Source: Bacteroidota bacterium
Lineage (GTDB): Bacteria; Bacteroidota; Bacteroidia; CAIKAF01
NCBI GenBank assembly: GCA_016866335.1
Contig: VGMT01000008.1
Location: 12,049 to 76,048, forward strand
Reading direction: 5' to 3'
DNA length: 64,000 nt
Part shown: positions 1 through 64,000 of the stretch, piece after piece
Layout of the letters: each line of letters begins with the position of its first letter
Numbering within the stretch: the first letter of the stretch is position 1
Notes under the pieces: model-generated
What the model saw: only the letters and a program-made list of their open reading frames with translations
What the model was told of the DNA's origin: nothing
Databases searched by the model: none
Made by a program: the position numbers and the translations under genes

Positions 1-29
1 ACTTGAACAAAGATAATTAAACTAAGTAA

Positions 30-779
30 ATGAATATTCATTGTATTCTTCTTAGGCATGGACAAAGTGCCTGGAACAAGGACAACCGATTTACAGGATG
101 GCAGGATGTGCCTTTAAGCCCGCTAGGGATTGAGGAGGCAAAAATGGCAGGCCAAATTTTGAAAGAAAATGGAATGCTGCCCGAAATTGCCTTTACCTCG
201 TACCTCCAACGGGCCATTAAAACATTATGGTTGGCCTTAGAAGAATGTGGGCAAATGCACATTCCAGTTTATAAAACCTGGAGATTAAATGAAAAGCATT
301 ACGGGGCATTGCAAGGTTTAAACAAGGCCGAGACAGCCTCAAAATATGGAGAAGAGCAGGTCTTATTATGGAGAAGGGGCTATTCCGTTCGTCCACCAGA
401 GTTGGAAATAAACGATCCCCGACACCCCGCAAACCAAACCAAATATGCTGGCATAGAGGCATCCGAATTGCCGGGTACAGAATCTTTGGCCGATACCCTA
501 ACCCGAATGCTCCCGTTTTGGAATTCAAGCATCGTTCCTAGTTTCAAAGAACATAGCACTGTTTTAATTGCAGCACATGGAAACTCCCTTCGTGGTATTG
601 TGCAACATTTAAAAGGCTTGACAGACGAAGAAATTCTTGCTTTAAATATACCAACAGGAGTTCCTTATCTTTTTGAACTAAATTCAGATGGGCAATACCT
701 GTCGGACAGGTACCTTATTAATGAGGACGATTTAGAACGCAAGTTGGAGGAAGTAAAAAACCAAGGGAAGGCTCATTAA
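30..779 (+). CDS. gpmA: 2,3-bisphosphoglycerate-dependent phosphoglycerate mutase
   Basis: The N-terminus RHGQSAWNKDNRFTGWQDVPLS is the histidine phosphatase (dPGM) signature. A 249 aa length is typical of GpmA. Confidence 0.88.
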   Translation: MNIHCILLRHGQSAWNKDNRFTGWQDVPLSPLGIEEAKMAGQILKENGMLPEIAFTSYLQRAIKTLWLALEECGQMHIPVYKTWRLNEKHYGALQGLNKAETASKYGEEQVLLWRRGYSVRPPELEINDPRHPANQTKYAGIEASELPGTESLADTLTRMLPFWNSSIVPSFKEHSTVLIAAHGNSLRGIVQHLKGLTDEEILALNIPTGVPYLFELNSDGQYLSDRYLINEDDLERKLEEVKNQGKAH

Positions 780-783
780 TGGC

Positions 784-1503
784 ATGAAAACGTGGGCTAT
801 TGGAGATGTTCATGCCTGTGGGCACACCTTAAAGGCACTGGTTGATACCTTAGGGCCAACCCCTGGCGACTGCCTAATTTTTCTGGGCGACCTGATTGAT
901 CGGGGTAAAACAATGCCTTCGGCCCTGGATTTGATTGACGAGTTAAAGTTAAACGGAGTCCAAATCCGACTTCTTAGAGGAAATCATGAAGACGCATTCA
1001 TTCAAGCATTTGAAGAAAGTCAAAATCCACCCAAACGAAAACTGTTTCAAAAAAATATCCTTCCAGCCTTCAACGTGTGGAAATCATTTGGAGGAAATGA
1101 AGTATTGCGAAGTTTTGGGGCAAATCGAATGTCAGAATTGCCCGAACACTTAATAAAACTAATTTACGGCAGTGAAATGTGGATTGAACTCGACCATTTC
1201 ATTTTGGTTCATGCTGGTTTTAACTTTAGCCACGAACCCTTTTGGGAAGACACCCAGGCCATGATGTGGATAAGAGAGTTTGATGTAGATTTAAGCAAAA
1301 CCAAGGGCCGACGAGTTGTTCACGGGCATGTACCAGTGTCGCTTGAATTAATTAAACAAACCCTGGAACAACCTAACTTTGGCTTTATAGACCTTGACAA
1401 TGGATGTGTTTACAGAGACAGACCAGGAATGGGAAATTTGGTCGCCCTTGACCTGAACGAAACAACATTGATTGTACAACCTAATATTGAACCTTACGCA
1501 TGA
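784..1503 (+). CDS. calcineurin-like metallophosphoesterase (PPP-family Ser/Thr phosphatase / ApaH-PrpE-like)
   Basis: Motifs GDVHAC..GDLIDRG..RGNHE match GDxHG/GDxxDRG/GNHE. The start is 4 nt after the gpmA stop. Confidence 0.7.
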   Translation: MKTWAIGDVHACGHTLKALVDTLGPTPGDCLIFLGDLIDRGKTMPSALDLIDELKLNGVQIRLLRGNHEDAFIQAFEESQNPPKRKLFQKNILPAFNVWKSFGGNEVLRSFGANRMSELPEHLIKLIYGSEMWIELDHFILVHAGFNFSHEPFWEDTQAMMWIREFDVDLSKTKGRRVVHGHVPVSLELIKQTLEQPNFGFIDLDNGCVYRDRPGMGNLVALDLNETTLIVQPNIEPYA

Positions 1504-2048
1504 GTTTGTTTATCATTACCGGAGGACCAGGATCTGGAAAAACGAGTTTGATTCAAGGCCTTCAAACAAAAGGATACGTTGTTTTTCCAGAGGCTTCAAG
1601 AATGGTTATTTCTGAACAACAAAAACAAGAGAATGGCATTCTGCCCTGGACCGATCTAGAGGGGTTTCAACACCTTGTTTTTGAACAACAAAAAAGAGAT
1701 TACCATACTGCCAAGTCTCTTGGAAGCGTGGTATTTTTAGATCGAGGCCTTCCAGATGGCCTTGGCTACATGAAATCTGGCGGGTTGTTTATACCTCAGG
1801 AACTCAAAACCAACATCAAACAGTTTCCTTACGCCAACACCGTTTTTTTAACCCCTCCGTGGCAAGAAATTTATAAAAATGACTCTGCCCGCTGGGAAGA
1901 TTTTCAAAAAGCGGAAGACATTTATTTCTCGCTTAAAGAAGTGTATGAGGATTTGGGCTACAACACCCGGCCCCTTCCCTTAGATACAATAGAAAAACGA
2001 ATTGAATTTGTCTTAAATCAAATTTCAACTCCCCCTTCGGTTCCGTAA
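1500..2048 (+). CDS. small P-loop NTPase (COG3911/AAA_28-like predicted ATPase)
   Basis: Walker A GGPGSGKTS lies at the N-terminus and a VVFLDRG Walker-B-like motif follows. The start overlaps the upstream phosphoesterase stop by 4 nt (ATGA). Confidence 0.6.
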   Translation: MSLFIITGGPGSGKTSLIQGLQTKGYVVFPEASRMVISEQQKQENGILPWTDLEGFQHLVFEQQKRDYHTAKSLGSVVFLDRGLPDGLGYMKSGGLFIPQELKTNIKQFPYANTVFLTPPWQEIYKNDSARWEDFQKAEDIYFSLKEVYEDLGYNTRPLPLDTIEKRIEFVLNQISTPPSVP

Positions 2049-2057
2049 CTTTGCGGA

Positions 2058-3965
2058 ATGCAACCTGAAGAAATTCTGTTTTCCTATTGGGGCCACCGGC
2101 AGTTCCGGCCCCTTCAAAAGGAAATTGTAGAATCTGTATTAGAAGGGAAAGACAGCCTTGCACTTTTGCCAACAGGGGGTGGAAAAAGCATTTGCTTTCA
2201 GGTTCCCGGAATAATGCTACCCGGATTATGCCTTGTCATTTCTCCCCTGATTGCCTTGATGGAAGACCAGGTTTTAAATTTAAAACAAAGAGGAATTTCA
2301 GCCTATGCCATTCGAAGCGGCCAAACAACAGGAATCATTCGATCAATTTTGGACGAAGCCTCTGACGGTAAGGTGAAATTTCTGTATGTATCGCCAGAGC
2401 GCTTAACCTCTGTACTTTTTCAAGCCTACCTTCCGTATTTAAAACCTAGTTTGATAGCTGTAGATGAAGCCCATTGTATTTCACAATGGGGTTATGATTT
2501 CAGGCCTCATTATTTAAACATTGCTGGGATTCGCCCCTGGTTTAAGGACGTGCCTGTTTTGGCTCTTACCGCCACGGCCACGCCCGATGTTGTTGAAGAC
2601 ATTCAAGCTAAATTAGGATTTTCAAAGCCAAATGTGTTTCAGAAATCCTTTAAAAGAAGCAACCTAACCTATGGCGTGACCGAAACAGACAATAAGCTTG
2701 ATCGGCTCTCTATTTTTTTAAAAAAACAGCCTGGTTCGGCCGTTGTATATGTGCGCAACCGAGCAAAATGTGAGCGCATTGCTGAATGGCTCAAAAACCA
2801 AGGCTGGGATGCAGATTATTACCACGCAGGAATTCCAAACGCAGAACGAAGCAAAAAACAATCCTATTGGATTCAGCAACCCAATGCGATAATGGTGGCG
2901 ACCAATGCTTTTGGAATGGGTATTGATAAAAGCAATGTTCGTGCCGTAGCACACCTAGATTTACCAGATACCATAGAAGCCTATTTTCAAGAAGCCGGGA
3001 GGGCAGGCCGAGACGAGAACCCTGCCGTAGCCTTGTTGATGGTTTCTGATGATGACCGAGCAACCTTAAAGGAGAATTTGGAGTTTCAATTCCCTAATTT
3101 GGAAACCATTGGACGAATCTATGAAGCCCTATTCAAAGAAACGTTCATTACTTTAGGAGAAGGAGCGGGGCATGTGCTTGAAGTGGATATTGAACCCTTG
3201 GCTAATGCTTTAAAACTGGCACCACAGCAATTACATTCGGGCTTAGGTTTATTGGAGCGAGGAGGATACATTCAGGTTATTGAATCTGCAGAGGACATTT
3301 GCTACCTTAAGCTTAAAAGCGAACCACAGCAGCTGCGCAGTATGGTTGTTTCTAAAAAAGCCATTCAGCTTTGTGAACGATTGATGCGAAAAATTCCGGG
3401 TATTGCAGATGAAACCAAAGGCATTAGAATGGAACAGCTAAGAAGATGGACCTATACTGAAACAGACGATGTTTGGAAGGTACTTTTGGGCGAGTTGCAA
3501 GAGCGTGGGGCATTGAATTACTTTTTACCTGAACCAAACCGATGTATTTTAAGGTTGCTTTCTGAACGGGTCCCAAAATCCCATATTCGCCTTTCAAATG
3601 AGGTTTATGGACTAAGAAGGAAAATTGCTGAAGAAAAAATGAAGGCAGTAGAGCACTACGCTTTTGACAAAAAAAAATGCCGGCTGCTAAAGTTGTTGAG
3701 TTATTTTGGAGAAGTAGATACCCTTGCATGTGGACAATGCGACGTGTGCATTTCAAAAGAAAAGGCCAAAAATTTGGAAGAACTGTTTTTTGAGGCCAGA
3801 AACGAAAAAATGGAATGGAGGTTAGAAGAAATCCGCGACAGGTTTCCAACAATTAGGAACTTCAACCATCCGATTTTTCGGGAATGGGTGGAGTCTGGCC
3901 TAATAAGTGAAATTAAGCCAGGGTTGATTCGATTCAATATTGAAGCAGAGCAGCGCCCCAAGTAA
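2058..3965 (+). CDS. recQ: ATP-dependent DNA helicase RecQ
   Basis: Helicase motifs LLPTGGGKS and DEAHCISQWG (DEAH box) are present. The protein is 635 aa with C-terminal RQC/HRDC-like regions, and the start is 9 nt after the preceding gene. Confidence 0.85.
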   Translation: MQPEEILFSYWGHRQFRPLQKEIVESVLEGKDSLALLPTGGGKSICFQVPGIMLPGLCLVISPLIALMEDQVLNLKQRGISAYAIRSGQTTGIIRSILDEASDGKVKFLYVSPERLTSVLFQAYLPYLKPSLIAVDEAHCISQWGYDFRPHYLNIAGIRPWFKDVPVLALTATATPDVVEDIQAKLGFSKPNVFQKSFKRSNLTYGVTETDNKLDRLSIFLKKQPGSAVVYVRNRAKCERIAEWLKNQGWDADYYHAGIPNAERSKKQSYWIQQPNAIMVATNAFGMGIDKSNVRAVAHLDLPDTIEAYFQEAGRAGRDENPAVALLMVSDDDRATLKENLEFQFPNLETIGRIYEALFKETFITLGEGAGHVLEVDIEPLANALKLAPQQLHSGLGLLERGGYIQVIESAEDICYLKLKSEPQQLRSMVVSKKAIQLCERLMRKIPGIADETKGIRMEQLRRWTYTETDDVWKVLLGELQERGALNYFLPEPNRCILRLLSERVPKSHIRLSNEVYGLRRKIAEEKMKAVEHYAFDKKKCRLLKLLSYFGEVDTLACGQCDVCISKEKAKNLEELFFEARNEKMEWRLEEIRDRFPTIRNFNHPIFREWVESGLISEIKPGLIRFNIEAEQRPK

Positions 3966-4944
3966 ACCCACTTCCAAAAGCCGCCATAGCTATCATTTCT
4001 CCCTTTTGAATTCGACCTGAACTAATTGACTCATGCAAGGCAAGAGGAATGGAGGCCGAGGTGGTATTGCCGCGGCAATGGATGTTGGTAATAAGTTTGC
4101 TTTGGGGTATGGATAATTCAGAAGCAACATGCTGTGAAATCCGTTGATTGGCTTGATGAGGAATAAACCAATCCCATTCATCCGAAGATATTGAGGTTCT
4201 CGATATCAATTCGGTTAAGGCCTCACGAAATCGAGCAGTGGCATGTTTAAAAACAGCGGGGCCATTCATGTAAGGAAGCATCTCCCCTCGTTTCATCATG
4301 TCGACCGAAGCTATAGGCGATTGCTGAGTACCGGGGTTCTTCTGGACCAATTCCTCAGCAAAACGGCCATCGGAATGAATTAGGCAGTCAATTAGACCTA
4401 CCCTATCTTTTGAATCGGAAATTGGCTTTGCTTCAAGACAAACGGCTGCTGCAGCATCTCCAAACAAAACGGATATATTTCGGCCCCGTGTACTCAATTC
4501 CATCAAAGCCGATTGGGCCTCACTGCAAACCAGTAAGATTTTTTGGGCCTTGCCCGATTCTATATAGGCTTGCGCCACTGAAAGTCCATAAATAAATCCA
4601 GAACATTGGGCTCGAATGTCTAAGCATGGTATATTGGGCAAGTCCAATTCCCGCTGAACCAAAACACCGGACCCAGGAAAGTAATAGTCTGGACTAAGGG
4701 TTGAGAAAATCAGTAAATCCGGATCGGAAATCGACCAATTGGCCCTATCCATGGCATCTTGAGCTGCTGAAGCGCCCATGAAAGAACAGGTTTCATGGCT
4801 TAAATCGGCAAACCTACGCGACTGAATTCCACTTCGCTCTTGAATCCAGGCATCGGTTGTATCCATCAAGGGTTCAAGGTCTTTATTAAAGACCTCTCTT
4901 TTCGGCAAATACGCCCCGGTAGATTTGAGAATAAGGCGCCACAT
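3934..4944 (-). CDS. 3-oxoacyl-ACP synthase III family protein (FabH-like)
   Basis: A thiolase-fold KAS III with the C-terminal AAFGSGFTWGAALLQY motif and the active-site Cys region AQCSGFIYGL. The 3' end overlaps the recQ 3' end by 32 nt (convergent). Confidence 0.78.
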   Translation of the reverse strand: MWRLILKSTGAYLPKREVFNKDLEPLMDTTDAWIQERSGIQSRRFADLSHETCSFMGASAAQDAMDRANWSISDPDLLIFSTLSPDYYFPGSGVLVQRELDLPNIPCLDIRAQCSGFIYGLSVAQAYIESGKAQKILLVCSEAQSALMELSTRGRNISVLFGDAAAAVCLEAKPISDSKDRVGLIDCLIHSDGRFAEELVQKNPGTQQSPIASVDMMKRGEMLPYMNGPAVFKHATARFREALTELISRTSISSDEWDWFIPHQANQRISQHVASELSIPQSKLITNIHCRGNTTSASIPLALHESISSGRIQKGEMIAMAAFGSGFTWGAALLQY

Positions 4945-5007
4945 TCATGTTAAATTTAAAAAATCAGGATCTGGATTGGCACAATTGTTTAAGAACCGAA
5001 GGTAAAA

Positions 5008-6354
5008 TCAAATTTCTTTCACCGAATGAACCATTCGGATTCCCATTTCTTGTAATTCTTTTAAAACGGGGGCATAACATTCAGCCGCAACAGGTATATG
5101 CACTCCAGGACTAGCAATATGGCCCTTTAAAATGGCCTTTGCTGCTATACCTAGCGGAAGCCCTACCGTTTTGGCCATAGCGGTTTTTACCGAATCTTCG
5201 CCTTCAACAACCAAATGGGCGCGCAACTCGAAGGTTTTACCCTCAATCGTATAATTCAGTAGGTGATACATAACAATCATATCTTTATCCATGGGCGACA
5301 ATGTCCATTTTTTTTCCAAAATATGCTGTAGAATTTGAGCAGGCGATGCAGGCCTTGAAAGCCCCACCGGCTCGTTGTTGAATAAATTCAACCATTTTAA
5401 CTTTCTAAATTCTTCAGAATCCAAGTCCAATCGCAAAGCTTGAGCCAACTTTGTTTCAACGCTATCCGTGGGATGGTAAAACAAAAAGCTGTTAACAAAA
5501 TCACGGTGGGTCATTGCATCTACCCCTTCCATTTGATAGGAATCATCGGTCATTCCCAACTGAACAAAGACATCCCAGGCACGGCAAAATCCAAGCCTTC
5601 GTATGGTACCCCTATACAGTGTTTTGATACCGTTCAGGTTGTACAGATTTAAGTACTTTAAGGAATCCCGATTGCCGTACACCTCGAATTCTCCATATTG
5701 TTCAATTTCTATGACCTCGGTTCGGCGAAACACCTTATGATAAGGAATGTACTTGAATTTGCCTTCGTGTAAAAATTTAACTGCTCCTCCCGAAGCTGCC
5801 AAAACAACGTTCCGAGGGTTCCAAGTAAACTTGTATTTCCATGGTCCCGATTCGCTTGAAGGTGCCATTAATCCCCCTGTATAGCTTTCAAAAGCGCAGA
5901 TTTCAGCCCCCATTGACCGCAGGTGATCAATAAACTGCATGGCCGTCATATGGTCAATTCCTGGATCTAGGCCCATTTCGTTTAAAAAAATTAAACCCTT
6001 TGACCTAGCCTTGGCATCTAAGGCCAGCATTTCATCAGAAAGATAAGAGGCCGTAATCAAATGCGAATTCGATTCTAAACACAATTGGGCAATGCCTATA
6101 TGCATATGGGGCGGAAGCAAAGAAATAACAAGGTGGCAGCCCGTTAGCAAGTTCCTAACATCGTCTATCTGATTTACATCTACAACAGCACCCTTAACCC
6201 AGGGAAATTTGCTGATTTTATTTTTCAGGCCTTGAACATCAACATCGGCAACGATTAAATTCCAATTTGAACTTAAAACCAGATTGGCTAGGTATTCAAT
6301 CATTGAAGAAGCTGATTTTCCCGCTCCTAAAATCAAAATTGTTTTCGTTTGCAT
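5008..6354 (-). CDS. saccharopine dehydrogenase family NAD(P)-binding protein
   Basis: An N-terminal Rossmann motif ILILGAGKSASSMIEYL is present. The 448 aa length and downstream regions are typical of saccharopine dehydrogenase (NADP, glutamate-forming)-like proteins. Confidence 0.65.
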   Translation of the reverse strand: MQTKTILILGAGKSASSMIEYLANLVLSSNWNLIVADVDVQGLKNKISKFPWVKGAVVDVNQIDDVRNLLTGCHLVISLLPPHMHIGIAQLCLESNSHLITASYLSDEMLALDAKARSKGLIFLNEMGLDPGIDHMTAMQFIDHLRSMGAEICAFESYTGGLMAPSSESGPWKYKFTWNPRNVVLAASGGAVKFLHEGKFKYIPYHKVFRRTEVIEIEQYGEFEVYGNRDSLKYLNLYNLNGIKTLYRGTIRRLGFCRAWDVFVQLGMTDDSYQMEGVDAMTHRDFVNSFLFYHPTDSVETKLAQALRLDLDSEEFRKLKWLNLFNNEPVGLSRPASPAQILQHILEKKWTLSPMDKDMIVMYHLLNYTIEGKTFELRAHLVVEGEDSVKTAMAKTVGLPLGIAAKAILKGHIASPGVHIPVAAECYAPVLKELQEMGIRMVHSVKEI

Positions 6355-6445
6355 TTACACCCTAAAACTAAATCGTAATGGCAAAGATATGGAAGGAAAT
6401 GAGCTTAACGTAGGCTGTGCCCAATTGGTTTTTAACACCTAAAAT

Positions 6446-6913
6446 TTGATGAACAAAGCTACTAAAAACCCATCCTCATTATCTTTGAGCATGAAAAACA
6501 TGAGTCGAAACGGATTGGCCGGGGCCATTTTGGGCTTGTTCGGTGTTGTACTTGGAGCGCTTGGAGCCCATGCCCTAAAAGGGATTCTAAGCAACGATGC
6601 GCTGGAAAGCTACAAAACCGGAGTGTATTATTTGCAATGGCATGCAAGCCTTATTTTGTTTCTGGCCTTTATTTTCAAATCAGAAGTAACCACTCCAAAG
6701 TATGTTCGTTGGGGTATTCGTTTCTTCTTTATTGGAATAGGTTTGTTTACCGGATCTATATTGGGTTTGGTCTTTCTTTCTACCTTAGGTTTAAATGCCA
6801 GATTTTTGGGGCCGATTACTCCATTGGGGGGATTTAGCCTTATGTTGGGCTGGTTTTGCCTTATACTGAATTTTCTTCAGCGATTAAAATACCGAAATAC
6901 CGATGTCAACTAA
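6446..6913 (+). CDS. DUF423 (YgdD-like) small membrane protein
   Basis: There are four predicted TM helices, including a GALGAHAL motif. The true start may lie at an internal Met (MKNMSRNG). Confidence 0.55.
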   Translation: MMNKATKNPSSLSLSMKNMSRNGLAGAILGLFGVVLGALGAHALKGILSNDALESYKTGVYYLQWHASLILFLAFIFKSEVTTPKYVRWGIRFFFIGIGLFTGSILGLVFLSTLGLNARFLGPITPLGGFSLMLGWFCLILNFLQRLKYRNTDVN

Positions 6914-7265
6914 AACTCTTTTTGCTTTGTTCCTATTGACTTTCCTTTCTTGCATTGGAAAAAAAAGTGCCCTTGCCCCCATTCAACCCGAAGAATCGGC
7001 ACCGGTATTTTGTTCCATTTCGTTTTTTAGCATTGGCTACGGAATAGATGGGCAGGGTTTGAAATCAGTCCAAAATTGGGCTCAACAGAAAAAAGACTCG
7101 GTGGTACTTCAACAAACCCCTTGGGGGCGAGAGGGAGAGGTTGATGTCTGCCTTCGAAGTATTCATTATGAAACTGAAATCCAAAGGTGGTTGACGGATT
7201 TAAAGGGCATCCTTGCTAGGGCTAAAAACTGCCGTATTTCAAATGAAAAATCGTGCCGAAAGTGA
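6903..7265 (+). CDS. hypothetical lipoprotein
   Basis: A signal peptide with the lipobox-like LLTFLSCIGK is present. No recognisable domain was found. Confidence 0.4.
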   Translation: MSTKTLFALFLLTFLSCIGKKSALAPIQPEESAPVFCSISFFSIGYGIDGQGLKSVQNWAQQKKDSVVLQQTPWGREGEVDVCLRSIHYETEIQRWLTDLKGILARAKNCRISNEKSCRK

Positions 7266-7337
7266 AAAATCATTCTTTTACGGCCGATTAATTGTTACTT
7301 TTGAGTCCTTAAAAATCTCTCCTGTCAAACACCCAAA

Positions 7338-8951
7338 TTGATGCAAAACCTCGGACTTCCAAATCACATAAAACCATTGGAAACAAATGGAATTAAAACA
7401 GAAGCAGATGTTTTTTGGAACCTTTGCCCCTCTGAACTTATCGAACACACTCTAAAAGCAGGTCAAGGAAAACTAATTGATTGTGGAGCATTGGCAGTTG
7501 AAACGGGGGAATTTACTGGCCGTAGTCCAAAAGACCGTTTTATTGTATCCGATGAATTAACCCAACACGAGGTTTGGTGGGGAAACCACAACATTGCCTT
7601 TGAAGAAGAGGCCTTTTTAAGGCTTCGCGATAAGATGCAAGACTATTGTGCCACACGAAATTTATACGTTAGGGATGCTTGGGTTGGTTCAGACCAAAGG
7701 TGCCGGGTATCGGTTCGCGTAGTGAATGAAACGGCTTGGAGCAATTTGTTTGTTTACAACATGTTTATAGAGCCATCGGCAGATGAAGTTCAGGCATTAA
7801 AGCCGGAGTGGTTGGTCTTAAATATACCCAGCTTCAAAGCCCTGCCTGAAATAGATGGTACAAGGCAGCACAACTTCGCCATCGTTTCATTTAAACATAA
7901 AACCATTTTAATTGGCGGAACAGGTTATACAGGGGAGATTAAGAAAGGAATGTTTTCGGCTCTGAATTTCATACTGCCCACCCAACACAATGTAATGCCT
8001 ATGCACTGCAGCGCCAATGTGGGCGACAATGGAGATACGGCCTTGTTTTTTGGGTTATCGGGAACAGGAAAAACAACGCTTTCTGCCGACCCAGAACGCC
8101 TGTTGATTGGAGACGATGAACACGGGTGGGCCGATTCTTCTGTTTTCAATTTTGAAGGAGGTTGCTATGCCAAAACGATTGACCTAACAGAAGAAAAAGA
8201 ACCAGATATTTACCGGGCCATTCGATATGGGGCTCTACTTGAGAATATTGGAATAGATCCTCATTCTAGAAAACCTGATTATACTGATTCCAAACTTACC
8301 GAGAATACGCGAGTTTCGTACCCTATTCATTACATAGACCGAATCCAAAATGGATCAATAGGGGCTGAGCCTAAACACATATTTTACCTTACCTGCGATG
8401 CTTACGGGATTTTGCCTCCTATTTCAAAATTGACCGCTGGGCAAGCCATGTACCACTTTATTTCTGGATACACTGCCAAGGTAGCTGGAACGGAAGCTGG
8501 AATTACCGAACCCCAGACCACCTTTTCTGCTTGTTTCGGGGCCCCCTTTATGCCTTTGCATCCAGCACGGTATGCTGCAATGTTGGGTGAACGAATTAAA
8601 AAATCTGGAGCCAAGGTTTGGTTAATCAATACTGGTTGGAGCGGTGGGCCTTATGGAATTGGACAACGCATGAAATTGAATTTAACTAGGGCAATGATTC
8701 GGGCAGCCATGAATGGTCAATTGGATTGGGAGGACTACCAGCAACACCCTATTTTTGGGTTGGCGATGCCCTTAACCTGTCCAGGGGTTCCTGCGGAATT
8801 GCTAAATCCAGAATCAACCTGGAAAAATAAAGAATCCTATCAAGAAGCCGCCTATGCATTGGCTCAAAAATTCCATGCCAATTTTGAAAAGTTCAGTACG
8901 GAAGCATCACCTGAAATTTTAGAGGCAGGTCCAAGGACCCTAGTTAAGTAA
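7338..8951 (+). CDS. pckA: phosphoenolpyruvate carboxykinase (ATP)
   Basis: The kinase-1a P-loop GLSGTGKTTLS and a 537 aa length match ATP-dependent PEPCK. Confidence 0.9.
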   Translation: MMQNLGLPNHIKPLETNGIKTEADVFWNLCPSELIEHTLKAGQGKLIDCGALAVETGEFTGRSPKDRFIVSDELTQHEVWWGNHNIAFEEEAFLRLRDKMQDYCATRNLYVRDAWVGSDQRCRVSVRVVNETAWSNLFVYNMFIEPSADEVQALKPEWLVLNIPSFKALPEIDGTRQHNFAIVSFKHKTILIGGTGYTGEIKKGMFSALNFILPTQHNVMPMHCSANVGDNGDTALFFGLSGTGKTTLSADPERLLIGDDEHGWADSSVFNFEGGCYAKTIDLTEEKEPDIYRAIRYGALLENIGIDPHSRKPDYTDSKLTENTRVSYPIHYIDRIQNGSIGAEPKHIFYLTCDAYGILPPISKLTAGQAMYHFISGYTAKVAGTEAGITEPQTTFSACFGAPFMPLHPARYAAMLGERIKKSGAKVWLINTGWSGGPYGIGQRMKLNLTRAMIRAAMNGQLDWEDYQQHPIFGLAMPLTCPGVPAELLNPESTWKNKESYQEAAYALAQKFHANFEKFSTEASPEILEAGPRTLVK

Positions 8952-8955
8952 TAGC

Positions 8956-9717
8956 ATGGGACGGGGTCGAAATGCCATTTTTGCCCTGTTCGTATTTTGG
9001 GTTTTAACAATAGCCCTTGCCTGCAACCCAAAATGGGTGGCGGTGCAATCCGATGCTTCCTTTTTATCGCTCAATCAAATTAAAGGAGATTCTTTGGCTG
9101 AAGCCCTACTGAAACCCTACTCCGACTCGGTATCAAAAAGCATGGGGCGCGTATTGTGTCATTCTGCCAAAGCCCTTCCCAAAATAAAAGGTTCAGCCGA
9201 AACCGCCCTGGGCAATTTAATGAGTGACATTGTATTAGATAGAGCGAGAAAAATTCAGCCCGAAGTTCAGGCATCTTTGCTCAACCTGGGTGGCCTACGG
9301 GCATCATTACCAGAAGGCCCTATCGCCTTGGGTAACGTGTATAGTTTAATGCCCTTTGACAATCGAATTGCGCTTGTAAAATTAGGTCCAAAAGAAAAAA
9401 AAGAAATGTTTCGCTACATTGGCGAACACCCCGGCACACCCTTTTCTGGATTTGAACTTCGGTGCGAAAATCAAAATTGGATGGGTTTTTTAAAAGGGGA
9501 ACCCATTCCAGAAAACGATTCCTTCTACGTAGCAACGTCCGATTTTTTAGCCCAAGGAGGCGATAAAATGAATTTCTTTTTAACCAATCCCTTGTTTTTT
9601 GATCCCGGTGTTCTACTTAGGGATGCTATCATTTCTTACATGGTAGAATCCCAACAGGCTGGCAAAAACATCCATAGTCAATTGGACAACCGAATAGTTC
9701 CCTGTACCGAAAAATGA
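8956..9717 (+). CDS. 5'-nucleotidase C-terminal domain protein (lipoprotein)
   Basis: A signal peptide with lipobox LTIALACN is present. It resembles the UshA C-terminal substrate-binding domain, and the stop overlaps the next gene by 4 nt. Confidence 0.6.
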   Translation: MGRGRNAIFALFVFWVLTIALACNPKWVAVQSDASFLSLNQIKGDSLAEALLKPYSDSVSKSMGRVLCHSAKALPKIKGSAETALGNLMSDIVLDRARKIQPEVQASLLNLGGLRASLPEGPIALGNVYSLMPFDNRIALVKLGPKEKKEMFRYIGEHPGTPFSGFELRCENQNWMGFLKGEPIPENDSFYVATSDFLAQGGDKMNFFLTNPLFFDPGVLLRDAIISYMVESQQAGKNIHSQLDNRIVPCTEK

Positions 9718-10667
9718 ACCGCAGAACATTTATTAGAACGGCCGGTATTGCAAGCCTAGGAATTGGATCGGCTGGAAAGGCCATTGGCAAGGAGTTTCTT
9801 TTTAAAACCAATGCCGCCGAAAATGGGCTTAAACGGCTGGTCATTTTGCATACAAACGATATGCACAGCCATTTGGAACCGTTTTCGGAAACAGATCCCA
9901 AATATGCTGGGCAGGGAGGTATGGCCCGAAGGGCATCATTGATAAAACAAATTAGAGCCGAAGGACATTCAACCTTGTTGTTGGATGCAGGTGATGTTTT
10001 TCAGGGCACGCCTTATTTCAATTTGTTTAAGGGGGAGCCAGAGTTTAAAATGATGTCGGCGATGGGTTACGATGTCGGAACCCTAGGAAATCATGATTTC
10101 GACAATGGAATCGAGGGCTTGGTTGATATGATGCGTTATGCCCAATTTCCCTTCGTAAATGCAAATTACCTCTTATCGGATACTCAACTTGAGGGGAAAG
10201 TTAAGCCCTATACCATTATTCAAAAAGAAAGCTTGAAAATTGGGGTTGTAGGAGTAGGTGTTGACCTTCAAGGCCTAGTTAGTCCATCCTTAGTGGGAAA
10301 GGTAAGGTATTCCAATCCAATTCCTGTAGCTCAGGAACTGGCAAATCGGTTAAAATTTGATTTCGGCTGCCACTACATTATTTTGTTGTCGCATTTGGGC
10401 TATTCCTATAAAGGAAATCAGGTATCTGATCTTGTTTTGGCAGAACAAACCGAGAACATAGATTTAATTGTGGGCGGCCATACCCACACCTTTTTGGAAA
10501 AACCAACCTTGATTAAAAACCAGAAAAATCAAGCTGTTTTAGTAAGTCAGGCCGGCTGGGCTGGTTTACTTTTAGGCCGAATTGATGTTTATTTTAGCCC
10601 AAAAGGACATGCCAAGGGCTTTGAATCTTCAATGAATGAAATTTCCAAAAAAACAATAGGCATTTAA
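9714..10667 (+). CDS. metallophosphatase / 5'-nucleotidase N-terminal catalytic domain protein, Tat-secreted
   Basis: A twin-arginine signal MNRRTFIRTAGIASLGIGSAG is present. Calcineurin-like motifs HTNDMHS, GDVFQG and GNHDFD are also present. Confidence 0.7.
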   Translation: MNRRTFIRTAGIASLGIGSAGKAIGKEFLFKTNAAENGLKRLVILHTNDMHSHLEPFSETDPKYAGQGGMARRASLIKQIRAEGHSTLLLDAGDVFQGTPYFNLFKGEPEFKMMSAMGYDVGTLGNHDFDNGIEGLVDMMRYAQFPFVNANYLLSDTQLEGKVKPYTIIQKESLKIGVVGVGVDLQGLVSPSLVGKVRYSNPIPVAQELANRLKFDFGCHYIILLSHLGYSYKGNQVSDLVLAEQTENIDLIVGGHTHTFLEKPTLIKNQKNQAVLVSQAGWAGLLLGRIDVYFSPKGHAKGFESSMNEISKKTIGI

Positions 10668-10718
10668 TTTTTTTTTACATTATTTTCTATCAATATTTGC
10701 ATATAAATTCGGTAAGAA

Positions 10719-10760
10719 CAACTGACAAGGCTAAAACCCCTTCAGTTTGTTTGTCAGTTG
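10719..10760. promoter_or_regulatory. perfect 10-bp inverted repeat (CAACTGACAA ...22 nt... TTGTCAGTTG) in the dnaA upstream region
   Basis: Read directly from the sequence. It lies 32 nt upstream of the dnaA ATG in an AT-rich gap, and the loop is too large for a classic terminator. Confidence 0.35.
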
Positions 10761-10791
10761 TTTGCTCGAATACAATTATTGCTATTAAACG

Positions 10792-12225
10792 ATGTCAGAG
10801 AATCTTCAAGAGGTATGGGAAAGCTGTCTAAAAGTGATTAAGGACAATGTAAGTCCTCAAAGCTTTCAGACATGGTTTGCTCCCATTGTTCCTCTAAAAT
10901 TGGAGAATCAAGTTCTGACCATCCAAGTGCCCTCTCAGTTTTTTTACGAATGGTTGGAAGAGCATTATATTACTCTTTTAAAACATACTGTTCGAAAAAC
11001 CGTTGGAGCGAATGGACGACTGGAGTATTCCATTATTATGGAAAACAGCTACCATTCTGAACGGCCACATACCATTCAAATACCTACCTCCGAAACTCGG
11101 GCTATAAAGAATCCAGCCATTAGTATGCCACTGGAAACCTCGGGTGAACATTCCATTCGAAATCCATTTGTGATTCCGGGGCTCAAAAAAATGCACATTG
11201 AGTCAAATCTGAATCCCAACCACAGCTTTGACAACTTTATTGAAGGAGATTGCAACCGCTTGGCAAGGTCGGCTGGTTACGCCGTTGCCAAAAATCCGGG
11301 TGGAACTTCCTTTAACCCCTTGCTTATTTATGGTGGAACTGGGCTAGGCAAAACACACCTTTCCCATGCCATAGGAATTGAAATTAAACGAATGTTCCCG
11401 AACAAAACCGTGCTCTATGTTCCGGCTGAAAAATTCACCACCCAGTTTATTGACTCGGTAAAAAACAACACGTCGTCCGACTTCGTCAATTTTTACCAAT
11501 TGATGGATGTTTTGATTCTAGATGATGTACATATTTTGGGCGGAAAGGAAAAAACCCAAGATGTTTTCTTCCATATTTTCAACCATTTGCACCAAAGTGG
11601 CAAGCAAATTATCTTAACATCAGACAAAGCTCCCGTTGACCTACAAGGAATGGAGCAACGCTTGCTTTCAAGATTTAAATGGGGATTATCGGCCGATTTG
11701 CAAGTCCCAGAATTGGAAACGCGGATTGCCATTTTGCATAAAAAATTGTACAACGACGGAATCGTTCTTCCCGATGATGTAATTGAATACCTTGCCTACT
11801 CCATCAACACCAATGTTCGTGAGTTAGAGGGGGCCTTGATTTCATTGATTGCTCAGTCCTCTTTAAACCGGAAAGAAATCAACATCGATTTGGCTCGAAG
11901 GATGATTGATAAGTTTGTCCGAAACAATGCCCGTGAAATTTCAATTGAGTTTATTCAAAAGGTTGTTTGCGATTATTTTGAACTGCCCATTGACCTTATG
12001 AAATCCAAAAGCCGGAAACGCGAAGTGGTTCAGGCAAGGCAAATTGCGATGTTCTTTTCTAAGCAGTTTACAAAATCCTCTCTTGCCAATATTGGTGCCC
12101 AATGCGGAGGAAAAGACCACGCAACTGTTTTACATGCCTGCAAAACGGTGAACAACCTCATTGAAACCGACAAGCAATTCAAGGCCTATGTGGACGAACT
12201 GGAAAAGAAAATCAATATTCAGTAA
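10792..12225 (+). CDS. dnaA: chromosomal replication initiator protein DnaA
   Basis: The AAA+ Walker A GGTGLGKTHL, box VII and a C-terminal DNA-binding domain (KSRKREVVQARQIAMF) are present. Confidence 0.9.
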   Translation: MSENLQEVWESCLKVIKDNVSPQSFQTWFAPIVPLKLENQVLTIQVPSQFFYEWLEEHYITLLKHTVRKTVGANGRLEYSIIMENSYHSERPHTIQIPTSETRAIKNPAISMPLETSGEHSIRNPFVIPGLKKMHIESNLNPNHSFDNFIEGDCNRLARSAGYAVAKNPGGTSFNPLLIYGGTGLGKTHLSHAIGIEIKRMFPNKTVLYVPAEKFTTQFIDSVKNNTSSDFVNFYQLMDVLILDDVHILGGKEKTQDVFFHIFNHLHQSGKQIILTSDKAPVDLQGMEQRLLSRFKWGLSADLQVPELETRIAILHKKLYNDGIVLPDDVIEYLAYSINTNVRELEGALISLIAQSSLNRKEINIDLARRMIDKFVRNNAREISIEFIQKVVCDYFELPIDLMKSKSRKREVVQARQIAMFFSKQFTKSSLANIGAQCGGKDHATVLHACKTVNNLIETDKQFKAYVDELEKKINIQ

Positions 12226-12332
12226 GGCAATCTGATTTATTTCTTCAGGGCTTCCTTCCATTCAATTTTATCAACAAATTTCAACCTACTAACCGTTCAT
12301 CAAGGCATTTCTAAACCTTGAACAAACCCAGA

Positions 12333-14657
12333 TTAGGTTTCCGAGATTGGGTTTGATTTTCCATCCTTTAGTTTGAACAAGGTGGGCAACAAAATCAAAT
12401 CGCCCATTAAAGCTACAACCATCACAAAGGCGGTAAGCAAGCCAATCAAACGGGTAGCCATAAAACTAGACAAGGAAAGCACCAAGAAACCCGAACATAA
12501 AATAATGGACGTAATAACAATGGGTTTTCCTGAATAAACAAAGGCATTCGGTATGGCTTCAGACATAGGAAGCCCCTTTTTGCGTTCCACCCGAAGTTGG
12601 GCCAAGAAATGAATGGTATCGTCGACGGCAATTCCGAAGGCAATGGTGAACAATACAGCCGTAGAAATTTTCATTGAAATTCCTAAAAAGCCCATCAAAC
12701 CTGCCAGGGCAAGCAGGGGCAGAATATTGGGCAACAATGAAATGAAAACAATTTTAACCGACCTAAATAGGTAATACACAATTCCCATTATAAAGAGGAA
12801 AGAAATCAAGAGCCCTTGGCCTATATTTAGAGCCAAATTGCGGTTGTTTTTATCAATCAATTCGGCTGTACCGGTTAAGGTAACGCGAATGGGGCTATTC
12901 CCAATAATTTTTTTCAACGCAGGTTCAATTTGCCTCCTAAGCTCAAAGGCGCGCTTACTTCCGATGTCCTTGAAAAGTCCTTTCATTCTGGCCGAACGTA
13001 AATCGGAGCTGAGGTAGGCGTTTAATTTTCCTCCGTTTTCTAAAATCCGAATTTCCCGAACAATTTGCCTTAAACGCGCGGAAGATTTCGGTAATTCATA
13101 GGCATCGGGCATACCTCCGCTCAACGCTCTGTTTCCTATTTTGACCATGGCAACGGGCGAAAAAACGAATCCAGTTTGATAGTAGAAGCGCAGGGTGTCT
13201 TCCATTTGCTCCATTTTTGCCAAAACCACTGGATCAAACAAATCTAGGCTAGAATCGGTGATTTCAACAGCTACCTCTAAAGGCCGCGTACCCTGAAAAC
13301 GCTCACCAAAAAAAGCGAAGTCTTGACTAATTTTAGAATCCCTTGCCAAGTCTTCCAGCAATAGGGTGTTCTCCCTGACCTGAAGGGCTCCAATCAAAGT
13401 AAAAAGAGTAATCAAGCTACATACTATCCAAATGGCCCTTCTGCGCTGTAAAATAATCTGGATAAGTCTGGCAAAAAAATCCGTCCATTCCACCGATTTT
13501 CCTGGCTTAAATCGATGCCCAAATAGAATAAAGAAAGCGGGCAGGTAGGTCAAAGACAAAAGGTACGCGATTCCAACCCCTGCTGCCGTATACAAGCCAA
13601 AATCATCGATGGGATCAATGCCTGAACTGGCCAAGGAACCAAAACCAACCATGGTGGTCAAGGTGGTAAACAGGTTGGCTAGGCCAATGTTTTTAATCGT
13701 GGTTGAAGTCGCTTCCTCGACAGTACTTCCATTGGCACGTTCTTTCAAAAATTTAGTCAAAGAATGAATGGTAACCGAAAGGCCTACAACAACCAAAATG
13801 GTGGGTATTGCACTAGCCATTACATCCATGGACTTGCCGGTTACCTCCATAAAACCCAGGGTAATGGCAACGGCCAATAACACCATAGATAAGGGAGCTG
13901 AAATGGCCACCCATGAACGGTACATCAAAAATAAAATGGTAACCATCAGCACAAAAGCGATGCCTAAAAACAAAACGAGTTCGCCCTGAATAAGGTCAAT
14001 GTAAAAAGCCTGCCCAACACAACGACCTGCAACATGGTATTCATCAAAACCCAAAGATGCAACCAAGGCGTTGACCTGAGCTGATAAAGGTCCGCAAGCC
14101 GTATCACCAATGTAGGGAGTATGGTCTAGAATCAAACACACCGACTTTCCGTCCTTTGAAAACATACTGCCATAGTATTCAGGAGTTTGTGTCAAGGCAA
14201 TTGAATCATCGGCCCTAAATTCTGGATTTTGCCAACGTAGGTACGGCATTTCTACACCAAATCCCATGAGCGGGTCTCGAACCATTGAACGGATGTTTGT
14301 GGGTGAAACCACCTTTTCAACAAACCGTATTTTGTGCAAGGAATCGGTTAAAATACTGACCTTTTTAAGAAAAGCTGGGTCGTAAACTGAACCTGTTTTT
14401 TGATGAAGTCCAATTAAGATGAAATCGTTATCGGACCCAAATTTCTTGCGAAACTCTTGAAAAAAAGCTGTTTCTGGGTCTTTCTTTGGAAAAAAGGCTT
14501 CAAAGTCGTAGTTGTATTCCACCAACACAGCCCGCCAAATGCTAAACCCCGCCAGCAATATGCTGAGAATTAGAATGATTTTCGCCTTTAGCGGGGTTAA
14601 TTTCATAGGGTGCAAAGGTGTAAAATATACACCAAAGTTGAAACCCCAAATCAACAA
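12333..14657 (-). CDS. MMPL/RND-superfamily exporter (SSD-type membrane transporter)
   Basis: Two 6-TM bundles are each preceded by a large periplasmic loop (HpnN/MMPL architecture). The likely start is an internal Met MKLTPLKAK at 14606. It lies directly downstream of the AAA ATPase gene. Confidence 0.72.
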   Translation of the reverse strand: MLIWGFNFGVYFTPLHPMKLTPLKAKIILILSILLAGFSIWRAVLVEYNYDFEAFFPKKDPETAFFQEFRKKFGSDNDFILIGLHQKTGSVYDPAFLKKVSILTDSLHKIRFVEKVVSPTNIRSMVRDPLMGFGVEMPYLRWQNPEFRADDSIALTQTPEYYGSMFSKDGKSVCLILDHTPYIGDTACGPLSAQVNALVASLGFDEYHVAGRCVGQAFYIDLIQGELVLFLGIAFVLMVTILFLMYRSWVAISAPLSMVLLAVAITLGFMEVTGKSMDVMASAIPTILVVVGLSVTIHSLTKFLKERANGSTVEEATSTTIKNIGLANLFTTLTTMVGFGSLASSGIDPIDDFGLYTAAGVGIAYLLSLTYLPAFFILFGHRFKPGKSVEWTDFFARLIQIILQRRRAIWIVCSLITLFTLIGALQVRENTLLLEDLARDSKISQDFAFFGERFQGTRPLEVAVEITDSSLDLFDPVVLAKMEQMEDTLRFYYQTGFVFSPVAMVKIGNRALSGGMPDAYELPKSSARLRQIVREIRILENGGKLNAYLSSDLRSARMKGLFKDIGSKRAFELRRQIEPALKKIIGNSPIRVTLTGTAELIDKNNRNLALNIGQGLLISFLFIMGIVYYLFRSVKIVFISLLPNILPLLALAGLMGFLGISMKISTAVLFTIAFGIAVDDTIHFLAQLRVERKKGLPMSEAIPNAFVYSGKPIVITSIILCSGFLVLSLSSFMATRLIGLLTAFVMVVALMGDLILLPTLFKLKDGKSNPISET

Positions 14658-14660
14658 AAA

Positions 14661-16349
14661 CTATTTATGAAAGCCAACCTTAAAGGTTGAGGTTATGGCC
14701 TTGTTTTCTGCCCTCATAAAATTTCTGAAATCCGAGACCGAAAAGGCCGTTTGCTTATTCAGGATTTGCTTAAGCAACCATCGTTTTTTGAACAAGGCCA
14801 AATCTGCTCCCGTAAAAATAAAATCTTGGGCTAACGATTCGCAGGTCCCTTTGGCAATATCGGGAAAGAAATAATGAATCATTTTTTGCCGAACTTCAGC
14901 TGGGGGTATTCCCAGCTCAATTTTATACAAGAATCGGCGTTCAAAAGCAGAGTCCATGGCATAGGGCCGATTGGTTGTGGCCACCAAAATCCCATGGAAT
15001 TGTTCCAGGTGTTGAAGCAAAATCGTTTGCATGGCGTTTTCGGTAGCCATCAGATTTCCATCAAAAGAATCGCGTTGTTGAAATACGGCATCGGCTTCAT
15101 TAAAAACCAAAATGGGAGCATGGGCTTGTTCCTTAAGCATTTGTCGGTATTCGGTAAAAACCGAGTCCAAATTCTTTTCGCTTTGGCCGTACCATTTATC
15201 GCGTTGTTGAGCAACATCAAAAAAAACAAGGTCGCGTTTCGTTTCACGGGCCCACTGTTTAATGGTTTCGGTTTTCCCGGTTCCCGGTGGACCGTACAGC
15301 AGAACGGTAAGACCGGGCGCCTCGCCTGCCTGAACCATTTGCTTGTTAAACCGAGCAAAGGCCGATTTGCGCGTTAAGCGCTTAAGGTCATTCAACGTTT
15401 CCTCGGCATGAGGGTTTAAAAAAAGGCATTTTGGGGTCAATTCAGCATGTTGGATTTTTTGAACGGGACTTTGCACGGGCTCTGAAAAATCGTGAATCCT
15501 TGTGTACCTCTTTTCTATTGGTTTAGGATTCGATGCCGTAAAACGAAGTAAAAAATCGGAGTCGGTGCTGCTTTCTATGCAGACCAGACCTGCCTTTATT
15601 AAAGCATGAGATTCACTAAAAACCGAGTGGCGAAAGGCCGTAATATCTATGGGATGCTTGCAAAACAAGCGCGCTATCAACTTTAACGGATAGGAATGGC
15701 ACTCCACATGATCGAGTAAAGCAAAAAACAAGGCCAAGGCATGTTCGGATTTATCCACCTTTGACTCCAGGATTCGAGAAAACGGGGCGGCTGTAGCCTG
15801 GCTTAAAAAACCATGGCTAAATTGCTCCCAATCTTCCAGCGTCATCAATTGATTGCGAAAACAAACAGATTTGACATAGGCCTGAAGGACTTCCCTTTTG
15901 CATGGGTTTTCTGGCGCAAAGGGCAGGGCATCTTTTCGATTGAATTTAAGGGCTGCTTCGGCCGAGGCAGACAGGCAAATAACATCGGGGCGCTCCAAGG
16001 AATTCGCTGGAAACAACTGCAAAAATCCCTTTTCCAATAAGCCCTCCATACCAAAACAAAGATCATTGGGGAGCATGCTTAGATCGGCCTCCTCTGCAAA
16101 CCGATTTAAATACAAATCGCCACGGCGCTGCCGAATACCACAATAGGCTGAAAGCACTTGAGCCTCTGACAAGGTAATTTGACAGAATTCGGCCAAATTT
16201 ACCATAGCCTCCTCTACATTCTCAATAGAGGCATCGGGCAAAACGGACGTAGAAACAGGCTGGGGATTGTCCCAACGTTGCAACCAATTTATGGACATAG
16301 GAGAAAAATTTTTACGAAGTTCCGAAACAGCAATGCAGACAATTTGCAC
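14661..16349 (-). CDS. AAA+ ATPase with uncharacterised ~330-aa N-terminal domain
   Basis: The C-terminal classic-clade AAA module has Walker A LLYGPPGTGKT and SRH TTNRPYAMDSAFERRF. The Walker B motif reads ILVFNEAD, that is NE rather than DE. The ORF-track start is GTG, and an alternative ATG (MSINWLQ) lies at 16298. Confidence 0.72.
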   Translation of the reverse strand: MQIVCIAVSELRKNFSPMSINWLQRWDNPQPVSTSVLPDASIENVEEAMVNLAEFCQITLSEAQVLSAYCGIRQRRGDLYLNRFAEEADLSMLPNDLCFGMEGLLEKGFLQLFPANSLERPDVICLSASAEAALKFNRKDALPFAPENPCKREVLQAYVKSVCFRNQLMTLEDWEQFSHGFLSQATAAPFSRILESKVDKSEHALALFFALLDHVECHSYPLKLIARLFCKHPIDITAFRHSVFSESHALIKAGLVCIESSTDSDFLLRFTASNPKPIEKRYTRIHDFSEPVQSPVQKIQHAELTPKCLFLNPHAEETLNDLKRLTRKSAFARFNKQMVQAGEAPGLTVLLYGPPGTGKTETIKQWARETKRDLVFFDVAQQRDKWYGQSEKNLDSVFTEYRQMLKEQAHAPILVFNEADAVFQQRDSFDGNLMATENAMQTILLQHLEQFHGILVATTNRPYAMDSAFERRFLYKIELGIPPAEVRQKMIHYFFPDIAKGTCESLAQDFIFTGADLALFKKRWLLKQILNKQTAFSVSDFRNFMRAENKAITSTFKVGFHK

Positions 16350-16384
16350 AGTTGAATTGCCAAACTTTTTTGCACCTTTAAGGC

Positions 16385-17494
16385 ATGGAGAAACTCAACA
16401 GCAAAACCGAACGCATACGTTGCATTTGTGATTTTCTTGACCGGGGCGGAGGCTCCTTAGTAGAGATGCAAAACGCTGTAAACCAAAACCTTGAAGACAA
16501 GGGGCTTGCAACCATAGAGGTACGGAGCCTCAGGTACTCATTAAGGCAACTCAAAGACGGCGACTTTGAACATAGCCTTAGTCATTTGCCAGAATCAGAG
16601 CGCAAAAATTTATTCAACTGGGAATACCATAGAGGGACGTACCGCTGGGCAGAAAGCAGTTTAAAGCCAGAGTTTGGAGACTTGGAAGAAGAAGAGCGAA
16701 GTACCCTACCCTTTTTGATGGGCATTCTAAAAAGGTACGAAACCTTGCCCGCCGTTCGGCGTATTTTGGGGCAATTGGTTGAACATTACCGGTTGAATGA
16801 AGACGATTTAGAGGGAGCATCGGCTGTATTTCACAGTGCACCCACTCTGTATGTTCAAGGCCACGGGAAGGCCTCAGAGAAAAATGTGGTGGAACTGGCA
16901 ATACAACTTTTAGGGCATATTCGAAAAGAAGAGGTCATTGAATTCAATTACAGCTCAGTGGCTTTTGTGAAATCTGACCTAAACACACTGAATTACCATA
17001 CAGTAATGCCCCTTCAAATTCGATTGTACGACAATTTGTATTACCTCAGTGCGGTTCCCCTGAACGAAAACCACCTGCTTACATTTAGAATTGACCAAAT
17101 TCATGGATTAAGGGTGGATATCGGCAGCGATGAAAACGAAAATCCGATCCATTTCGACCGAAAAAAAGTGGAGAAAAAAATGGGGCTGCGCAGCCATTTC
17201 AAGCATGTTCTTGGGGTATGGAACCATGCAGCAGAAGACCAGGTGCACGATATACGGGTAGAGTTTTTTGGTTGGGCCGCCTCCTATGCAAAGCGTTTGC
17301 AGTTTCACCCAACTCAAACCTTAATACATACCAATGTTAGCAACAACAGCTTGGTTTTCTCATTCAAATTGAAACTAAAACCCGAAGAATTTCCAAACCA
17401 ACCTGCCGAGGAGCGTTCGCCAGAATTGTCGTTTTTTTTAGGCCGGTTTCGAAGGTTTGCCAGGGTACTTAGCTTTGAAGCCCTGAGGGGTTAA
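16385..17494 (+). CDS. HTH-WYL-WCX transcriptional regulator (YafY/BrxR/CapW/PafBC-like)
   Basis: The N-terminal HTH is RIRCICDFLDRGGGSLVEMQNAV. The central WYL motif is YDNLYYLSAVPLNENHLLTFRIDQIHGLRV, matching the pattern WYL..a...R.FRldRI. A C-terminal WCX-like segment VRVEFFGWAASY is present. The gene is divergent from the AAA ATPase gene. Confidence 0.62.
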   Translation: MEKLNSKTERIRCICDFLDRGGGSLVEMQNAVNQNLEDKGLATIEVRSLRYSLRQLKDGDFEHSLSHLPESERKNLFNWEYHRGTYRWAESSLKPEFGDLEEEERSTLPFLMGILKRYETLPAVRRILGQLVEHYRLNEDDLEGASAVFHSAPTLYVQGHGKASEKNVVELAIQLLGHIRKEEVIEFNYSSVAFVKSDLNTLNYHTVMPLQIRLYDNLYYLSAVPLNENHLLTFRIDQIHGLRVDIGSDENENPIHFDRKKVEKKMGLRSHFKHVLGVWNHAAEDQVHDIRVEFFGWAASYAKRLQFHPTQTLIHTNVSNNSLVFSFKLKLKPEEFPNQPAEERSPELSFFLGRFRRFARVLSFEALRG

Positions 17495-17520
17495 ATTCCA
17501 CTTTCTGGCAAAAAACCAGC

Positions 17521-17690
17521 GTAGGCCTGCGCCCCCGATGGCAGCGGCAGCGACCGAAGTCGGTGCCATGGCTTGCCGCCCCGCGGAGGCGACCTTGGGA
17601 GCCCACGCAGGGGCCAGCAAGCCGCAGCACCGGCAAGGGCGCTACAGCGAACAGCGGGAATAGGCGCCCAAAAAAATCCCTGAAAGCACA
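17521..17690 (-). repeat. GC-rich long-hairpin intergenic element, copy C (inverted orientation, diverged)
   Basis: It shares GGGCTCCCAAGGTCGCCTCCGCGG and GCTTTCAGGG (as reverse complement) with copies at 20197 and 32455. GC is about 65% against a roughly 40% background, and it lies between the WYL gene stop and the ctpA start. Confidence 0.55.
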
Positions 17691-17713
17691 ACACATTTCC
17701 CTACTTTTACGTT

Positions 17714-19297
17714 ATGATTTCGATGAAGCGAATTACTCTGGCCCTGATTGGGCTGCTGATGCCTGTGCTGAGCCTGCCGCTGTGTGCGCAAATAAACAAT
17801 CCTTCCGAAAAACTCGACGGCCTTCTGTTTTTCTTGGAAAATTATTACCTAGAAAAAATTGACCGCGAAACGCTGATTGAAGCGGCTTTGGAAGGGCTGC
17901 TCAACGAACTTGACCCCCATTCCTACTACTTACCACCCCGCGAACTCAAAGCGTCTGAAGAAGCATTAAGCGGAAATTTTGAAGGCATTGGAGTGCAATT
18001 TAACATTCACAACGACACCATTATGGTGGTAAGCCCCATCAGTGGCGGCCCCTCAGAACGCCTAGGAATTCGCAGCGGAGACCGAATTATTTTCATTGAA
18101 GACACCCTGGTGGCCGGGAAAAAAATAACCAACAACGATGTGTTTCGTTGGCTGCGCGGAAAAAAAGGCAGCATTGTGAATGTTAAAATCATGCGTCCCG
18201 GACTGAGCGATTTGCTTGATTTTGCCATTGTGCGCGATAAAATTCCTGTGTTCAGCATGGACGCAGCTTTTATGCTAAAACCCGGAGTGGGTTACCTGAA
18301 AATAAACCGCTTTGCGGAAACCACAGTAGATGAATTCAAAGAAGGTTGGACCAAATTAAAAGCCCTGGGAGCCAAAGACTTAATCTTAGATTTGCAAGGA
18401 AATTCAGGTGGGTATTTGATGGCCGCCACGGGAATTCTTGACCACTTTTTGGCGAAAGGTAAGTTGCAGGTGTACACCCAAGGCCTGCACAGCGATCGAC
18501 GCGATTTCAAAGCAAGCGGAAATCCGATGCTGTTGAACAACCGACTGGTTGTTCTGGTGGACGAAGGATCGGCCTCGGCAAGTGAAATCGTTGCCGGCGC
18601 CGTGCAAGACCACGACCGAGGTTTGGTGGTTGGACGCCGAACCTTCGGCAAAGGCTTGGTACAAAATACCTTTCCCATGCCCGATGGGTCTGCATTCCGA
18701 CTTACCACCGCCAGGTATTTCACCCCTTCAGGCCGGTTTATTCAAGCTCCCTACAACGAAGGAACCGAAAAATATTACAAGGATTTGGCCAGCCGGTTCG
18801 ACAAAGGCGAATTGACCGACTCGAGCAAGGCGCAAATTCCCGACAGCCTGGCGTTTAAAACCTCGAAAGGACGAACCGTGTACGGGGGAGCAGGCATTAT
18901 GCCCGATGTGTTTGTGCCGCTAGACACCTCCTTTTTTTCGGTATGCCTGAACCGAATTACCGCTGCCGGGCTGCCCTACAATGTTGCCTTAGATTATGTG
19001 GACGCCCACCGGGCAGAACTGCAAAGCGCATACCCCAGCATGGACGATTTTAATTCTAGATTTGATGCCCAGCCTTTGTGGGAAACCCTATTAACCGAAA
19101 TTGAAAAACGTAATCTGCCTTGCGAAACGGGCGATGTTAACCGCAGCAAGGTGTTTTTGCAAACCATGCTTAAAGCCTTGGTAGCTCAAAACCTTCATGG
19201 CCGAGATGCCTTTTTCAAGGTAATGGCCAGCGAAAACGAGTCCATTCAAAAAGCCCTAGAAATGCTGGAAGGCCCTTGGCCAGAATACCTAAAATAA
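17714..19297 (+). CDS. ctpA: S41 family C-terminal processing peptidase
   Basis: A signal peptide, a PDZ domain (GVQFN...GGPSERLGIRSGDRII) and a catalytic region LDLQGNSGG..SASASE are present. Confidence 0.8.
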   Translation: MISMKRITLALIGLLMPVLSLPLCAQINNPSEKLDGLLFFLENYYLEKIDRETLIEAALEGLLNELDPHSYYLPPRELKASEEALSGNFEGIGVQFNIHNDTIMVVSPISGGPSERLGIRSGDRIIFIEDTLVAGKKITNNDVFRWLRGKKGSIVNVKIMRPGLSDLLDFAIVRDKIPVFSMDAAFMLKPGVGYLKINRFAETTVDEFKEGWTKLKALGAKDLILDLQGNSGGYLMAATGILDHFLAKGKLQVYTQGLHSDRRDFKASGNPMLLNNRLVVLVDEGSASASEIVAGAVQDHDRGLVVGRRTFGKGLVQNTFPMPDGSAFRLTTARYFTPSGRFIQAPYNEGTEKYYKDLASRFDKGELTDSSKAQIPDSLAFKTSKGRTVYGGAGIMPDVFVPLDTSFFSVCLNRITAAGLPYNVALDYVDAHRAELQSAYPSMDDFNSRFDAQPLWETLLTEIEKRNLPCETGDVNRSKVFLQTMLKALVAQNLHGRDAFFKVMASENESIQKALEMLEGPWPEYLK

Positions 19298-19301
19298 AGC
19301 T

Positions 19302-20189
19302 ATGAACACCTACGAAAAAGGCATGCTGGCCCCCGACAGCTTAACCGGAAAAACCATTGCAATTACAGGAGGAGGCAGCGGATTGGGCTTAAGCATGGCG
19401 GCCTATTTTCTAGCCTTGGGCGCACAGGTAAGCATTTGCGGCCGAAAAGAAGAAAAACTGGCCTCGGCAGCCGCGGAACTGCAATCCAGAACTGGAAAAA
19501 GCGTATTCTATTTTCCCTGCGATGTGCGGCAATACGATGAGGTGGAAGCCTTTCGCGAAAAAACCATTGAAGCCTTAGGGCCCGTCAATGGATTGGTAAA
19601 CAATGCCGCGGGAAACTTTTTAAGCCCCACCGAACGGTTAAGCCACCGCGCCTTCGATTCGGTGGTTGACATTGTTCTAAAAGGCAGTTACAACAACAGT
19701 TTAAGTTTCGGCAAGTATTGGATTGACCAAAAAATTGCGGGCAACACATTGAACATTGTAACCACCTACGCTTGGACAGGGTCGGCCTACGTGGTTCCAT
19801 CGGCCTGCGGCAAGGCGGGGGTTTTGGCCCTGACGCGGTCTTTGGGTGTTGAATGGGCCAAATACGGCATTCGAACCAACGCTATTGCTCCAGGCCCCTT
19901 CCCTACTCCGGGCGCTTGGGACCGCTTGTTTCCGCAAGAATTTATGCAGCAGGTTGACATACCCTCGAAAATTCCGGTGGGTCGGGCGGGTGTTCACCAA
20001 GAGTTGGCCAATTTAGCGGCGTATTTAATGTCGGATTTTTCGGCCTTTATTCAGGGCGAGGTAATTACCATTGATGGTGGCGAATGGCTTAAAAACGGAG
20101 GGGAATTTAGTTGGGTCGGCGATTTGATTCCGGCAGAAATGTGGGATATGGTTGAGGCATTGATTCGAAGCAAATCTGGCAAATCGTAA
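19302..20189 (+). CDS. SDR family oxidoreductase (2,4-dienoyl-CoA reductase-like)
   Basis: The Rossmann motif TGGGSGLG, the NNAAG motif and a YxxxK-type region are present. It is convergent with the thiolase gene. Confidence 0.72.
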   Translation: MNTYEKGMLAPDSLTGKTIAITGGGSGLGLSMAAYFLALGAQVSICGRKEEKLASAAAELQSRTGKSVFYFPCDVRQYDEVEAFREKTIEALGPVNGLVNNAAGNFLSPTERLSHRAFDSVVDIVLKGSYNNSLSFGKYWIDQKIAGNTLNIVTTYAWTGSAYVVPSACGKAGVLALTRSLGVEWAKYGIRTNAIAPGPFPTPGAWDRLFPQEFMQQVDIPSKIPVGRAGVHQELANLAAYLMSDFSAFIQGEVITIDGGEWLKNGGEFSWVGDLIPAEMWDMVEALIRSKSGKS

Positions 20190-20196
20190 TTTGTTA

Positions 20197-20351
20197 AGGG
20201 GGCGGCTGCCGGGCTTTCAGGGCTAATCCGCATCGGGCATTGGGGGCAGAATGCTCAGCAAGTAGCTCCTCGCGTCGCTCTTGCTGCGCGTTCTGCCCTG
20301 CCAATGCCCGCTTTGCGGGTTAGCCTCTTCAATCCCTGCCGCAGGGTGGCG
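20197..20351 (+). repeat. GC-rich long-hairpin intergenic element, copy A
   Basis: The whole unit folds as nested inverted repeats: GGCTAATCCGCA/TGCGGGTTAGCC, CGGGCATTGG/CCAATGCCCG and GCAGAATGCTCAGCAAG/CTTGCTGCGCGTTCTGC. It starts 8 nt after the SDR gene stop and ends 26 nt before the NlpC/P60 stop. Confidence 0.65.
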
Positions 20352-20377
20352 TAAAAAGGAAAGCAATAAACGCTGGG

Positions 20378-21082
20378 TTAAACGGGTCTGCGAATCAACC
20401 TCAAGGCATGGGAATAGCGCCCCTCATCTGCCCTAAAAATCCCCTGCTGGTCAATCTTATCGATGCGCACCATTCCAGCTGCATGCAGAACCCGATCGGC
20501 AGACAACAAAATGCCTACATGTACTATGCGGCCCTCTTCGTTGTCAAAAAACACCAAATCACCAGGCTTGCTTTCAAACAGCCAAGAAACCAGATGACCA
20601 ACTTCAGCTTGTTGAGCTGCGTCCCGAGGCAAAATAAAGCCACGAGATTCCCAAAACAACTGAGAAAGACCCGAGCAATCGATTCCCATCGCTGTTTTTC
20701 CGCCCCAAAGATAAGGTACGCCCAACCAAGCCTCTGCCCATTCCGGCAAAGAGATAGGTCCTTGGGTTGGTTGATGAACTTTTGACCCCATGCTGGTCCA
20801 AACCATTCCAAAATCGCCTGGCGTTTGTTGAATCAAGGCATGTTGAAAATAGCCGGGAACTTCGTTGCTGCCTATTGCAACCAAGCCAGAACTTCGAACC
20901 CAGGCCGGATAACGTTCGTCTTTGCGTTGCACAAACCACCATTCACCTTGATTTTCAAGGCAATCAACCCAATCCCCAAACAGGAATTGGGTGCTCATTT
21001 CGGCAGAGTGGGCTGGCAAGGAGCGTCCTGGCAGTACAGGAACCTGTACCCGAAAAGAGGAGGTCATATTAACAGCGTTCAA
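20378..21082 (-). CDS. NlpC/P60 (C40) family peptidase with N-terminal SH3-like region
   Basis: The catalytic Cys motif GIDCSGLSQLFW and downstream His are in the C-terminal half. Confidence 0.72.
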   Translation of the reverse strand: MNAVNMTSSFRVQVPVLPGRSLPAHSAEMSTQFLFGDWVDCLENQGEWWFVQRKDERYPAWVRSSGLVAIGSNEVPGYFQHALIQQTPGDFGMVWTSMGSKVHQPTQGPISLPEWAEAWLGVPYLWGGKTAMGIDCSGLSQLFWESRGFILPRDAAQQAEVGHLVSWLFESKPGDLVFFDNEEGRIVHVGILLSADRVLHAAGMVRIDKIDQQGIFRADEGRYSHALRLIRRPV

Positions 21083-22244
21083 TCACAATGGCACTGGCGC
21101 CACCTCCGCCGTTGCACAATGAAGCAACTCCGGTTTTCTTGTTTTCTTGATGTAGGGAATGCAGCAAGGTAACCAATATGCGGGCACCTGAAGAACCTAA
21201 GGGATGGCCTAAAGAAACGGCACCTCCATACACATTCACCTGTTCGGGTTTCAATCCCAATTTTTTGTTGTTGGCAAGGGCAACCACGGCAAAGGCCTCG
21301 TTCAGTTCGTACAAATCTACCGCTTCCGCATCAATTGCTGCATGCTGCAAGGCTTTGGGCACAGCTAAGGCCGGAGCAATGGTAAACCAGCAAGGTTCGG
21401 TTGCCGCATCGGCAAATCCTTTAACCTCAGCAAGGGGTGTTAAGCCCAATTCCTTTAGCTGAGCTTCGCCAACCAAAACTAGGGCCGAGGCCCCGTCGTT
21501 AAGGGTTGAAGCGTTGGCAGCGGTAATGCTTCCATTTTTATCAAAAACCGGGCGCAGTTCGGGAATTTTATCGAACTGTACATTTTTATATTCTTCGTCT
21601 TCAGAAATCACCACATCGCCTTTTCTGCCGGCAATGGTAACGGGGGCGATTTCGGCCGTGAATTTACCAGCGGCCCAAGCGGCCTGAGCACGGCGGTACG
21701 ATTCAATGGCATAGGCATCTTGGTCTTGCCGGCTAAATTCCATTTCTCTTGCACAAAGTTCCCCTGCATTGCCCATGTGGTAGTCGTTGTACACATCCCA
21801 CAATCCATCTTTAATCATGCCATCGGTCAATTGTCCGTGGCCCAACTTTTGGCCAAAGCGGTTGGAAGAAACATAGTAGGGAACCTGCGACATGTTTTCC
21901 ATGCCACCAGCCACCACAACCTTAGCATGACCAAGCATAATGGATTGTGCCGCTAGCATAATGGATTTCATTCCTGAGGCGCAGACCTTATTCACGGTAG
22001 TACACGGTACGGTATTGGGCAAACCGGCCTTTAGTGCAGCCTGCCGGGCGGGGGCCTGACCAAGCCCAGCAGAAAGTACGTTACCCATGAATACCTCGTC
22101 CACCTGATTGGCAGAAACACCTGCCCGTTCAAGAGCGGCCCGAATGGCTACTGAACCCAATTCGGTGGCTGAAACACCAGATAATGCGCCGCCAAAACTG
22201 CCCATAGGGGTACGAACGGCCGAAACAATGTACACTTTATTCAT
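21069..22244 (-). CDS. acetyl-CoA C-acyltransferase (thiolase II)
   Basis: The thiolase N-terminus MNKVYIVSAVRTPMGSFGG, the active-site NKVCASGMKS and a C-terminal CNGGGGASA are present. The ORF-track start at 22295 adds 17 non-conserved residues. Confidence 0.85.
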   Translation of the reverse strand: MNKVYIVSAVRTPMGSFGGALSGVSATELGSVAIRAALERAGVSANQVDEVFMGNVLSAGLGQAPARQAALKAGLPNTVPCTTVNKVCASGMKSIMLAAQSIMLGHAKVVVAGGMENMSQVPYYVSSNRFGQKLGHGQLTDGMIKDGLWDVYNDYHMGNAGELCAREMEFSRQDQDAYAIESYRRAQAAWAAGKFTAEIAPVTIAGRKGDVVISEDEEYKNVQFDKIPELRPVFDKNGSITAANASTLNDGASALVLVGEAQLKELGLTPLAEVKGFADAATEPCWFTIAPALAVPKALQHAAIDAEAVDLYELNEAFAVVALANNKKLGLKPEQVNVYGGAVSLGHPLGSSGARILVTLLHSLHQENKKTGVASLCNGGGGASAIVIERC

Positions 22245-22339
22245 AGGTAAATACTTTGCAGCGAAGATAGAAAATCTAGGCGTGTTGAAAAGCATTCGAA
22301 GGCATTAAACCTGACCTAGCACCTCAATTTAATTCTCGA

Positions 22340-23221
22340 TTAATCGGGCTTTGAAAAAGCCGAAATCCAAAATTCAGCGGAACTCGTGGCAGGACGCTCC
22401 AGCCATTCTTCCATGGGTCTTGGGTCCCCAACATTGTCTTTAAATAGCAGTTTAAACTGCTCGTAATCCAAAATTTCAGGAAACCAAACCGAAATAAAAT
22501 TCCGGGTAACAATGTCCACTAGATTTTTAGGAATTTCGATGGGTATTAACCGTTGATTACGAACCTTGGCAGCCAAGGTCATCAATTCGCCGAACGAAAT
22601 CGGAGTTGGTCCAACCAAATCTAAGCTTTTTACCGGCAATTCCTGAATCTGAATAGCCTGTTCCATGATCTGCACAACATCTTGGGGCATTACCGGCTGA
22701 ATTTTATGCTGAGGAAAGGAGGCAGGAAGCAATGCACGGTTACCTAAATAGCGGCTAATGTCCAAAAGCAATACCAGTTTTTGAACCAACAAATTGTTGG
22801 GCAGGCAGAGCAGCGATGGGCGCAAAACCAAAGCGTCGTCTTGCTTTAGCACAATAGCTTCGCCCTTGGCCTTGCTGTTTAAAAAGGCAGAGCCAGAATC
22901 GGAATCTGAACCCAATACCGAGACGTGAAGAATACGCGGATTGCCTATCTCATGCCGATTCTCAATAAGGGTGCGGAGCAGTTCGGTATGAACCTCAAAA
23001 AATGCCTCGTTTTTGCTTTCTCGAATAATGCCGGCCACATTGACAAAAACATCAACCTTTCCTAGGGTTTTCCAATCGCTATGAATAGGATCAAAGCAAA
23101 CATACCCCTTTCCTGATTTCCTTGATAGAGCAAGTACTTCGCAATCTGCCCGTTTCAATAGGCTTTGATGCAGCAGCGAACCGAGCTGTCCTCGAGCTCC
23201 AAGAATGGCTATGCGTTTCAC
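22340..23221 (-). CDS. NAD(P)H-binding epimerase/dehydratase-family protein (NDUFA9/NmrA-like)
   Basis: An N-terminal ILGARGQLGS Rossmann motif is present in a 293-aa protein. Confidence 0.55.
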   Translation of the reverse strand: MKRIAILGARGQLGSLLHQSLLKRADCEVLALSRKSGKGYVCFDPIHSDWKTLGKVDVFVNVAGIIRESKNEAFFEVHTELLRTLIENRHEIGNPRILHVSVLGSDSDSGSAFLNSKAKGEAIVLKQDDALVLRPSLLCLPNNLLVQKLVLLLDISRYLGNRALLPASFPQHKIQPVMPQDVVQIMEQAIQIQELPVKSLDLVGPTPISFGELMTLAAKVRNQRLIPIEIPKNLVDIVTRNFISVWFPEILDYEQFKLLFKDNVGDPRPMEEWLERPATSSAEFWISAFSKPD

Positions 23222-23258
23222 AATTTCAACTGACTTGGCTTATTAAAGCCGCGCCAAA

Positions 23259-24386
23259 TCAATTCACCATTATAGGCATCATCAACATGGTAATCTCTTC
23301 AATATCATGCTGGTATTCGCTGGGGGCTAAAATTCCAGGACGACTTGGTGTGCTCATTTTCAAGGTTACGCTTTCTTGATCCATGTTGCTGAGCATTTCT
23401 ATTAAAAAACGGCTATTGAAACCAATTTCCATGTCTTCGCCAGAATACTGGCAATGCAATTCTTCTTTGGCCGAATTGGAAAAATCCAAATCTTCTGCAA
23501 TAATTTCAAGCTGGTTGCCTGCCAATTTTACGCGCACCAAATAGGTGGCTTTATTTGAAAAAATAGAAACCCTTTTTAAACCATTAAGCAGGGCATGCCG
23601 ATCAATGGTTAATACATTGGGGTTTTCTTTAGGAATAACAGCCTCGTAGGCAGGATATTTACCTTCAATTAATCGGCTGAAAACAACATAATGTCCGAAG
23701 GAAAAGCGTACGTTCTTTTCGCTGTATTCAATGGACAAAGGCTCTTCCGATCCCCCCAGAATATTCTTCAGCAAATTCAAAGGCCGCTTATTTAAAATCA
23801 GTTCAAAGCTTGAATCGCATTGAATATCAAAGCGTTTATAAAGCACCAATTTATGGGCGTCGGTAGCTACAAAGTTGGCCGATTCAGGAGAGGCTTGAAG
23901 TAAAACACCCGACATAACCGGACGCAGCTCATCGTTCCCGGCGGCAAAAATCGTTTTTGCTACCGCATTGTTAAAGGTGAGGGCTTCAACCGAAAAGGAA
24001 CCCTTGCTATGAAACTCAGGCAAGGAAGGAAATTCGGAAGCATCGTGCCCTGCCGTTTTGTACTTTCCGCTATCGGAATGAATGTTTATGCCTTGGGTGT
24101 TTGGATCTACCGTAATGGATAGGGGCACATCTGCAAATGTTTTTAGTATATCCACCAAAAACCGAGCAGGGATAGCAACCTGTCCTTCCGATTTAACGCT
24201 GACCTCAGGTATTTCGGCAATTACTGTAGTCTCTAAATCAGAGGCGGTTACTTTTAATCCACCGTTCCCCGTTGACTGAAACAAAAAATCCTGCAAAATG
24301 GGAACAGAATTGTTTCCACCTTGAATAACCCCCATTAGGGTTTGAATATGACCTAGAAGGGTTTTACTTGAAACGACAAACTGCAT
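23259..24386 (-). CDS. dnaN: DNA polymerase III beta sliding clamp
   Basis: A 375-aa, three-domain clamp with an N-terminus MQFVVSSKTLL...VPILQDFLF that is typical of DnaN. Confidence 0.8.
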   Translation of the reverse strand: MQFVVSSKTLLGHIQTLMGVIQGGNNSVPILQDFLFQSTGNGGLKVTASDLETTVIAEIPEVSVKSEGQVAIPARFLVDILKTFADVPLSITVDPNTQGINIHSDSGKYKTAGHDASEFPSLPEFHSKGSFSVEALTFNNAVAKTIFAAGNDELRPVMSGVLLQASPESANFVATDAHKLVLYKRFDIQCDSSFELILNKRPLNLLKNILGGSEEPLSIEYSEKNVRFSFGHYVVFSRLIEGKYPAYEAVIPKENPNVLTIDRHALLNGLKRVSIFSNKATYLVRVKLAGNQLEIIAEDLDFSNSAKEELHCQYSGEDMEIGFNSRFLIEMLSNMDQESVTLKMSTPSRPGILAPSEYQHDIEEITMLMMPIMVN

Positions 24387-24429
24387 GATTCTCTAATTTG
24401 ATAAACAAATATACGGCAAAGTAACCGAA

Positions 24430-25428
24430 TTAAGGTTTTACAGGCGGGCCACCCTGAAAATATTCAATAGGAACCGTAACGGGGTCGAAGGTAAAAAACT
24501 GGCACAAGGTAACTTCGCCGTTTTTCAGAATTCCATACATCCTATCAACATCAATATCAATCGGATCCCCAAGCATATTCAATGTTCCTTTGGGAAGGGG
24601 AATGGCGCATAACTTCACCGAACTTTCCTTTCCATTCCGGTCTTTCAAGATAATGGTGTGCAAGGCATATTTTCGCTGCACCGAATCCATACGAGCGGTA
24701 TTCACATCCACCCAATTCTCAAAGCCCATAACCTTAAAGTTTTGCAAAAAAACCTTGATCAGACTGGTATCGGCCTTTGGTGAAGCAGTTCCCGTCTGAA
24801 GTTGAACCAAAGAAAACCTTGAGGGCGAAAGCACATCAATTCGGAATGAACTTTCAGGCCGTTGATGATGTACAACTTGAACCGAGGCTATATCGCGGAT
24901 GTGGTGATTAAAAATCTGTTTTGTTTTCCATTCCAATACACTTGGATTAAAGTGGTTGGTCAAATACCCCCTAAACCCAGGAACATAAACAATCACTGGC
25001 ACCTCTGAACCTTGCAGCATCATATAGGTACCCAGGTGATTCTGAGTAGGGCCTCCTACAAAAAACGTACGAATGGGTTCCTTGTCGTTTCCAAACACCT
25101 CTACCCTAATTCCGTAAACCGATAACTTTTTAAAAACTTCTTGTTGGCCGTTTTTAGGTATAAACTCCTTTACTTCCATGCGCCTTAGCGTCGATAAGGT
25201 TACCTCCACCAGGTCGCGACGGGCAGGCAAATTTAGACCTTCAATGGTCCATTCATTTGGGTTCCGTATCAGGGTAACCTTGCTTCCCCCATTGTTGCTA
25301 ATCTGAATTTTTTGAATCGAGGCAGTGTCCTCAATTTTAAATTGGGTATAATCAGCATCCATGGCCGAATCCTTTCCACCGCAGGCCATAAAGAAAACAA
25401 CAACCAAAGGAAAGATTAAATAGTTCAT
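24430..25428 (-). CDS. GldG-associated DUF4340-like lipoprotein
   Basis: A lipoprotein signal MNYLIFPLVVVFFMACGG is present. Its ATG overlaps the gldG stop (ATGA), and it sits in the conserved position downstream of gldG. Confidence 0.5.
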   Translation of the reverse strand: MNYLIFPLVVVFFMACGGKDSAMDADYTQFKIEDTASIQKIQISNNGGSKVTLIRNPNEWTIEGLNLPARRDLVEVTLSTLRRMEVKEFIPKNGQQEVFKKLSVYGIRVEVFGNDKEPIRTFFVGGPTQNHLGTYMMLQGSEVPVIVYVPGFRGYLTNHFNPSVLEWKTKQIFNHHIRDIASVQVVHHQRPESSFRIDVLSPSRFSLVQLQTGTASPKADTSLIKVFLQNFKVMGFENWVDVNTARMDSVQRKYALHTIILKDRNGKESSVKLCAIPLPKGTLNMLGDPIDIDVDRMYGILKNGEVTLCQFFTFDPVTVPIEYFQGGPPVKP

Positions 25429-27116
25429 GCGTATTTGCGTTTTTGAATCCATCGAACTCCAAACCACAGAAAAAGCAGGTAAGCCAAGGGAATTAGAATC
25501 TGAGCGCTTTGCCAGAAACTACCATTGGCTTCTACCTTTATTGGGTCCAAGTTCCGAATTTGAAAGCGCTTATTTCGAATAGAAATAAACCAAGCATCGT
25601 TGGCCAAATAATGAACAGCGTTCATTAAAAAGTTCTTATTGCCCTCAAAAAAGTAGCCACTTGCCGGATCTTCGCCCAATCGGAACGGGCGGTTTTGCCT
25701 AGAATTAAATCGGTTTTTAACAATATCACCATCGCCAACAACAATCATTTTTGAAGGCTGCCCTTTTTCTAAGAAGGGATAATCTGCCGTTGGCAACAAA
25801 CGGCCTTTGAAGGCGCTTTCAAATGAGCCCTCCAGTAGAACAGCCATAGGCTGATTGGGCTTGTTAAACCTTTCTGGGCTTGCCTTTTCAGCTACAGCTT
25901 GAATTCCAACTCGGGCAGGCGTCATTAAACTTCTTGAAACAGGTCCACTGCTCAATAAAATGGTCTTTTGAATTCCAGAAAGCTTAACCGTATCTAAGCT
26001 AGAAGGGAATTCAAAACGTATTGGTCCCACTCGGCTGGTAAGTAAATGCCGATCATCGGGCAGCACCACAGGATAAAAAAACCAAGGCAATAATTCCTCT
26101 TTAGGTTGGTCGCCAACCATACCAGTTACAACTGGAATAGGGGCACACGATGCATCTTGAATTAAATTATAATTGATGCGAACACCATACTTAAAAAGCA
26201 AATCATTCAAACCCAAATCCTTTGGCAATGCTATGGTATATCCCTTCGGACTTGACTTCAAACTATCTAGGTCAACCGCCACCTGGTCTAGCAGCCACAA
26301 CACCCGGCCGCCTCGCATCAAATATTGGTCAATTACGAATTTCTCTGCTTCTCCAAAAGTAGAATCTGGCTTTGCCAACACCAAACAGGCATACGACTTA
26401 TTAAGCGTATTTAATTGATTGTTTAACACTAAGCCTTCTACTGTATAGTATTCTTTCAAGGACATTAAAAAGTCGGCGATCAAGCCTTGGGGCAATTCCC
26501 TATGACCAAAGGAGAACGCAATTTTTGGCCGACGTTCAAAGGTGTGCAGTTTATACATTGCCGAGGCAAATCCGAACTCAAGCCGCTCGATGGACGTATT
26601 TAAGGCCTGATCTGCCAATGATGGATCCAAACCAGCCAATTCCTCTAATAATTCAACCTTGGCTTCGTGGCCCTTGTAACTTATGGTAGCCGCGGGAATA
26701 ATTGACCGCTCTTGCCTACCCGCCTCGTCGGCAAAGGTTAAGGAAAAGGGTTGTATTCCCTTTTCAACCAATTCCTGCTGCATTAGGGCCTGCTCCTCAG
26801 GATCTTTTCCAGAAAAAGGGTCCACAAAACGGTACTGAAGGTTGTTCCCTGCCTGGTATCGAAATTCCTCAAGCAATTCACGAGTGGCCGTTTGAAGACG
26901 CTTAAATACTGGCGGAAATTTCCCTTCCAAATACACCGTTACAATCGCCGGCTCCTCCATATTCCTAAGCATGGAAATGGTACTGTCCGATAAACTATAT
27001 CGCCCCTCTGCCGTAAAATCCCAACGAAAAAACAAACGCCCCGAAATGGCATTTATGCCAGCCAGAATACCCAGTGCGGCAATCAACCAAGCAATATCTT
27101 TTCTCTTTCTGTTCAT
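25425..27116 (-). CDS. gldG: gliding motility-associated ABC transporter substrate-binding protein GldG
   Basis: An N-terminal TM anchor, a large periplasmic domain and a C-terminal TM are present. It lies immediately downstream of the ABC-2 permease gene. Confidence 0.75.
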   Translation of the reverse strand: MNRKRKDIAWLIAALGILAGINAISGRLFFRWDFTAEGRYSLSDSTISMLRNMEEPAIVTVYLEGKFPPVFKRLQTATRELLEEFRYQAGNNLQYRFVDPFSGKDPEEQALMQQELVEKGIQPFSLTFADEAGRQERSIIPAATISYKGHEAKVELLEELAGLDPSLADQALNTSIERLEFGFASAMYKLHTFERRPKIAFSFGHRELPQGLIADFLMSLKEYYTVEGLVLNNQLNTLNKSYACLVLAKPDSTFGEAEKFVIDQYLMRGGRVLWLLDQVAVDLDSLKSSPKGYTIALPKDLGLNDLLFKYGVRINYNLIQDASCAPIPVVTGMVGDQPKEELLPWFFYPVVLPDDRHLLTSRVGPIRFEFPSSLDTVKLSGIQKTILLSSGPVSRSLMTPARVGIQAVAEKASPERFNKPNQPMAVLLEGSFESAFKGRLLPTADYPFLEKGQPSKMIVVGDGDIVKNRFNSRQNRPFRLGEDPASGYFFEGNKNFLMNAVHYLANDAWFISIRNKRFQIRNLDPIKVEANGSFWQSAQILIPLAYLLFLWFGVRWIQKRKYA

Positions 27117-27119
27117 GGA

Positions 27120-27914
27120 TTAAGACCAATTTCGCTTTTGAATCCAAGTTTTGGCCGCCAATAAAAACACTACCGTCAGGCTAATAAAATACACCAGGTC
27201 TCGGGAATCAATCACTCCCCTGCTTATGGAATCGTAATGATAACCAAGACCCAATTGAAGTAGATAATACTCATTCCCTTGCATTAGGCCAAGCCCAACC
27301 AATTGAGGAATCCCTTCGGTAAGAATCAATCCAAAACCAAGCCCCAAAAGCAACGCAATCATTTGATTTGAGGTCAGCGAACTGGCAAAAATCCCTGCGG
27401 CCAAATAAACCGAAGCCAAAAGAAACAATCCAATATATGAGGTAAAAATCCCTGCCCAATCCAAAGCCTCTACAGAACTTAATTGAACCAAGGCCACCAA
27501 ATATCCTAGGGTAGGCACTAAACTCAAAAAAACCAAAACCTGACCGGCACAAAATTTGGCAAATATCACCTCCATGGTTCGCACCGGCTTGGTTAAAAGC
27601 AATTCAAGGGTTCCCAATGCGTGTTCCTCCGATAGACTCCTCATGGTAAGCGCCGGTATCAAAAGCAAAAACAAATAGGGTGCGTCTTCAAAAAAACGCT
27701 TCATGTCAGCAAAACCAAAACTTACAAGGTTGTCATTAGGAAACAACCACAGATATACTGCATTTACCAATAGGAATACCCCCATTATGGCATACCCCGT
27801 AATGCTGGCAAAAAAAAGGGAAATCTCTTTTAAAAAAATCGCCTTCACGCTCTCAGTCCTAAAAAGTTTGAGTACAAAGTTAGCCGAATTTAGCGCTCGC
27901 CAAAATAAGGCCAA
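27120..27914 (-). CDS. gldF: gliding motility-associated ABC-2 type transporter permease GldF
   Basis: Six TM helices are predicted and the conserved N-terminus is VKAIFLKEISLFFAS. The real start is probably GTG at 27848, and the ATG at 27914 adds 22 residues. Confidence 0.72.
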   Translation of the reverse strand: MALFWRALNSANFVLKLFRTESVKAIFLKEISLFFASITGYAIMGVFLLVNAVYLWLFPNDNLVSFGFADMKRFFEDAPYLFLLLIPALTMRSLSEEHALGTLELLLTKPVRTMEVIFAKFCAGQVLVFLSLVPTLGYLVALVQLSSVEALDWAGIFTSYIGLFLLASVYLAAGIFASSLTSNQMIALLLGLGFGLILTEGIPQLVGLGLMQGNEYYLLQLGLGYHYDSISRGVIDSRDLVYFISLTVVFLLAAKTWIQKRNWS

Positions 27915-28030
27915 AATACCATGCCGCTAACCTTGCTAATTGGGACTAATGGCCCACATTTGGGAACCTAGCATGAAAGGGAAACCATTCAATCTGCAAA
28001 AAACGTACTTTTGAAAAAATCTCTACACGC

Positions 28031-29890
28031 ATGACCCGATTGTTTTGGGCTCTTTTGAGCCTGTATTTTTTCCCTCTTGCAGCACAACAACCTACAACAT
28101 TTTCATGCCCAAGGCTAGGGGTTAGTTCCATGCCCGAAGGCTTGGAAACAGAATGGATGAGTGATTTGGTAAGCCGCGAAGCACCCAACTTTCTATCCAA
28201 GCCCGACAAGCGGTTTATGTACGAACAAAAGGATAAAAGCGCTAAACTTTTCCCAAGAAAATCAAAAGTTGCCTCTGCCGAAAAAAGCCTGGTTCCCCAA
28301 CCCATTTTGGGAACCGCATTCCAAGGAAACGTCTTTAGCAGCAGCGTGCCCATGGACAATTCAATGGCATTCAATGAAGACTCCCTGTTGGTTTCTGCCA
28401 TCAATACTACCATTCGTGTGTACAGTAGAAACACCGGAATTCTGCGCTCATCTTTGACCCTTCGATACTTTACCGATGCTGTAGGTTTAATTGGAACCGC
28501 AAACTACCGATATGACCCCAAAGTTATCTTCGACCCCCTAGCCCAACGCTTTATGGCCGTTATTTTAAACGGAAGCGTCGCTGCCACCTCTAAAATTATT
28601 CTTGCCTTCTCGCAAACCTCAGATCCCCGCGGCGACTGGAACATGTACACCCTTCCCGGTAATCCTTTTAATGACTCTACCTGGTTTGATTTCCCTTGCA
28701 TTAGTTTCACCGAAAATGAGGTTTTTATTACTGGCAATCAAATTCGGGAAGGAGTTAGTTGGCAAATGGGCTTTCGGCAATCCGTCATCTGGCAAATTCG
28801 AAAACAAGAAGGCTACAACGGCGATTCTCTTCACAGCCAGGTTTGGTCAGGAATTGAATACGGCGGACGGCCCCTTAGAAACCTTCATGCCGTAACCCGT
28901 TGCTCCGATTTCACCAGTAACCCAGAACAGTATTTTTTGTCAAACCGAAATTTCGATGTTCAAAACGATTCCCTCTTTCTGCTGAAAATCAGCGACACCA
29001 TTGGAACCGGAACCCTTTCTATTCAACACATTCAACTTCCCCTTGCATATGGAGTTCCTCCCGAGGCAAGGCAGCCAGACACAGCAAAAACCTTAGCCAC
29101 AAACGACGCCCGGGTTTTAGCCGCAAATCTTGACAGAGGCCGTATTCAATTTGTTGGAAATACCCTTGATACCTCAACCGGTTCCTGCGGCATTTACCTA
29201 GGTCAAGTTGCTCAACTTAACCAAGCTAACCCCCTTGTTGAACATGCCAGAATCATTGGATTTGATACCCTAGATTTGGGATACCCAAACCTGGTTACCA
29301 TTGGTTATGCTCCCGACAACAGCCCAAGGGCAATTGTGGCCTTTAACCACAGTGGCCCCTCTACCTTCCCCGGAATTTCTGCGCTCACCTTTGATCAAGG
29401 GCAGGTTTCTGACCTGATTCGTGTTAAAACTGGGCTTCAAAGCCTAAATGTTATCGAGGGACCAAGCGAAAGATGGGGAGATTATTTCGGAGCCCAACAG
29501 TATTTCCCAGAATACGGCAAAATTTGGATTGCTGGAACGTTTGGAGCCGCTGACAAACGCCATTCAACTTGGATTGCCGAACTCATCAGCCCTTTTGGTT
29601 CTTCGCCTGCAGCGGTTCAACCCATCAACCCAAACAACCCCTCATCCTTTCTTTTTCCAAACCCCTCTTTCCAACGCAGCTTTTTCCGGTTTAATCTCAC
29701 CCAACCCGGTCCAGTTAAACTTGATTTGTTCGACCTTAACGGCAAATCCCTTGGAACTGTTTACCAGGGAATGGGCCTTAAAGGAGAACAAGAAATAGGT
29801 TTTGAAATCGGACATTTACCCCCCGCCAGTTACTTGGTAGTTCTAACCTCGCCGCTAGGAAAAACAACAAAAACCATCGTTAAACAATAG
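28031..29890 (+). CDS. secreted hypothetical protein with T9SS C-terminal sorting domain
   Basis: A signal peptide is present. The C-terminal roughly 80 aa (VKLDLFDLNGKSLGTVYQG...YLVVLTSPLGKTTKTIVKQ) match the Por-secretion CTD pattern. Confidence 0.55.
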   Translation: MTRLFWALLSLYFFPLAAQQPTTFSCPRLGVSSMPEGLETEWMSDLVSREAPNFLSKPDKRFMYEQKDKSAKLFPRKSKVASAEKSLVPQPILGTAFQGNVFSSSVPMDNSMAFNEDSLLVSAINTTIRVYSRNTGILRSSLTLRYFTDAVGLIGTANYRYDPKVIFDPLAQRFMAVILNGSVAATSKIILAFSQTSDPRGDWNMYTLPGNPFNDSTWFDFPCISFTENEVFITGNQIREGVSWQMGFRQSVIWQIRKQEGYNGDSLHSQVWSGIEYGGRPLRNLHAVTRCSDFTSNPEQYFLSNRNFDVQNDSLFLLKISDTIGTGTLSIQHIQLPLAYGVPPEARQPDTAKTLATNDARVLAANLDRGRIQFVGNTLDTSTGSCGIYLGQVAQLNQANPLVEHARIIGFDTLDLGYPNLVTIGYAPDNSPRAIVAFNHSGPSTFPGISALTFDQGQVSDLIRVKTGLQSLNVIEGPSERWGDYFGAQQYFPEYGKIWIAGTFGAADKRHSTWIAELISPFGSSPAAVQPINPNNPSSFLFPNPSFQRSFFRFNLTQPGPVKLDLFDLNGKSLGTVYQGMGLKGEQEIGFEIGHLPPASYLVVLTSPLGKTTKTIVKQ

Positions 29891-29893
29891 GGC

Positions 29894-31342
29894 GTGAACG
29901 GCTGGATTATTCTTTTACTTTTTCTAGCTTACCTTTCTTTTTTAGCCTTGGTAGGCTACCTGACTGGTAAAAATACCGACGAAGCAGGTTTTCATAAGGG
30001 CGGAAAAAAAACGGCTTGGTACATCATTGCCCTCGGTATGGTGGCCGATAGCCTTAGCGGGGTGACCTTTATTAGCATCCCTGGAAATGTCCACGGGCAA
30101 GGTTTCTCTTACATGCAAATTGTTTTAGGTTATTTTCTAGGATATCAAATTATTGCAGCTGTCCTTATCCCCTTGTATTTCAAACTCAACTTAACCAGTA
30201 TTTACGAATATCTACAGCTTCGTTTTGGAATCATTGGGCAAAAAACCGGATCCGCCTTTTTTCTTATCTCCCGAATCATCGGTGCCTCTGGCAGGCTTTT
30301 TCTGGCTGTAAGTATTTTTCAGTTTTTTTTCCTTGATTCCCTTGGCGTCCCCCTTGAAATTACGGTGGTTGCCATCATGGCTCTCATGTACCTCTACACC
30401 TATAAGGGGGGAATTAAAACCCTGTTGTGGACCGATGCCATTCAAGCCTTTGTCATGTTGGCCGCTCTTGGCCTTACCCTTTATTCCATCCATGAATCCC
30501 TTAATCTTTCTTTGCTGGAATGGAAAAGAATCGCAACCAAATCTTGGTGGATTTCCAACCCTCAAGATCCACATTTTTGGGGAAAAGACATCTTGGCAGG
30601 GGCCTTTATAGCCCTAAGCATGACAGGATTAGACCAAACAATGATGCAAAAAAGCCTTGCTTGCAAACAGGTTAAAGACGCTCGAAAAAATATGATTTGG
30701 TTTGGTTTCGCTATTGTTTTTGTCAATTTTGCCTTCTTGCTTCTCGGCGCAGGCCTTTCGCATTTTCTCTTCGCAAAAGGGCTTATTGGAATGGAGTTAA
30801 AAGCCGACCATATTTTCCCATACCTGGCTTTTCATGAACTCGGAACCTTGGCCATGATTGCCTTTTCGCTCGGGTTAATTGCGGCATCCTTGAGCAGTGC
30901 CGATTCCGTTTTAACTACCCTTACCACCGCCTTTTGCATGGATTTTCTTAATTTTTCAAACCCTGAATCCCTGCCAAAAAATCCCGCTCGCATTCGCCAA
31001 AATGTGCATCTTGGCTTTGCCCTGACTCTCTGGCTTTGCATTCTAGCTTTCGACGCCTTGACCAACGACAGCCTTATTTATGTTATTCTAACCCTGGCTG
31101 GTTACACCTATGGTCCCTTGCTCGGTTTATTCAGTTTCGGACTTATCTTACCTAAACTCAAACCAATTCCTTGGACCATTCCCCTTGTTTCAATTATTTC
31201 AGTAGGTCTTACCGCACTCTTTAATTATGTGTTGGCCCCAAACTGGGGCTATTCCCCTGGATTTGAACTTTTACCTCTCAACGGATGCATTACCTTTGTT
31301 GGACTATGGATTTCATCTTTATTTCGCCCCTTAAACGCTTAA
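29894..31342 (+). CDS. sodium:solute symporter family transporter
   Basis: About 13 TM helices are predicted. SSF-like N-terminal motifs are present. Confidence 0.72.
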   Translation: MNGWIILLLFLAYLSFLALVGYLTGKNTDEAGFHKGGKKTAWYIIALGMVADSLSGVTFISIPGNVHGQGFSYMQIVLGYFLGYQIIAAVLIPLYFKLNLTSIYEYLQLRFGIIGQKTGSAFFLISRIIGASGRLFLAVSIFQFFFLDSLGVPLEITVVAIMALMYLYTYKGGIKTLLWTDAIQAFVMLAALGLTLYSIHESLNLSLLEWKRIATKSWWISNPQDPHFWGKDILAGAFIALSMTGLDQTMMQKSLACKQVKDARKNMIWFGFAIVFVNFAFLLLGAGLSHFLFAKGLIGMELKADHIFPYLAFHELGTLAMIAFSLGLIAASLSSADSVLTTLTTAFCMDFLNFSNPESLPKNPARIRQNVHLGFALTLWLCILAFDALTNDSLIYVILTLAGYTYGPLLGLFSFGLILPKLKPIPWTIPLVSIISVGLTALFNYVLAPNWGYSPGFELLPLNGCITFVGLWISSLFRPLNA

Positions 31343-32451
31343 TCGTTTTTGTATTGGTTTGCCTACCAGGTTTAGGTAGCTGCCAAGCCATCGCCGATGG
31401 ATTGATTTATTCCCTCCCAAAATCGGAATTCACTTTGCTTGGAACGGTACGCACAACCCAATACACTCCAGGCCCTTTAGCAACTTACGCAAAAAAATAC
31501 TTGGGAATTCAGGCCAAAGAGATGCCCGAAACAATCCATCAAATTACACAAAGCAAGCTTATTTTAAATTTGTTGCCCGACACAGCATGCCTTTATTTGG
31601 TTCCCAACGCTGTGCTGCAGCAAAACCGATTCAACTTTGGTAGGGGATCAATGCTGCTTTCTGTCAATTCGCCCAACCCAGCCCCTCAACACAATCAAGG
31701 TTTATTCAGTAGGTCTGCAAGCAGCACTGGAAATACTGATTTGCCTGTGCTGCCAATGTTATGCCTAACCCAAGAAACCGACACCATTTATCGCCGAGAA
31801 CTCTTGGCAGATTCCGTTGTGGTTGAACACTGGGAAATTCAAACCCTAATTCAACAGCAAACCACCGAGGAAATTGCCAAAAGTACGGCGCAAAAACTGG
31901 TTCAATTGGAGCAAGAACGGCAACAGTTGCTGCGATTCAATGAAGATGTTCAGTATTCTGGACCCGCCCTTCGGGTCATGCTTCAGAGGCTAGATTCCTT
32001 AGAAACATATTACCATGAATTGTTCCAAGGCCGACAAACTCACCGTATGACTGCTTTTTCCTTTCCTCTTACCCTTTCTAATTCTGAGCTGGCTGATTTG
32101 CAACTTAAAGGACACACAACCAAAGTCATCGCTGGTTTTTCTGCTGACGCAGGCTTCACTTCCGATACCTCCCAAGCATTGCCTCTCGTGCTCAGCATCC
32201 AAGGCTTGGGATTGCCGCAAGCCATGCGCCGGTTTATTCCCGAAAAAGCTGCCAAATCATCCGAAGGTTTGCTGCTTCGCATTCCTGAGCGTTGCACTAT
32301 GCAAATTTCGCTTGGGAATACTTTGCTGATTCGCGAATATCAGCCCCTATTTCAGTTGGGTACTTTGGTGCGCATTCCGCTTCCTAAATCAGGTATTTTA
32401 GAATATTCAATTTGGCCCGAATTGGGCAATCCTGATTCGGTTGAATGGTGA
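31306..32451 (+). CDS. hypothetical lipoprotein
   Basis: A signal peptide with lipobox CLPGLGSC is present. No recognisable catalytic motif was found, and the 5' end overlaps the symporter gene. Confidence 0.4.
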   Translation: MDFIFISPLKRLIVFVLVCLPGLGSCQAIADGLIYSLPKSEFTLLGTVRTTQYTPGPLATYAKKYLGIQAKEMPETIHQITQSKLILNLLPDTACLYLVPNAVLQQNRFNFGRGSMLLSVNSPNPAPQHNQGLFSRSASSTGNTDLPVLPMLCLTQETDTIYRRELLADSVVVEHWEIQTLIQQQTTEEIAKSTAQKLVQLEQERQQLLRFNEDVQYSGPALRVMLQRLDSLETYYHELFQGRQTHRMTAFSFPLTLSNSELADLQLKGHTTKVIAGFSADAGFTSDTSQALPLVLSIQGLGLPQAMRRFIPEKAAKSSEGLLLRIPERCTMQISLGNTLLIREYQPLFQLGTLVRIPLPKSGILEYSIWPELGNPDSVEW

Positions 32452-32454
32452 ATT

Positions 32455-32606
32455 GTGGGCGGGTTCCGGGCTTTCACAGGTAGTCCGCACCCATGCATGC
32501 TGGCTACAGCGGCTTTGCGCGGGCTCCTAAAGTCGCCTGCGCAGCTCGCGTAGCCATACTTGCATGGTTTTGCGGGCTACCTAGCTCAATCCCGCCCGCG
32601 GCCACT
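32455..32606 (+). repeat. GC-rich long-hairpin intergenic element, copy B
   Basis: It is collinear with copy A in CCGGGCTTTCA, TTTGCGGG.TA.C and TCAATCCC.GCCGC. Its stem AGGTAGTCCGCA/TGCGGGCTACCT covaries with copy A. It begins 4 nt after the upstream stop codon and is convergent with pnp. Confidence 0.65.
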
Positions 32607-32669
32607 CATTTCAATACTCCTTTCAAAAAAAATGCTCCCGAAGGAGCATATATTAGTTAAATCCGCGGA

Positions 32670-34874
32670 TTAGTAATCGCGGCGGGGACGAGGACGATCT
32701 CCGCGACCGCCATCTCGGCCTTCTGGGCGGGGACCACGTTCTTCCGGAGCAACCCAACCTTCTGGCTTTGGCAAAAGCGCACGGCGCGACAAACGTAATT
32801 TTCCAGTTGCTTGATCTACCTCCAACAACTGAACATCTATCGTGTCTCCCTCATTCAAAACCTGAGCAATATCTGGAGTTTTTTCCCAGGCATACTCAGA
32901 AATATGAAGCAAACCTTCTTTTTTAGGTAAAATTTCTACAAAGGCTCCAAATGTAGTAATCTTCTTTACCACACCTGTAAAACGATCGCCTGGTTCTGGC
33001 ACACTTGTCATTAAACGAATGCGCTCCTGAGCCATTTTAATACCAACAGGATCTGACCCAGCAATTTCAATCACTCCCTTATTGTCAACATCCTCTAAGC
33101 TAATCACTGTATTGGTCGTCTTCTGCAATTCCTGAATATGCTTACCTCCAGGCCCGATAACCGCACCAATGAATTCCCCTGGAATAATCATGGTTACAAT
33201 TTGTGGTACAAAAGGTTTGAATTCCGCACGAGGCTTTGGCTGAACCGAATCCATAACATCTAAAATATGAATTCGGCCCCGCTTTGCCTGCTCTAAAGCC
33301 TCTTTCAATACTTCAAATGACAAGCCGTTTACCTTAATGTCCATTTGGCAGGCGGTAATTCCCTGACGGGTCCCAGCCACTTTAAAGTCCATGTCGCCAA
33401 GATGATCTTCATCCCCTAAAATATCAGATAAAATAGCATACTTGCCCGTTTCTTCGTCCGATATCAATCCCATGGCAATTCCTGAAACGTGACCTTTCAC
33501 AGGTATCGCAGCATCATGCATCGCCAATGAACCGGCACAAACGGTAGCCATAGAACTTGAACCATTGGATTCCAAAATATCGCTAACAATACGAACCGCA
33601 TAATCAAAATCGCTAGGCACAACCTGTTTAAGAGCACGCAAGGCCAGGTTACCGTGGCCAACCTCACGGCGACCTGTGCCACGCATAGGTTTTGCTTCGC
33701 CCGTAGAAAACGGAGGGAAATTGTAGTGCAACAAGAAACGGTTTTTTCCCTCAATTACTACCCCATCAATAATCTGCTCATCTAATTTGGTACCTAAGGT
33801 TACCGTAGTAAGCGACTGGGTTTCTCCACGTGTAAATACAGCCGAGCCATGAACCATGGGTAGGTAATCGGTTTCTGCCCAAATCGGACGAATTTCATCA
33901 AGTTTACGGCCATCTAAACGCTTGCGCTCATTTAATACACAATCGCGAACTGCTTTCTTTTCAACCGAATGAAAATAGGCTTTGATTAAAAATGAATTTT
34001 CAGCAGCTTCTTCCGAACTTAACCCAGCCACGAACTCTTCTCTAATAGCCTTGAATTTTTCAGATCGCAATTTCTTATTTGCATTTCCTTCGTTGGCTAT
34101 ATCATAGGCACGTTGATAAGCAAACGCAGAAATCCGAGTTTTTAAATCTAGATTGTGTTTTTCATGAGAATAACTACGCTTGGTTTTACCCAATTTAGAT
34201 GCCAATTCAACCTGTGCCTTCACCTGAACCCTAATGGCTTTGTGGGCAAATTCTAAGGCTGAAAGCAAAACATCCTCGCCCACCTCCTTCATTTCTCCTT
34301 CCACCATGACAATATCGTTGGCGTTTCCTGCCACCATCAAATCTAAATCAGCACGCTCTAAATCCGAACGAAATGGGTTGACCACAAAATGACCATCAAT
34401 CCGAGCAACCCGAACTTCAGAAATAGGGGCTGTAAATGGAATATCTGAAACAGCGATGGCTGCCGAGGCTGCCAAACCCGCTAAGCAATCAGGTAGCAGT
34501 TCTTTATCATGGCTAATCAAATAAACCAAAACCTGAGTTTCAGCATGAAAATCATCAGGAAATGTGGGGCGTAAAGCACGATCAATCAACCTAGATATCA
34601 AAATCTCTTGGTCAGAAGGACGAGCTTCGCGCCTAAAAAAGCCACCAGGAAAACGTCCTGCGGCAGCATACATTTCTCGGTAATCTACCGTCAATGGCAT
34701 AAAATCTACATTTTCGCCTGCCTCTGGGCGTGCCACTGCCGTGGCCAACAACATTGTGTTGCCCATGCGAACCACCACAGAACCATCTGCCTGCTTGGCC
34801 AATTTTCCTGTTTCTATGGTCACTAAACGGCCATCTCCCAAATCAATGGTTTGGGTAATTGCTTGAATACTCAT
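32670..34874 (-). CDS. pnp: polyribonucleotide nucleotidyltransferase (PNPase)
   Basis: Two RNase PH domains plus KH and S1 domains are present. The C-terminus has an Arg/Gly-rich tail. Confidence 0.9.
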
Positions 34875-34929
34875 AAGATTGTTTTTTGCATCAAATAAAA
34901 AAAGGCAACATGGTTGCCTTTGAAGTCAC

Positions 34930-35199
34930 TTATTTCCTTAAGCCTAACTTAGCGACAATCGCACGATAGCGAATGATGTCCGTATTAATAAGGTAATTCA
35001 ACAGTTTTCTGCGTTTTCCTACCAATGCAATCAGGGAACGCTGGGTGCCGAAATCTTTACGATTCCGTTTTAAGTGCTCTGTTAAATGATTGATGCGATG
35101 CGAAAAGAGCGCGATTTGGGCCTCAGCACTTCCTGTATTTGTCTCGGAACCGCCGTGCTCGCTGAAGAATTGCTTTTTTACTTCTGTCGTTAAGTACAT
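34930..35199 (-). CDS. rpsO: 30S ribosomal protein S15
   Basis: The 89-aa protein MYLTTEVKKQ...IVAKLGLRK matches the S15 signature. The ORF-track start at 35325 is an upstream extension. Confidence 0.85.
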   Translation of the reverse strand: MYLTTEVKKQFFSEHGGSETNTGSAEAQIALFSHRINHLTEHLKRNRKDFGTQRSLIALVGKRRKLLNYLINTDIIRYRAIVAKLGLRK

Positions 35200-35529
35200 T
35201 TCTTTCGGTAATTTTAGTCCGCAAAGATAGAAATTATTTCGGTATTGCATCAACCTACCTTCTCTTTTCATTCTAAATTTTCCTTTAGATGATTTCTGAA
35301 TTCCAATTTCTCTCTTGCCCAACATCTGGTTTTGCTCTAATCAAACCGAGTTTTATACAACCAAGTACGAAAGCCCCTCACCCTGTTAAACCAAAAAACA
35401 AATTTGGTTATGTTTTAATTTTTTTTTGCTCATCTGCGCTTTTAGGCTTTGGAATAACAATGTCTTTTATTTACTTTCGGGCGAACTTTAAAATCAAGAT
35501 AAAAGAACTTAACGCTTAAATCAGAGGAG

Positions 35530-36816
35530 ATGTCAGACACAGCGGAATTAAAATTTGGAGGAGCTTCGTACGAGTTGCCAGTAGTTGAGGGTACCGAAAA
35601 CGAAAAAGCCATTGACATTGCAAACCTGCGCAGCCAATCAGGGTTGATTACCCTTGATTCCGGATACAAAAATACCGGAGCTACCACCAGCAGCATTACC
35701 TATTTAGATGGAGAGGAAGGTATTCTAAGGTACCGAGGCTACCCCATTGAACAGCTTGCCGAAAAATCCAATTTCCTTGAAGTTGCTCATCTTCTCATTT
35801 ACGGAGAACTGCCTACCAAAGATACCCTTCAGCAATTTTCTCGCAGCATCGCCGAACACAGCATGCTGCATGAAAATATGCGCGGCTTCTTCAGTTCCTT
35901 TCCTTTAAATGCACACCCCATGGGTGTAGCGGCCGCGGTAACCACTACCCTATCGACCTTTTACCCCGGTTCCTTAGATCCGCATCGAAGCGAAGATAAA
36001 GTCAATTTAACCATCCTCCGTCTTTTAGCTAAATTCCCAACCATCGCAACTTGGGCCTATAAATCTAGCCTTGGTCGTCCTTTTGTATATCCAAGTACAA
36101 AACTAGATTATGTTGAGAATTTTTTAAATATGATGTTCGCTGGCCCAACCAACGATTACCATGTTGACGCCGTCGTTACAAATGCCTTAGACAAGCTTCT
36201 AATATTGCATGCTGACCATGAGCAAAATTGCTCAACCTCTACCGTTCGCTTGGCAGGTTCCTCTCAGGCCAACCTATATGGTTCTATAGCTGCCGGTATC
36301 GTTGCCCTTTGGGGCCCTCTTCATGGCGGTGCCAATCAGGCGGTTATTGAAATGCTTGATAAAATTCAAAACGAGGGCGGAAGTATCGATAAATGGGTAG
36401 ATAGAGCGAAAGACAAAAACGACCCATTCCGTCTTATGGGATTTGGTCACCGGGTGTACAAAAATTTTGATCCACGTGCCAAAATCATCAAAAAAGCTTG
36501 CGATGACCTACTTAATCGCCTGGGAGTTAAAGACCCCGTCCTTGATATAGCTATGAAATTGGAGGAAATAGCCCTGAGCGATGAATACTTTATCGAAAGA
36601 AAGCTATACCCCAATGTTGATTTTTACAGCGGAATCATGTACAGGGCAATGGGCATTCCTCAAGATATGTTCACCGTTATGTTTGCCATGGGCCGACTTC
36701 CAGGTTGGATTGCTCAATGGAAAGAAATGGTTGCCAACAAAGAACCTATTGGTCGGCCACGTCAAATTTACACTGGGGCACGCATGCGTGATTATGTGAA
36801 TTTGGCCGAGCGTTGA
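35530..36816 (+). CDS. gltA: citrate synthase
   Basis: Active-site regions GFGHRVYK and HADHEQN are present in a 428-aa protein. Confidence 0.9.
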   Translation: MSDTAELKFGGASYELPVVEGTENEKAIDIANLRSQSGLITLDSGYKNTGATTSSITYLDGEEGILRYRGYPIEQLAEKSNFLEVAHLLIYGELPTKDTLQQFSRSIAEHSMLHENMRGFFSSFPLNAHPMGVAAAVTTTLSTFYPGSLDPHRSEDKVNLTILRLLAKFPTIATWAYKSSLGRPFVYPSTKLDYVENFLNMMFAGPTNDYHVDAVVTNALDKLLILHADHEQNCSTSTVRLAGSSQANLYGSIAAGIVALWGPLHGGANQAVIEMLDKIQNEGGSIDKWVDRAKDKNDPFRLMGFGHRVYKNFDPRAKIIKKACDDLLNRLGVKDPVLDIAMKLEEIALSDEYFIERKLYPNVDFYSGIMYRAMGIPQDMFTVMFAMGRLPGWIAQWKEMVANKEPIGRPRQIYTGARMRDYVNLAER

Positions 36817-36880
36817 TTGGTTGCACTCCTCGGTATTTATTCTTTCAAGGGTAATTTAGGGCTTTCTTAATCCGATTGGC

Positions 36881-36929
36881 TTAGGGTTAACAACATTTTA
36901 TGCTTAATCCTAACCCCCTATCCTTTTTT
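36881..36929 (+). terminator. candidate stem-loop/T-tract downstream of gltA
   Basis: An imperfect 10-bp inverted repeat TTAGGGTTAA/TTAATCCTAA is followed 9 nt later by a T7 run. This is a weak terminator geometry. Confidence 0.25.
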
Positions 36930-36988
36930 TACCTGTCAGGCACCCCCTAATCTGATTTCATTTTTCAGGCTTTACGTATCTTGCACCC

Positions 36989-38470
36989 ATGAAAAAAATA
37001 ATGGTGGCGAATCGAGGCGAAATCGCCTTAAGAATTATGAAAACCTGCAAAAAAATGGGCATCCAAACGGTAGCCGTTTTCAGTGAAGCAGATGCCCATG
37101 CCCCCCATGTTCAATTTGCCGACCAAGCGGTGCTGCTTGGACCCGCGCCCAGCAACCAATCTTACCTTAAAGGCGATTTAATCGTTCAAAAAGCATTGGA
37201 ATTGGGGGTTGATGGAATTCACCCTGGGTATGGCTTTTTATCAGAAAATGCCGAATTTGCAAGGGCAGTAACCCAAGCGGGAATAGTTTTTATTGGCCCA
37301 AGCCCTCAAGCAATGGAAATTATGGGGTCTAAACTTGGAGCTAAAGCGGCCGTTAAAAACTTCCAAGTCCCCTTGGTTCCAGGAACTGCCGAAGCAATTT
37401 CGGATATTGAAGAAGCCAAATCCATTGCTCATTCCATTGGATTTCCCGTGCTAATAAAAGCATCGGCCGGTGGAGGGGGAAAAGGTATGCGAATTGTCGA
37501 AGAAGCCAGTGAATTTGAAGATGCCCTATCGCGTGCCAGGTCCGAAGCCATCAACGCCTTTGGCGATGGTTCTGTTTTTATTGAAAAATACCTTGGCACT
37601 GCAAAACACATTGAAATTCAAGTTCTTGGCGACCAAAAAGGAAACGTGCTTTACCTTTTTGAACGCGAATGTTCCGTTCAAAGAAGACACCAAAAGGTGG
37701 TTGAGGAGGCTCCATCGGCAGTTTTATCGACAGATATCCGTAAAAAAATGGGCGAGGCCGCCGTTCAAGTAGCCAAAGCTTGCTCTTATACTGGAGCGGG
37801 TACCGTTGAATTTATTTACAACAATGGCGATTTTTATTTCTTAGAAATGAATACCCGCCTGCAAGTTGAACATCCCGTAACCGAAATGATAACCGGATTA
37901 GACTTGGTGGAATGGCAAATTCGCATTGCCCGAGGCGAAGCTCTTTCGATGAATCAGGATGATCTTAGAATTAATGGACATGCCATTGAAGTTCGCGTTT
38001 ATGCAGAAGACCCCCTCAATCAATTTTTACCTGATGTTGGTAAACTTCGCAGATACCGAGAGCCTCAAGGTAATGGTATTCGAGTAGATAGCGGGGTGTA
38101 CGAAAACATGGAAATTCCAATCCACTATGACCCCATGCTCTCTAAATTGATTGTCCATGGAAGCAACAGACAGGAAGCCATAGAAAAAACCTTAAAGGCC
38201 ATTGAAGAATACGAAATTGAGGGAGCATGCACAACCCTAGATTTTTGTCGGTTTGTTTTAAAGCACCCCAACTTTATTGATGCAACCTTTACAACACGTT
38301 TCGTTGAAGAACACTTTAAACCAGATATGCTTCGAGAATCAGTCCCGAGTAACATTGAAGCCCTAGCCGCAGCAGTAGCAGCAGAATTAATGCATAGGCA
38401 AGCCCACCTAAATGGAGCTCAACTTCAAGAAAACACGCTAAGTTCTTGGCAACTTCGTCAAGGGTTTTGA
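36989..38470 (+). CDS. accC: biotin carboxylase (acetyl-CoA carboxylase subunit-like)
   Basis: The N-terminus MKKIMVANRGEIALRI, an ATP-grasp domain and the EMNTRLQVEHPVTE motif are present. Confidence 0.8.
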   Translation: MKKIMVANRGEIALRIMKTCKKMGIQTVAVFSEADAHAPHVQFADQAVLLGPAPSNQSYLKGDLIVQKALELGVDGIHPGYGFLSENAEFARAVTQAGIVFIGPSPQAMEIMGSKLGAKAAVKNFQVPLVPGTAEAISDIEEAKSIAHSIGFPVLIKASAGGGGKGMRIVEEASEFEDALSRARSEAINAFGDGSVFIEKYLGTAKHIEIQVLGDQKGNVLYLFERECSVQRRHQKVVEEAPSAVLSTDIRKKMGEAAVQVAKACSYTGAGTVEFIYNNGDFYFLEMNTRLQVEHPVTEMITGLDLVEWQIRIARGEALSMNQDDLRINGHAIEVRVYAEDPLNQFLPDVGKLRRYREPQGNGIRVDSGVYENMEIPIHYDPMLSKLIVHGSNRQEAIEKTLKAIEEYEIEGACTTLDFCRFVLKHPNFIDATFTTRFVEEHFKPDMLRESVPSNIEALAAAVAAELMHRQAHLNGAQLQENTLSSWQLRQGF

Positions 38471-38910
38471 ACCGTTAACCGTTGTATTTTGGGTATTGGC
38501 CCTTGGCAGTAACTTTGATGGCAATTTAAACACGAAACTCTGAGCTTTTCATACGCCTGAACTTGTTCCTGTCCTTTACTGCTGCACATCTTTTCCAAAT
38601 CACTAAGCCATTGGTCTGAATAGGCATTAAAGTGGTTTCGGTCCCTTATAATACCTTCCGTTTCTTTGGCCGTTGAAAGGCGAACAAATTCCTCAGGGCA
38701 ATCCTGAATATCCAAACCCTTCTCCAAATTCCCTTTAGACTTCTCCATAAAATCCGTCATAGACCTCATTAACAGAGACAATTCACTGTCCCCGTTTGGA
38801 TTCACGACTGCCTTCTCCCTTATGGGAACTTCGGTATGATTGGATTTAGACTCTGATTGGCATGAAAGGGTAAGGAAAAGGGCAGTGCCACAAAAAACAA
38901 AGACCTTCAT
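38458..38910 (-). CDS. hypothetical lipoprotein
   Basis: A signal peptide with lipobox LFLTLSCQ is present. The protein is 150 aa with no recognisable motif. Confidence 0.35.
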   Translation of the reverse strand: MKVFVFCGTALFLTLSCQSESKSNHTEVPIREKAVVNPNGDSELSLLMRSMTDFMEKSKGNLEKGLDIQDCPEEFVRLSTAKETEGIIRDRNHFNAYSDQWLSDLEKMCSSKGQEQVQAYEKLRVSCLNCHQSYCQGPIPKIQRLTVQNP

Positions 38911-38920
38911 AAAAAAGCCC

Positions 38921-40150
38921 TTATTTTACTATAACCTTGTGAATTTCGGACTTTCCATTTGCCTTCGTCCAGACCAATGAATAAATACCCGCAGAAAGTT
39001 CTGGCATTTCCTTCAGGTGATTTTCTGAATTCAAAATCCTACTTAATACCACCCTGCCTGCTGAATCAAATAGCCGAACAGATCCAGTCCAAGTAGAATT
39101 GAAATTCAACTTTTGGGCCGCAGAGCCTGACACAGGATTTGGATAAACCACCGATTTAAATTCCGATTCGGGAGAAAGGCTCAATTGGTCATTGCAAACC
39201 ATATCCCATAAAAAATCCCGAACAAACCAAAAAGTAGAATCCATATAAGCCGGACTGGAGTTTTGAGGACTATGACCAGCACCCAACCACAATTGAAAAT
39301 CGTTTCGAACACCGATATTTTGTGCCCGTTTGTTCAGGGTTAAAGAACCATCTACCTCCATAACTGGAATTCCTGGGTTGGCAATAGCCGTATTGTGGGG
39401 AACAGTTCCATCTTGATCTCCATGCAAAGAAACAAAGGGCTGATTGCCTGGTTCAAGCCAAATTGAATCAGCCAAAGCACCACAAATATTAATAACTGCC
39501 TGAACTCCAGAAGGATAACCAGGGTTTCCAGAATTACCTTCCAAATCGCCCAAATTGGGACTTACCCCTTGGGGTACCTCTGAGGCCTTATCTAAATATG
39601 CATTGTGAAGGCTTAAAATAGCTCCCGCCGAATTGCCGCCCACAACCACTCGGTTTGGATCTATGCCATAGGGATTTCCCATTTCAGACACAGATTTACG
39701 TAGGTATCGTATGGCAGCCTTTTGATCTTGAACAGCTCTATACACAGCTTCAACAAACGTTAACTCCACATTCGGACTTAAAAAAATGGTCAGCGGATTT
39801 TCAAGTCGATAATTCATAGAGGCGGTTACATAACCCAACTTGGCAAACCGGGAACACAATTCCACGATTGAATTATCTGCCGTCTTTGAGCCCCCAATAA
39901 AACTGCCCCCATGTGCCAGCAGTATTACAGGTCTTTGGGTTCTATTATCTCCATCAGGCAAATATATATCCATCAATAAATTTAGGCTCACCCCCTCACT
40001 ATTAACGGCTTGTCCATATTGAACATTCGACTGAACAGTAAAACTGGGAAACTGCTCTGTTTGATACATTCCATTATCGCATTCAGCAATTTGTGCGAGT
40101 AGCGAGGTTTGGAAAAAAAGGCTAAGACCTAAGAGATAAACTGTTTTCAT
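38921..40150 (-). CDS. secreted alpha/beta-hydrolase (carboxylesterase/lipase-like) with T9SS C-terminal domain
   Basis: A signal peptide, the oxyanion HGGSF motif and the nucleophile elbow GGNSAG are present. The C-terminal roughly 75 aa resemble a Por CTD. Confidence 0.62.
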   Translation of the reverse strand: MKTVYLLGLSLFFQTSLLAQIAECDNGMYQTEQFPSFTVQSNVQYGQAVNSEGVSLNLLMDIYLPDGDNRTQRPVILLAHGGSFIGGSKTADNSIVELCSRFAKLGYVTASMNYRLENPLTIFLSPNVELTFVEAVYRAVQDQKAAIRYLRKSVSEMGNPYGIDPNRVVVGGNSAGAILSLHNAYLDKASEVPQGVSPNLGDLEGNSGNPGYPSGVQAVINICGALADSIWLEPGNQPFVSLHGDQDGTVPHNTAIANPGIPVMEVDGSLTLNKRAQNIGVRNDFQLWLGAGHSPQNSSPAYMDSTFWFVRDFLWDMVCNDQLSLSPESEFKSVVYPNPVSGSAAQKLNFNSTWTGSVRLFDSAGRVVLSRILNSENHLKEMPELSAGIYSLVWTKANGKSEIHKVIVK

Positions 40151-40182
40151 AGATTAAATTTATGTTAAGGTAAAAAAAAATA

Positions 40183-41784
40183 CTATTTCAAAGCCCTAAT
40201 TGAGGCATTTATCCATGGATCGGTTTGATTAGCAACTTGATAATATCCAACCATGCCCCATAAATTTCGAGCCAGCAACTCTTCTACCCTTTGCAATACA
40301 ATAGGTTGCGATTTAGGCTGTCCATTCCAAGCCTCCTTTTGGGCCGAATTAAGAGCCTTCAACCATTCAGCTTTGATTTCATTTTCCCATGCCTTTTTTT
40401 CTGATATCCAATCTAAGGCTGAAGGATACTTTTTAATCCATTTTGCACGAAATTGTTGAGTCATGTTAAAGATAATTTCCTGAATGTTACCCGTTGAATA
40501 GAGGTCCAAAAAGAGTTCAGAAGGTTCAAGTTCTTCTTTTACCAAAATATCAGGCAGAATCCCCCCCCCTCCAAATACAATCCGTCCCGCATCCGTATAA
40601 TAAGGAGTCGTGTCCCCTTTAATTTCAATAATAACACTTTCGGCATAATAGGCATCTGTTCCCTGCTCATAAGAACGTTGAATACACCGACCCGCAGGGG
40701 TAAAATACCTCGCAACGGTTAAAGTTAATGCAGCTCCATTGGCAAGAGGCATGGGCTCTTGAACCAAACCTTTTCCAAATGTCCTTTCTCCAACAATCCA
40801 GCCCCTATCGTGGTCTTGAACGGCTCCTGCAACAATTTCTGAGGCACTTGCACTATACCTGTCAACCAAAATACACAATGGCTTGCCCTCAAAATTTCCT
40901 TGATTCGTCGAAAAGTACTCCTCCTTTTCACGTTTAAGTCCTTGGGTATAAACGATCAGTTCTTCATTTTTTAAAAATTCATCTGCAATCTCAATGGCAG
41001 CACTCAGCAAGCCGCCGGGATTGCCGCGCAGGTCTAAAATCAACCGAGTCATACCCTTTTCTTCTAATTTTAAAATAGCCTCTTCAATTTCTTTTGAGGA
41101 TGTTTCTGAAAAACGCGACAACTTGATAAATCCCGTTTTTGCATCATACATGTAAGCTGCATCCACCGTATTCAATGGGATTTTATCTCGTTTAATTTTG
41201 AAAATTAGTATGGTTGAACTTCCAGGACGTTTGATTCCCACTTTAACGGTCGAGCCAGCCTCTCCGCGCAATTCCTTAACCACATCCTGACTTTCAATTC
41301 CAACCCCCGCGATAGATACACCATCTACTTCGACAATTCGATCGCCCGCCATTATTCCTACTTTTTCCGAGGGGCCGCCAGGAAGAACCGCATCCACCAT
41401 TACGGTGTCTCGAACAATTTCAAACTGAACCCCTATCCCTTCAAATTCTCCTGCAATTTCCTCTTCTAAAGCCGAATTATCAATGGGCGGCAAATACGTA
41501 GAATGAGGATCTAACTCGGTTAAAAATGCTTGGTAGGCCTTAGATTTAAGGTCCTCAATATCAACACTATCAACGTAATTTTCCTCAATCAATTGAAGTA
41601 AATAATCCAATTCACTGTATCCCGCTCCTTCCGTTTGCAAAGATTTGGAAATCCAATGTGGCTTTGAAAAAATAATCCCAATTAAAATGCCTAGAACAAG
41701 GAAAACGGAAAACAATAAGGGCAAAAGGAATTTGCTTGAAGATGAGCGACCTGAATTCATACCCTCAAATATACAACAAACCAA
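40183..41784 (-). CDS. S41 family C-terminal processing peptidase (second paralog)
   Basis: It has the same PDZ and catalytic architecture as 17714-19297 (GVQFE...LDLRGNPGG...SASASE). The likely start is an internal Met at 41760. Confidence 0.75.
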   Translation of the reverse strand: MVCCIFEGMNSGRSSSSKFLLPLLFSVFLVLGILIGIIFSKPHWISKSLQTEGAGYSELDYLLQLIEENYVDSVDIEDLKSKAYQAFLTELDPHSTYLPPIDNSALEEEIAGEFEGIGVQFEIVRDTVMVDAVLPGGPSEKVGIMAGDRIVEVDGVSIAGVGIESQDVVKELRGEAGSTVKVGIKRPGSSTILIFKIKRDKIPLNTVDAAYMYDAKTGFIKLSRFSETSSKEIEEAILKLEEKGMTRLILDLRGNPGGLLSAAIEIADEFLKNEELIVYTQGLKREKEEYFSTNQGNFEGKPLCILVDRYSASASEIVAGAVQDHDRGWIVGERTFGKGLVQEPMPLANGAALTLTVARYFTPAGRCIQRSYEQGTDAYYAESVIIEIKGDTTPYYTDAGRIVFGGGGILPDILVKEELEPSELFLDLYSTGNIQEIIFNMTQQFRAKWIKKYPSALDWISEKKAWENEIKAEWLKALNSAQKEAWNGQPKSQPIVLQRVEELLARNLWGMVGYYQVANQTDPWINASIRALK

Positions 41785-41790
41785 GGGCGG

Positions 41791-42840
41791 TTAGGGTACA
41801 TTACTCAACCAATCATCCAACGCGGAATTCAGCAAGGAGGGTTTGGAGATGCTAGCCTTTTCGGGAGAAGAAATATGCTCCCAATCTACAAATCCAGCTG
41901 TACGGTAATCAAACCACCCAAATTGACCATGCAAATCTTTAGCTAGGCCTTCTTGTTCTGGTTGACCTGGGGTTGGATCAAGCAATGCTGGTTTGCCCTG
42001 CAACCTTAAATCCATTAAAGTACTGTAACCCGCACGACAAAAAACCCAAGTTGCGGCCGATAAAAATGGGGAAAGTTGTGAGGGAGTTGCTAAATCTACG
42101 ACCTCCCAATTAGAAGGAAATTTGACCTTAGGAGGGGCCGATGTTCCGCGAACGACCCGAAATACTCCATACTTTTCTTCCAACTTTGGGGTCATTTCAA
42201 TCTCCCAATGACTTCGAAGTGGTTCTGGACCTGAAATAATCCACAGAGGCATTGGGCTTAATTGGGTTTTGTCCTCAACCATCGGCAAAGCCGATAAGTA
42301 CCCCAGATACCTTTTCGGTAAATGTGTTCGCGACAATTTTCCAGATAACTTCTCTTCGGGGTGATCCGGCAACCACAATTCCTTAAATCGCGACAAATAT
42401 AAATCGTGCAAAACATTGGCCGGCGCCATCCAGAATGGAATAGGCAAAGTCAATTGATGCGCAATTAAAGCCGAGGGTATGTTTTTTCCCTGAAAGGCTG
42501 GTCGATGATCTGATACAATAAAATCAGGAGCTCCATTCTTCCGAATGTACGTTTTCATCCACCTTTGGTCTGCACGCAACCAATGTTGCAAATTAAAAGC
42601 CTGTTTCAAAATAGCCAAACTAAAACTTCCACCCGGTTTTTGATAGGTAATTCCTGGGTCGGGCAACTCATGAAAGGTCACATCAGGAAACCGCCTCTTT
42701 AGCCATTCCAAACCTACGCCAGAACAGCCAACCTCAACCCTACATCCCTTTTCAATTAATGTTTCTATTACAACAGATGAACGGGTGGCATGACCAAGGC
42801 CCCAATTTAATATTCCATACAAAACTCTAGGCTGCTTCAT
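41791..42840 (-). CDS. glycosyltransferase (GT28/MGT-like)
   Basis: The N-terminus YGILNWGLGHATRS is a G-loop typical of GT-B MurG/UDP-glycosyltransferase-like enzymes. Confidence 0.55.
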   Translation of the reverse strand: MKQPRVLYGILNWGLGHATRSSVVIETLIEKGCRVEVGCSGVGLEWLKRRFPDVTFHELPDPGITYQKPGGSFSLAILKQAFNLQHWLRADQRWMKTYIRKNGAPDFIVSDHRPAFQGKNIPSALIAHQLTLPIPFWMAPANVLHDLYLSRFKELWLPDHPEEKLSGKLSRTHLPKRYLGYLSALPMVEDKTQLSPMPLWIISGPEPLRSHWEIEMTPKLEEKYGVFRVVRGTSAPPKVKFPSNWEVVDLATPSQLSPFLSAATWVFCRAGYSTLMDLRLQGKPALLDPTPGQPEQEGLAKDLHGQFGWFDYRTAGFVDWEHISSPEKASISKPSLLNSALDDWLSNVP

Positions 42841-42850
42841 TCTTCAAGAT

Positions 42851-44047
42851 TTAATTTTCAACTTCATCGGGTTGGGATTTTTTCCATTCCCTTAAAATTG
42901 CCGTCCAAGATTGGCGAATAAAAACCCGAAAAACAGTATAACCCGGAACGGCAAATATCAGTCCGTAAAATCCAGCAAGTTTTGCTCCTATAAACGTAAT
43001 TAGGAAGATTTCAAGAGGATGAATGTTTAACCTTGACGAAAAAATAATGGGCTGCAAAAAATACCCATCAATTTGCTGTACTAAAAAGAAAACCAGCATC
43101 ATTCTCAACATTAAGGGCCACAACTCTTGATAAAACTCAGCATCCAAATGAGCCGAAATACCCAATAAAAGACCCAACAAACTACCTAAAATGGGACCTA
43201 AATATGGAATAATGTTGAACAGCGAAGCAATCAAGGCTATGCTAATTGCCAATGTGGGAGATAAACCAACAAGCCATAGGCCAAGCCCTTCTAATAAGAA
43301 AACCAACAACCATTGAACAAGTAGTCCATTAAAATATTGAGTTAATAGGCGACGACTTTCCACCCAACTTTGAACAAAAATGGGGCGAACCGATTTGGGC
43401 AAAAAACACTGAACAGCAGGCCAAATTATATCCTTGTCTTTCAATAAAAAAAAAGCGATAAAAAAGCCCGAAACAAAAGCCAAAATTAAGCTTGCAACCG
43501 CAGAAGCCACAGCACCCAGCATATTTCCCAACCAAATTAAATCAACCCAATCCATTAGTTTTTGCCGAAATTGAAGTGTGATTTCCTGATTGGATGCAGG
43601 TATTCCTAGATTTTGATTGACCAATGAATCCAATCCTGATCCACCAATTCCTTGCTCCGAAAGCCATCGAGCTGATACCCCAATTGGCTCTTCCAATGCT
43701 GAAACCACCTGATGCGATTCAATCTTTTGCCAATTGCTTAATTGATATCCAATTAAGGGTAATACCAACATCCAAAAAACCGAAAATACCAGCATTAGGA
43801 TTGCCAACGAAAGAAAAGAGGCCAATGAATTTGGACAGGATTTCCCTCGGAATTTAATTCCCTTAATTCGACCATAAATAGGATGAGCCATTAAGGCCAG
43901 AACTACCCCAATAATTAAATACGAACTGACAGCAGGAAAATAAACCCCAAACCCAATAATACCGACGAGCAACATCAGAATTGGCACCCATATTGAAGGG
44001 CGACTTATCCAACGAAGTATTAAATCAGATTGCGGCTTGTTTCCCAT
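42851..44047 (-). CDS. AI-2E family transporter (PerM/UPF0118)
   Basis: An eight-TM membrane protein with a 398 aa length and topology typical of AI-2E. Confidence 0.7.
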   Translation of the reverse strand: MGNKPQSDLILRWISRPSIWVPILMLLVGIIGFGVYFPAVSSYLIIGVVLALMAHPIYGRIKGIKFRGKSCPNSLASFLSLAILMLVFSVFWMLVLPLIGYQLSNWQKIESHQVVSALEEPIGVSARWLSEQGIGGSGLDSLVNQNLGIPASNQEITLQFRQKLMDWVDLIWLGNMLGAVASAVASLILAFVSGFFIAFFLLKDKDIIWPAVQCFLPKSVRPIFVQSWVESRRLLTQYFNGLLVQWLLVFLLEGLGLWLVGLSPTLAISIALIASLFNIIPYLGPILGSLLGLLLGISAHLDAEFYQELWPLMLRMMLVFFLVQQIDGYFLQPIIFSSRLNIHPLEIFLITFIGAKLAGFYGLIFAVPGYTVFRVFIRQSWTAILREWKKSQPDEVEN

Positions 44048-44714
44048 TCCCTTCTAAACTTAAAATCACCTCACGTAAAACCTTTGGTGGTAAATCATGA
44101 CCACCGTTAAATGGCCATAATTTCGGCCTAAAATCTAAAAACAATTCAGCAAGGTTATCTGGCATATAAGGATCTGATGTTCCATAAACCAAAATTATTT
44201 TCCCCAATTCAGGTTGACCTAAAAGTGGCAAGGTAAAATCAGTGGGGAAAACAGCTCCCCAAAGTACCAACCCTTGAATGTCTTGTGGATTACGATTCAT
44301 AAAAAAACGCGCTGCGGTTGCAGCGCCTTGAGAAAAACCCAAAATAAAAATGGCCGCATTGGGTGATGAAGAACGGACATAATTTATGACTTTAGACAGA
44401 TAACCAATGTAGTCTTGAATTTCATCTGCCCGGTCGTGTTTTGTCATCCAAGAAGCTCCGACTTCTCCAAAAGCCCCCTTAACATAGAATTTACTCAAGC
44501 CTTCTGGGGCCAAAAAACAACGCTCATCCTCCTGCAGGTCTGAAAATTTCTCAACAAAATCACTGGCAATTTGGGCATAACCATGAAGTACAATCCACAC
44601 AAAATCAGTGGATTCAGATAAATCGCCCCGAATTTCAACCTGGGCAGTTCGAAGTACAGGAATCGCAATTCTCTTCACTACCTTAAAGGTACTTTTCCTA
44701 TTAGGTTGTGCCAA
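44025..44714 (-). CDS. alpha/beta hydrolase (phospholipase/carboxylesterase family)
   Basis: The nucleophile elbow GFSQGA is present in a 229-aa protein. Confidence 0.55.
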   Translation of the reverse strand: MAQPNRKSTFKVVKRIAIPVLRTAQVEIRGDLSESTDFVWIVLHGYAQIASDFVEKFSDLQEDERCFLAPEGLSKFYVKGAFGEVGASWMTKHDRADEIQDYIGYLSKVINYVRSSSPNAAIFILGFSQGAATAARFFMNRNPQDIQGLVLWGAVFPTDFTLPLLGQPELGKIILVYGTSDPYMPDNLAELFLDFRPKLWPFNGGHDLPPKVLREVILSLEGNGKQAAI

Positions 44715-44777
44715 AAAAGTAAGAAAAAAAACCGTTTTTTTTCCATTTGTTTACCTTGAGATAACGATGCCCTAACT

Positions 44778-45944
44778 CTAGGCCTTTTTCAATGATTTGC
44801 GCCGTTTAAATTCAGCATACAGCAAGCCCAATTCTCTGCCGGTTTGTCCCTGAACCGAGGTGTTCTCTGTAGCTCTACGCTGAAGATAAGGCAGCAACTC
44901 ATTTACTGGACCATATGGCACGTATTTAGCTACATTATAACCTGATTGCGCTAAATTAAAGCTAATGTGGTCGCTCATTCCCAATAACTGTGAAAAATAA
45001 ATGCGTGGATCCGAAGGGCTTAAATCAAATTGTTGCATTCTCTCAACCAATTTGAGGCAACTTTCTTCATTGTGAGTTCCAAGGACTATGGCTCCCAAGT
45101 GAATATGCTCCACAACAAAATCAAGCGCAGAATTAAAATCTCGATCGGTATCGGCCTTAGAAATTAGAATTGGGTCAGGGTAACTTTTTTCAACTGAACG
45201 CCGCCTTTCCTTTTCCATATAAGCGCCACGAACAAGTTTAACCCCAGGATAGAAACCCTGATTTTCAGCCTTCTGCCATAAATATTTAAGGTATTCCAAT
45301 CTATCCTTCCTATACAATTGAAGGGTGGTGTAAACAAGCGGTCCATCCGTATTAAATTCAACAAAGGCCTCTTCTGCTAACCTATCAATGGCTGTTTGCA
45401 ACCAGCTTTCTTCTGCATCAATCATTATAGGCACTCGCTTTCTTGAGGCTTCGGTTAAAATTCTACGGAAACGCTCTTTCAAATTCAACCATTCAGGGTC
45501 ATTGTCATCGGCGTGAACCGACTGCCTGGTTAGCACATCTTCGGTTGCCAAACCACTGACTTTAAATACAGCAAAGGGCATTGATGAACTTTTTGCCGCG
45601 GTGGCTATGCACTCTATTATTTCAAGGGCGGTTCCCTCAAAACCCTGGTCATCTTTTTTACCTTCTACGGAATAATCCAAAATACTTCCAACACCTCTTT
45701 CGGCCAACCAGATGATTTTCTCCATCGATGAATCACGGGTTTCTCCTCCCACAAATTGTTGGAAAATAGTCCTTTTAATCAAGCCCTTAATTGGAAAACC
45801 TAAACCCAAAAGGAAAGAAGTTAACGTACTTCCCACTTTTACCAAAAACGGGTTGGACAGCAATCGAAACAACAAGACCGCACGGCCAAGTTCCGCATCG
45901 CTTTTACCCCGAAAGGCAACCTCAGTACAATCAAATGAAAGCAT
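44778..45944 (-). CDS. proline dehydrogenase family protein
   Basis: A monofunctional PRODH TIM-barrel of 388 aa with a C-terminal region typical of Bacteroidota PutA-like PRODH. Confidence 0.6.
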   Translation of the reverse strand: MLSFDCTEVAFRGKSDAELGRAVLLFRLLSNPFLVKVGSTLTSFLLGLGFPIKGLIKRTIFQQFVGGETRDSSMEKIIWLAERGVGSILDYSVEGKKDDQGFEGTALEIIECIATAAKSSSMPFAVFKVSGLATEDVLTRQSVHADDNDPEWLNLKERFRRILTEASRKRVPIMIDAEESWLQTAIDRLAEEAFVEFNTDGPLVYTTLQLYRKDRLEYLKYLWQKAENQGFYPGVKLVRGAYMEKERRRSVEKSYPDPILISKADTDRDFNSALDFVVEHIHLGAIVLGTHNEESCLKLVERMQQFDLSPSDPRIYFSQLLGMSDHISFNLAQSGYNVAKYVPYGPVNELLPYLQRRATENTSVQGQTGRELGLLYAEFKRRKSLKKA

Positions 45945-46024
45945 GGAAATTCATATGCGCAAACCTACATTAAAAATTTCTCACTTAATATGGTATTTTT
46001 ACCTTTGGCCCATAGAAATTCACC

Positions 46025-47080
46025 ATGTTTCTCACCACAGGAAATTGCCCTATCTATTTTGAAAAAAACGGCTTTGATTACCTGAGGAATTTCCTCAAGG
46101 AATTAGCGGCAGACCGTCAGCTGTTTTTGGTCACAGATGAGAATTGTAAAAAACATTGCTGGCCGCTGCTTGAACAGGTTTTTGATAAAAACCAAAAGCC
46201 ATTGTTGGTGACCCTTCCAGCTGGAGAAAGGTATAAAACGCTTGAAAGCGCAACCTTAATCTGGGATTCATTAATGACCGCCCAAGCAAAGCGAAACAGC
46301 TTAATAATTAACCTAGGTGGAGGGGTTATAACCGATATGGGGGGGTTTGCTGCCAGTGTTTTTAAAAGAGGTATACCCTTTATTCATATTCCAACCAGTT
46401 TATTAGGTATGGTCGATGCCTCCATTGGAGGCAAAACCGGCATCGACTTTAAAGCGCACAAAAACATGATTGGAACATTCTCATATCCAGAGGCTGTTTT
46501 TATATGGGACGGATTTTTGGAAACGCTCGAACAGGGCCACCGAAAATCGGGAATGGCAGAGGCCTATAAGCATGCTCTAATTGACAACAGTGGGTATTGG
46601 GATTTCCTGAAGAAAGGAGATTTGAGTTTTGAACGCATCATCTTTAAAAGCCTTGAAATCAAAAAAAAACTGGCCGACAAGGACCCAAAAGAAAAAGGGG
46701 AACGAAAAAAATTGAATTTTGGTCATACCGTGGCGCATAGTCTAGAGGCCTATTTCCTAGATAAAGAAGAAGAAATTTTTCATGGCAATGCCGTTGCAGC
46801 TGGTATTATTGTTGAATCCTTTTTATCGTGGAAATCCGGATTTTTATCCCTTGAATGCTTAGAAGAGATCACCGGTGTTATTTTCCGAAGATTTGACCCT
46901 ATTTTGTTCCCCACTAAAGATGTGGAATACCTTTTAAGCTATATGAAGCAAGATAAAAAGAACGACAAATCTGGGCTAAACTTCACATTATTGGATTGTG
47001 TCGGTGGCGCAATAATCAACCAAAGACTGGACACATCTTTGGTCGGGGAAGGCCTTACATATTATGCCTCTCTAGTATAA
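46025..47080 (+). CDS. aroB: 3-dehydroquinate synthase
   Basis: The glycine-rich NAD-binding GGGVITDMGGF motif and metal-binding His residues are present in a 351-aa protein. Confidence 0.82.
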   Translation: MFLTTGNCPIYFEKNGFDYLRNFLKELAADRQLFLVTDENCKKHCWPLLEQVFDKNQKPLLVTLPAGERYKTLESATLIWDSLMTAQAKRNSLIINLGGGVITDMGGFAASVFKRGIPFIHIPTSLLGMVDASIGGKTGIDFKAHKNMIGTFSYPEAVFIWDGFLETLEQGHRKSGMAEAYKHALIDNSGYWDFLKKGDLSFERIIFKSLEIKKKLADKDPKEKGERKKLNFGHTVAHSLEAYFLDKEEEIFHGNAVAAGIIVESFLSWKSGFLSLECLEEITGVIFRRFDPILFPTKDVEYLLSYMKQDKKNDKSGLNFTLLDCVGGAIINQRLDTSLVGEGLTYYASLV

Positions 47081-48279
47081 TGCGAATCATTCCGGTAGAA
47101 ATCAATCAGGATCAGTACCCCTCCTTCCAATTACCCCCTTCAAAAAGCGTTTACAACAGGCACCGAGTTCTTTATCACCTGGCAAAGGAAAAAATGCCTT
47201 TTCCTACAAAAGGCCTGCCCGCTGATTGCACATATTTAGATCTTGCCCTAAACAGTTTCGATGAAGATGTATACCTAGGCCAAGGGGGTACCACGCTTCG
47301 ATTTTATTTGGCAAGTCGCCTACTTCAAAATTATCAAGTCAAAATTCAAGTTGATGAGCAATTAAAGTCTAGACCCATTCACCCTCTTTTGGATTCGCTT
47401 GAGCAATTAGGTTTATGCATTGAAAGAGGTTGGCCGCTTCATATCAAACCGGCAAAAAAAATAGGCAATAAGGTCTTTGTTAATGCCTCTGATAGTTCCC
47501 AGTTTGTATCTGCCTTAGCTCTAGTAGGAGCCTTTCTTGAAAATGGATTAGCTATCGATTGGGAAGAAAATCTAGCGTCAAAATCATTTTTTGAATTAAC
47601 ACTGAGAATCCTCTCAGAATGGCAAATCGAATATACAGTTTCAAAGCAAAGTATTCATATCAAATCTGGATTTAAAATCCCTGAACAACCTTCAATTTCA
47701 GGAGATTGGGCTTCGGCTTCGTATGTTATCATGGGGGCGGCACTGCGCAAACAGTCGGTTTATTTGAATAATCTTGTCGAAAATACGGGGCAACCCGATG
47801 AGGAACTAAAAACTATGTTAGCTCCATTGGGCATTAAACTTAAATCATTGAACCGGGGTATGCTGGCTGAATGCACCGTTGAACAGATGAAATTAATCCA
47901 AAAAGATTTTACAAACTGTCCTGATTTAGCACCCACCTTGTGTATTTGGCACCTATTAAAAGGCATTCCGATTTGGTTCACAGGTTTAAACACCCTAAAT
48001 AAGAAAGAGAGCCAACGACTTAACAAACTGGCAGAACTTTTAAAGGATATGAAATTGGATTTTTCTGTAACCGCCGACAGCCTATTCTGCGAGGTTATGA
48101 ACCCAACTTTCCCTGAAAAATATGAAGCAAATACAGAAGGAGACCACAGATTAGCAATGGCATTCTCTGACCTCTGCCTTAAAATTCCCGATTTAAAGCT
48201 CAGTGAAGTACAATCCGTTGAAAAATCATACCCCCAATTTTGGGAAGAAATGAGAATCTGGAAAATCATTTCAAAATAA
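47080..48279 (+). CDS. aroA: 3-phosphoshikimate 1-carboxyvinyltransferase (EPSP synthase)
   Basis: The EPSP synthase fold starts at MRIIPVEIN... and the ATG overlaps the aroB stop (TAATG). The ORF-track start at 46996 is an out-of-context extension. Confidence 0.78.
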   Translation: MRIIPVEINQDQYPSFQLPPSKSVYNRHRVLYHLAKEKMPFPTKGLPADCTYLDLALNSFDEDVYLGQGGTTLRFYLASRLLQNYQVKIQVDEQLKSRPIHPLLDSLEQLGLCIERGWPLHIKPAKKIGNKVFVNASDSSQFVSALALVGAFLENGLAIDWEENLASKSFFELTLRILSEWQIEYTVSKQSIHIKSGFKIPEQPSISGDWASASYVIMGAALRKQSVYLNNLVENTGQPDEELKTMLAPLGIKLKSLNRGMLAECTVEQMKLIQKDFTNCPDLAPTLCIWHLLKGIPIWFTGLNTLNKKESQRLNKLAELLKDMKLDFSVTADSLFCEVMNPTFPEKYEANTEGDHRLAMAFSDLCLKIPDLKLSEVQSVEKSYPQFWEEMRIWKIISK

Positions 48280-48402
48280 AATTTATCCCAAAAGGACATT
48301 TTTTTCGCCTTCATTTGGCATATAATCAAGCCATTTATCCCTTATTTTTGCGCAAAACCAATTATTAATCAATGAATTGAGAGGTTAGCCAAATTAACTT
48401 CT

Positions 48403-48807
48403 ATGCATTGCGTTAAATTCTCTTTACAATCAATAATGCTTAAAAACTTTAGCTTTGCAATTGTAAAAATCAAAGTTATGCGCGTGAAAATCGGTTTAGA
48501 AATAAAGAAATTAAGGAAGTTGCAACGGTTTACACAAGAACAAATAGCCCAAAAACTTGACTTGAGTGTTGCTGGCTATTCTAGGATTGAGAGAGACGAG
48601 GTTAATGTTACTTTGGACCGCTTGCAAGAATTGTCGGATGTACTAGGAACAACTCCCGAATTTCTATTGGGTTGGGAGTCAGGCAAAGAAACCAAAACTG
48701 TTAAAGATTCAAGCCTTGATAAAATTGAGAGGCTTTATCAAGATCAAATCATTCAATTAAAAGAGGAAATTGTGTTTCTTCGAAAACAATTGCAAACAGA
48801 AGCCTAA
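48403..48807 (+). CDS. XRE-family helix-turn-helix transcriptional regulator
   Basis: An HTH FTQEQIAQKLDLSVAGYSRIERDE is followed by a predicted coiled-coil tail. The probable start is the internal Met at 48478. Confidence 0.6.
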   Translation: MHCVKFSLQSIMLKNFSFAIVKIKVMRVKIGLEIKKLRKLQRFTQEQIAQKLDLSVAGYSRIERDEVNVTLDRLQELSDVLGTTPEFLLGWESGKETKTVKDSSLDKIERLYQDQIIQLKEEIVFLRKQLQTEA

Positions 48808-48888
48808 TATTGTTCGCTCACCGTTCTTTGTAAATTGATTGTTTTTAAACGAAATCCATCAATTTATTTGAAAAAATGCATTTTTCAC

Positions 48889-48925
48889 TTGACAGGTAAA
48901 TTCTAATCCCGTAGATTTGCTTTTC
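48889..48925 (+). promoter_or_regulatory. candidate promoter (TTGACA-N17-TAGATTTG)
   Basis: TTGACA lies at 48889-48894 and TAGATTTG at 48918-48925. The latter matches the Bacteroidota sigma-AB -7 consensus TAnnTTTG. It points into a gene-free region. Confidence 0.3.
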
Positions 48926-49359
48926 ACTAGTGAATAAAACCTAACCTAATCGTTCTTGCTTCGTCACTTATTGGGGTGGCGAAGAACACTTCGGGTTCAT
49001 AAAGCGTGAAGTCTGATAGCGATAAAACGCACCTTATACGTGAATTTTATCGCTCGGGGGTCTCATGGATGCTTCTTAAAAACAGTGATATTTAGTTCAT
49101 TGGATTTAGGAAGCGGGAACATTGGGAATGAGACGGGGGCGCTGGCTACGCACCCAAATTAAATAACTCGCTTAGTCAAATTGACTGAATGTATTTGAGA
49201 ATGGACAGTTCCAAGCAATACGTCTTTTTGATAAAATCGAGTTGGTTGTAGAAAAACCGGTTTACGCCCAAGGGAGTCCTTCCTGAAAGTTCAGGTTGCG
49301 TCTCTTTTGGGCGTGCCTTCGACCAATCCCTTATCCAATTTTCCAGCTGTAGAATTGAG

Positions 49360-49503
49360 CGGCATGCAGCCCGGATTGAACGGGCAGACTGCGCCAGCAA
49401 ACCCCTTAGGCCGTGGGCTGCGGAGGCACGAAGTGACCCCGCAAAGCCGCTGGCCTAAAGGGTTTGCTAAGCTGGATGCAAGTGAAAGCCGGATCAGCTG
49501 CCC
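49360..49503 (-). repeat. GC-rich long-hairpin intergenic element, copy D (inverted orientation)
   Basis: It contains CGCAAAGCCGCTG and GTGAAAGCCGGA..CTGCCC. These match the reverse complement of copy B (CGCAAAGCCGCTG, GTGAAAGCCCGGAACCCGCCC) and of copy A. It abuts the yggS stop. Confidence 0.55.
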
Positions 49504-49509
49504 AAATAC

Positions 49510-50172
49510 CTATCCCCTCAAACCAAATATATCGCTCCCTACTCGTACACAGGTACTCCCCTCTTGAACCGCTAGGGGCCAATCCTGCGACATGCCCATC
49601 GATAATAGTGAAATATGCGAAAATTGGGGTATTAATTTGATTTCATGAAAAAGCGAATTCAACCGTTTAAATTCGGCCTCCACAATCCCTTTATCTGATA
49701 CATTGCTGGCCATGCCCATTAGGCCTTGAATAGAAATATACCCTTGAGCCAAAGGAAAAACCTCGGTTAAAAAAGGGATAACCTCCGAAAAAGGCATTCC
49801 GAACTTGGTATCTTCAGAAGAAATTTGAACCTGTATTAGGGCAGATATTTTTATTTCTAAGCGTCTGGCCTCTTTTAGGATTTCATGAAAAAGCCGCACT
49901 GAATCGAGACTATGGATTAAATAAACACTTTGAATAAGGGGTTTCACCTTATTCCGTTGCAAATGACCAATTAAATGCCAGCGAATATCTGACGGCAATT
50001 TACTCGCCTTTTCAAGAAGTTCTTGGACCTTATTTTCACCAAAATCACGAACTCCTGTTTCATAAAGCTCTAGAATCTTTTCAATGCTGTGATTTTTAGA
50101 GACGGCAAGCAATTGAACATGAAGAGGGATTTCGGCCCTAATCCTTCGGTAATTATCAACCGTAGTACTCAT
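49510..50172 (-). CDS. yggS: YggS family pyridoxal-phosphate homeostasis protein
   Basis: A 220-aa alanine-racemase-N-fold protein with the N-terminal lysine region LLAVSKNHS. Confidence 0.78.
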   Translation of the reverse strand: MSTTVDNYRRIRAEIPLHVQLLAVSKNHSIEKILELYETGVRDFGENKVQELLEKASKLPSDIRWHLIGHLQRNKVKPLIQSVYLIHSLDSVRLFHEILKEARRLEIKISALIQVQISSEDTKFGMPFSEVIPFLTEVFPLAQGYISIQGLMGMASNVSDKGIVEAEFKRLNSLFHEIKLIPQFSHISLLSMGMSQDWPLAVQEGSTCVRVGSDIFGLRG

Positions 50173-51368
50173 TTGTTCAACTGGTCGGTTAAATCGAACA
50201 TGGTAAATCCACTTAGAAGTTTTGGCTCAAACCATGTTGATTTTGGAGGCATAAGCTGCCCTCGGTTAACAATTGAAAAAAACTGCTGGAATTCAACGGG
50301 TGGTAGGACAAAAAGTACTTCGGCCGAGGCTGCTTTTTGACCTTTAATTAAGTCCTGTTCATCCAGATATCCACCTACAAATGCAACATTTTTATCGCTG
50401 CTTAAGTCGTGCATATTTAGTAATGGAGCTAAGATGAAATCATTTAGCCAGTCGGCAGAAAGCGTAGTTTGGCCTAAGGGGGTTATAAAGTTGATTTTAA
50501 ACCATTCATCTTTAAAATGAAAAAGCCAGTAGCATGAATTGGGTTCTGCATACTCGGCAGGTTCAATGGTGCAAAACTGCTTAAGGTGATGGGTTAACTT
50601 TTCTAAAAAATCCCTGGGCACCTTTTTTACCATTCTGTGATAGGGTAAAATTTGAGACTCATTGCTAGGAAAACAAGCTGTCAATACGAATTGATCAGCG
50701 GCATTTGCATTATGATGCTGCTGAAAACGCTGAATAGCTAACCTGCGGGAGGAACTGATTCGGTGGTGCCCATCTGCAATATACAGATTGGGCAACTCGG
50801 CGAAAACCTGTTGTATTTGAACCAAACTTGGAGCATCTTTAACGACCCACAGTTGGTGCCGACCAAAATCGGGTATTGAAACTTCAATATCGGGAGAAAA
50901 TCTTGTAAGGTCAAGAAGAAGAGCCTGGCTTTGCGGGGTTGAATTGAAGGTCAAAAGGGCGGGCTCAGCATTTAGATTTGTTTGGTCCAAGTAATCAGCA
51001 AGCAGTGCTTCTTTGCGAACCAAGGTGGCCTCGTGTTTTTTGATGGACTGGTAATCGGAATCGGTACCAATCGGAACAAGGCCAATAAAACCTGTAAAGC
51101 ATGATGATTCCCTAATCTGCCGATAAATTAGAAAAACGGGACTTTTTGATTTTTGCAGAATGCCTTGATTCAAAAAAGAATCAAGTTTTTTCCTGCGTGA
51201 ATCTTGATCTTGGTTTTGAGCCAAGATCACATGAAGGAAGGAAAATGGATTTGACCGTAGAATGGATTCTTTTTGGTCGGCGGAATACCCATCAAAAGGG
51301 AGTGTAACAACTTTTGAGGCAATATTGACCTTCGGTAAAATTGCTGAAAAAGGAAGAAATGTAGCCAT
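50169..51368 (-). CDS. DUF1015 domain protein
   Basis: A 399 aa protein whose stop overlaps the yggS start by 4 nt. It sits in a conserved position next to serA/serC in many genomes. Confidence 0.55.
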   Translation of the reverse strand: MATFLPFSAILPKVNIASKVVTLPFDGYSADQKESILRSNPFSFLHVILAQNQDQDSRRKKLDSFLNQGILQKSKSPVFLIYRQIRESSCFTGFIGLVPIGTDSDYQSIKKHEATLVRKEALLADYLDQTNLNAEPALLTFNSTPQSQALLLDLTRFSPDIEVSIPDFGRHQLWVVKDAPSLVQIQQVFAELPNLYIADGHHRISSSRRLAIQRFQQHHNANAADQFVLTACFPSNESQILPYHRMVKKVPRDFLEKLTHHLKQFCTIEPAEYAEPNSCYWLFHFKDEWFKINFITPLGQTTLSADWLNDFILAPLLNMHDLSSDKNVAFVGGYLDEQDLIKGQKAASAEVLFVLPPVEFQQFFSIVNRGQLMPPKSTWFEPKLLSGFTMFDLTDQLNK

Positions 51369-51371
51369 GCA

Positions 51372-52337
51372 TCAAGCTCGGAAATGGTCAATTACCAAAT
51401 CCACCAGTTCTTGACCAATGCGGGTTTGAGCTTCGGCGGTACTACCACCGACATGGGGAGAAACGCTTATTTTGGTATGATTAAGCAATTCAGGGAGGGG
51501 ACTAGGTTCGTTTTCGAATACATCTAGGCAAGCAAATGCCAAACGGCCGGAATCGAGGGCGACCAATAGATCTTTTTCATTTACAATGCCTCCGCGGGCT
51601 GTATTTATAAGAATGGCACCGGGTTTCATGTGCGAAAATTCGGCAGCACTTAAAAGTGGGTTTCCGTTTGCTGGCATAGGAACGTGCAAGGTAATGGCAT
51701 CGCTGGCCTGAAGCAACTCGTCAAGGCTAACCGTTTCAAACTCAAGGGTGAATGTATCGCCGGTTTGAAGAAAATCGACTTCGATTTCTGCGGTTTTGAC
51801 CCATGGGTCATAAGGTAAAACCTTCATTCCAAGGCCCATAGCCATTTGAGCTACCTCCTGCCCAATACGACCAAATCCGATAATTCCCAAGGTTTTCCCT
51901 TTGAGTTCAAAAGCCTGTGCATAGCTTTTTTTAAGTGCTTCAAACTTGCCTTGGCCCTCTACAGGCATAACCCTATTTGAGTGATGTAAAAAGCGGGCTA
52001 CCGAGAACAGATGGGCAAAAACCAATTCAGCGACAGAACGGGTGGAACTAGCGGGAGTATTGGTTACGGTTCGGCCGAGCGATCGACCATATGCTACATC
52101 AATATTATCCATACCTACCCCACCACGGCCGACAAAAGATAAGTTCGGACAAGCGTCGAAAATCTCTTTTCTGACTTTGGTAGCAGAACGGACCAAGAGA
52201 CCTCGAACTTGGCTAGAATTGATAAAATCTATTAGATTTTCTTGAGGAACCTTTTCAATAATGACATCAAACCCATGTTCTTGAAGTGAAAATAGGGCGC
52301 CTTCTTCAAGGCCGTCGTTGGCTAAAATGCGAATCAT
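51372..52337 (-). CDS. serA: D-3-phosphoglycerate dehydrogenase / D-isomer-specific 2-hydroxyacid dehydrogenase
   Basis: The NAD-binding GIIGFGRIG motif and a catalytic His region are present. It is adjacent to serC. Confidence 0.78.
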   Translation of the reverse strand: MIRILANDGLEEGALFSLQEHGFDVIIEKVPQENLIDFINSSQVRGLLVRSATKVRKEIFDACPNLSFVGRGGVGMDNIDVAYGRSLGRTVTNTPASSTRSVAELVFAHLFSVARFLHHSNRVMPVEGQGKFEALKKSYAQAFELKGKTLGIIGFGRIGQEVAQMAMGLGMKVLPYDPWVKTAEIEVDFLQTGDTFTLEFETVSLDELLQASDAITLHVPMPANGNPLLSAAEFSHMKPGAILINTARGGIVNEKDLLVALDSGRLAFACLDVFENEPSPLPELLNHTKISVSPHVGGSTAEAQTRIGQELVDLVIDHFRA

Positions 52338-52340
52338 GAA

Positions 52341-53408
52341 TTATCCGTGTTGTTGTTCAAAATCGCGCATGGCATTCACCAAGGCCTGCACGCTTTCAAG
52401 GGGTAAGGCATTGTACATAGAAGCTCGGTAACCACCCACTGAACGATGGCCTTTTAAGCCACTTATACCCCTTTCTTCCAGTAAGGCTTCAAAAGTAGGT
52501 TCCAACCGTGTGTCGTTCAACAAAAAAGTGGCGTTCATCCATGACCGAACTGACTTTTCAACGGTGCCCGTAAACAGAGAACTGCTGTCTAGTGCGCTAT
52601 AAAAGCAATCGCTTTTTTGACGGTTTACCTCTCCAATCCAAGTCAATCCGCCTTTATTTTTAAGCCATTTTAGAGTTAACATACTCACAAAAATGGGGAA
52701 AACTGGAGGCGTGTTGAACATGGATTCCTTTTCGATGTGTATTTGGTAATCAAGCATGGTAGGTAAATTTCTGCCTGTTTTACCGAGCATATCTTTTTTC
52801 ACAATAACCAGGGTCGTTCCTGCCGGGCCCATATTCTTTTGTGCACCAGCGTAAATCATTGAAAACCTTGATGCGTCAATGGGTTTGCTAAAAATATCGG
52901 AAGACATATCGCAAACGAGCGGAACAGGTGAATCCGGGATGTTTTGAAACTGGGTACCAAAAATGGTGTTGTTCGAGGTATAATGCAGGTAATCCGCATC
53001 AGAAGGAACTGAAAATTCTGGTAAGTAGGCGTAGTTTTTGTCTTTTGAGCTCCCAATAACCTCAACACGACCAACCCGTTTAGCTTCTTTTATAGCATTA
53101 GCAGCCCATGTACCTGTATCAAGGTAGGCGGCATAACCTTCCGAACTAAGCAGGTTCAAAGGGGCCATATAAAACTGCAAACTGGCCCCTCCTTGCAAAA
53201 ACACCACCTCATAATCGTTGCTCAAGTTTAAAAGATCGCGAACAAGGGCAATAGCTTGGTCCATCACATCAACAAATTCTGGCCCTCGATGCGACATTTC
53301 AATAAGAGAAAGCCCTGTATCTTGGTAATTTAGTACACCTTGAGCGGCCTCTTGCAACACTTCTGCCGGCAATATTCCTGGGCCGGCACTGAAATTATGA
53401 ATTTTCAT
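52341..53408 (-). CDS. serC: phosphoserine aminotransferase
   Basis: A class V aminotransferase fold of 355 aa with the PLP-lysine region GAQKNMGPAG. Confidence 0.85.
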   Translation of the reverse strand: MKIHNFSAGPGILPAEVLQEAAQGVLNYQDTGLSLIEMSHRGPEFVDVMDQAIALVRDLLNLSNDYEVVFLQGGASLQFYMAPLNLLSSEGYAAYLDTGTWAANAIKEAKRVGRVEVIGSSKDKNYAYLPEFSVPSDADYLHYTSNNTIFGTQFQNIPDSPVPLVCDMSSDIFSKPIDASRFSMIYAGAQKNMGPAGTTLVIVKKDMLGKTGRNLPTMLDYQIHIEKESMFNTPPVFPIFVSMLTLKWLKNKGGLTWIGEVNRQKSDCFYSALDSSSLFTGTVEKSVRSWMNATFLLNDTRLEPTFEALLEERGISGLKGHRSVGGYRASMYNALPLESVQALVNAMRDFEQQHG

Positions 53409-53511
53409 GGCTTTAGTAAGGATTTAAATTGCTACAAAGGAACAAAAAAAGACGGCTTAAAAAACCGCCTTTTCGTAATAAAGAATTACCTTAAAACAGG
53501 TGCATTATCAT

Positions 53512-54447
53512 TTACTTCTTAGCAGATTTCAAAAACTCATCAAATTGAGTTTTCGTTCCACCATAGGTGAATAGCGAAGATAAAGTATAGTATTCTTTGA
53601 TATCGGTTGAGGCTACTTTGGAATATGCATAAATAGCAAAAGCCAACTTGGTTTCATCGTAAGTAAACAGGTTTATGATCTGCTTAACCTGACCAATGTA
53701 AAAGCAATAGCTGTCTGCCATTTGCTTTGCCGAGGCCAACCTTTCTTCATCTGATGTATGGCTTTGTATGGTTTGAATTCCTTTGCGCAATTCAGTATCC
53801 CACATTCCAACAATGCATTTTTGCTGTGCTGTGGCCATTTCATAACGGGTTTGACCGTTTCCTTCCCACTGAGACGACTGCCAAGTTTCGTGTTCATGGT
53901 CGATGTTGGAATTAAGGGTATGTGAGCCTGAAATAGTGGTATTGGTTTGCACTCCATCGACATTCATTTGTATTCCTACGGACCCATTTTGCTCGTTTAC
54001 ATTAAACTGAAACCCGACCGATCCATTGTTTGGATTCGTATTTGAGGGTGTTTGTTGTTGCGCTGGAACCACGGGCTCATCGTGGTAAACGGGTTGAGCC
54101 ACTGGGGCTACAGGAGCTGTTGTTCCGGCGGGTGCTTCAGACAAATAGCGTACAACCCATTCGTTTTTTTTATTGCGCTTTAGATTGTATGTGATTTCTA
54201 AGGTAGGCGAGGCAAGAACTGTTTTAATTATGGAACCCAATTCGGCTTGTTCAAATTTGATGTTCACCTTTACTCCTTCCGTATTTACCCCATCAAAGCG
54301 CACGCGGGTATCGGGCTGGTAATTGACGGTTTGCCCATTTACTGTCAGGGTAAAACGTTCTCCGCTTTCGCTAAAAAAAATCAAACTGCCTTGACCCCAA
54401 AACAGGGAAGGAATTAGCATTGTAAGGGAAAAAACGAATTTAAGCAT
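53512..54447 (-). CDS. DUF4476-like secreted protein
   Basis: A signal peptide and a low-complexity Q/N/P/V-rich middle region are present. A C-terminal domain is conserved in Bacteroidota. Confidence 0.45.
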   Translation of the reverse strand: MLKFVFSLTMLIPSLFWGQGSLIFFSESGERFTLTVNGQTVNYQPDTRVRFDGVNTEGVKVNIKFEQAELGSIIKTVLASPTLEITYNLKRNKKNEWVVRYLSEAPAGTTAPVAPVAQPVYHDEPVVPAQQQTPSNTNPNNGSVGFQFNVNEQNGSVGIQMNVDGVQTNTTISGSHTLNSNIDHEHETWQSSQWEGNGQTRYEMATAQQKCIVGMWDTELRKGIQTIQSHTSDEERLASAKQMADSYCFYIGQVKQIINLFTYDETKLAFAIYAYSKVASTDIKEYYTLSSLFTYGGTKTQFDEFLKSAKK

Positions 54448-54510
54448 TGTCTTTGTTTTAAGTTCAAATTTATTTGAAAAAGGGGGAAGTCAAAACCAGG
54501 CTCAGGTTAA

Positions 54511-56310
54511 TTAGTCGTTAAACTGTATATCAAATGGCAAGCGTGCGTTTACTCCTTGCATGTTTTCTACTTTTTTAAGAAGGGCTAGCCATTCAATTCC
54601 AAATCCCAAACCTTCCTTTTTAAGCAAGGCCTTGCTATTTTCAGAAAGACCTTCGAAAAAGGCCTCGAAGGGGTCAACAGGTTTAGGATAAACGGCGGTA
54701 GTATAATAGGACACCTTGGCCAGTTTGGCTGCCTCTTGAACTGCTTCTTTAAGGCCTCCCAAACCATCGACCAAACCCAATTGTTTTGCTTGTTCACCGG
54801 ACCAAACACGACCTTGGCCAATCGAATCAACCATATCTACCTTCATGGAACGTCCGTTGGCGACGCGTTGTGTAAATTCACCGTAAATCCGGGTCACCAT
54901 TTTCTCAAGAACTTCTTTTTCTCTCTCTCTTAAGGGGCGAGAACCCGTAGGAAAATCTCCATTGGCATGCAGGTTAATGGTGTCGGTAGTTACCCCCAAT
55001 TTTTCATTCAACAAACCTTTTGCGTTGAAAAGCAATCCGAAAACACCTATGGACCCTGTAATGGTGGTAGGATTAGCAAAAACTTTCGAAGCGTGGCACG
55101 AAATATAATATCCTCCTGATGCGGCAAGATTTCCCATAGAAACAACCACAGGTTTTTTTGCCTTTAACAGAGCTAGCTCCCGCCACATTAATTCAGAGGC
55201 AAGTGCCGAACCTCCTGGAGAATTCACACGTAGAACCACCGCTTTAACATCATCGTTTTCTCTAAGCTCCCGAATGCTTTGGTTTAAAGATGTTGAACCT
55301 ACCATTCCTTGAGAACTTTTCCCATCAACAATATCGCCCTCGGCTACCAAAATGGCAACCTGATTTTCAGACTCGTTTGAAAGGGCAAGGTTTGCGAGAG
55401 CCATTTTTCCATAATCCTCCAAAGATTGAAGCGGAGATTCATCTTCCGACCATTTTTCCCAACCCGCTAATTTTGCCAACCTGTTCATAAACTCGTCGCG
55501 GTATTCCAAGGTGTCAGAGAATCGGTATTTTTGAGCATCTAAGGCCGAAGTAATGTGCAACCCATTAATAAGGGAATCAAGGGTGCCCGAAGGAAGTTTG
55601 TTCTTCGCTACCAATGAAGACCCCATCGATTTCCACATGCTACCCATAAGGGCCCTCATTTGAATGCGGTTTGATTCACTTGCCTGAGTAAGCAAAAAGG
55701 GTTCTACCGCGCTTTTAAATTTATTGCCCGATGGCCTAACGGCATAAGGCTCAACCCCTATCTTATCTAGAACACCTCTAAAAAAGAGAAGTTCAGCTCC
55801 CATACCATTGAGTAAAAAATCAGAGTGAGCATTTAGCGAAAGATGGGTAGAAACAGATGCGAAATAGTACGCCTTTTGAGATAATCCTTCCGAATACGTC
55901 GCAATAAACTTCCCTTTTGCTTTAAACCGCTCTAAGGCTTGCCTTATTTCAAAAGCATTCCCCATTCCAGTACTCAACCCATCCATGTCTAAAAAAATAC
56001 CCACCACTTTGTCGTCTGTGCTGGCATAATCAAGCACATTTATGGTTTCCCACAAGGTCAATTTACCCTTGGTACCTGAGCCAAAGTCGATCTCGGCAAA
56101 GGGATTTTGGTCGGGTGAGTCGACCACTGGGTAAGAAAAAGTTAAGTGCAAAACTGTTTTTTCCTCTGCCTCGGTTTGCACTTGCTCTGAGCCGCCAAAT
56201 TCAGACGAAACCACAGCAGCTACACCGGCAATAACAAGTATGGCAAATAAAACTCCCGCAATACTGGCCCCCAAGATGGACCCCAGAAACGAACCCCAAA
56301 AATTCTTCAT
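54511..56310 (-). CDS. sppA: signal peptide peptidase SppA (67K type)
   Basis: An N-terminal TM is followed by two ClpP/crotonase-like S49 repeats. The second carries the Ser-Lys dyad region. Confidence 0.78.
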   Translation of the reverse strand: MKNFWGSFLGSILGASIAGVLFAILVIAGVAAVVSSEFGGSEQVQTEAEEKTVLHLTFSYPVVDSPDQNPFAEIDFGSGTKGKLTLWETINVLDYASTDDKVVGIFLDMDGLSTGMGNAFEIRQALERFKAKGKFIATYSEGLSQKAYYFASVSTHLSLNAHSDFLLNGMGAELLFFRGVLDKIGVEPYAVRPSGNKFKSAVEPFLLTQASESNRIQMRALMGSMWKSMGSSLVAKNKLPSGTLDSLINGLHITSALDAQKYRFSDTLEYRDEFMNRLAKLAGWEKWSEDESPLQSLEDYGKMALANLALSNESENQVAILVAEGDIVDGKSSQGMVGSTSLNQSIRELRENDDVKAVVLRVNSPGGSALASELMWRELALLKAKKPVVVSMGNLAASGGYYISCHASKVFANPTTITGSIGVFGLLFNAKGLLNEKLGVTTDTINLHANGDFPTGSRPLREREKEVLEKMVTRIYGEFTQRVANGRSMKVDMVDSIGQGRVWSGEQAKQLGLVDGLGGLKEAVQEAAKLAKVSYYTTAVYPKPVDPFEAFFEGLSENSKALLKKEGLGFGIEWLALLKKVENMQGVNARLPFDIQFND

Positions 56311-56436
56311 AGATTGATTTATTAAATGCAGCCGAAGGTACTTAAAAGCAAATGAAGTTACTGCACCTAAAAACTAGGATTTAAAGTGTTTTAACGGTTT
56401 AACAATCCTAGTAAATCGGGGTAGAAGGTGTTAAGA

Positions 56437-56444
56437 GTTTTTTA
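56437..56444 (+). promoter_or_regulatory. candidate -7 box (TACCTTTG) for ribF
   Basis: A TAnnTTTG match lies 18 nt upstream of the ribF ATG. Confidence 0.25.
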
Positions 56445-56461
56445 CCTTTGCAAAAGGAACT

Positions 56462-57400
56462 ATGGAGGTCATTAACGGAATAGAATCGCTGCCCAAATTC
56501 AATAAACCTGTTATAACAACAGGGACCTTTGACGGAATCCATATTGGGCATCAAAAAATTTTGAATAGGACCATAGAAAGGGCAAAGGCCATACATGGGG
56601 AATCGGTTTTGGTTACATTTCATCCACATCCTAGGCTGGTTTTATTTCCTGAAGACAACGATTTGAGGTTGTTGAATACCCTGGAGGAGAAAAAAGAACT
56701 TTTGAGTGAATTGGGTTTGGATTTTTTGCTGATTATTCCTTTCGATGGGGCCTTTAGTCGAATGAAAGCCAGGGATTATGTTGAGGTCTTTTTAAAGAAA
56801 TCCCTGAATGCCCACACCTTAATTGTGGGTTATGACCATCATTTTGGTCGAAACCGAGAAGGAGATTTTGGCCTGCTTGAAAGCTTATCGACCGAACTCA
56901 GTTTTGATTTAGAAGAGATTCCGGCGCAAGACATAGACCAAATTAAAGTTAGTTCCACCAAAATAAGGCAGGCCTTGCTGCAAGGCGATGTAAAAACGGC
57001 CGCCGAATTTTTAACCTACCCCTACTCCATTCATGGCAAGGTAGAATATGGGGATGGCCGAGGATCTGGAATGGGATTTCCAACGGCAAACATCAACTTG
57101 AGTGATGAGCGGAAGCTTATTCCTGCAAATGGTGTTTATGCGGCCATGGTTAACGCCTCTCGGGGGCAATTTAAGGCTATGGTTAACATTGGTATTCGCC
57201 CTACTTTTGAGTATAATCCGGAAAGAAAGGTCGAAGTTCATCTGTTTGATTTCAAAGCTAATTTGTATGGGGAAAACCTAACCGTTCGCTTTATTGAGAA
57301 AATGAGAGACGAGATGCCATTCAGCGGCCCCGAAGCCCTTAAGCAACAATTAAGGAAGGACTCGGATGAAGCCAAAACCATATTAAAATCCTATGCTTAA
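56462..57400 (+). CDS. ribF: bifunctional riboflavin kinase / FAD synthetase
   Basis: An N-terminal nucleotidyltransferase GTFDGIHIGHQ motif and a C-terminal riboflavin kinase domain are present. Confidence 0.85.
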   Translation: MEVINGIESLPKFNKPVITTGTFDGIHIGHQKILNRTIERAKAIHGESVLVTFHPHPRLVLFPEDNDLRLLNTLEEKKELLSELGLDFLLIIPFDGAFSRMKARDYVEVFLKKSLNAHTLIVGYDHHFGRNREGDFGLLESLSTELSFDLEEIPAQDIDQIKVSSTKIRQALLQGDVKTAAEFLTYPYSIHGKVEYGDGRGSGMGFPTANINLSDERKLIPANGVYAAMVNASRGQFKAMVNIGIRPTFEYNPERKVEVHLFDFKANLYGENLTVRFIEKMRDEMPFSGPEALKQQLRKDSDEAKTILKSYA

Positions 57401-57989
57401 ATTTTTGTCTGGCATATTAATTTGGTTCAACTTGTTTTCGGATGTGTTTTGTCAAACATCCGAATTTCGTGATGAACCACTGTACACGGACCTAAAAATT
57501 GCATTGGAACACCCTGAACGGGTAAAAAGGTTGGCCTTAAATCGAAAAAAAATTAAGCGGATTCCCAAGGAAGTTTTTACGTTTCCGAATCTATGGGAGC
57601 TTGATTTATCAAAAAATAAAATAGCCTCATTGCCTCCTGAAATTTCAAAACTTAAAAAGCTTAGAATTTTGAATTTAGAGCGAAACAATTTAGAAGCGCT
57701 TCCTAAGGAGCTTTGCGATTTACAAAAGCTCGAGGTGTTGAACCTTCGAAAAAACGCATTGTATCAATTGCCAGATTGCCTCACCGATTTGAGCCAACTG
57801 AATTATTTCATCGTTTCTTCAAACCCCATTTTCAAACTGCCCAAAAACATAAACGGCATGGTTCAATTGATAGAATTTGATGCGAGATCTACCGATATTC
57901 ATCCGGATGCTATTAAATCCATGCAACAGGCCCTCCCTGCAAGCCGCATTTTGTGGGATTCAGATTGCAACTGCGGTCCAAATCATTAA
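57393..57989 (+). CDS. leucine-rich repeat protein (secreted)
   Basis: A signal peptide and five or six LxxLxLxxNxL repeats are present. The start overlaps the ribF stop by 8 nt. Confidence 0.6.
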   Translation: MLKFLSGILIWFNLFSDVFCQTSEFRDEPLYTDLKIALEHPERVKRLALNRKKIKRIPKEVFTFPNLWELDLSKNKIASLPPEISKLKKLRILNLERNNLEALPKELCDLQKLEVLNLRKNALYQLPDCLTDLSQLNYFIVSSNPIFKLPKNINGMVQLIEFDARSTDIHPDAIKSMQQALPASRILWDSDCNCGPNH

Positions 57990-58058
57990 TGCCTAAGTAG
58001 GGCAATGGGTTTGTCATTGGACTCCGTTTTATTATTTTTGCCCTCATCAACTTAAACT

Positions 58059-59075
58059 ATGGTAAAGAAAGCGTCGGTAAATAAAACAAGATTTTCAAAA
58101 GAAACCTGGCTGAAGTGGTATAAGGATATGCTCCTATGGCGTCGCTTGGAAGAAAAAGCGGGAATGATGTACACCATGGGCAAAATCAGGGGATTTTGTC
58201 ATTTATACATAGGTCAAGAGGCCCTAGTGGCAGGTGCATGTTCTGCCATTCGCCCCGACGACAATATGATTACCGCCTACAGAAACCATATTCATCCCTT
58301 GGGCAAGGGAATGGAATCCAAATACATGATGGCCGAGTTGTACGGAAAATCTACCGGCTGTTCAAATGGAAATGGAGGTTCTATGCATATGTTTTCGCGG
58401 GAACTTCGCTTCTGGGGTGGTCATGGTATTGTTGGCGGGCAAATTCCGGTAGGGGCAGGTTTGGCGTTTGCCGACCAATTCAATGGTTCCGATAGGGTTA
58501 CCTTATGCTACATGGGCGATGGAGCTGTTCGCCAGGGATCCTTCCACGAAACATTCAATTTAGCTATGCTTTGGAAACTACCTGTTATTTTCATCATTGA
58601 AAACAACAAGTATGCTATGGGAACATCGGTAGAACGTACCTCCAACGTTACCGATTTGTATAAATTAGGTTTATCGTACGATATGCCCTCGGAAGCGGTA
58701 GATGGCATGTGTGCCGACACCTTCCATGAAGCTATTGAAAGGGCGGCCAAGAGGGCTCGCTCGGGCGAAGGCCCAACCTTAATTGAAGCTTTAACCTATA
58801 GGTACAAGGGGCACTCTATGTCTGACCCCCAAAAATACAGAACAAAAGAAGAGGTGGAAGAATACAAGGACAAAGATCCTATTTTGCATGCCCTGTCTGT
58901 GCTTCAGTCCAACAATTGGATATCTGATTCTGATTTGGACACGATTGACCAAGAGGTTAAAAAAGAGGTTGATGAGGCTGTTGATTTTGCGGAAAATTCC
59001 CCCTATCCTGATCCTTCAGACTTGTACGAATACGTATATTCTGAACCCAATTATCCTTTTATCGAAACCCACTAA
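58059..59075 (+). CDS. pdhA: pyruvate dehydrogenase (acetyl-transferring) E1 component subunit alpha
   Basis: The TPP-binding GDGA...NN motif region (YMGDGAVRQGSFHETFNLA...ENNKYAMGT) is present. Confidence 0.85.
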   Translation: MVKKASVNKTRFSKETWLKWYKDMLLWRRLEEKAGMMYTMGKIRGFCHLYIGQEALVAGACSAIRPDDNMITAYRNHIHPLGKGMESKYMMAELYGKSTGCSNGNGGSMHMFSRELRFWGGHGIVGGQIPVGAGLAFADQFNGSDRVTLCYMGDGAVRQGSFHETFNLAMLWKLPVIFIIENNKYAMGTSVERTSNVTDLYKLGLSYDMPSEAVDGMCADTFHEAIERAAKRARSGEGPTLIEALTYRYKGHSMSDPQKYRTKEEVEEYKDKDPILHALSVLQSNNWISDSDLDTIDQEVKKEVDEAVDFAENSPYPDPSDLYEYVYSEPNYPFIETH

Positions 59076-59084
59076 AAATTTAAC

Positions 59085-60323
59085 ATGGCTGAAATAGTTC
59101 GGATGCCCAAATTAAGCGATACCATGACCGACGGTGTGGTAGCAGCATGGCATAAAAAGGTTGGTGAGAAAGTGAAAGCCGGCGATTTGTTGGCCGAAAT
59201 TGAAACCGATAAAGCCACCATGGAATTTGAAAGCTTCCAAGAAGGTGTTTTACTTTATATCGGAGTTGAAAAAGGTGGAACCGCCCCAGTGGATTCCATC
59301 TTGGCAATTTTGGGAAAGGAAGGTGAAGATGTTACTGGGCTGATTGCCAATGGCTCAACGCCGCCCGCAACTGCAACGGAAAATCCTGAGGTTTCAGTAG
59401 CTTCTTCCAATAGGGCAGTAGAACCTTCTACCCCTTCAGCTGCGCCTATTGCCAACCAAAGCATAGACATCAACAGCAACGATCGTCTTAAAGCCAGTCC
59501 ACTGGCAAAAAATATTGCTCGCGATAAAGGAATTGACCTTCGGTCTGTAACGGGTTCTGGGGATGGCGGACGCATTGTTAAGAAAGACTTAGAAAATGCA
59601 CCTGCTTTGGTTCCTGGTCCTTCATTCTCGGCTGCAGGTTCAACTCATAGCTACGAGGTCCCAGTATCGCAAATGCGGAAGACCATAGCCCGCCGATTGG
59701 GCGAAAGCAAATTCACAGCACCTCATTTCTATTTGACTATGGAAATTGACATGGACCAAGCTGTAGCCGCCCGAAACGTTCTGAAAAATTCAATGAATGT
59801 TTCGGTTTCGTTCAACGACCTGGTCATTAAAGCGGTTGCATTATCGCTAAGGAAGCATCCCGCCGTAAATTCAGCTTGGTTGGGTGACAAAATCCGTTTT
59901 CATGAGTATGTGAATATCGGGGTCGCTGTTGCCGTTCCCGAAGGGTTGGTAGTCCCAGTTTTGCAGCACGCTGACCAACGCTCTCTCTCTGAAATTTCAA
60001 CCGCTGTTCGTGATTTTGCACAACGTGCAAAGGAAAAGAAATTGCAAGCAGAAGAAATGCAAGGAAATACATTCAGCATTTCAAACCTAGGTATGTTTGG
60101 AATCAGCAATTTTACCGCCATCATCAATCCACCTGATTCTGCCATTTTGGCGGTGGGTGCCATTCGCCAAGAAGCCGTTGTTAAAAATGGAAACCTTGCC
60201 GTTGGCCACCGTATGTCGGTTACCTTGAGTTGCGACCATCGTTCTGTAGACGGTGCCACTGGTGCTGCCTTCCTACAAACTTTGAAAGCCATGCTGGAAG
60301 AACCCCTAATGATGCTCGTGTAA
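59085..60323 (+). CDS. dihydrolipoamide acetyltransferase (2-oxo acid dehydrogenase E2)
   Basis: A lipoyl domain (ETDKATME), a peripheral-subunit-binding domain (SPLAKNIARDKGIDL) and catalytic DHRSVDG are present. Confidence 0.8.
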   Translation: MAEIVRMPKLSDTMTDGVVAAWHKKVGEKVKAGDLLAEIETDKATMEFESFQEGVLLYIGVEKGGTAPVDSILAILGKEGEDVTGLIANGSTPPATATENPEVSVASSNRAVEPSTPSAAPIANQSIDINSNDRLKASPLAKNIARDKGIDLRSVTGSGDGGRIVKKDLENAPALVPGPSFSAAGSTHSYEVPVSQMRKTIARRLGESKFTAPHFYLTMEIDMDQAVAARNVLKNSMNVSVSFNDLVIKAVALSLRKHPAVNSAWLGDKIRFHEYVNIGVAVAVPEGLVVPVLQHADQRSLSEISTAVRDFAQRAKEKKLQAEEMQGNTFSISNLGMFGISNFTAIINPPDSAILAVGAIRQEAVVKNGNLAVGHRMSVTLSCDHRSVDGATGAAFLQTLKAMLEEPLMMLV

Positions 60324-60694
60324 TGCTGCGCACTCTGCTCCTTTTTGATGTTTCTGGAGGAGAGTTCATTTTAATTGTACTTGCCATTATATTGCTTTTC
60401 GGTTCCAAAGGAATTCCTGAAATTGCTAGGGTTGTAGGCAAAGGAATGCGGGAATTCCGAACCGCCACCGATACCATTAAACGAGAAATCTCTGAATCTG
60501 GCCAATCCATGAAGCAAGACCTGACCAATGAGGCGGTTCGGCCTTTTGATCAAGCTTTTTCTGACGAACATTATCTAAGTCCCCCCCCCAGCAGTTCCTA
60601 CGATGTCGATTTTCAAAGCAGCCCAAACAGCAAGCAGGAAGAAAACACCGACGAACAACCATCGCCAACCGACCTAGAAACACCAAACCCCTGA
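60323..60694 (+). CDS. tatA: twin-arginine translocase TatA/E family protein
   Basis: An N-terminal TM and amphipathic helix (ILIVLAIILLFGSKGIPEIARVVGKGMREFR) are followed by an acidic/Pro-rich tail. The ATG overlaps the E2 stop (TAATG). Confidence 0.6.
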   Translation: MLRTLLLFDVSGGEFILIVLAIILLFGSKGIPEIARVVGKGMREFRTATDTIKREISESGQSMKQDLTNEAVRPFDQAFSDEHYLSPPPSSSYDVDFQSSPNSKQEENTDEQPSPTDLETPNP

Positions 60695-60756
60695 TGTTCA
60701 ACCTTCATGGTAGTATCTTTTCTTTATTCCAACCTCATTTTTAATACTTTAGTGGT

Positions 60757-61458
60757 ATGAAAAACGCGCGCTATGCCGTAATTGGTCTTGGTCTTTTTGG
60801 CACTTCCATTGCCCGAGAATTAAGTCGTCGGGGAGCAGAAGTCCTCGCCATTGACAACGTCGAACACCAGGTTGAAGGAGTAAGTGGTGATGTGGCATTT
60901 GGAGTAACCATGGACGCCACCGATTTAAAGGCCCTGAAAGCTCAAAACATCCACGAAATGGACGCCGTTATTGTGGCCATTGGCGAAGGAAAATTTGATA
61001 CCATGCTGCTCTGTGTGGTTCTACTTTTGGAACTTAAGGTTAAACGAATCATCGCCAGGGCCGAAGGACCACGGCAAAGAATGATTCTTGAAAAAATTGG
61101 ATGCAAAGAAATTCTATCTCCCGAAGATGAAGTGGCTATGTTGGTCGCCGAGCGACTCATCAATCCCAACATCATTTATTATATGCCCCTTCCCGACAAT
61201 TATGAAATTGTTGAAATTAAAACCCCACCATCTGTGGCCAACCGCTCTTTGGCCGACATAAACCTGCGGAACCGTTACCAAATCGACTTAATTACCATTA
61301 AGCGCGAAGTGGCTCACGTAAATAGAGAGGGTTCTACCATTACCGAAAAACACATTTTGGGTGTGGTTGGTCAAGATACCATTTTACTTGCTACCGACAC
61401 ACTCCTTGTTTTTGGTATTGACCAAGACATTCAGCGCTTTATAGAAATCAATCAATAA
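60757..61458 (+). CDS. TrkA/KtrA-type potassium transporter NAD-binding regulatory subunit
   Basis: An RCK_N Rossmann domain (AVIGLGLFG) plus a TrkA_C domain are present. Confidence 0.72.
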   Translation: MKNARYAVIGLGLFGTSIARELSRRGAEVLAIDNVEHQVEGVSGDVAFGVTMDATDLKALKAQNIHEMDAVIVAIGEGKFDTMLLCVVLLLELKVKRIIARAEGPRQRMILEKIGCKEILSPEDEVAMLVAERLINPNIIYYMPLPDNYEIVEIKTPPSVANRSLADINLRNRYQIDLITIKREVAHVNREGSTITEKHILGVVGQDTILLATDTLLVFGIDQDIQRFIEINQ

Positions 61459-61556
61459 AATGAGCTGCCTTGTGCCTATCCGATAGCCAATTTTCATTTA
61501 AAAAAACAACCCATTTCTTACCTCCCTTTCGTATGTTTTGCTAATTTCACAGCAAA

Positions 61557-63659
61557 ATGACCCTTATGCTGCGGATTCGACTGGCGCTTGTTTGCTTAAC
61601 CTCTCTTTTTTCCCTTATCCAAGCCTTTTCTCAAAACCTGTGCTTAACAACCGAAATGGTTCAAAAAGCATTTCAAGCAGACCCTCACCTGCAAATTGAA
61701 TTCGAGGCCTTTAACCAATGGATTGCTGAACATGAATCTCAATTCATTCCAGGTTCGGAGGCCAATTATGTTATTCCTGTTGTGGTCCATGTTATTCACG
61801 ATAACGGTATGGAATATATTTCCGATGCTCAAATTGCCGACGCAATCAGCATTTTAAATGAAGATTTCAATAAATTGAACAGCGACGCAAATCAGGTTGT
61901 TTCCTCGTTCTTAAGCCGAGTTGGAAATGTGGGTTTTGAATTTCGATTGGCCAAAAAAGACCCCAATGGCAACTGCACCAACGGAATTACTCGAACACAA
62001 TCGTATTTGACCTACAACGCCGACGATAAAGCCAAAAGTGTTTCTTATTGGCCAAGAAACAAATACTACAACATTTGGGTAGTGAACAGCATCGAAAGTA
62101 GTGGTGGTGGAATTATTGGTGGATATGCATACTTGCCCGGTACAGCGCCCTCTGCAGCCACCGATGGTATCATTCTTGATAACCGCTACACCGGTAGCAT
62201 TGGCACGGCCGATGGATCCAATTTCAACGCGCGGGTAATTACGCATGAAACCGGACACTTTTTTGGCTGCCTGCACCCATGGGGATTTAATGCCTGCGGT
62301 TCAGGTTGCGGAGATGATTTGGTTGCCGATGTTCCTGCAACCAGCGGTTCATGCAACAACTGCAATCTTTCGCAAACCACCTGTGGCTCCCTAGATAACG
62401 TCGAGAATTTTATGGACTATGCCATGTGCTCAAAAATGTTCACCACCGGCCAGGCTTCACGAATGAACACCGTAATCAACACCAGTTCTGGTCAACGCAA
62501 TTCCCTGTGGCAAAGCGCCAACCTTATTGCCACCGGTACACAAACTGGTTTTACCCAAAATTGCGCTCCAATTGCCGATTTCCATGCCGAAAAAACAACA
62601 GCCTGCACCGGTTCTGCCCTTTTGCTTTCAGATCGAACTACCAACGCTACCCCCACCTCTTGGTCTTGGACCATCACCAATGGAACCCAAACCTTTACCT
62701 CTACCGACCAAAATCCCTACATCACATTTACGGCCCCAGGCGATTACAATGTAACCCTAACCGTTGGAGCTGTTGGTGGAACCAACTCCACAACCCGTCA
62801 AAAAGTGATCCGTATTTTTGATTCAAATTCCGACGACCAGAACTGGATCTACTTCGATACCTTTAATAACAACCCCTTAAATTATGGTCGCTGGACAGCC
62901 ACTTCAACACCCGATTCACCCTATGGCTGGGAAACCTCTTCGCAGGTTTTTTACACCTGGCCAAACTCCTTGAAAGTAAACAACAACGGTAGCCCTCTAG
63001 GCAAAAAATTCACCCTGATTAGTCCCTCTTACGATTTTTCAGCCCTGAATGGAAGCTTAAGAATGAGTTACCGATTCGCTTACGCTAAAAGAGCTACGGG
63101 TAGCGATGACCGCATGTTGATTTCAATTAGCAGCAACTGCGGCCAAACCTGGACACTTAGAAAAACATTAATGGCCAACGATTTGGCCTCAAGCGGAATT
63201 ACAACCGCCAATTTTATTCCAGCCTCGAAGGCCGACTGGCGCAGCGATTCCCTTACCGGAACCATGCTTCAACCTTGGGCAAATCGAACCAATGTACGCC
63301 TGAAATTCGAGTTTATTTCTGGCGGAGGCAACCACTTTTACCTAGACGACATCAACATTTCTGGGCCTCTGAGCATTGAAAATGAACCGAATGCCATTCT
63401 GCCCTTTAACCTATTCCCAAACCCGGCTCAGCGAACGGTTACATTGGCTTATTCTTTAGACCAACAAAGCCATTGTTCGATAGCCCTATTCGACTTAAGT
63501 GGCCGAGAATTGTTTGCTTGGTCAGACCTTGCCGGGTCCAAAACCTCAGGACAACATGCCCAAGAATTGCAAATTCCTGATCACATTCAGGCAGGCACTT
63601 ACCTTATTGGTTTAAACCTGAATGGCCAACAGCATCTACAACGCCTCATTCTGAATTAA
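61557..63659 (+). CDS. secreted M43 (pappalysin/ulilysin-type) zinc metalloprotease with T9SS C-terminal sorting domain
   Basis: A signal peptide, the zinc motif HETGHFFGCLH (HExxHxxGxxH), a Cys-rich segment and a PKD-like region are present. The C-terminal roughly 80 aa form a Por CTD. Confidence 0.7.
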   Translation: MTLMLRIRLALVCLTSLFSLIQAFSQNLCLTTEMVQKAFQADPHLQIEFEAFNQWIAEHESQFIPGSEANYVIPVVVHVIHDNGMEYISDAQIADAISILNEDFNKLNSDANQVVSSFLSRVGNVGFEFRLAKKDPNGNCTNGITRTQSYLTYNADDKAKSVSYWPRNKYYNIWVVNSIESSGGGIIGGYAYLPGTAPSAATDGIILDNRYTGSIGTADGSNFNARVITHETGHFFGCLHPWGFNACGSGCGDDLVADVPATSGSCNNCNLSQTTCGSLDNVENFMDYAMCSKMFTTGQASRMNTVINTSSGQRNSLWQSANLIATGTQTGFTQNCAPIADFHAEKTTACTGSALLLSDRTTNATPTSWSWTITNGTQTFTSTDQNPYITFTAPGDYNVTLTVGAVGGTNSTTRQKVIRIFDSNSDDQNWIYFDTFNNNPLNYGRWTATSTPDSPYGWETSSQVFYTWPNSLKVNNNGSPLGKKFTLISPSYDFSALNGSLRMSYRFAYAKRATGSDDRMLISISSNCGQTWTLRKTLMANDLASSGITTANFIPASKADWRSDSLTGTMLQPWANRTNVRLKFEFISGGGNHFYLDDINISGPLSIENEPNAILPFNLFPNPAQRTVTLAYSLDQQSHCSIALFDLSGRELFAWSDLAGSKTSGQHAQELQIPDHIQAGTYLIGLNLNGQQHLQRLILN

Positions 63660-64000
63660 TGGCCCTCGGAAAAATTGAACACCTAGGCATTGCCGTCCAC
63701 GACCTTCAAGCCTCGGAACACCTTTTCCAAACCCTTATTGGCCAGGCTCCTTACAAGCGAGAACGCGTAGATTCTGAAGGTGTAGAAACTTCCTTTTTTA
63801 TGGCTGGGAACAACAAAATTGAGTTGCTCGCCGCCACGAACCCAGAAAGCCCCATTCATCGATTTTTAGAAAAAAACGGAGAAGGTATTCACCATGTGGC
63901 TTTTCATGTCGACAACCTGCTTCAAGAAATTGAACGCCTAAAATTAGCCGGATTTACCGTGCTAAACGATTCGCCAAAACCAGGGGCCGACGGTAAACTC
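63659..64000 (+). CDS. mce: methylmalonyl-CoA epimerase (VOC/glyoxalase family), 3'-truncated by window end
   Basis: MALGKIEHLGIAVHDL...GEGIHHVAFHVDNL...PKPGADGKL matches the MCE pattern. The ATG overlaps the upstream stop (TAATG). Confidence 0.75.
   Translation, partial: MALGKIEHLGIAVHDLQASEHLFQTLIGQAPYKRERVDSEGVETSFFMAGNNKIELLAATNPESPIHRFLEKNGEGIHHVAFHVDNLLQEIERLKLAGFTVLNDSPKPGADGKL

Follow-up and report, generated by a model that had tools for sequence, protein, structure and literature searches.

A putative accessory structured RNA gene and a REP-like hairpin repeat in an intergenic region of uncultured lake Bacteroidia

Background

Several orphan structured RNAs are known from bacteria, including raiA, OLE, ROOL and GOLLD; these were found partly in metagenomes, and their function is unknown. 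To our knowledge, very few non-coding RNAs have been described from Bacteroidota other than gut Bacteroides, and hardly any from the uncultured lineages that are abundant in lakes. Among dispersed elements, the REP/BIME and ERIC families are intergenic palindromic repeats of proteobacteria. A further motif, the Flavo-1 RNA, is represented in Rfam as RF01705 (Weinberg et al. 2010, PMC2864571); it is multi-copy in Bacteroidetes, may lie in sense or antisense orientation relative to transcripts, and no function is known for it (PMC9723704). Promoters in this phylum have a distinctive form, and the flavobacterial sigma-A -7 box is TAnnTTTG, located at -12 to -5 (PMC9723704).

The locus described here is the non-coding gap at 48808-49509 of a 64-kb stretch of Bacteroidota DNA, which was analysed as a whole and is referred to below as the window. 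The gap contains two modules, an RNA and a hairpin repeat; related uncultured lake Bacteroidia conserve both, and no curated RNA family matches either. The reading that we favour, with a probability of roughly 0.6, is that the gap holds an independently transcribed, accessory gene for a structured non-coding RNA of an undescribed family, accompanied by one copy of a REP-like hairpin repeat.

Like raiA, OLE, ROOL and GOLLD, this RNA is multi-helical, non-coding and defined by conservation and covariation. It differs from them in that its conserved part is only ~200 nt long, in that it has been seen in one clade of uncultured Bacteroidia only, and in that it is variably present among close relatives; none of these families gave an Rfam 15 match to it, whether at gathering score or in E-value mode. 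With the housekeeping RNAs (tmRNA, RNase P RNA, 6S RNA and SRP RNA) it shares a stand-alone organization, a length of a few hundred nucleotides and a strong predicted promoter. However, it is a multi-hairpin RNA whereas 6S and SRP RNAs are rods, and its absence at one related locus (L105) argues against an essential gene. No described equivalent was found in the literature searched.

The intergenic region and its relatives

The gap extends from the stop codon of a gene on the + strand to the stop codon of a gene on the - strand. The former (48481-48807, + strand) encodes a 108 aa regulator of the HTH_3/XRE family (Pfam HTH_3, 2.3e-15), and its true start is the ATG at 48481. The latter is yggS (49510-50172, - strand), which encodes a PLP-binding Ala_racemase_N protein, is convergent with the RNA, and is the last gene of the series serC-serA-DUF1015-yggS. 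A Por_Secre_tail protein is also encoded among the neighbouring genes. Tiling of open reading frames bears out the original prediction that this is the largest real non-coding stretch of the window; a larger gap that appeared in a greedy tiling was an artefact caused by the overlap of aroB and aroA. The same DNA is present on about 20 metagenome contigs at ~100% identity (99.9-100% within the gap).

The composition of the region changes along its length, with a G+C content that rises from ~0.30 (flanking spacer) through 0.41-0.50 (body) to 0.60-0.64 (final 150 nt). On the + strand, positions 48925-49345 fold with a minimum free energy of -143.2 kcal/mol (z = -6.25), a value that none of 100 shuffled sequences equalled, and the corresponding fold of the - strand has a z of -4.88. 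The gap is real, non-coding and non-random, and in alignments with relatives the RNA and the hairpin repeat behave separately, as two modules.

In a YggS scan of GTDB species representatives, the relatives were at most 51% identical and had no homologous intergenic DNA. The protein database provided intermediate relatives, in which YggS is 66-71% identical and the XRE protein (108-123 aa) is 78-84% identical. The contigs of these relatives, given below by locus number, keep the gene order aroB-aroA-XRE, then the gap, then yggS-DUF1015-serA-serC, and the gap measures 558-906 nt in most of them. A promoter, a palindrome at the predicted start site and a ~200-nt domain are common to the window, L121, L095/96, L113/115 and L097-99. 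The XRE gene is found in relatives both with and without the RNA.

A conserved six-helix domain

The 5' part of the RNA is a conserved domain of six helices and ~200 nt (48957-49155, + strand), for which two covariance models were used, R2 covering H4-H6 and R3 covering the whole domain. Helix H1 (48959-48984) carries the loop UAUUGGGG and is followed by H2 (48988-49012) and H3 (49013-49058). Helix H4 is formed by 49060-49066 with 49128-49134, and encloses both H5 (49071-49114) and an invariant 13-nt internal loop, GGGAACAUUGGGA (49115-49127). The domain is completed by H6 (49135-49155), with the loop CUGGCUA. All of these elements are read on the + strand. The invariant single-stranded parts are GGGAACAUUGGGA, the UGGC(A/U) of the H6 loop and the H1 loop UAUUGGGG.

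Two of the structures named in the original prediction fall within this domain. The 9-bp stem GCGATAAAA/TTTTATCGC is real and is the stem of H3, where relatives carry different but still complementary sequences. The small hairpin CGAAG-AACA-CTTCG does exist in the sequence (48980-48993), but its arms are divided between the 3' strand of H1 and the 5' strand of H2; because both of these helices are conserved, it is at best an alternative fold.

Matches to R2 and R3 were obtained in six lineages (the window, L121, L095/96, L113, L097/98 and L111), with E-values of 1e-15 to 1e-59. In the R3 alignment, which is fitted to the model, rests on five or six independent lineages and has its H4 columns mis-registered in one subtype because of a 1-nt indel, 83.9% of the cells at 58 pairs are paired, compared with 40-50% in controls in which the pairing partner was slid by 1-3 columns. 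Changes on both sides are seen in 19 of the 58 pairs, and the observed covariation score was not reached in any of 500 shuffles. Pair support in the R2 alignment, fitted in the same manner, agrees with this picture. Conservation and covariation of the region in relatives, to which the original prediction had looked for corroboration, are therefore both found across the six lineages, within the 200-nt domain.

Independent minimum free energy folds give the same six-helix architecture in every lineage. In all five lineages compared, folding favours the sense over the antisense strand by 16-24 kcal/mol, with 7-10 G-U pairs in the former against 1-4 in the latter. Identity in the 5' domain is 59-75%, as against 29-42% at the four-fold degenerate sites of yggS, which are saturated. 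The compensatory changes and the strand bias in G-U pairs point to selection acting at the level of RNA.

Promoter and start-site palindrome

The original prediction placed a promoter of the form TTGACA-N17-TAGATTTG upstream of these structures. It is present (48889-48919, + strand; TTGACA at 48889-48894, a 17-nt spacer, and TAGATTTG at 48912-48919) and, scoring 10/12, is the top promoter-like site of the region. The TAGATTTG element is a -7 box of the Bacteroidetes TAnnTTTG type and TTGACA is a -35-like box, so that the predicted promoter has the arrangement of Bacteroidetes sigma-A promoters, in which a TTG lies ~17-20 nt upstream of a TAnnTTTG -7 box. The combination TTGACA-N17-TAnnTT(T/C)G recurs, around spacers of unrelated sequence, in the window, L121, L095 and L111, and L113 likewise has the -7 box; wherever the sequence of a relative extends far enough, both boxes are conserved, while the spacer is free to vary. 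Since TAnnTTTG sits at -12 to -5 in flavobacteria, transcription is predicted to start near 48924.

A 12-bp perfect palindrome, TTCACTAGTGAA (48923-48934), lies over this predicted start and is a candidate operator for a dimeric regulator. It was absent from the sites listed in the original prediction. The palindrome is identical in L121 and L095, and has the forms TTCATCGATGAA in L113 and TCATCGATGA in L111, two symmetric double changes after which it is still perfect. The preservation of a palindrome without a loop fits the needs of a dimeric DNA-binding protein, and is not something that an RNA hairpin would need. On the basis of these two variants, TTCACTAGTGAA may be considered the one good operator candidate in the gap. 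Its only exact copy in the window is the one at the start site, and the string for a genome-wide search for it is TTCAYNNRTGAA. Nothing seen here ties it to the XRE protein; no similar site is found upstream of the XRE gene, and a search of the window with a relaxed form of the palindrome gave no enrichment near that gene.

Two other palindromes had been proposed as operators for the XRE regulator, and neither is supported in that role. The first, AGTCAAATTGACT (49169-49181), is present in the window but is not conserved in relatives. The second, CCTGAAAGTTCAGG (49282-49295), is likewise present but forms the top of an RNA stem-loop, and is best regarded as an RNA hairpin and not as a DNA palindrome because L121 and L095 retain the stem-loop with loops of different length.

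The variable 3' region and the extent of the RNA

On the 3' side of H6 lies a variable region (49156-49360, + strand) in which identity between lineages falls to 41-55%, near the level of unrelated sequence. It includes a stem-loop (49264-49314, + strand) that is conserved in the subtype to which the window belongs, being present in the window, L121 and L095, and that is made up of CCCAAGGGAGUCC, CCUG-loop-CAGG and UUGCGNCUCU in that order. Here, the relatives that belong to the other subtype carry a purine-rich tract followed by a pyrimidine-rich one. Folded at full length, L111 and L113 do not stand out (z of about -1.4).

No canonical intrinsic terminator marks the 3' end; a scan for a G+C-rich hairpin followed by a T-run gave 0 sites in 48300-49700, and a T7 run after H6 occurs in L095 only. 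The mature RNA may end soon after H6, at ~235 nt, or may continue as far as the hairpin repeat, at up to ~585 nt. The size of 400-550 nt that was first suggested is possible but unproven, given that good conservation is limited to the first ~235 nt and that the next ~200 nt have the low identity noted above. The version with a large RNA is weak because there is hardly any conservation from H6 to the hairpin and the full-length L111 and L113 folds are unexceptional.

The 148-nt hairpin repeat

The gap ends in an extended hairpin of 148 nt (49361-49508, + strand), which had been described as copy D of a GC-rich repeat and is indeed one of four copies in the window. With covariance model R1 it scores 157 bits on the + strand and 39 bits on the - strand. 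The other copies are at 17524-17674 (+ strand, 66.7 bits), 20195-20347 (- strand, 50.5 bits) and 32452-32604 (- strand, 100.4 bits), the last of these downstream of pnp, and more are found in L103, L107 and L111. This repeat family was missed by blastn and by a repeat-finding search of the window, because only the structure is conserved.

Fourteen distinct homologues were collected by scanning metagenome contigs with a two-block pattern and by contig look-ups, and every one of them folds alone into the same rod of ~60 bp (-66 to -88 kcal/mol). Across these 14 homologues, 86.3% of cells at 49 pairs are paired, against 28-48% in the slid controls; 23 pairs are changed on both sides, and the observed score was reached in 0 of 500 shuffles. 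The rod has an outer stem, GCAGC/GCUGC in copy D, and a long covarying helix. Invariant elements include CCGG/CCGG and an internal motif UUGAAC/GUGAAA, made up of two A-U pairs, a tandem G.A, an A-U pair and a C-G pair. The apex, GCGGAGGCAC-GAAG-GUGACCCCGC, is conserved, with GCGGAGGC...CCCCGCAA invariant, and so is an A-rich 3' tail, also invariant, which in copy D abuts the yggS stop codon. At this locus, copy D is 70-89% identical across lineages whose synonymous sites are saturated.

The copies are located in short intergenic gaps, and in convergent gaps a distance of 1-11 nt often separates the A-rich tail and the stop codon of the opposite-strand gene. The possibility that the repeat is always sense to its upstream gene was rejected; L107 fits (sense/sense), L103 has the opposite arrangement, and one L111 copy is antisense to both of its neighbours. 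The suggestion that copy D acts as a terminator was not upheld, as its hairpin is followed by an A-rich tail and not by a T-run, and the terminator scan found nothing. Identification as an integron attC site or a bidirectional terminator was dropped, by eye only, because the ends are not R''/R' complementary and there is no T-run on either strand.

Flavo-1 is the sole bacterial family to echo the hairpin, with a weak match in two of the four window copies (17.9 bits at 49364-49499 and 17.6 bits at 17527-17665, where the gathering score is 42). The alignment lies on the basal motif AGCCCGGAUUGAA ... GUGAAAGCCGGA; like Flavo-1, the hairpin has a basal stem with a GAUUGAA / GAAAGC internal motif and is multi-copy in Bacteroidetes. 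It is, however, ~150 nt long compared with the 76 positions of the Flavo-1 model, and the ~30-nt Flavo-1 interior is replaced by ~90 nt with a conserved apex of its own, GCGGAGGC...CCCCGCAA. Its resemblance to REP/BIME and ERIC elements is one of habit: these too are dispersed imperfect palindromes in short intergenic gaps, with several copies per genome, often at the 3' ends of genes and between convergent genes. In sequence they are unrelated to it, and no RAYT-type transposase was seen. The copies of the hairpin, in contrast to those elements, diverge widely in helix sequence while keeping their pairing and their asymmetric invariant loops, and they are not uniform in orientation to neighbouring genes. 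The repeat is filed here as Flavo-1-like and REP-like but as a member of neither.

Searches for known RNA families

At gathering score, the 4227 models of Rfam 15 gave 0 matches in the whole window, the gap included, and 0 in 12 related loci. In E-value mode (48600-49700, L111 and L091) only weak, sub-threshold matches at the level of chance were returned. The original prediction had set aside tmRNA and RNase P RNA, and this agrees with ARAGORN, which detected no tmRNA in the window or in 8 related loci, and with Rfam, in which RNase P RNA, 6S RNA and SRP RNA gave no match in the gap even at E <= 10. Searches of phages, plasmids and viral contigs yielded no true match; nine loose pattern matches in viral contigs were rejected when they failed the covariance model. 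The RNA is not a leader or riboswitch, because no + strand gene lies downstream: the next genes, from yggS onward, are on the opposite strand, and the situation in L111 is the same.

Variable presence and a second genomic context

The match to R2 and R3 in L111, which comes from a more distant organism, is found in a different genomic context. On one strand of L111, an A-rich tract precedes TTGACA-N17-TAACTTTG and the palindrome; next come H1-H6, which show additional compensatory changes, then a stretch that is first purine-rich and afterwards pyrimidine-rich, and finally, ~245 nt 3' of H6, a sense copy of the hairpin repeat. The neighbouring gene, convergent with this unit, encodes a CitMHS/Na-sulfate symporter. 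It follows that the unit is a separate gene rather than something that the XRE-yggS spacer produces incidentally.

Other relatives lack the RNA. In L105, where the XRE protein is 83% identical, only ~100 nt separate the XRE stop codon from the hairpin and there is no R2 or R3 match; a decayed remnant of the RNA in this spacer was considered and rejected, because the alignment score of 75 compares with 70.7 +/- 5.4 in shuffled sequences. In L091-94 and L122/123, the same slot is occupied by a different structured insert of 365 nt, designated type 2. The type 2 inserts of L091 and L122 are 76% identical, and their sense folds are 35-38 kcal/mol better than the antisense folds. Type 2 has no R2 or R3 match and shares one 19-mer with the window; its local alignment to the RNA of the window is significant in some pairs only, and homology of the two is unproven.

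The flanks of L114 and L091 are ~99% identical, and L114 is without exactly 365 nt. At the borders of this indel lies a 10-bp direct repeat, GAAAACGAAC, which is part of a small terminator-like hairpin. L114 is most simply explained by a deletion between two copies of that hairpin, since the more divergent L122 has the insert and both hairpin copies; insertion with target duplication is the alternative. Given that close relatives are without the RNA or carry a different insert, the RNA is accessory and dispensable, and cannot serve a core function.

Alternative explanations

Variable presence of this kind invites comparison with mobile DNA, and a non-autonomous, cassette-like insertion that lands beside terminator or hairpin structures, and whose promoter and structured RNA serve its own spread or maintenance, would account for the exact 365-nt difference and its 10-bp direct repeat in L091 and L114, the absence of the RNA from L105, the occurrence of the type-1 unit in two unrelated contexts (XRE/yggS and the L111 symporter gene) and the occupation of one slot by two different structured inserts. 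Such an origin is nevertheless considered unlikely. The RNA occurs once in 64 kb and, apart from orthologues and L111, is not found again in ~1 Mb of loci searched, there is no transposase or recombinase nearby, no terminal inverted repeats were seen in a non-systematic look, the copy of the window has no convincing direct repeat on its flanks, and searches of viral contigs, phages and plasmids gave no match. The presence of the insert in L122 favours the simpler deletion in L114, and the L105 spacer aligns no better than shuffles. A cis-acting role, in which convergent transcription into yggS modulates serC-serA-DUF1015-yggS through antisense RNA or transcription interference, would suit the convergence of the unit with its neighbour in both contexts, the placement of the hairpin tail 1-6 nt from the neighbour's stop codon and the absence of a canonical terminator between the promoter and yggS. 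This is improbable to a greater degree, as interference needs no 200-nt domain with covarying helices and invariant loops, the neighbours in the two contexts are unrelated, and the same operon is kept in relatives without the RNA.

The original prediction also allowed for a regulatory hub acting as DNA, in which the adjacent XRE protein would bind operators and the RNA would have no function. There is very little room for this explanation: although an HTH_3 regulator gene does adjoin the gap and a perfect palindrome is conserved at the predicted start site, the proposed operators are respectively not conserved and an RNA stem-loop, the XRE gene has no related palindrome upstream of it and is retained where the region is missing, and the compensatory changes and G-U strand bias indicate selection on RNA. 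L111 is uninformative on a link to the XRE gene, because just 60 nt of contig lie upstream and no XRE gene is contained therein. It is scarcely credible that the gap is a decayed gene or a gene for a small protein. Open reading frames of 40, 74 and 86 aa exist, but none is conserved in one frame across homologues, the indels between homologues are not multiples of three, and translated similarity is short and equal across several frames and both strands.

Proposed working of the RNA gene

The uncharacterised structured RNA originally proposed, read from a promoter at ~48890-48920, gains comparative support from the conserved boxes that form its promoter footprint, from the covarying domain and strand asymmetry, and from the lack of a coding signal and of a known family; variable presence adds to this the accessory character of the gene. 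Transcription itself, a repressor, a 3' end and any function are inferred. If the gap is indeed a stand-alone gene for an accessory structured RNA, RNA polymerase with sigma-A would initiate at ~48924 from TTGACA and TAGATTTG, and a dimeric DNA-binding protein would probably gate initiation through the 12-bp palindrome over the start site. The transcript would then fold into the six-helix 5' domain of ~200 nt (48957-49155), in which the invariant GGGAACAUUGGGA, the H6 loop and the H1 loop are the likely sites of contact with a partner, either protein or nucleic acid. The RNA may end soon after H6, or may run through the poorly conserved tail to the 148-nt hairpin, which in this longer case would cap the 3' end. 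The RNA would act in trans or within a ribonucleoprotein, and would be dispensable.

Implications

A broader possibility is that this RNA is the founding member of a new class of accessory structured RNA genes of uncultured freshwater Bacteroidia, in the form of self-contained cassettes that come, go and replace one another at 'docking' positions immediately upstream of a REP-like hairpin. This proposal is speculative and on balance doubtful. If true, each cassette would be made up of an UP-like A-tract, a promoter, a start-site operator and a catalytic or protein-binding core of ~200 nt; the 365-nt type 2 RNA of L091 and L122 would be a second such cassette, and the 148-nt hairpin would be a functional 3'-end or docking element and not junk repeat DNA.

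The hairpin repeat extends the poorly understood Flavo-1 type to a longer form, and shows that such repeats can remain under strong structural selection at orthologous sites. An RNA with a conserved promoter, a candidate operator and a covarying core, lying outside the curated families, would offer a concrete and testable new class in these uncultured lake Bacteroidia, and its presence or absence between near-identical strains may provide natural knock-outs for work on its function in metagenome and metatranscriptome data.

Possible alternative pairing and second context of the candidate RNA

Within the six-helix 5' domain (H1-H6) of the candidate structured RNA, the segment CGAAG-AACA-CTTCG (48980-48993) could bring the 3' arm of H1 and the 5' arm of H2 together as a helix, generating a four-segment alternative fold; this fold is not conserved in either of two related contigs (L113 and L111). 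The more distant of these, L111, carries a complete RNA unit in a second context (9663-10345, minus strand), where it adjoins a CitMHS/Na-sulfate symporter gene, and the contig reaches just 60 nt upstream of the unit's promoter.

The hairpin repeat family

Four copies of the hairpin repeat, an extended hairpin of approximately 150 nt, are found in the window, at 17524-17674 and 49361-49508 on the plus strand and at 20195-20347 and 32452-32604 on the minus strand. The sequence of the helices varies among the four while pairing is retained, and both a basal motif (GAUUGAA / GAAAGCC) and an apical motif (GCGGAGGCGAC..GGAGCC.CGCAA) are preserved. The family was undetected by blastn and by exact-seed repeat finders. 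The second-largest non-coding gap in the window (60324-60756, 433 nt) has no matches to Rfam or to the hairpin repeat. Two related contigs each have a convergent gene pair whose intergenic gap holds two copies placed back to back (L107, 10504-10833; L103, 6993-7401); the relative orientation in L107 is the opposite of that in L103, and the repeat thus follows no evident orientation rule.

The XRE gene and the adjacent slot

The XRE/HTH protein (48481-48807) has a coiled-coil-like C-terminal tail and is conserved well above the adjoining YggS in the lineages compared, with 78-84% identity versus 66-71%. The ATG at 48403 in the ORF list is probably not the real start. The gene is retained with or without the RNA. 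In another lineage, two independent assemblies (L119 and L120) end 60 nt past the XRE stop codon, breaks that may reflect repeat or variable content in the slot that follows.

In two lineages, the slot between the XRE gene and the hairpin repeat is filled by a different insert, designated type 2 (L091, 6825-7221, minus strand; L122, 2830-3240, plus strand). This insert, of about 365 nt, is structured, with strong strand asymmetry, and differs from the window RNA. Both occurrences were compared with L114 (1-110), a strain near-identical to L091 that lacks exactly the type 2 insert, and whose junction contains a 10-bp direct repeat, GAAAACGAAC, within a small terminator-like hairpin.
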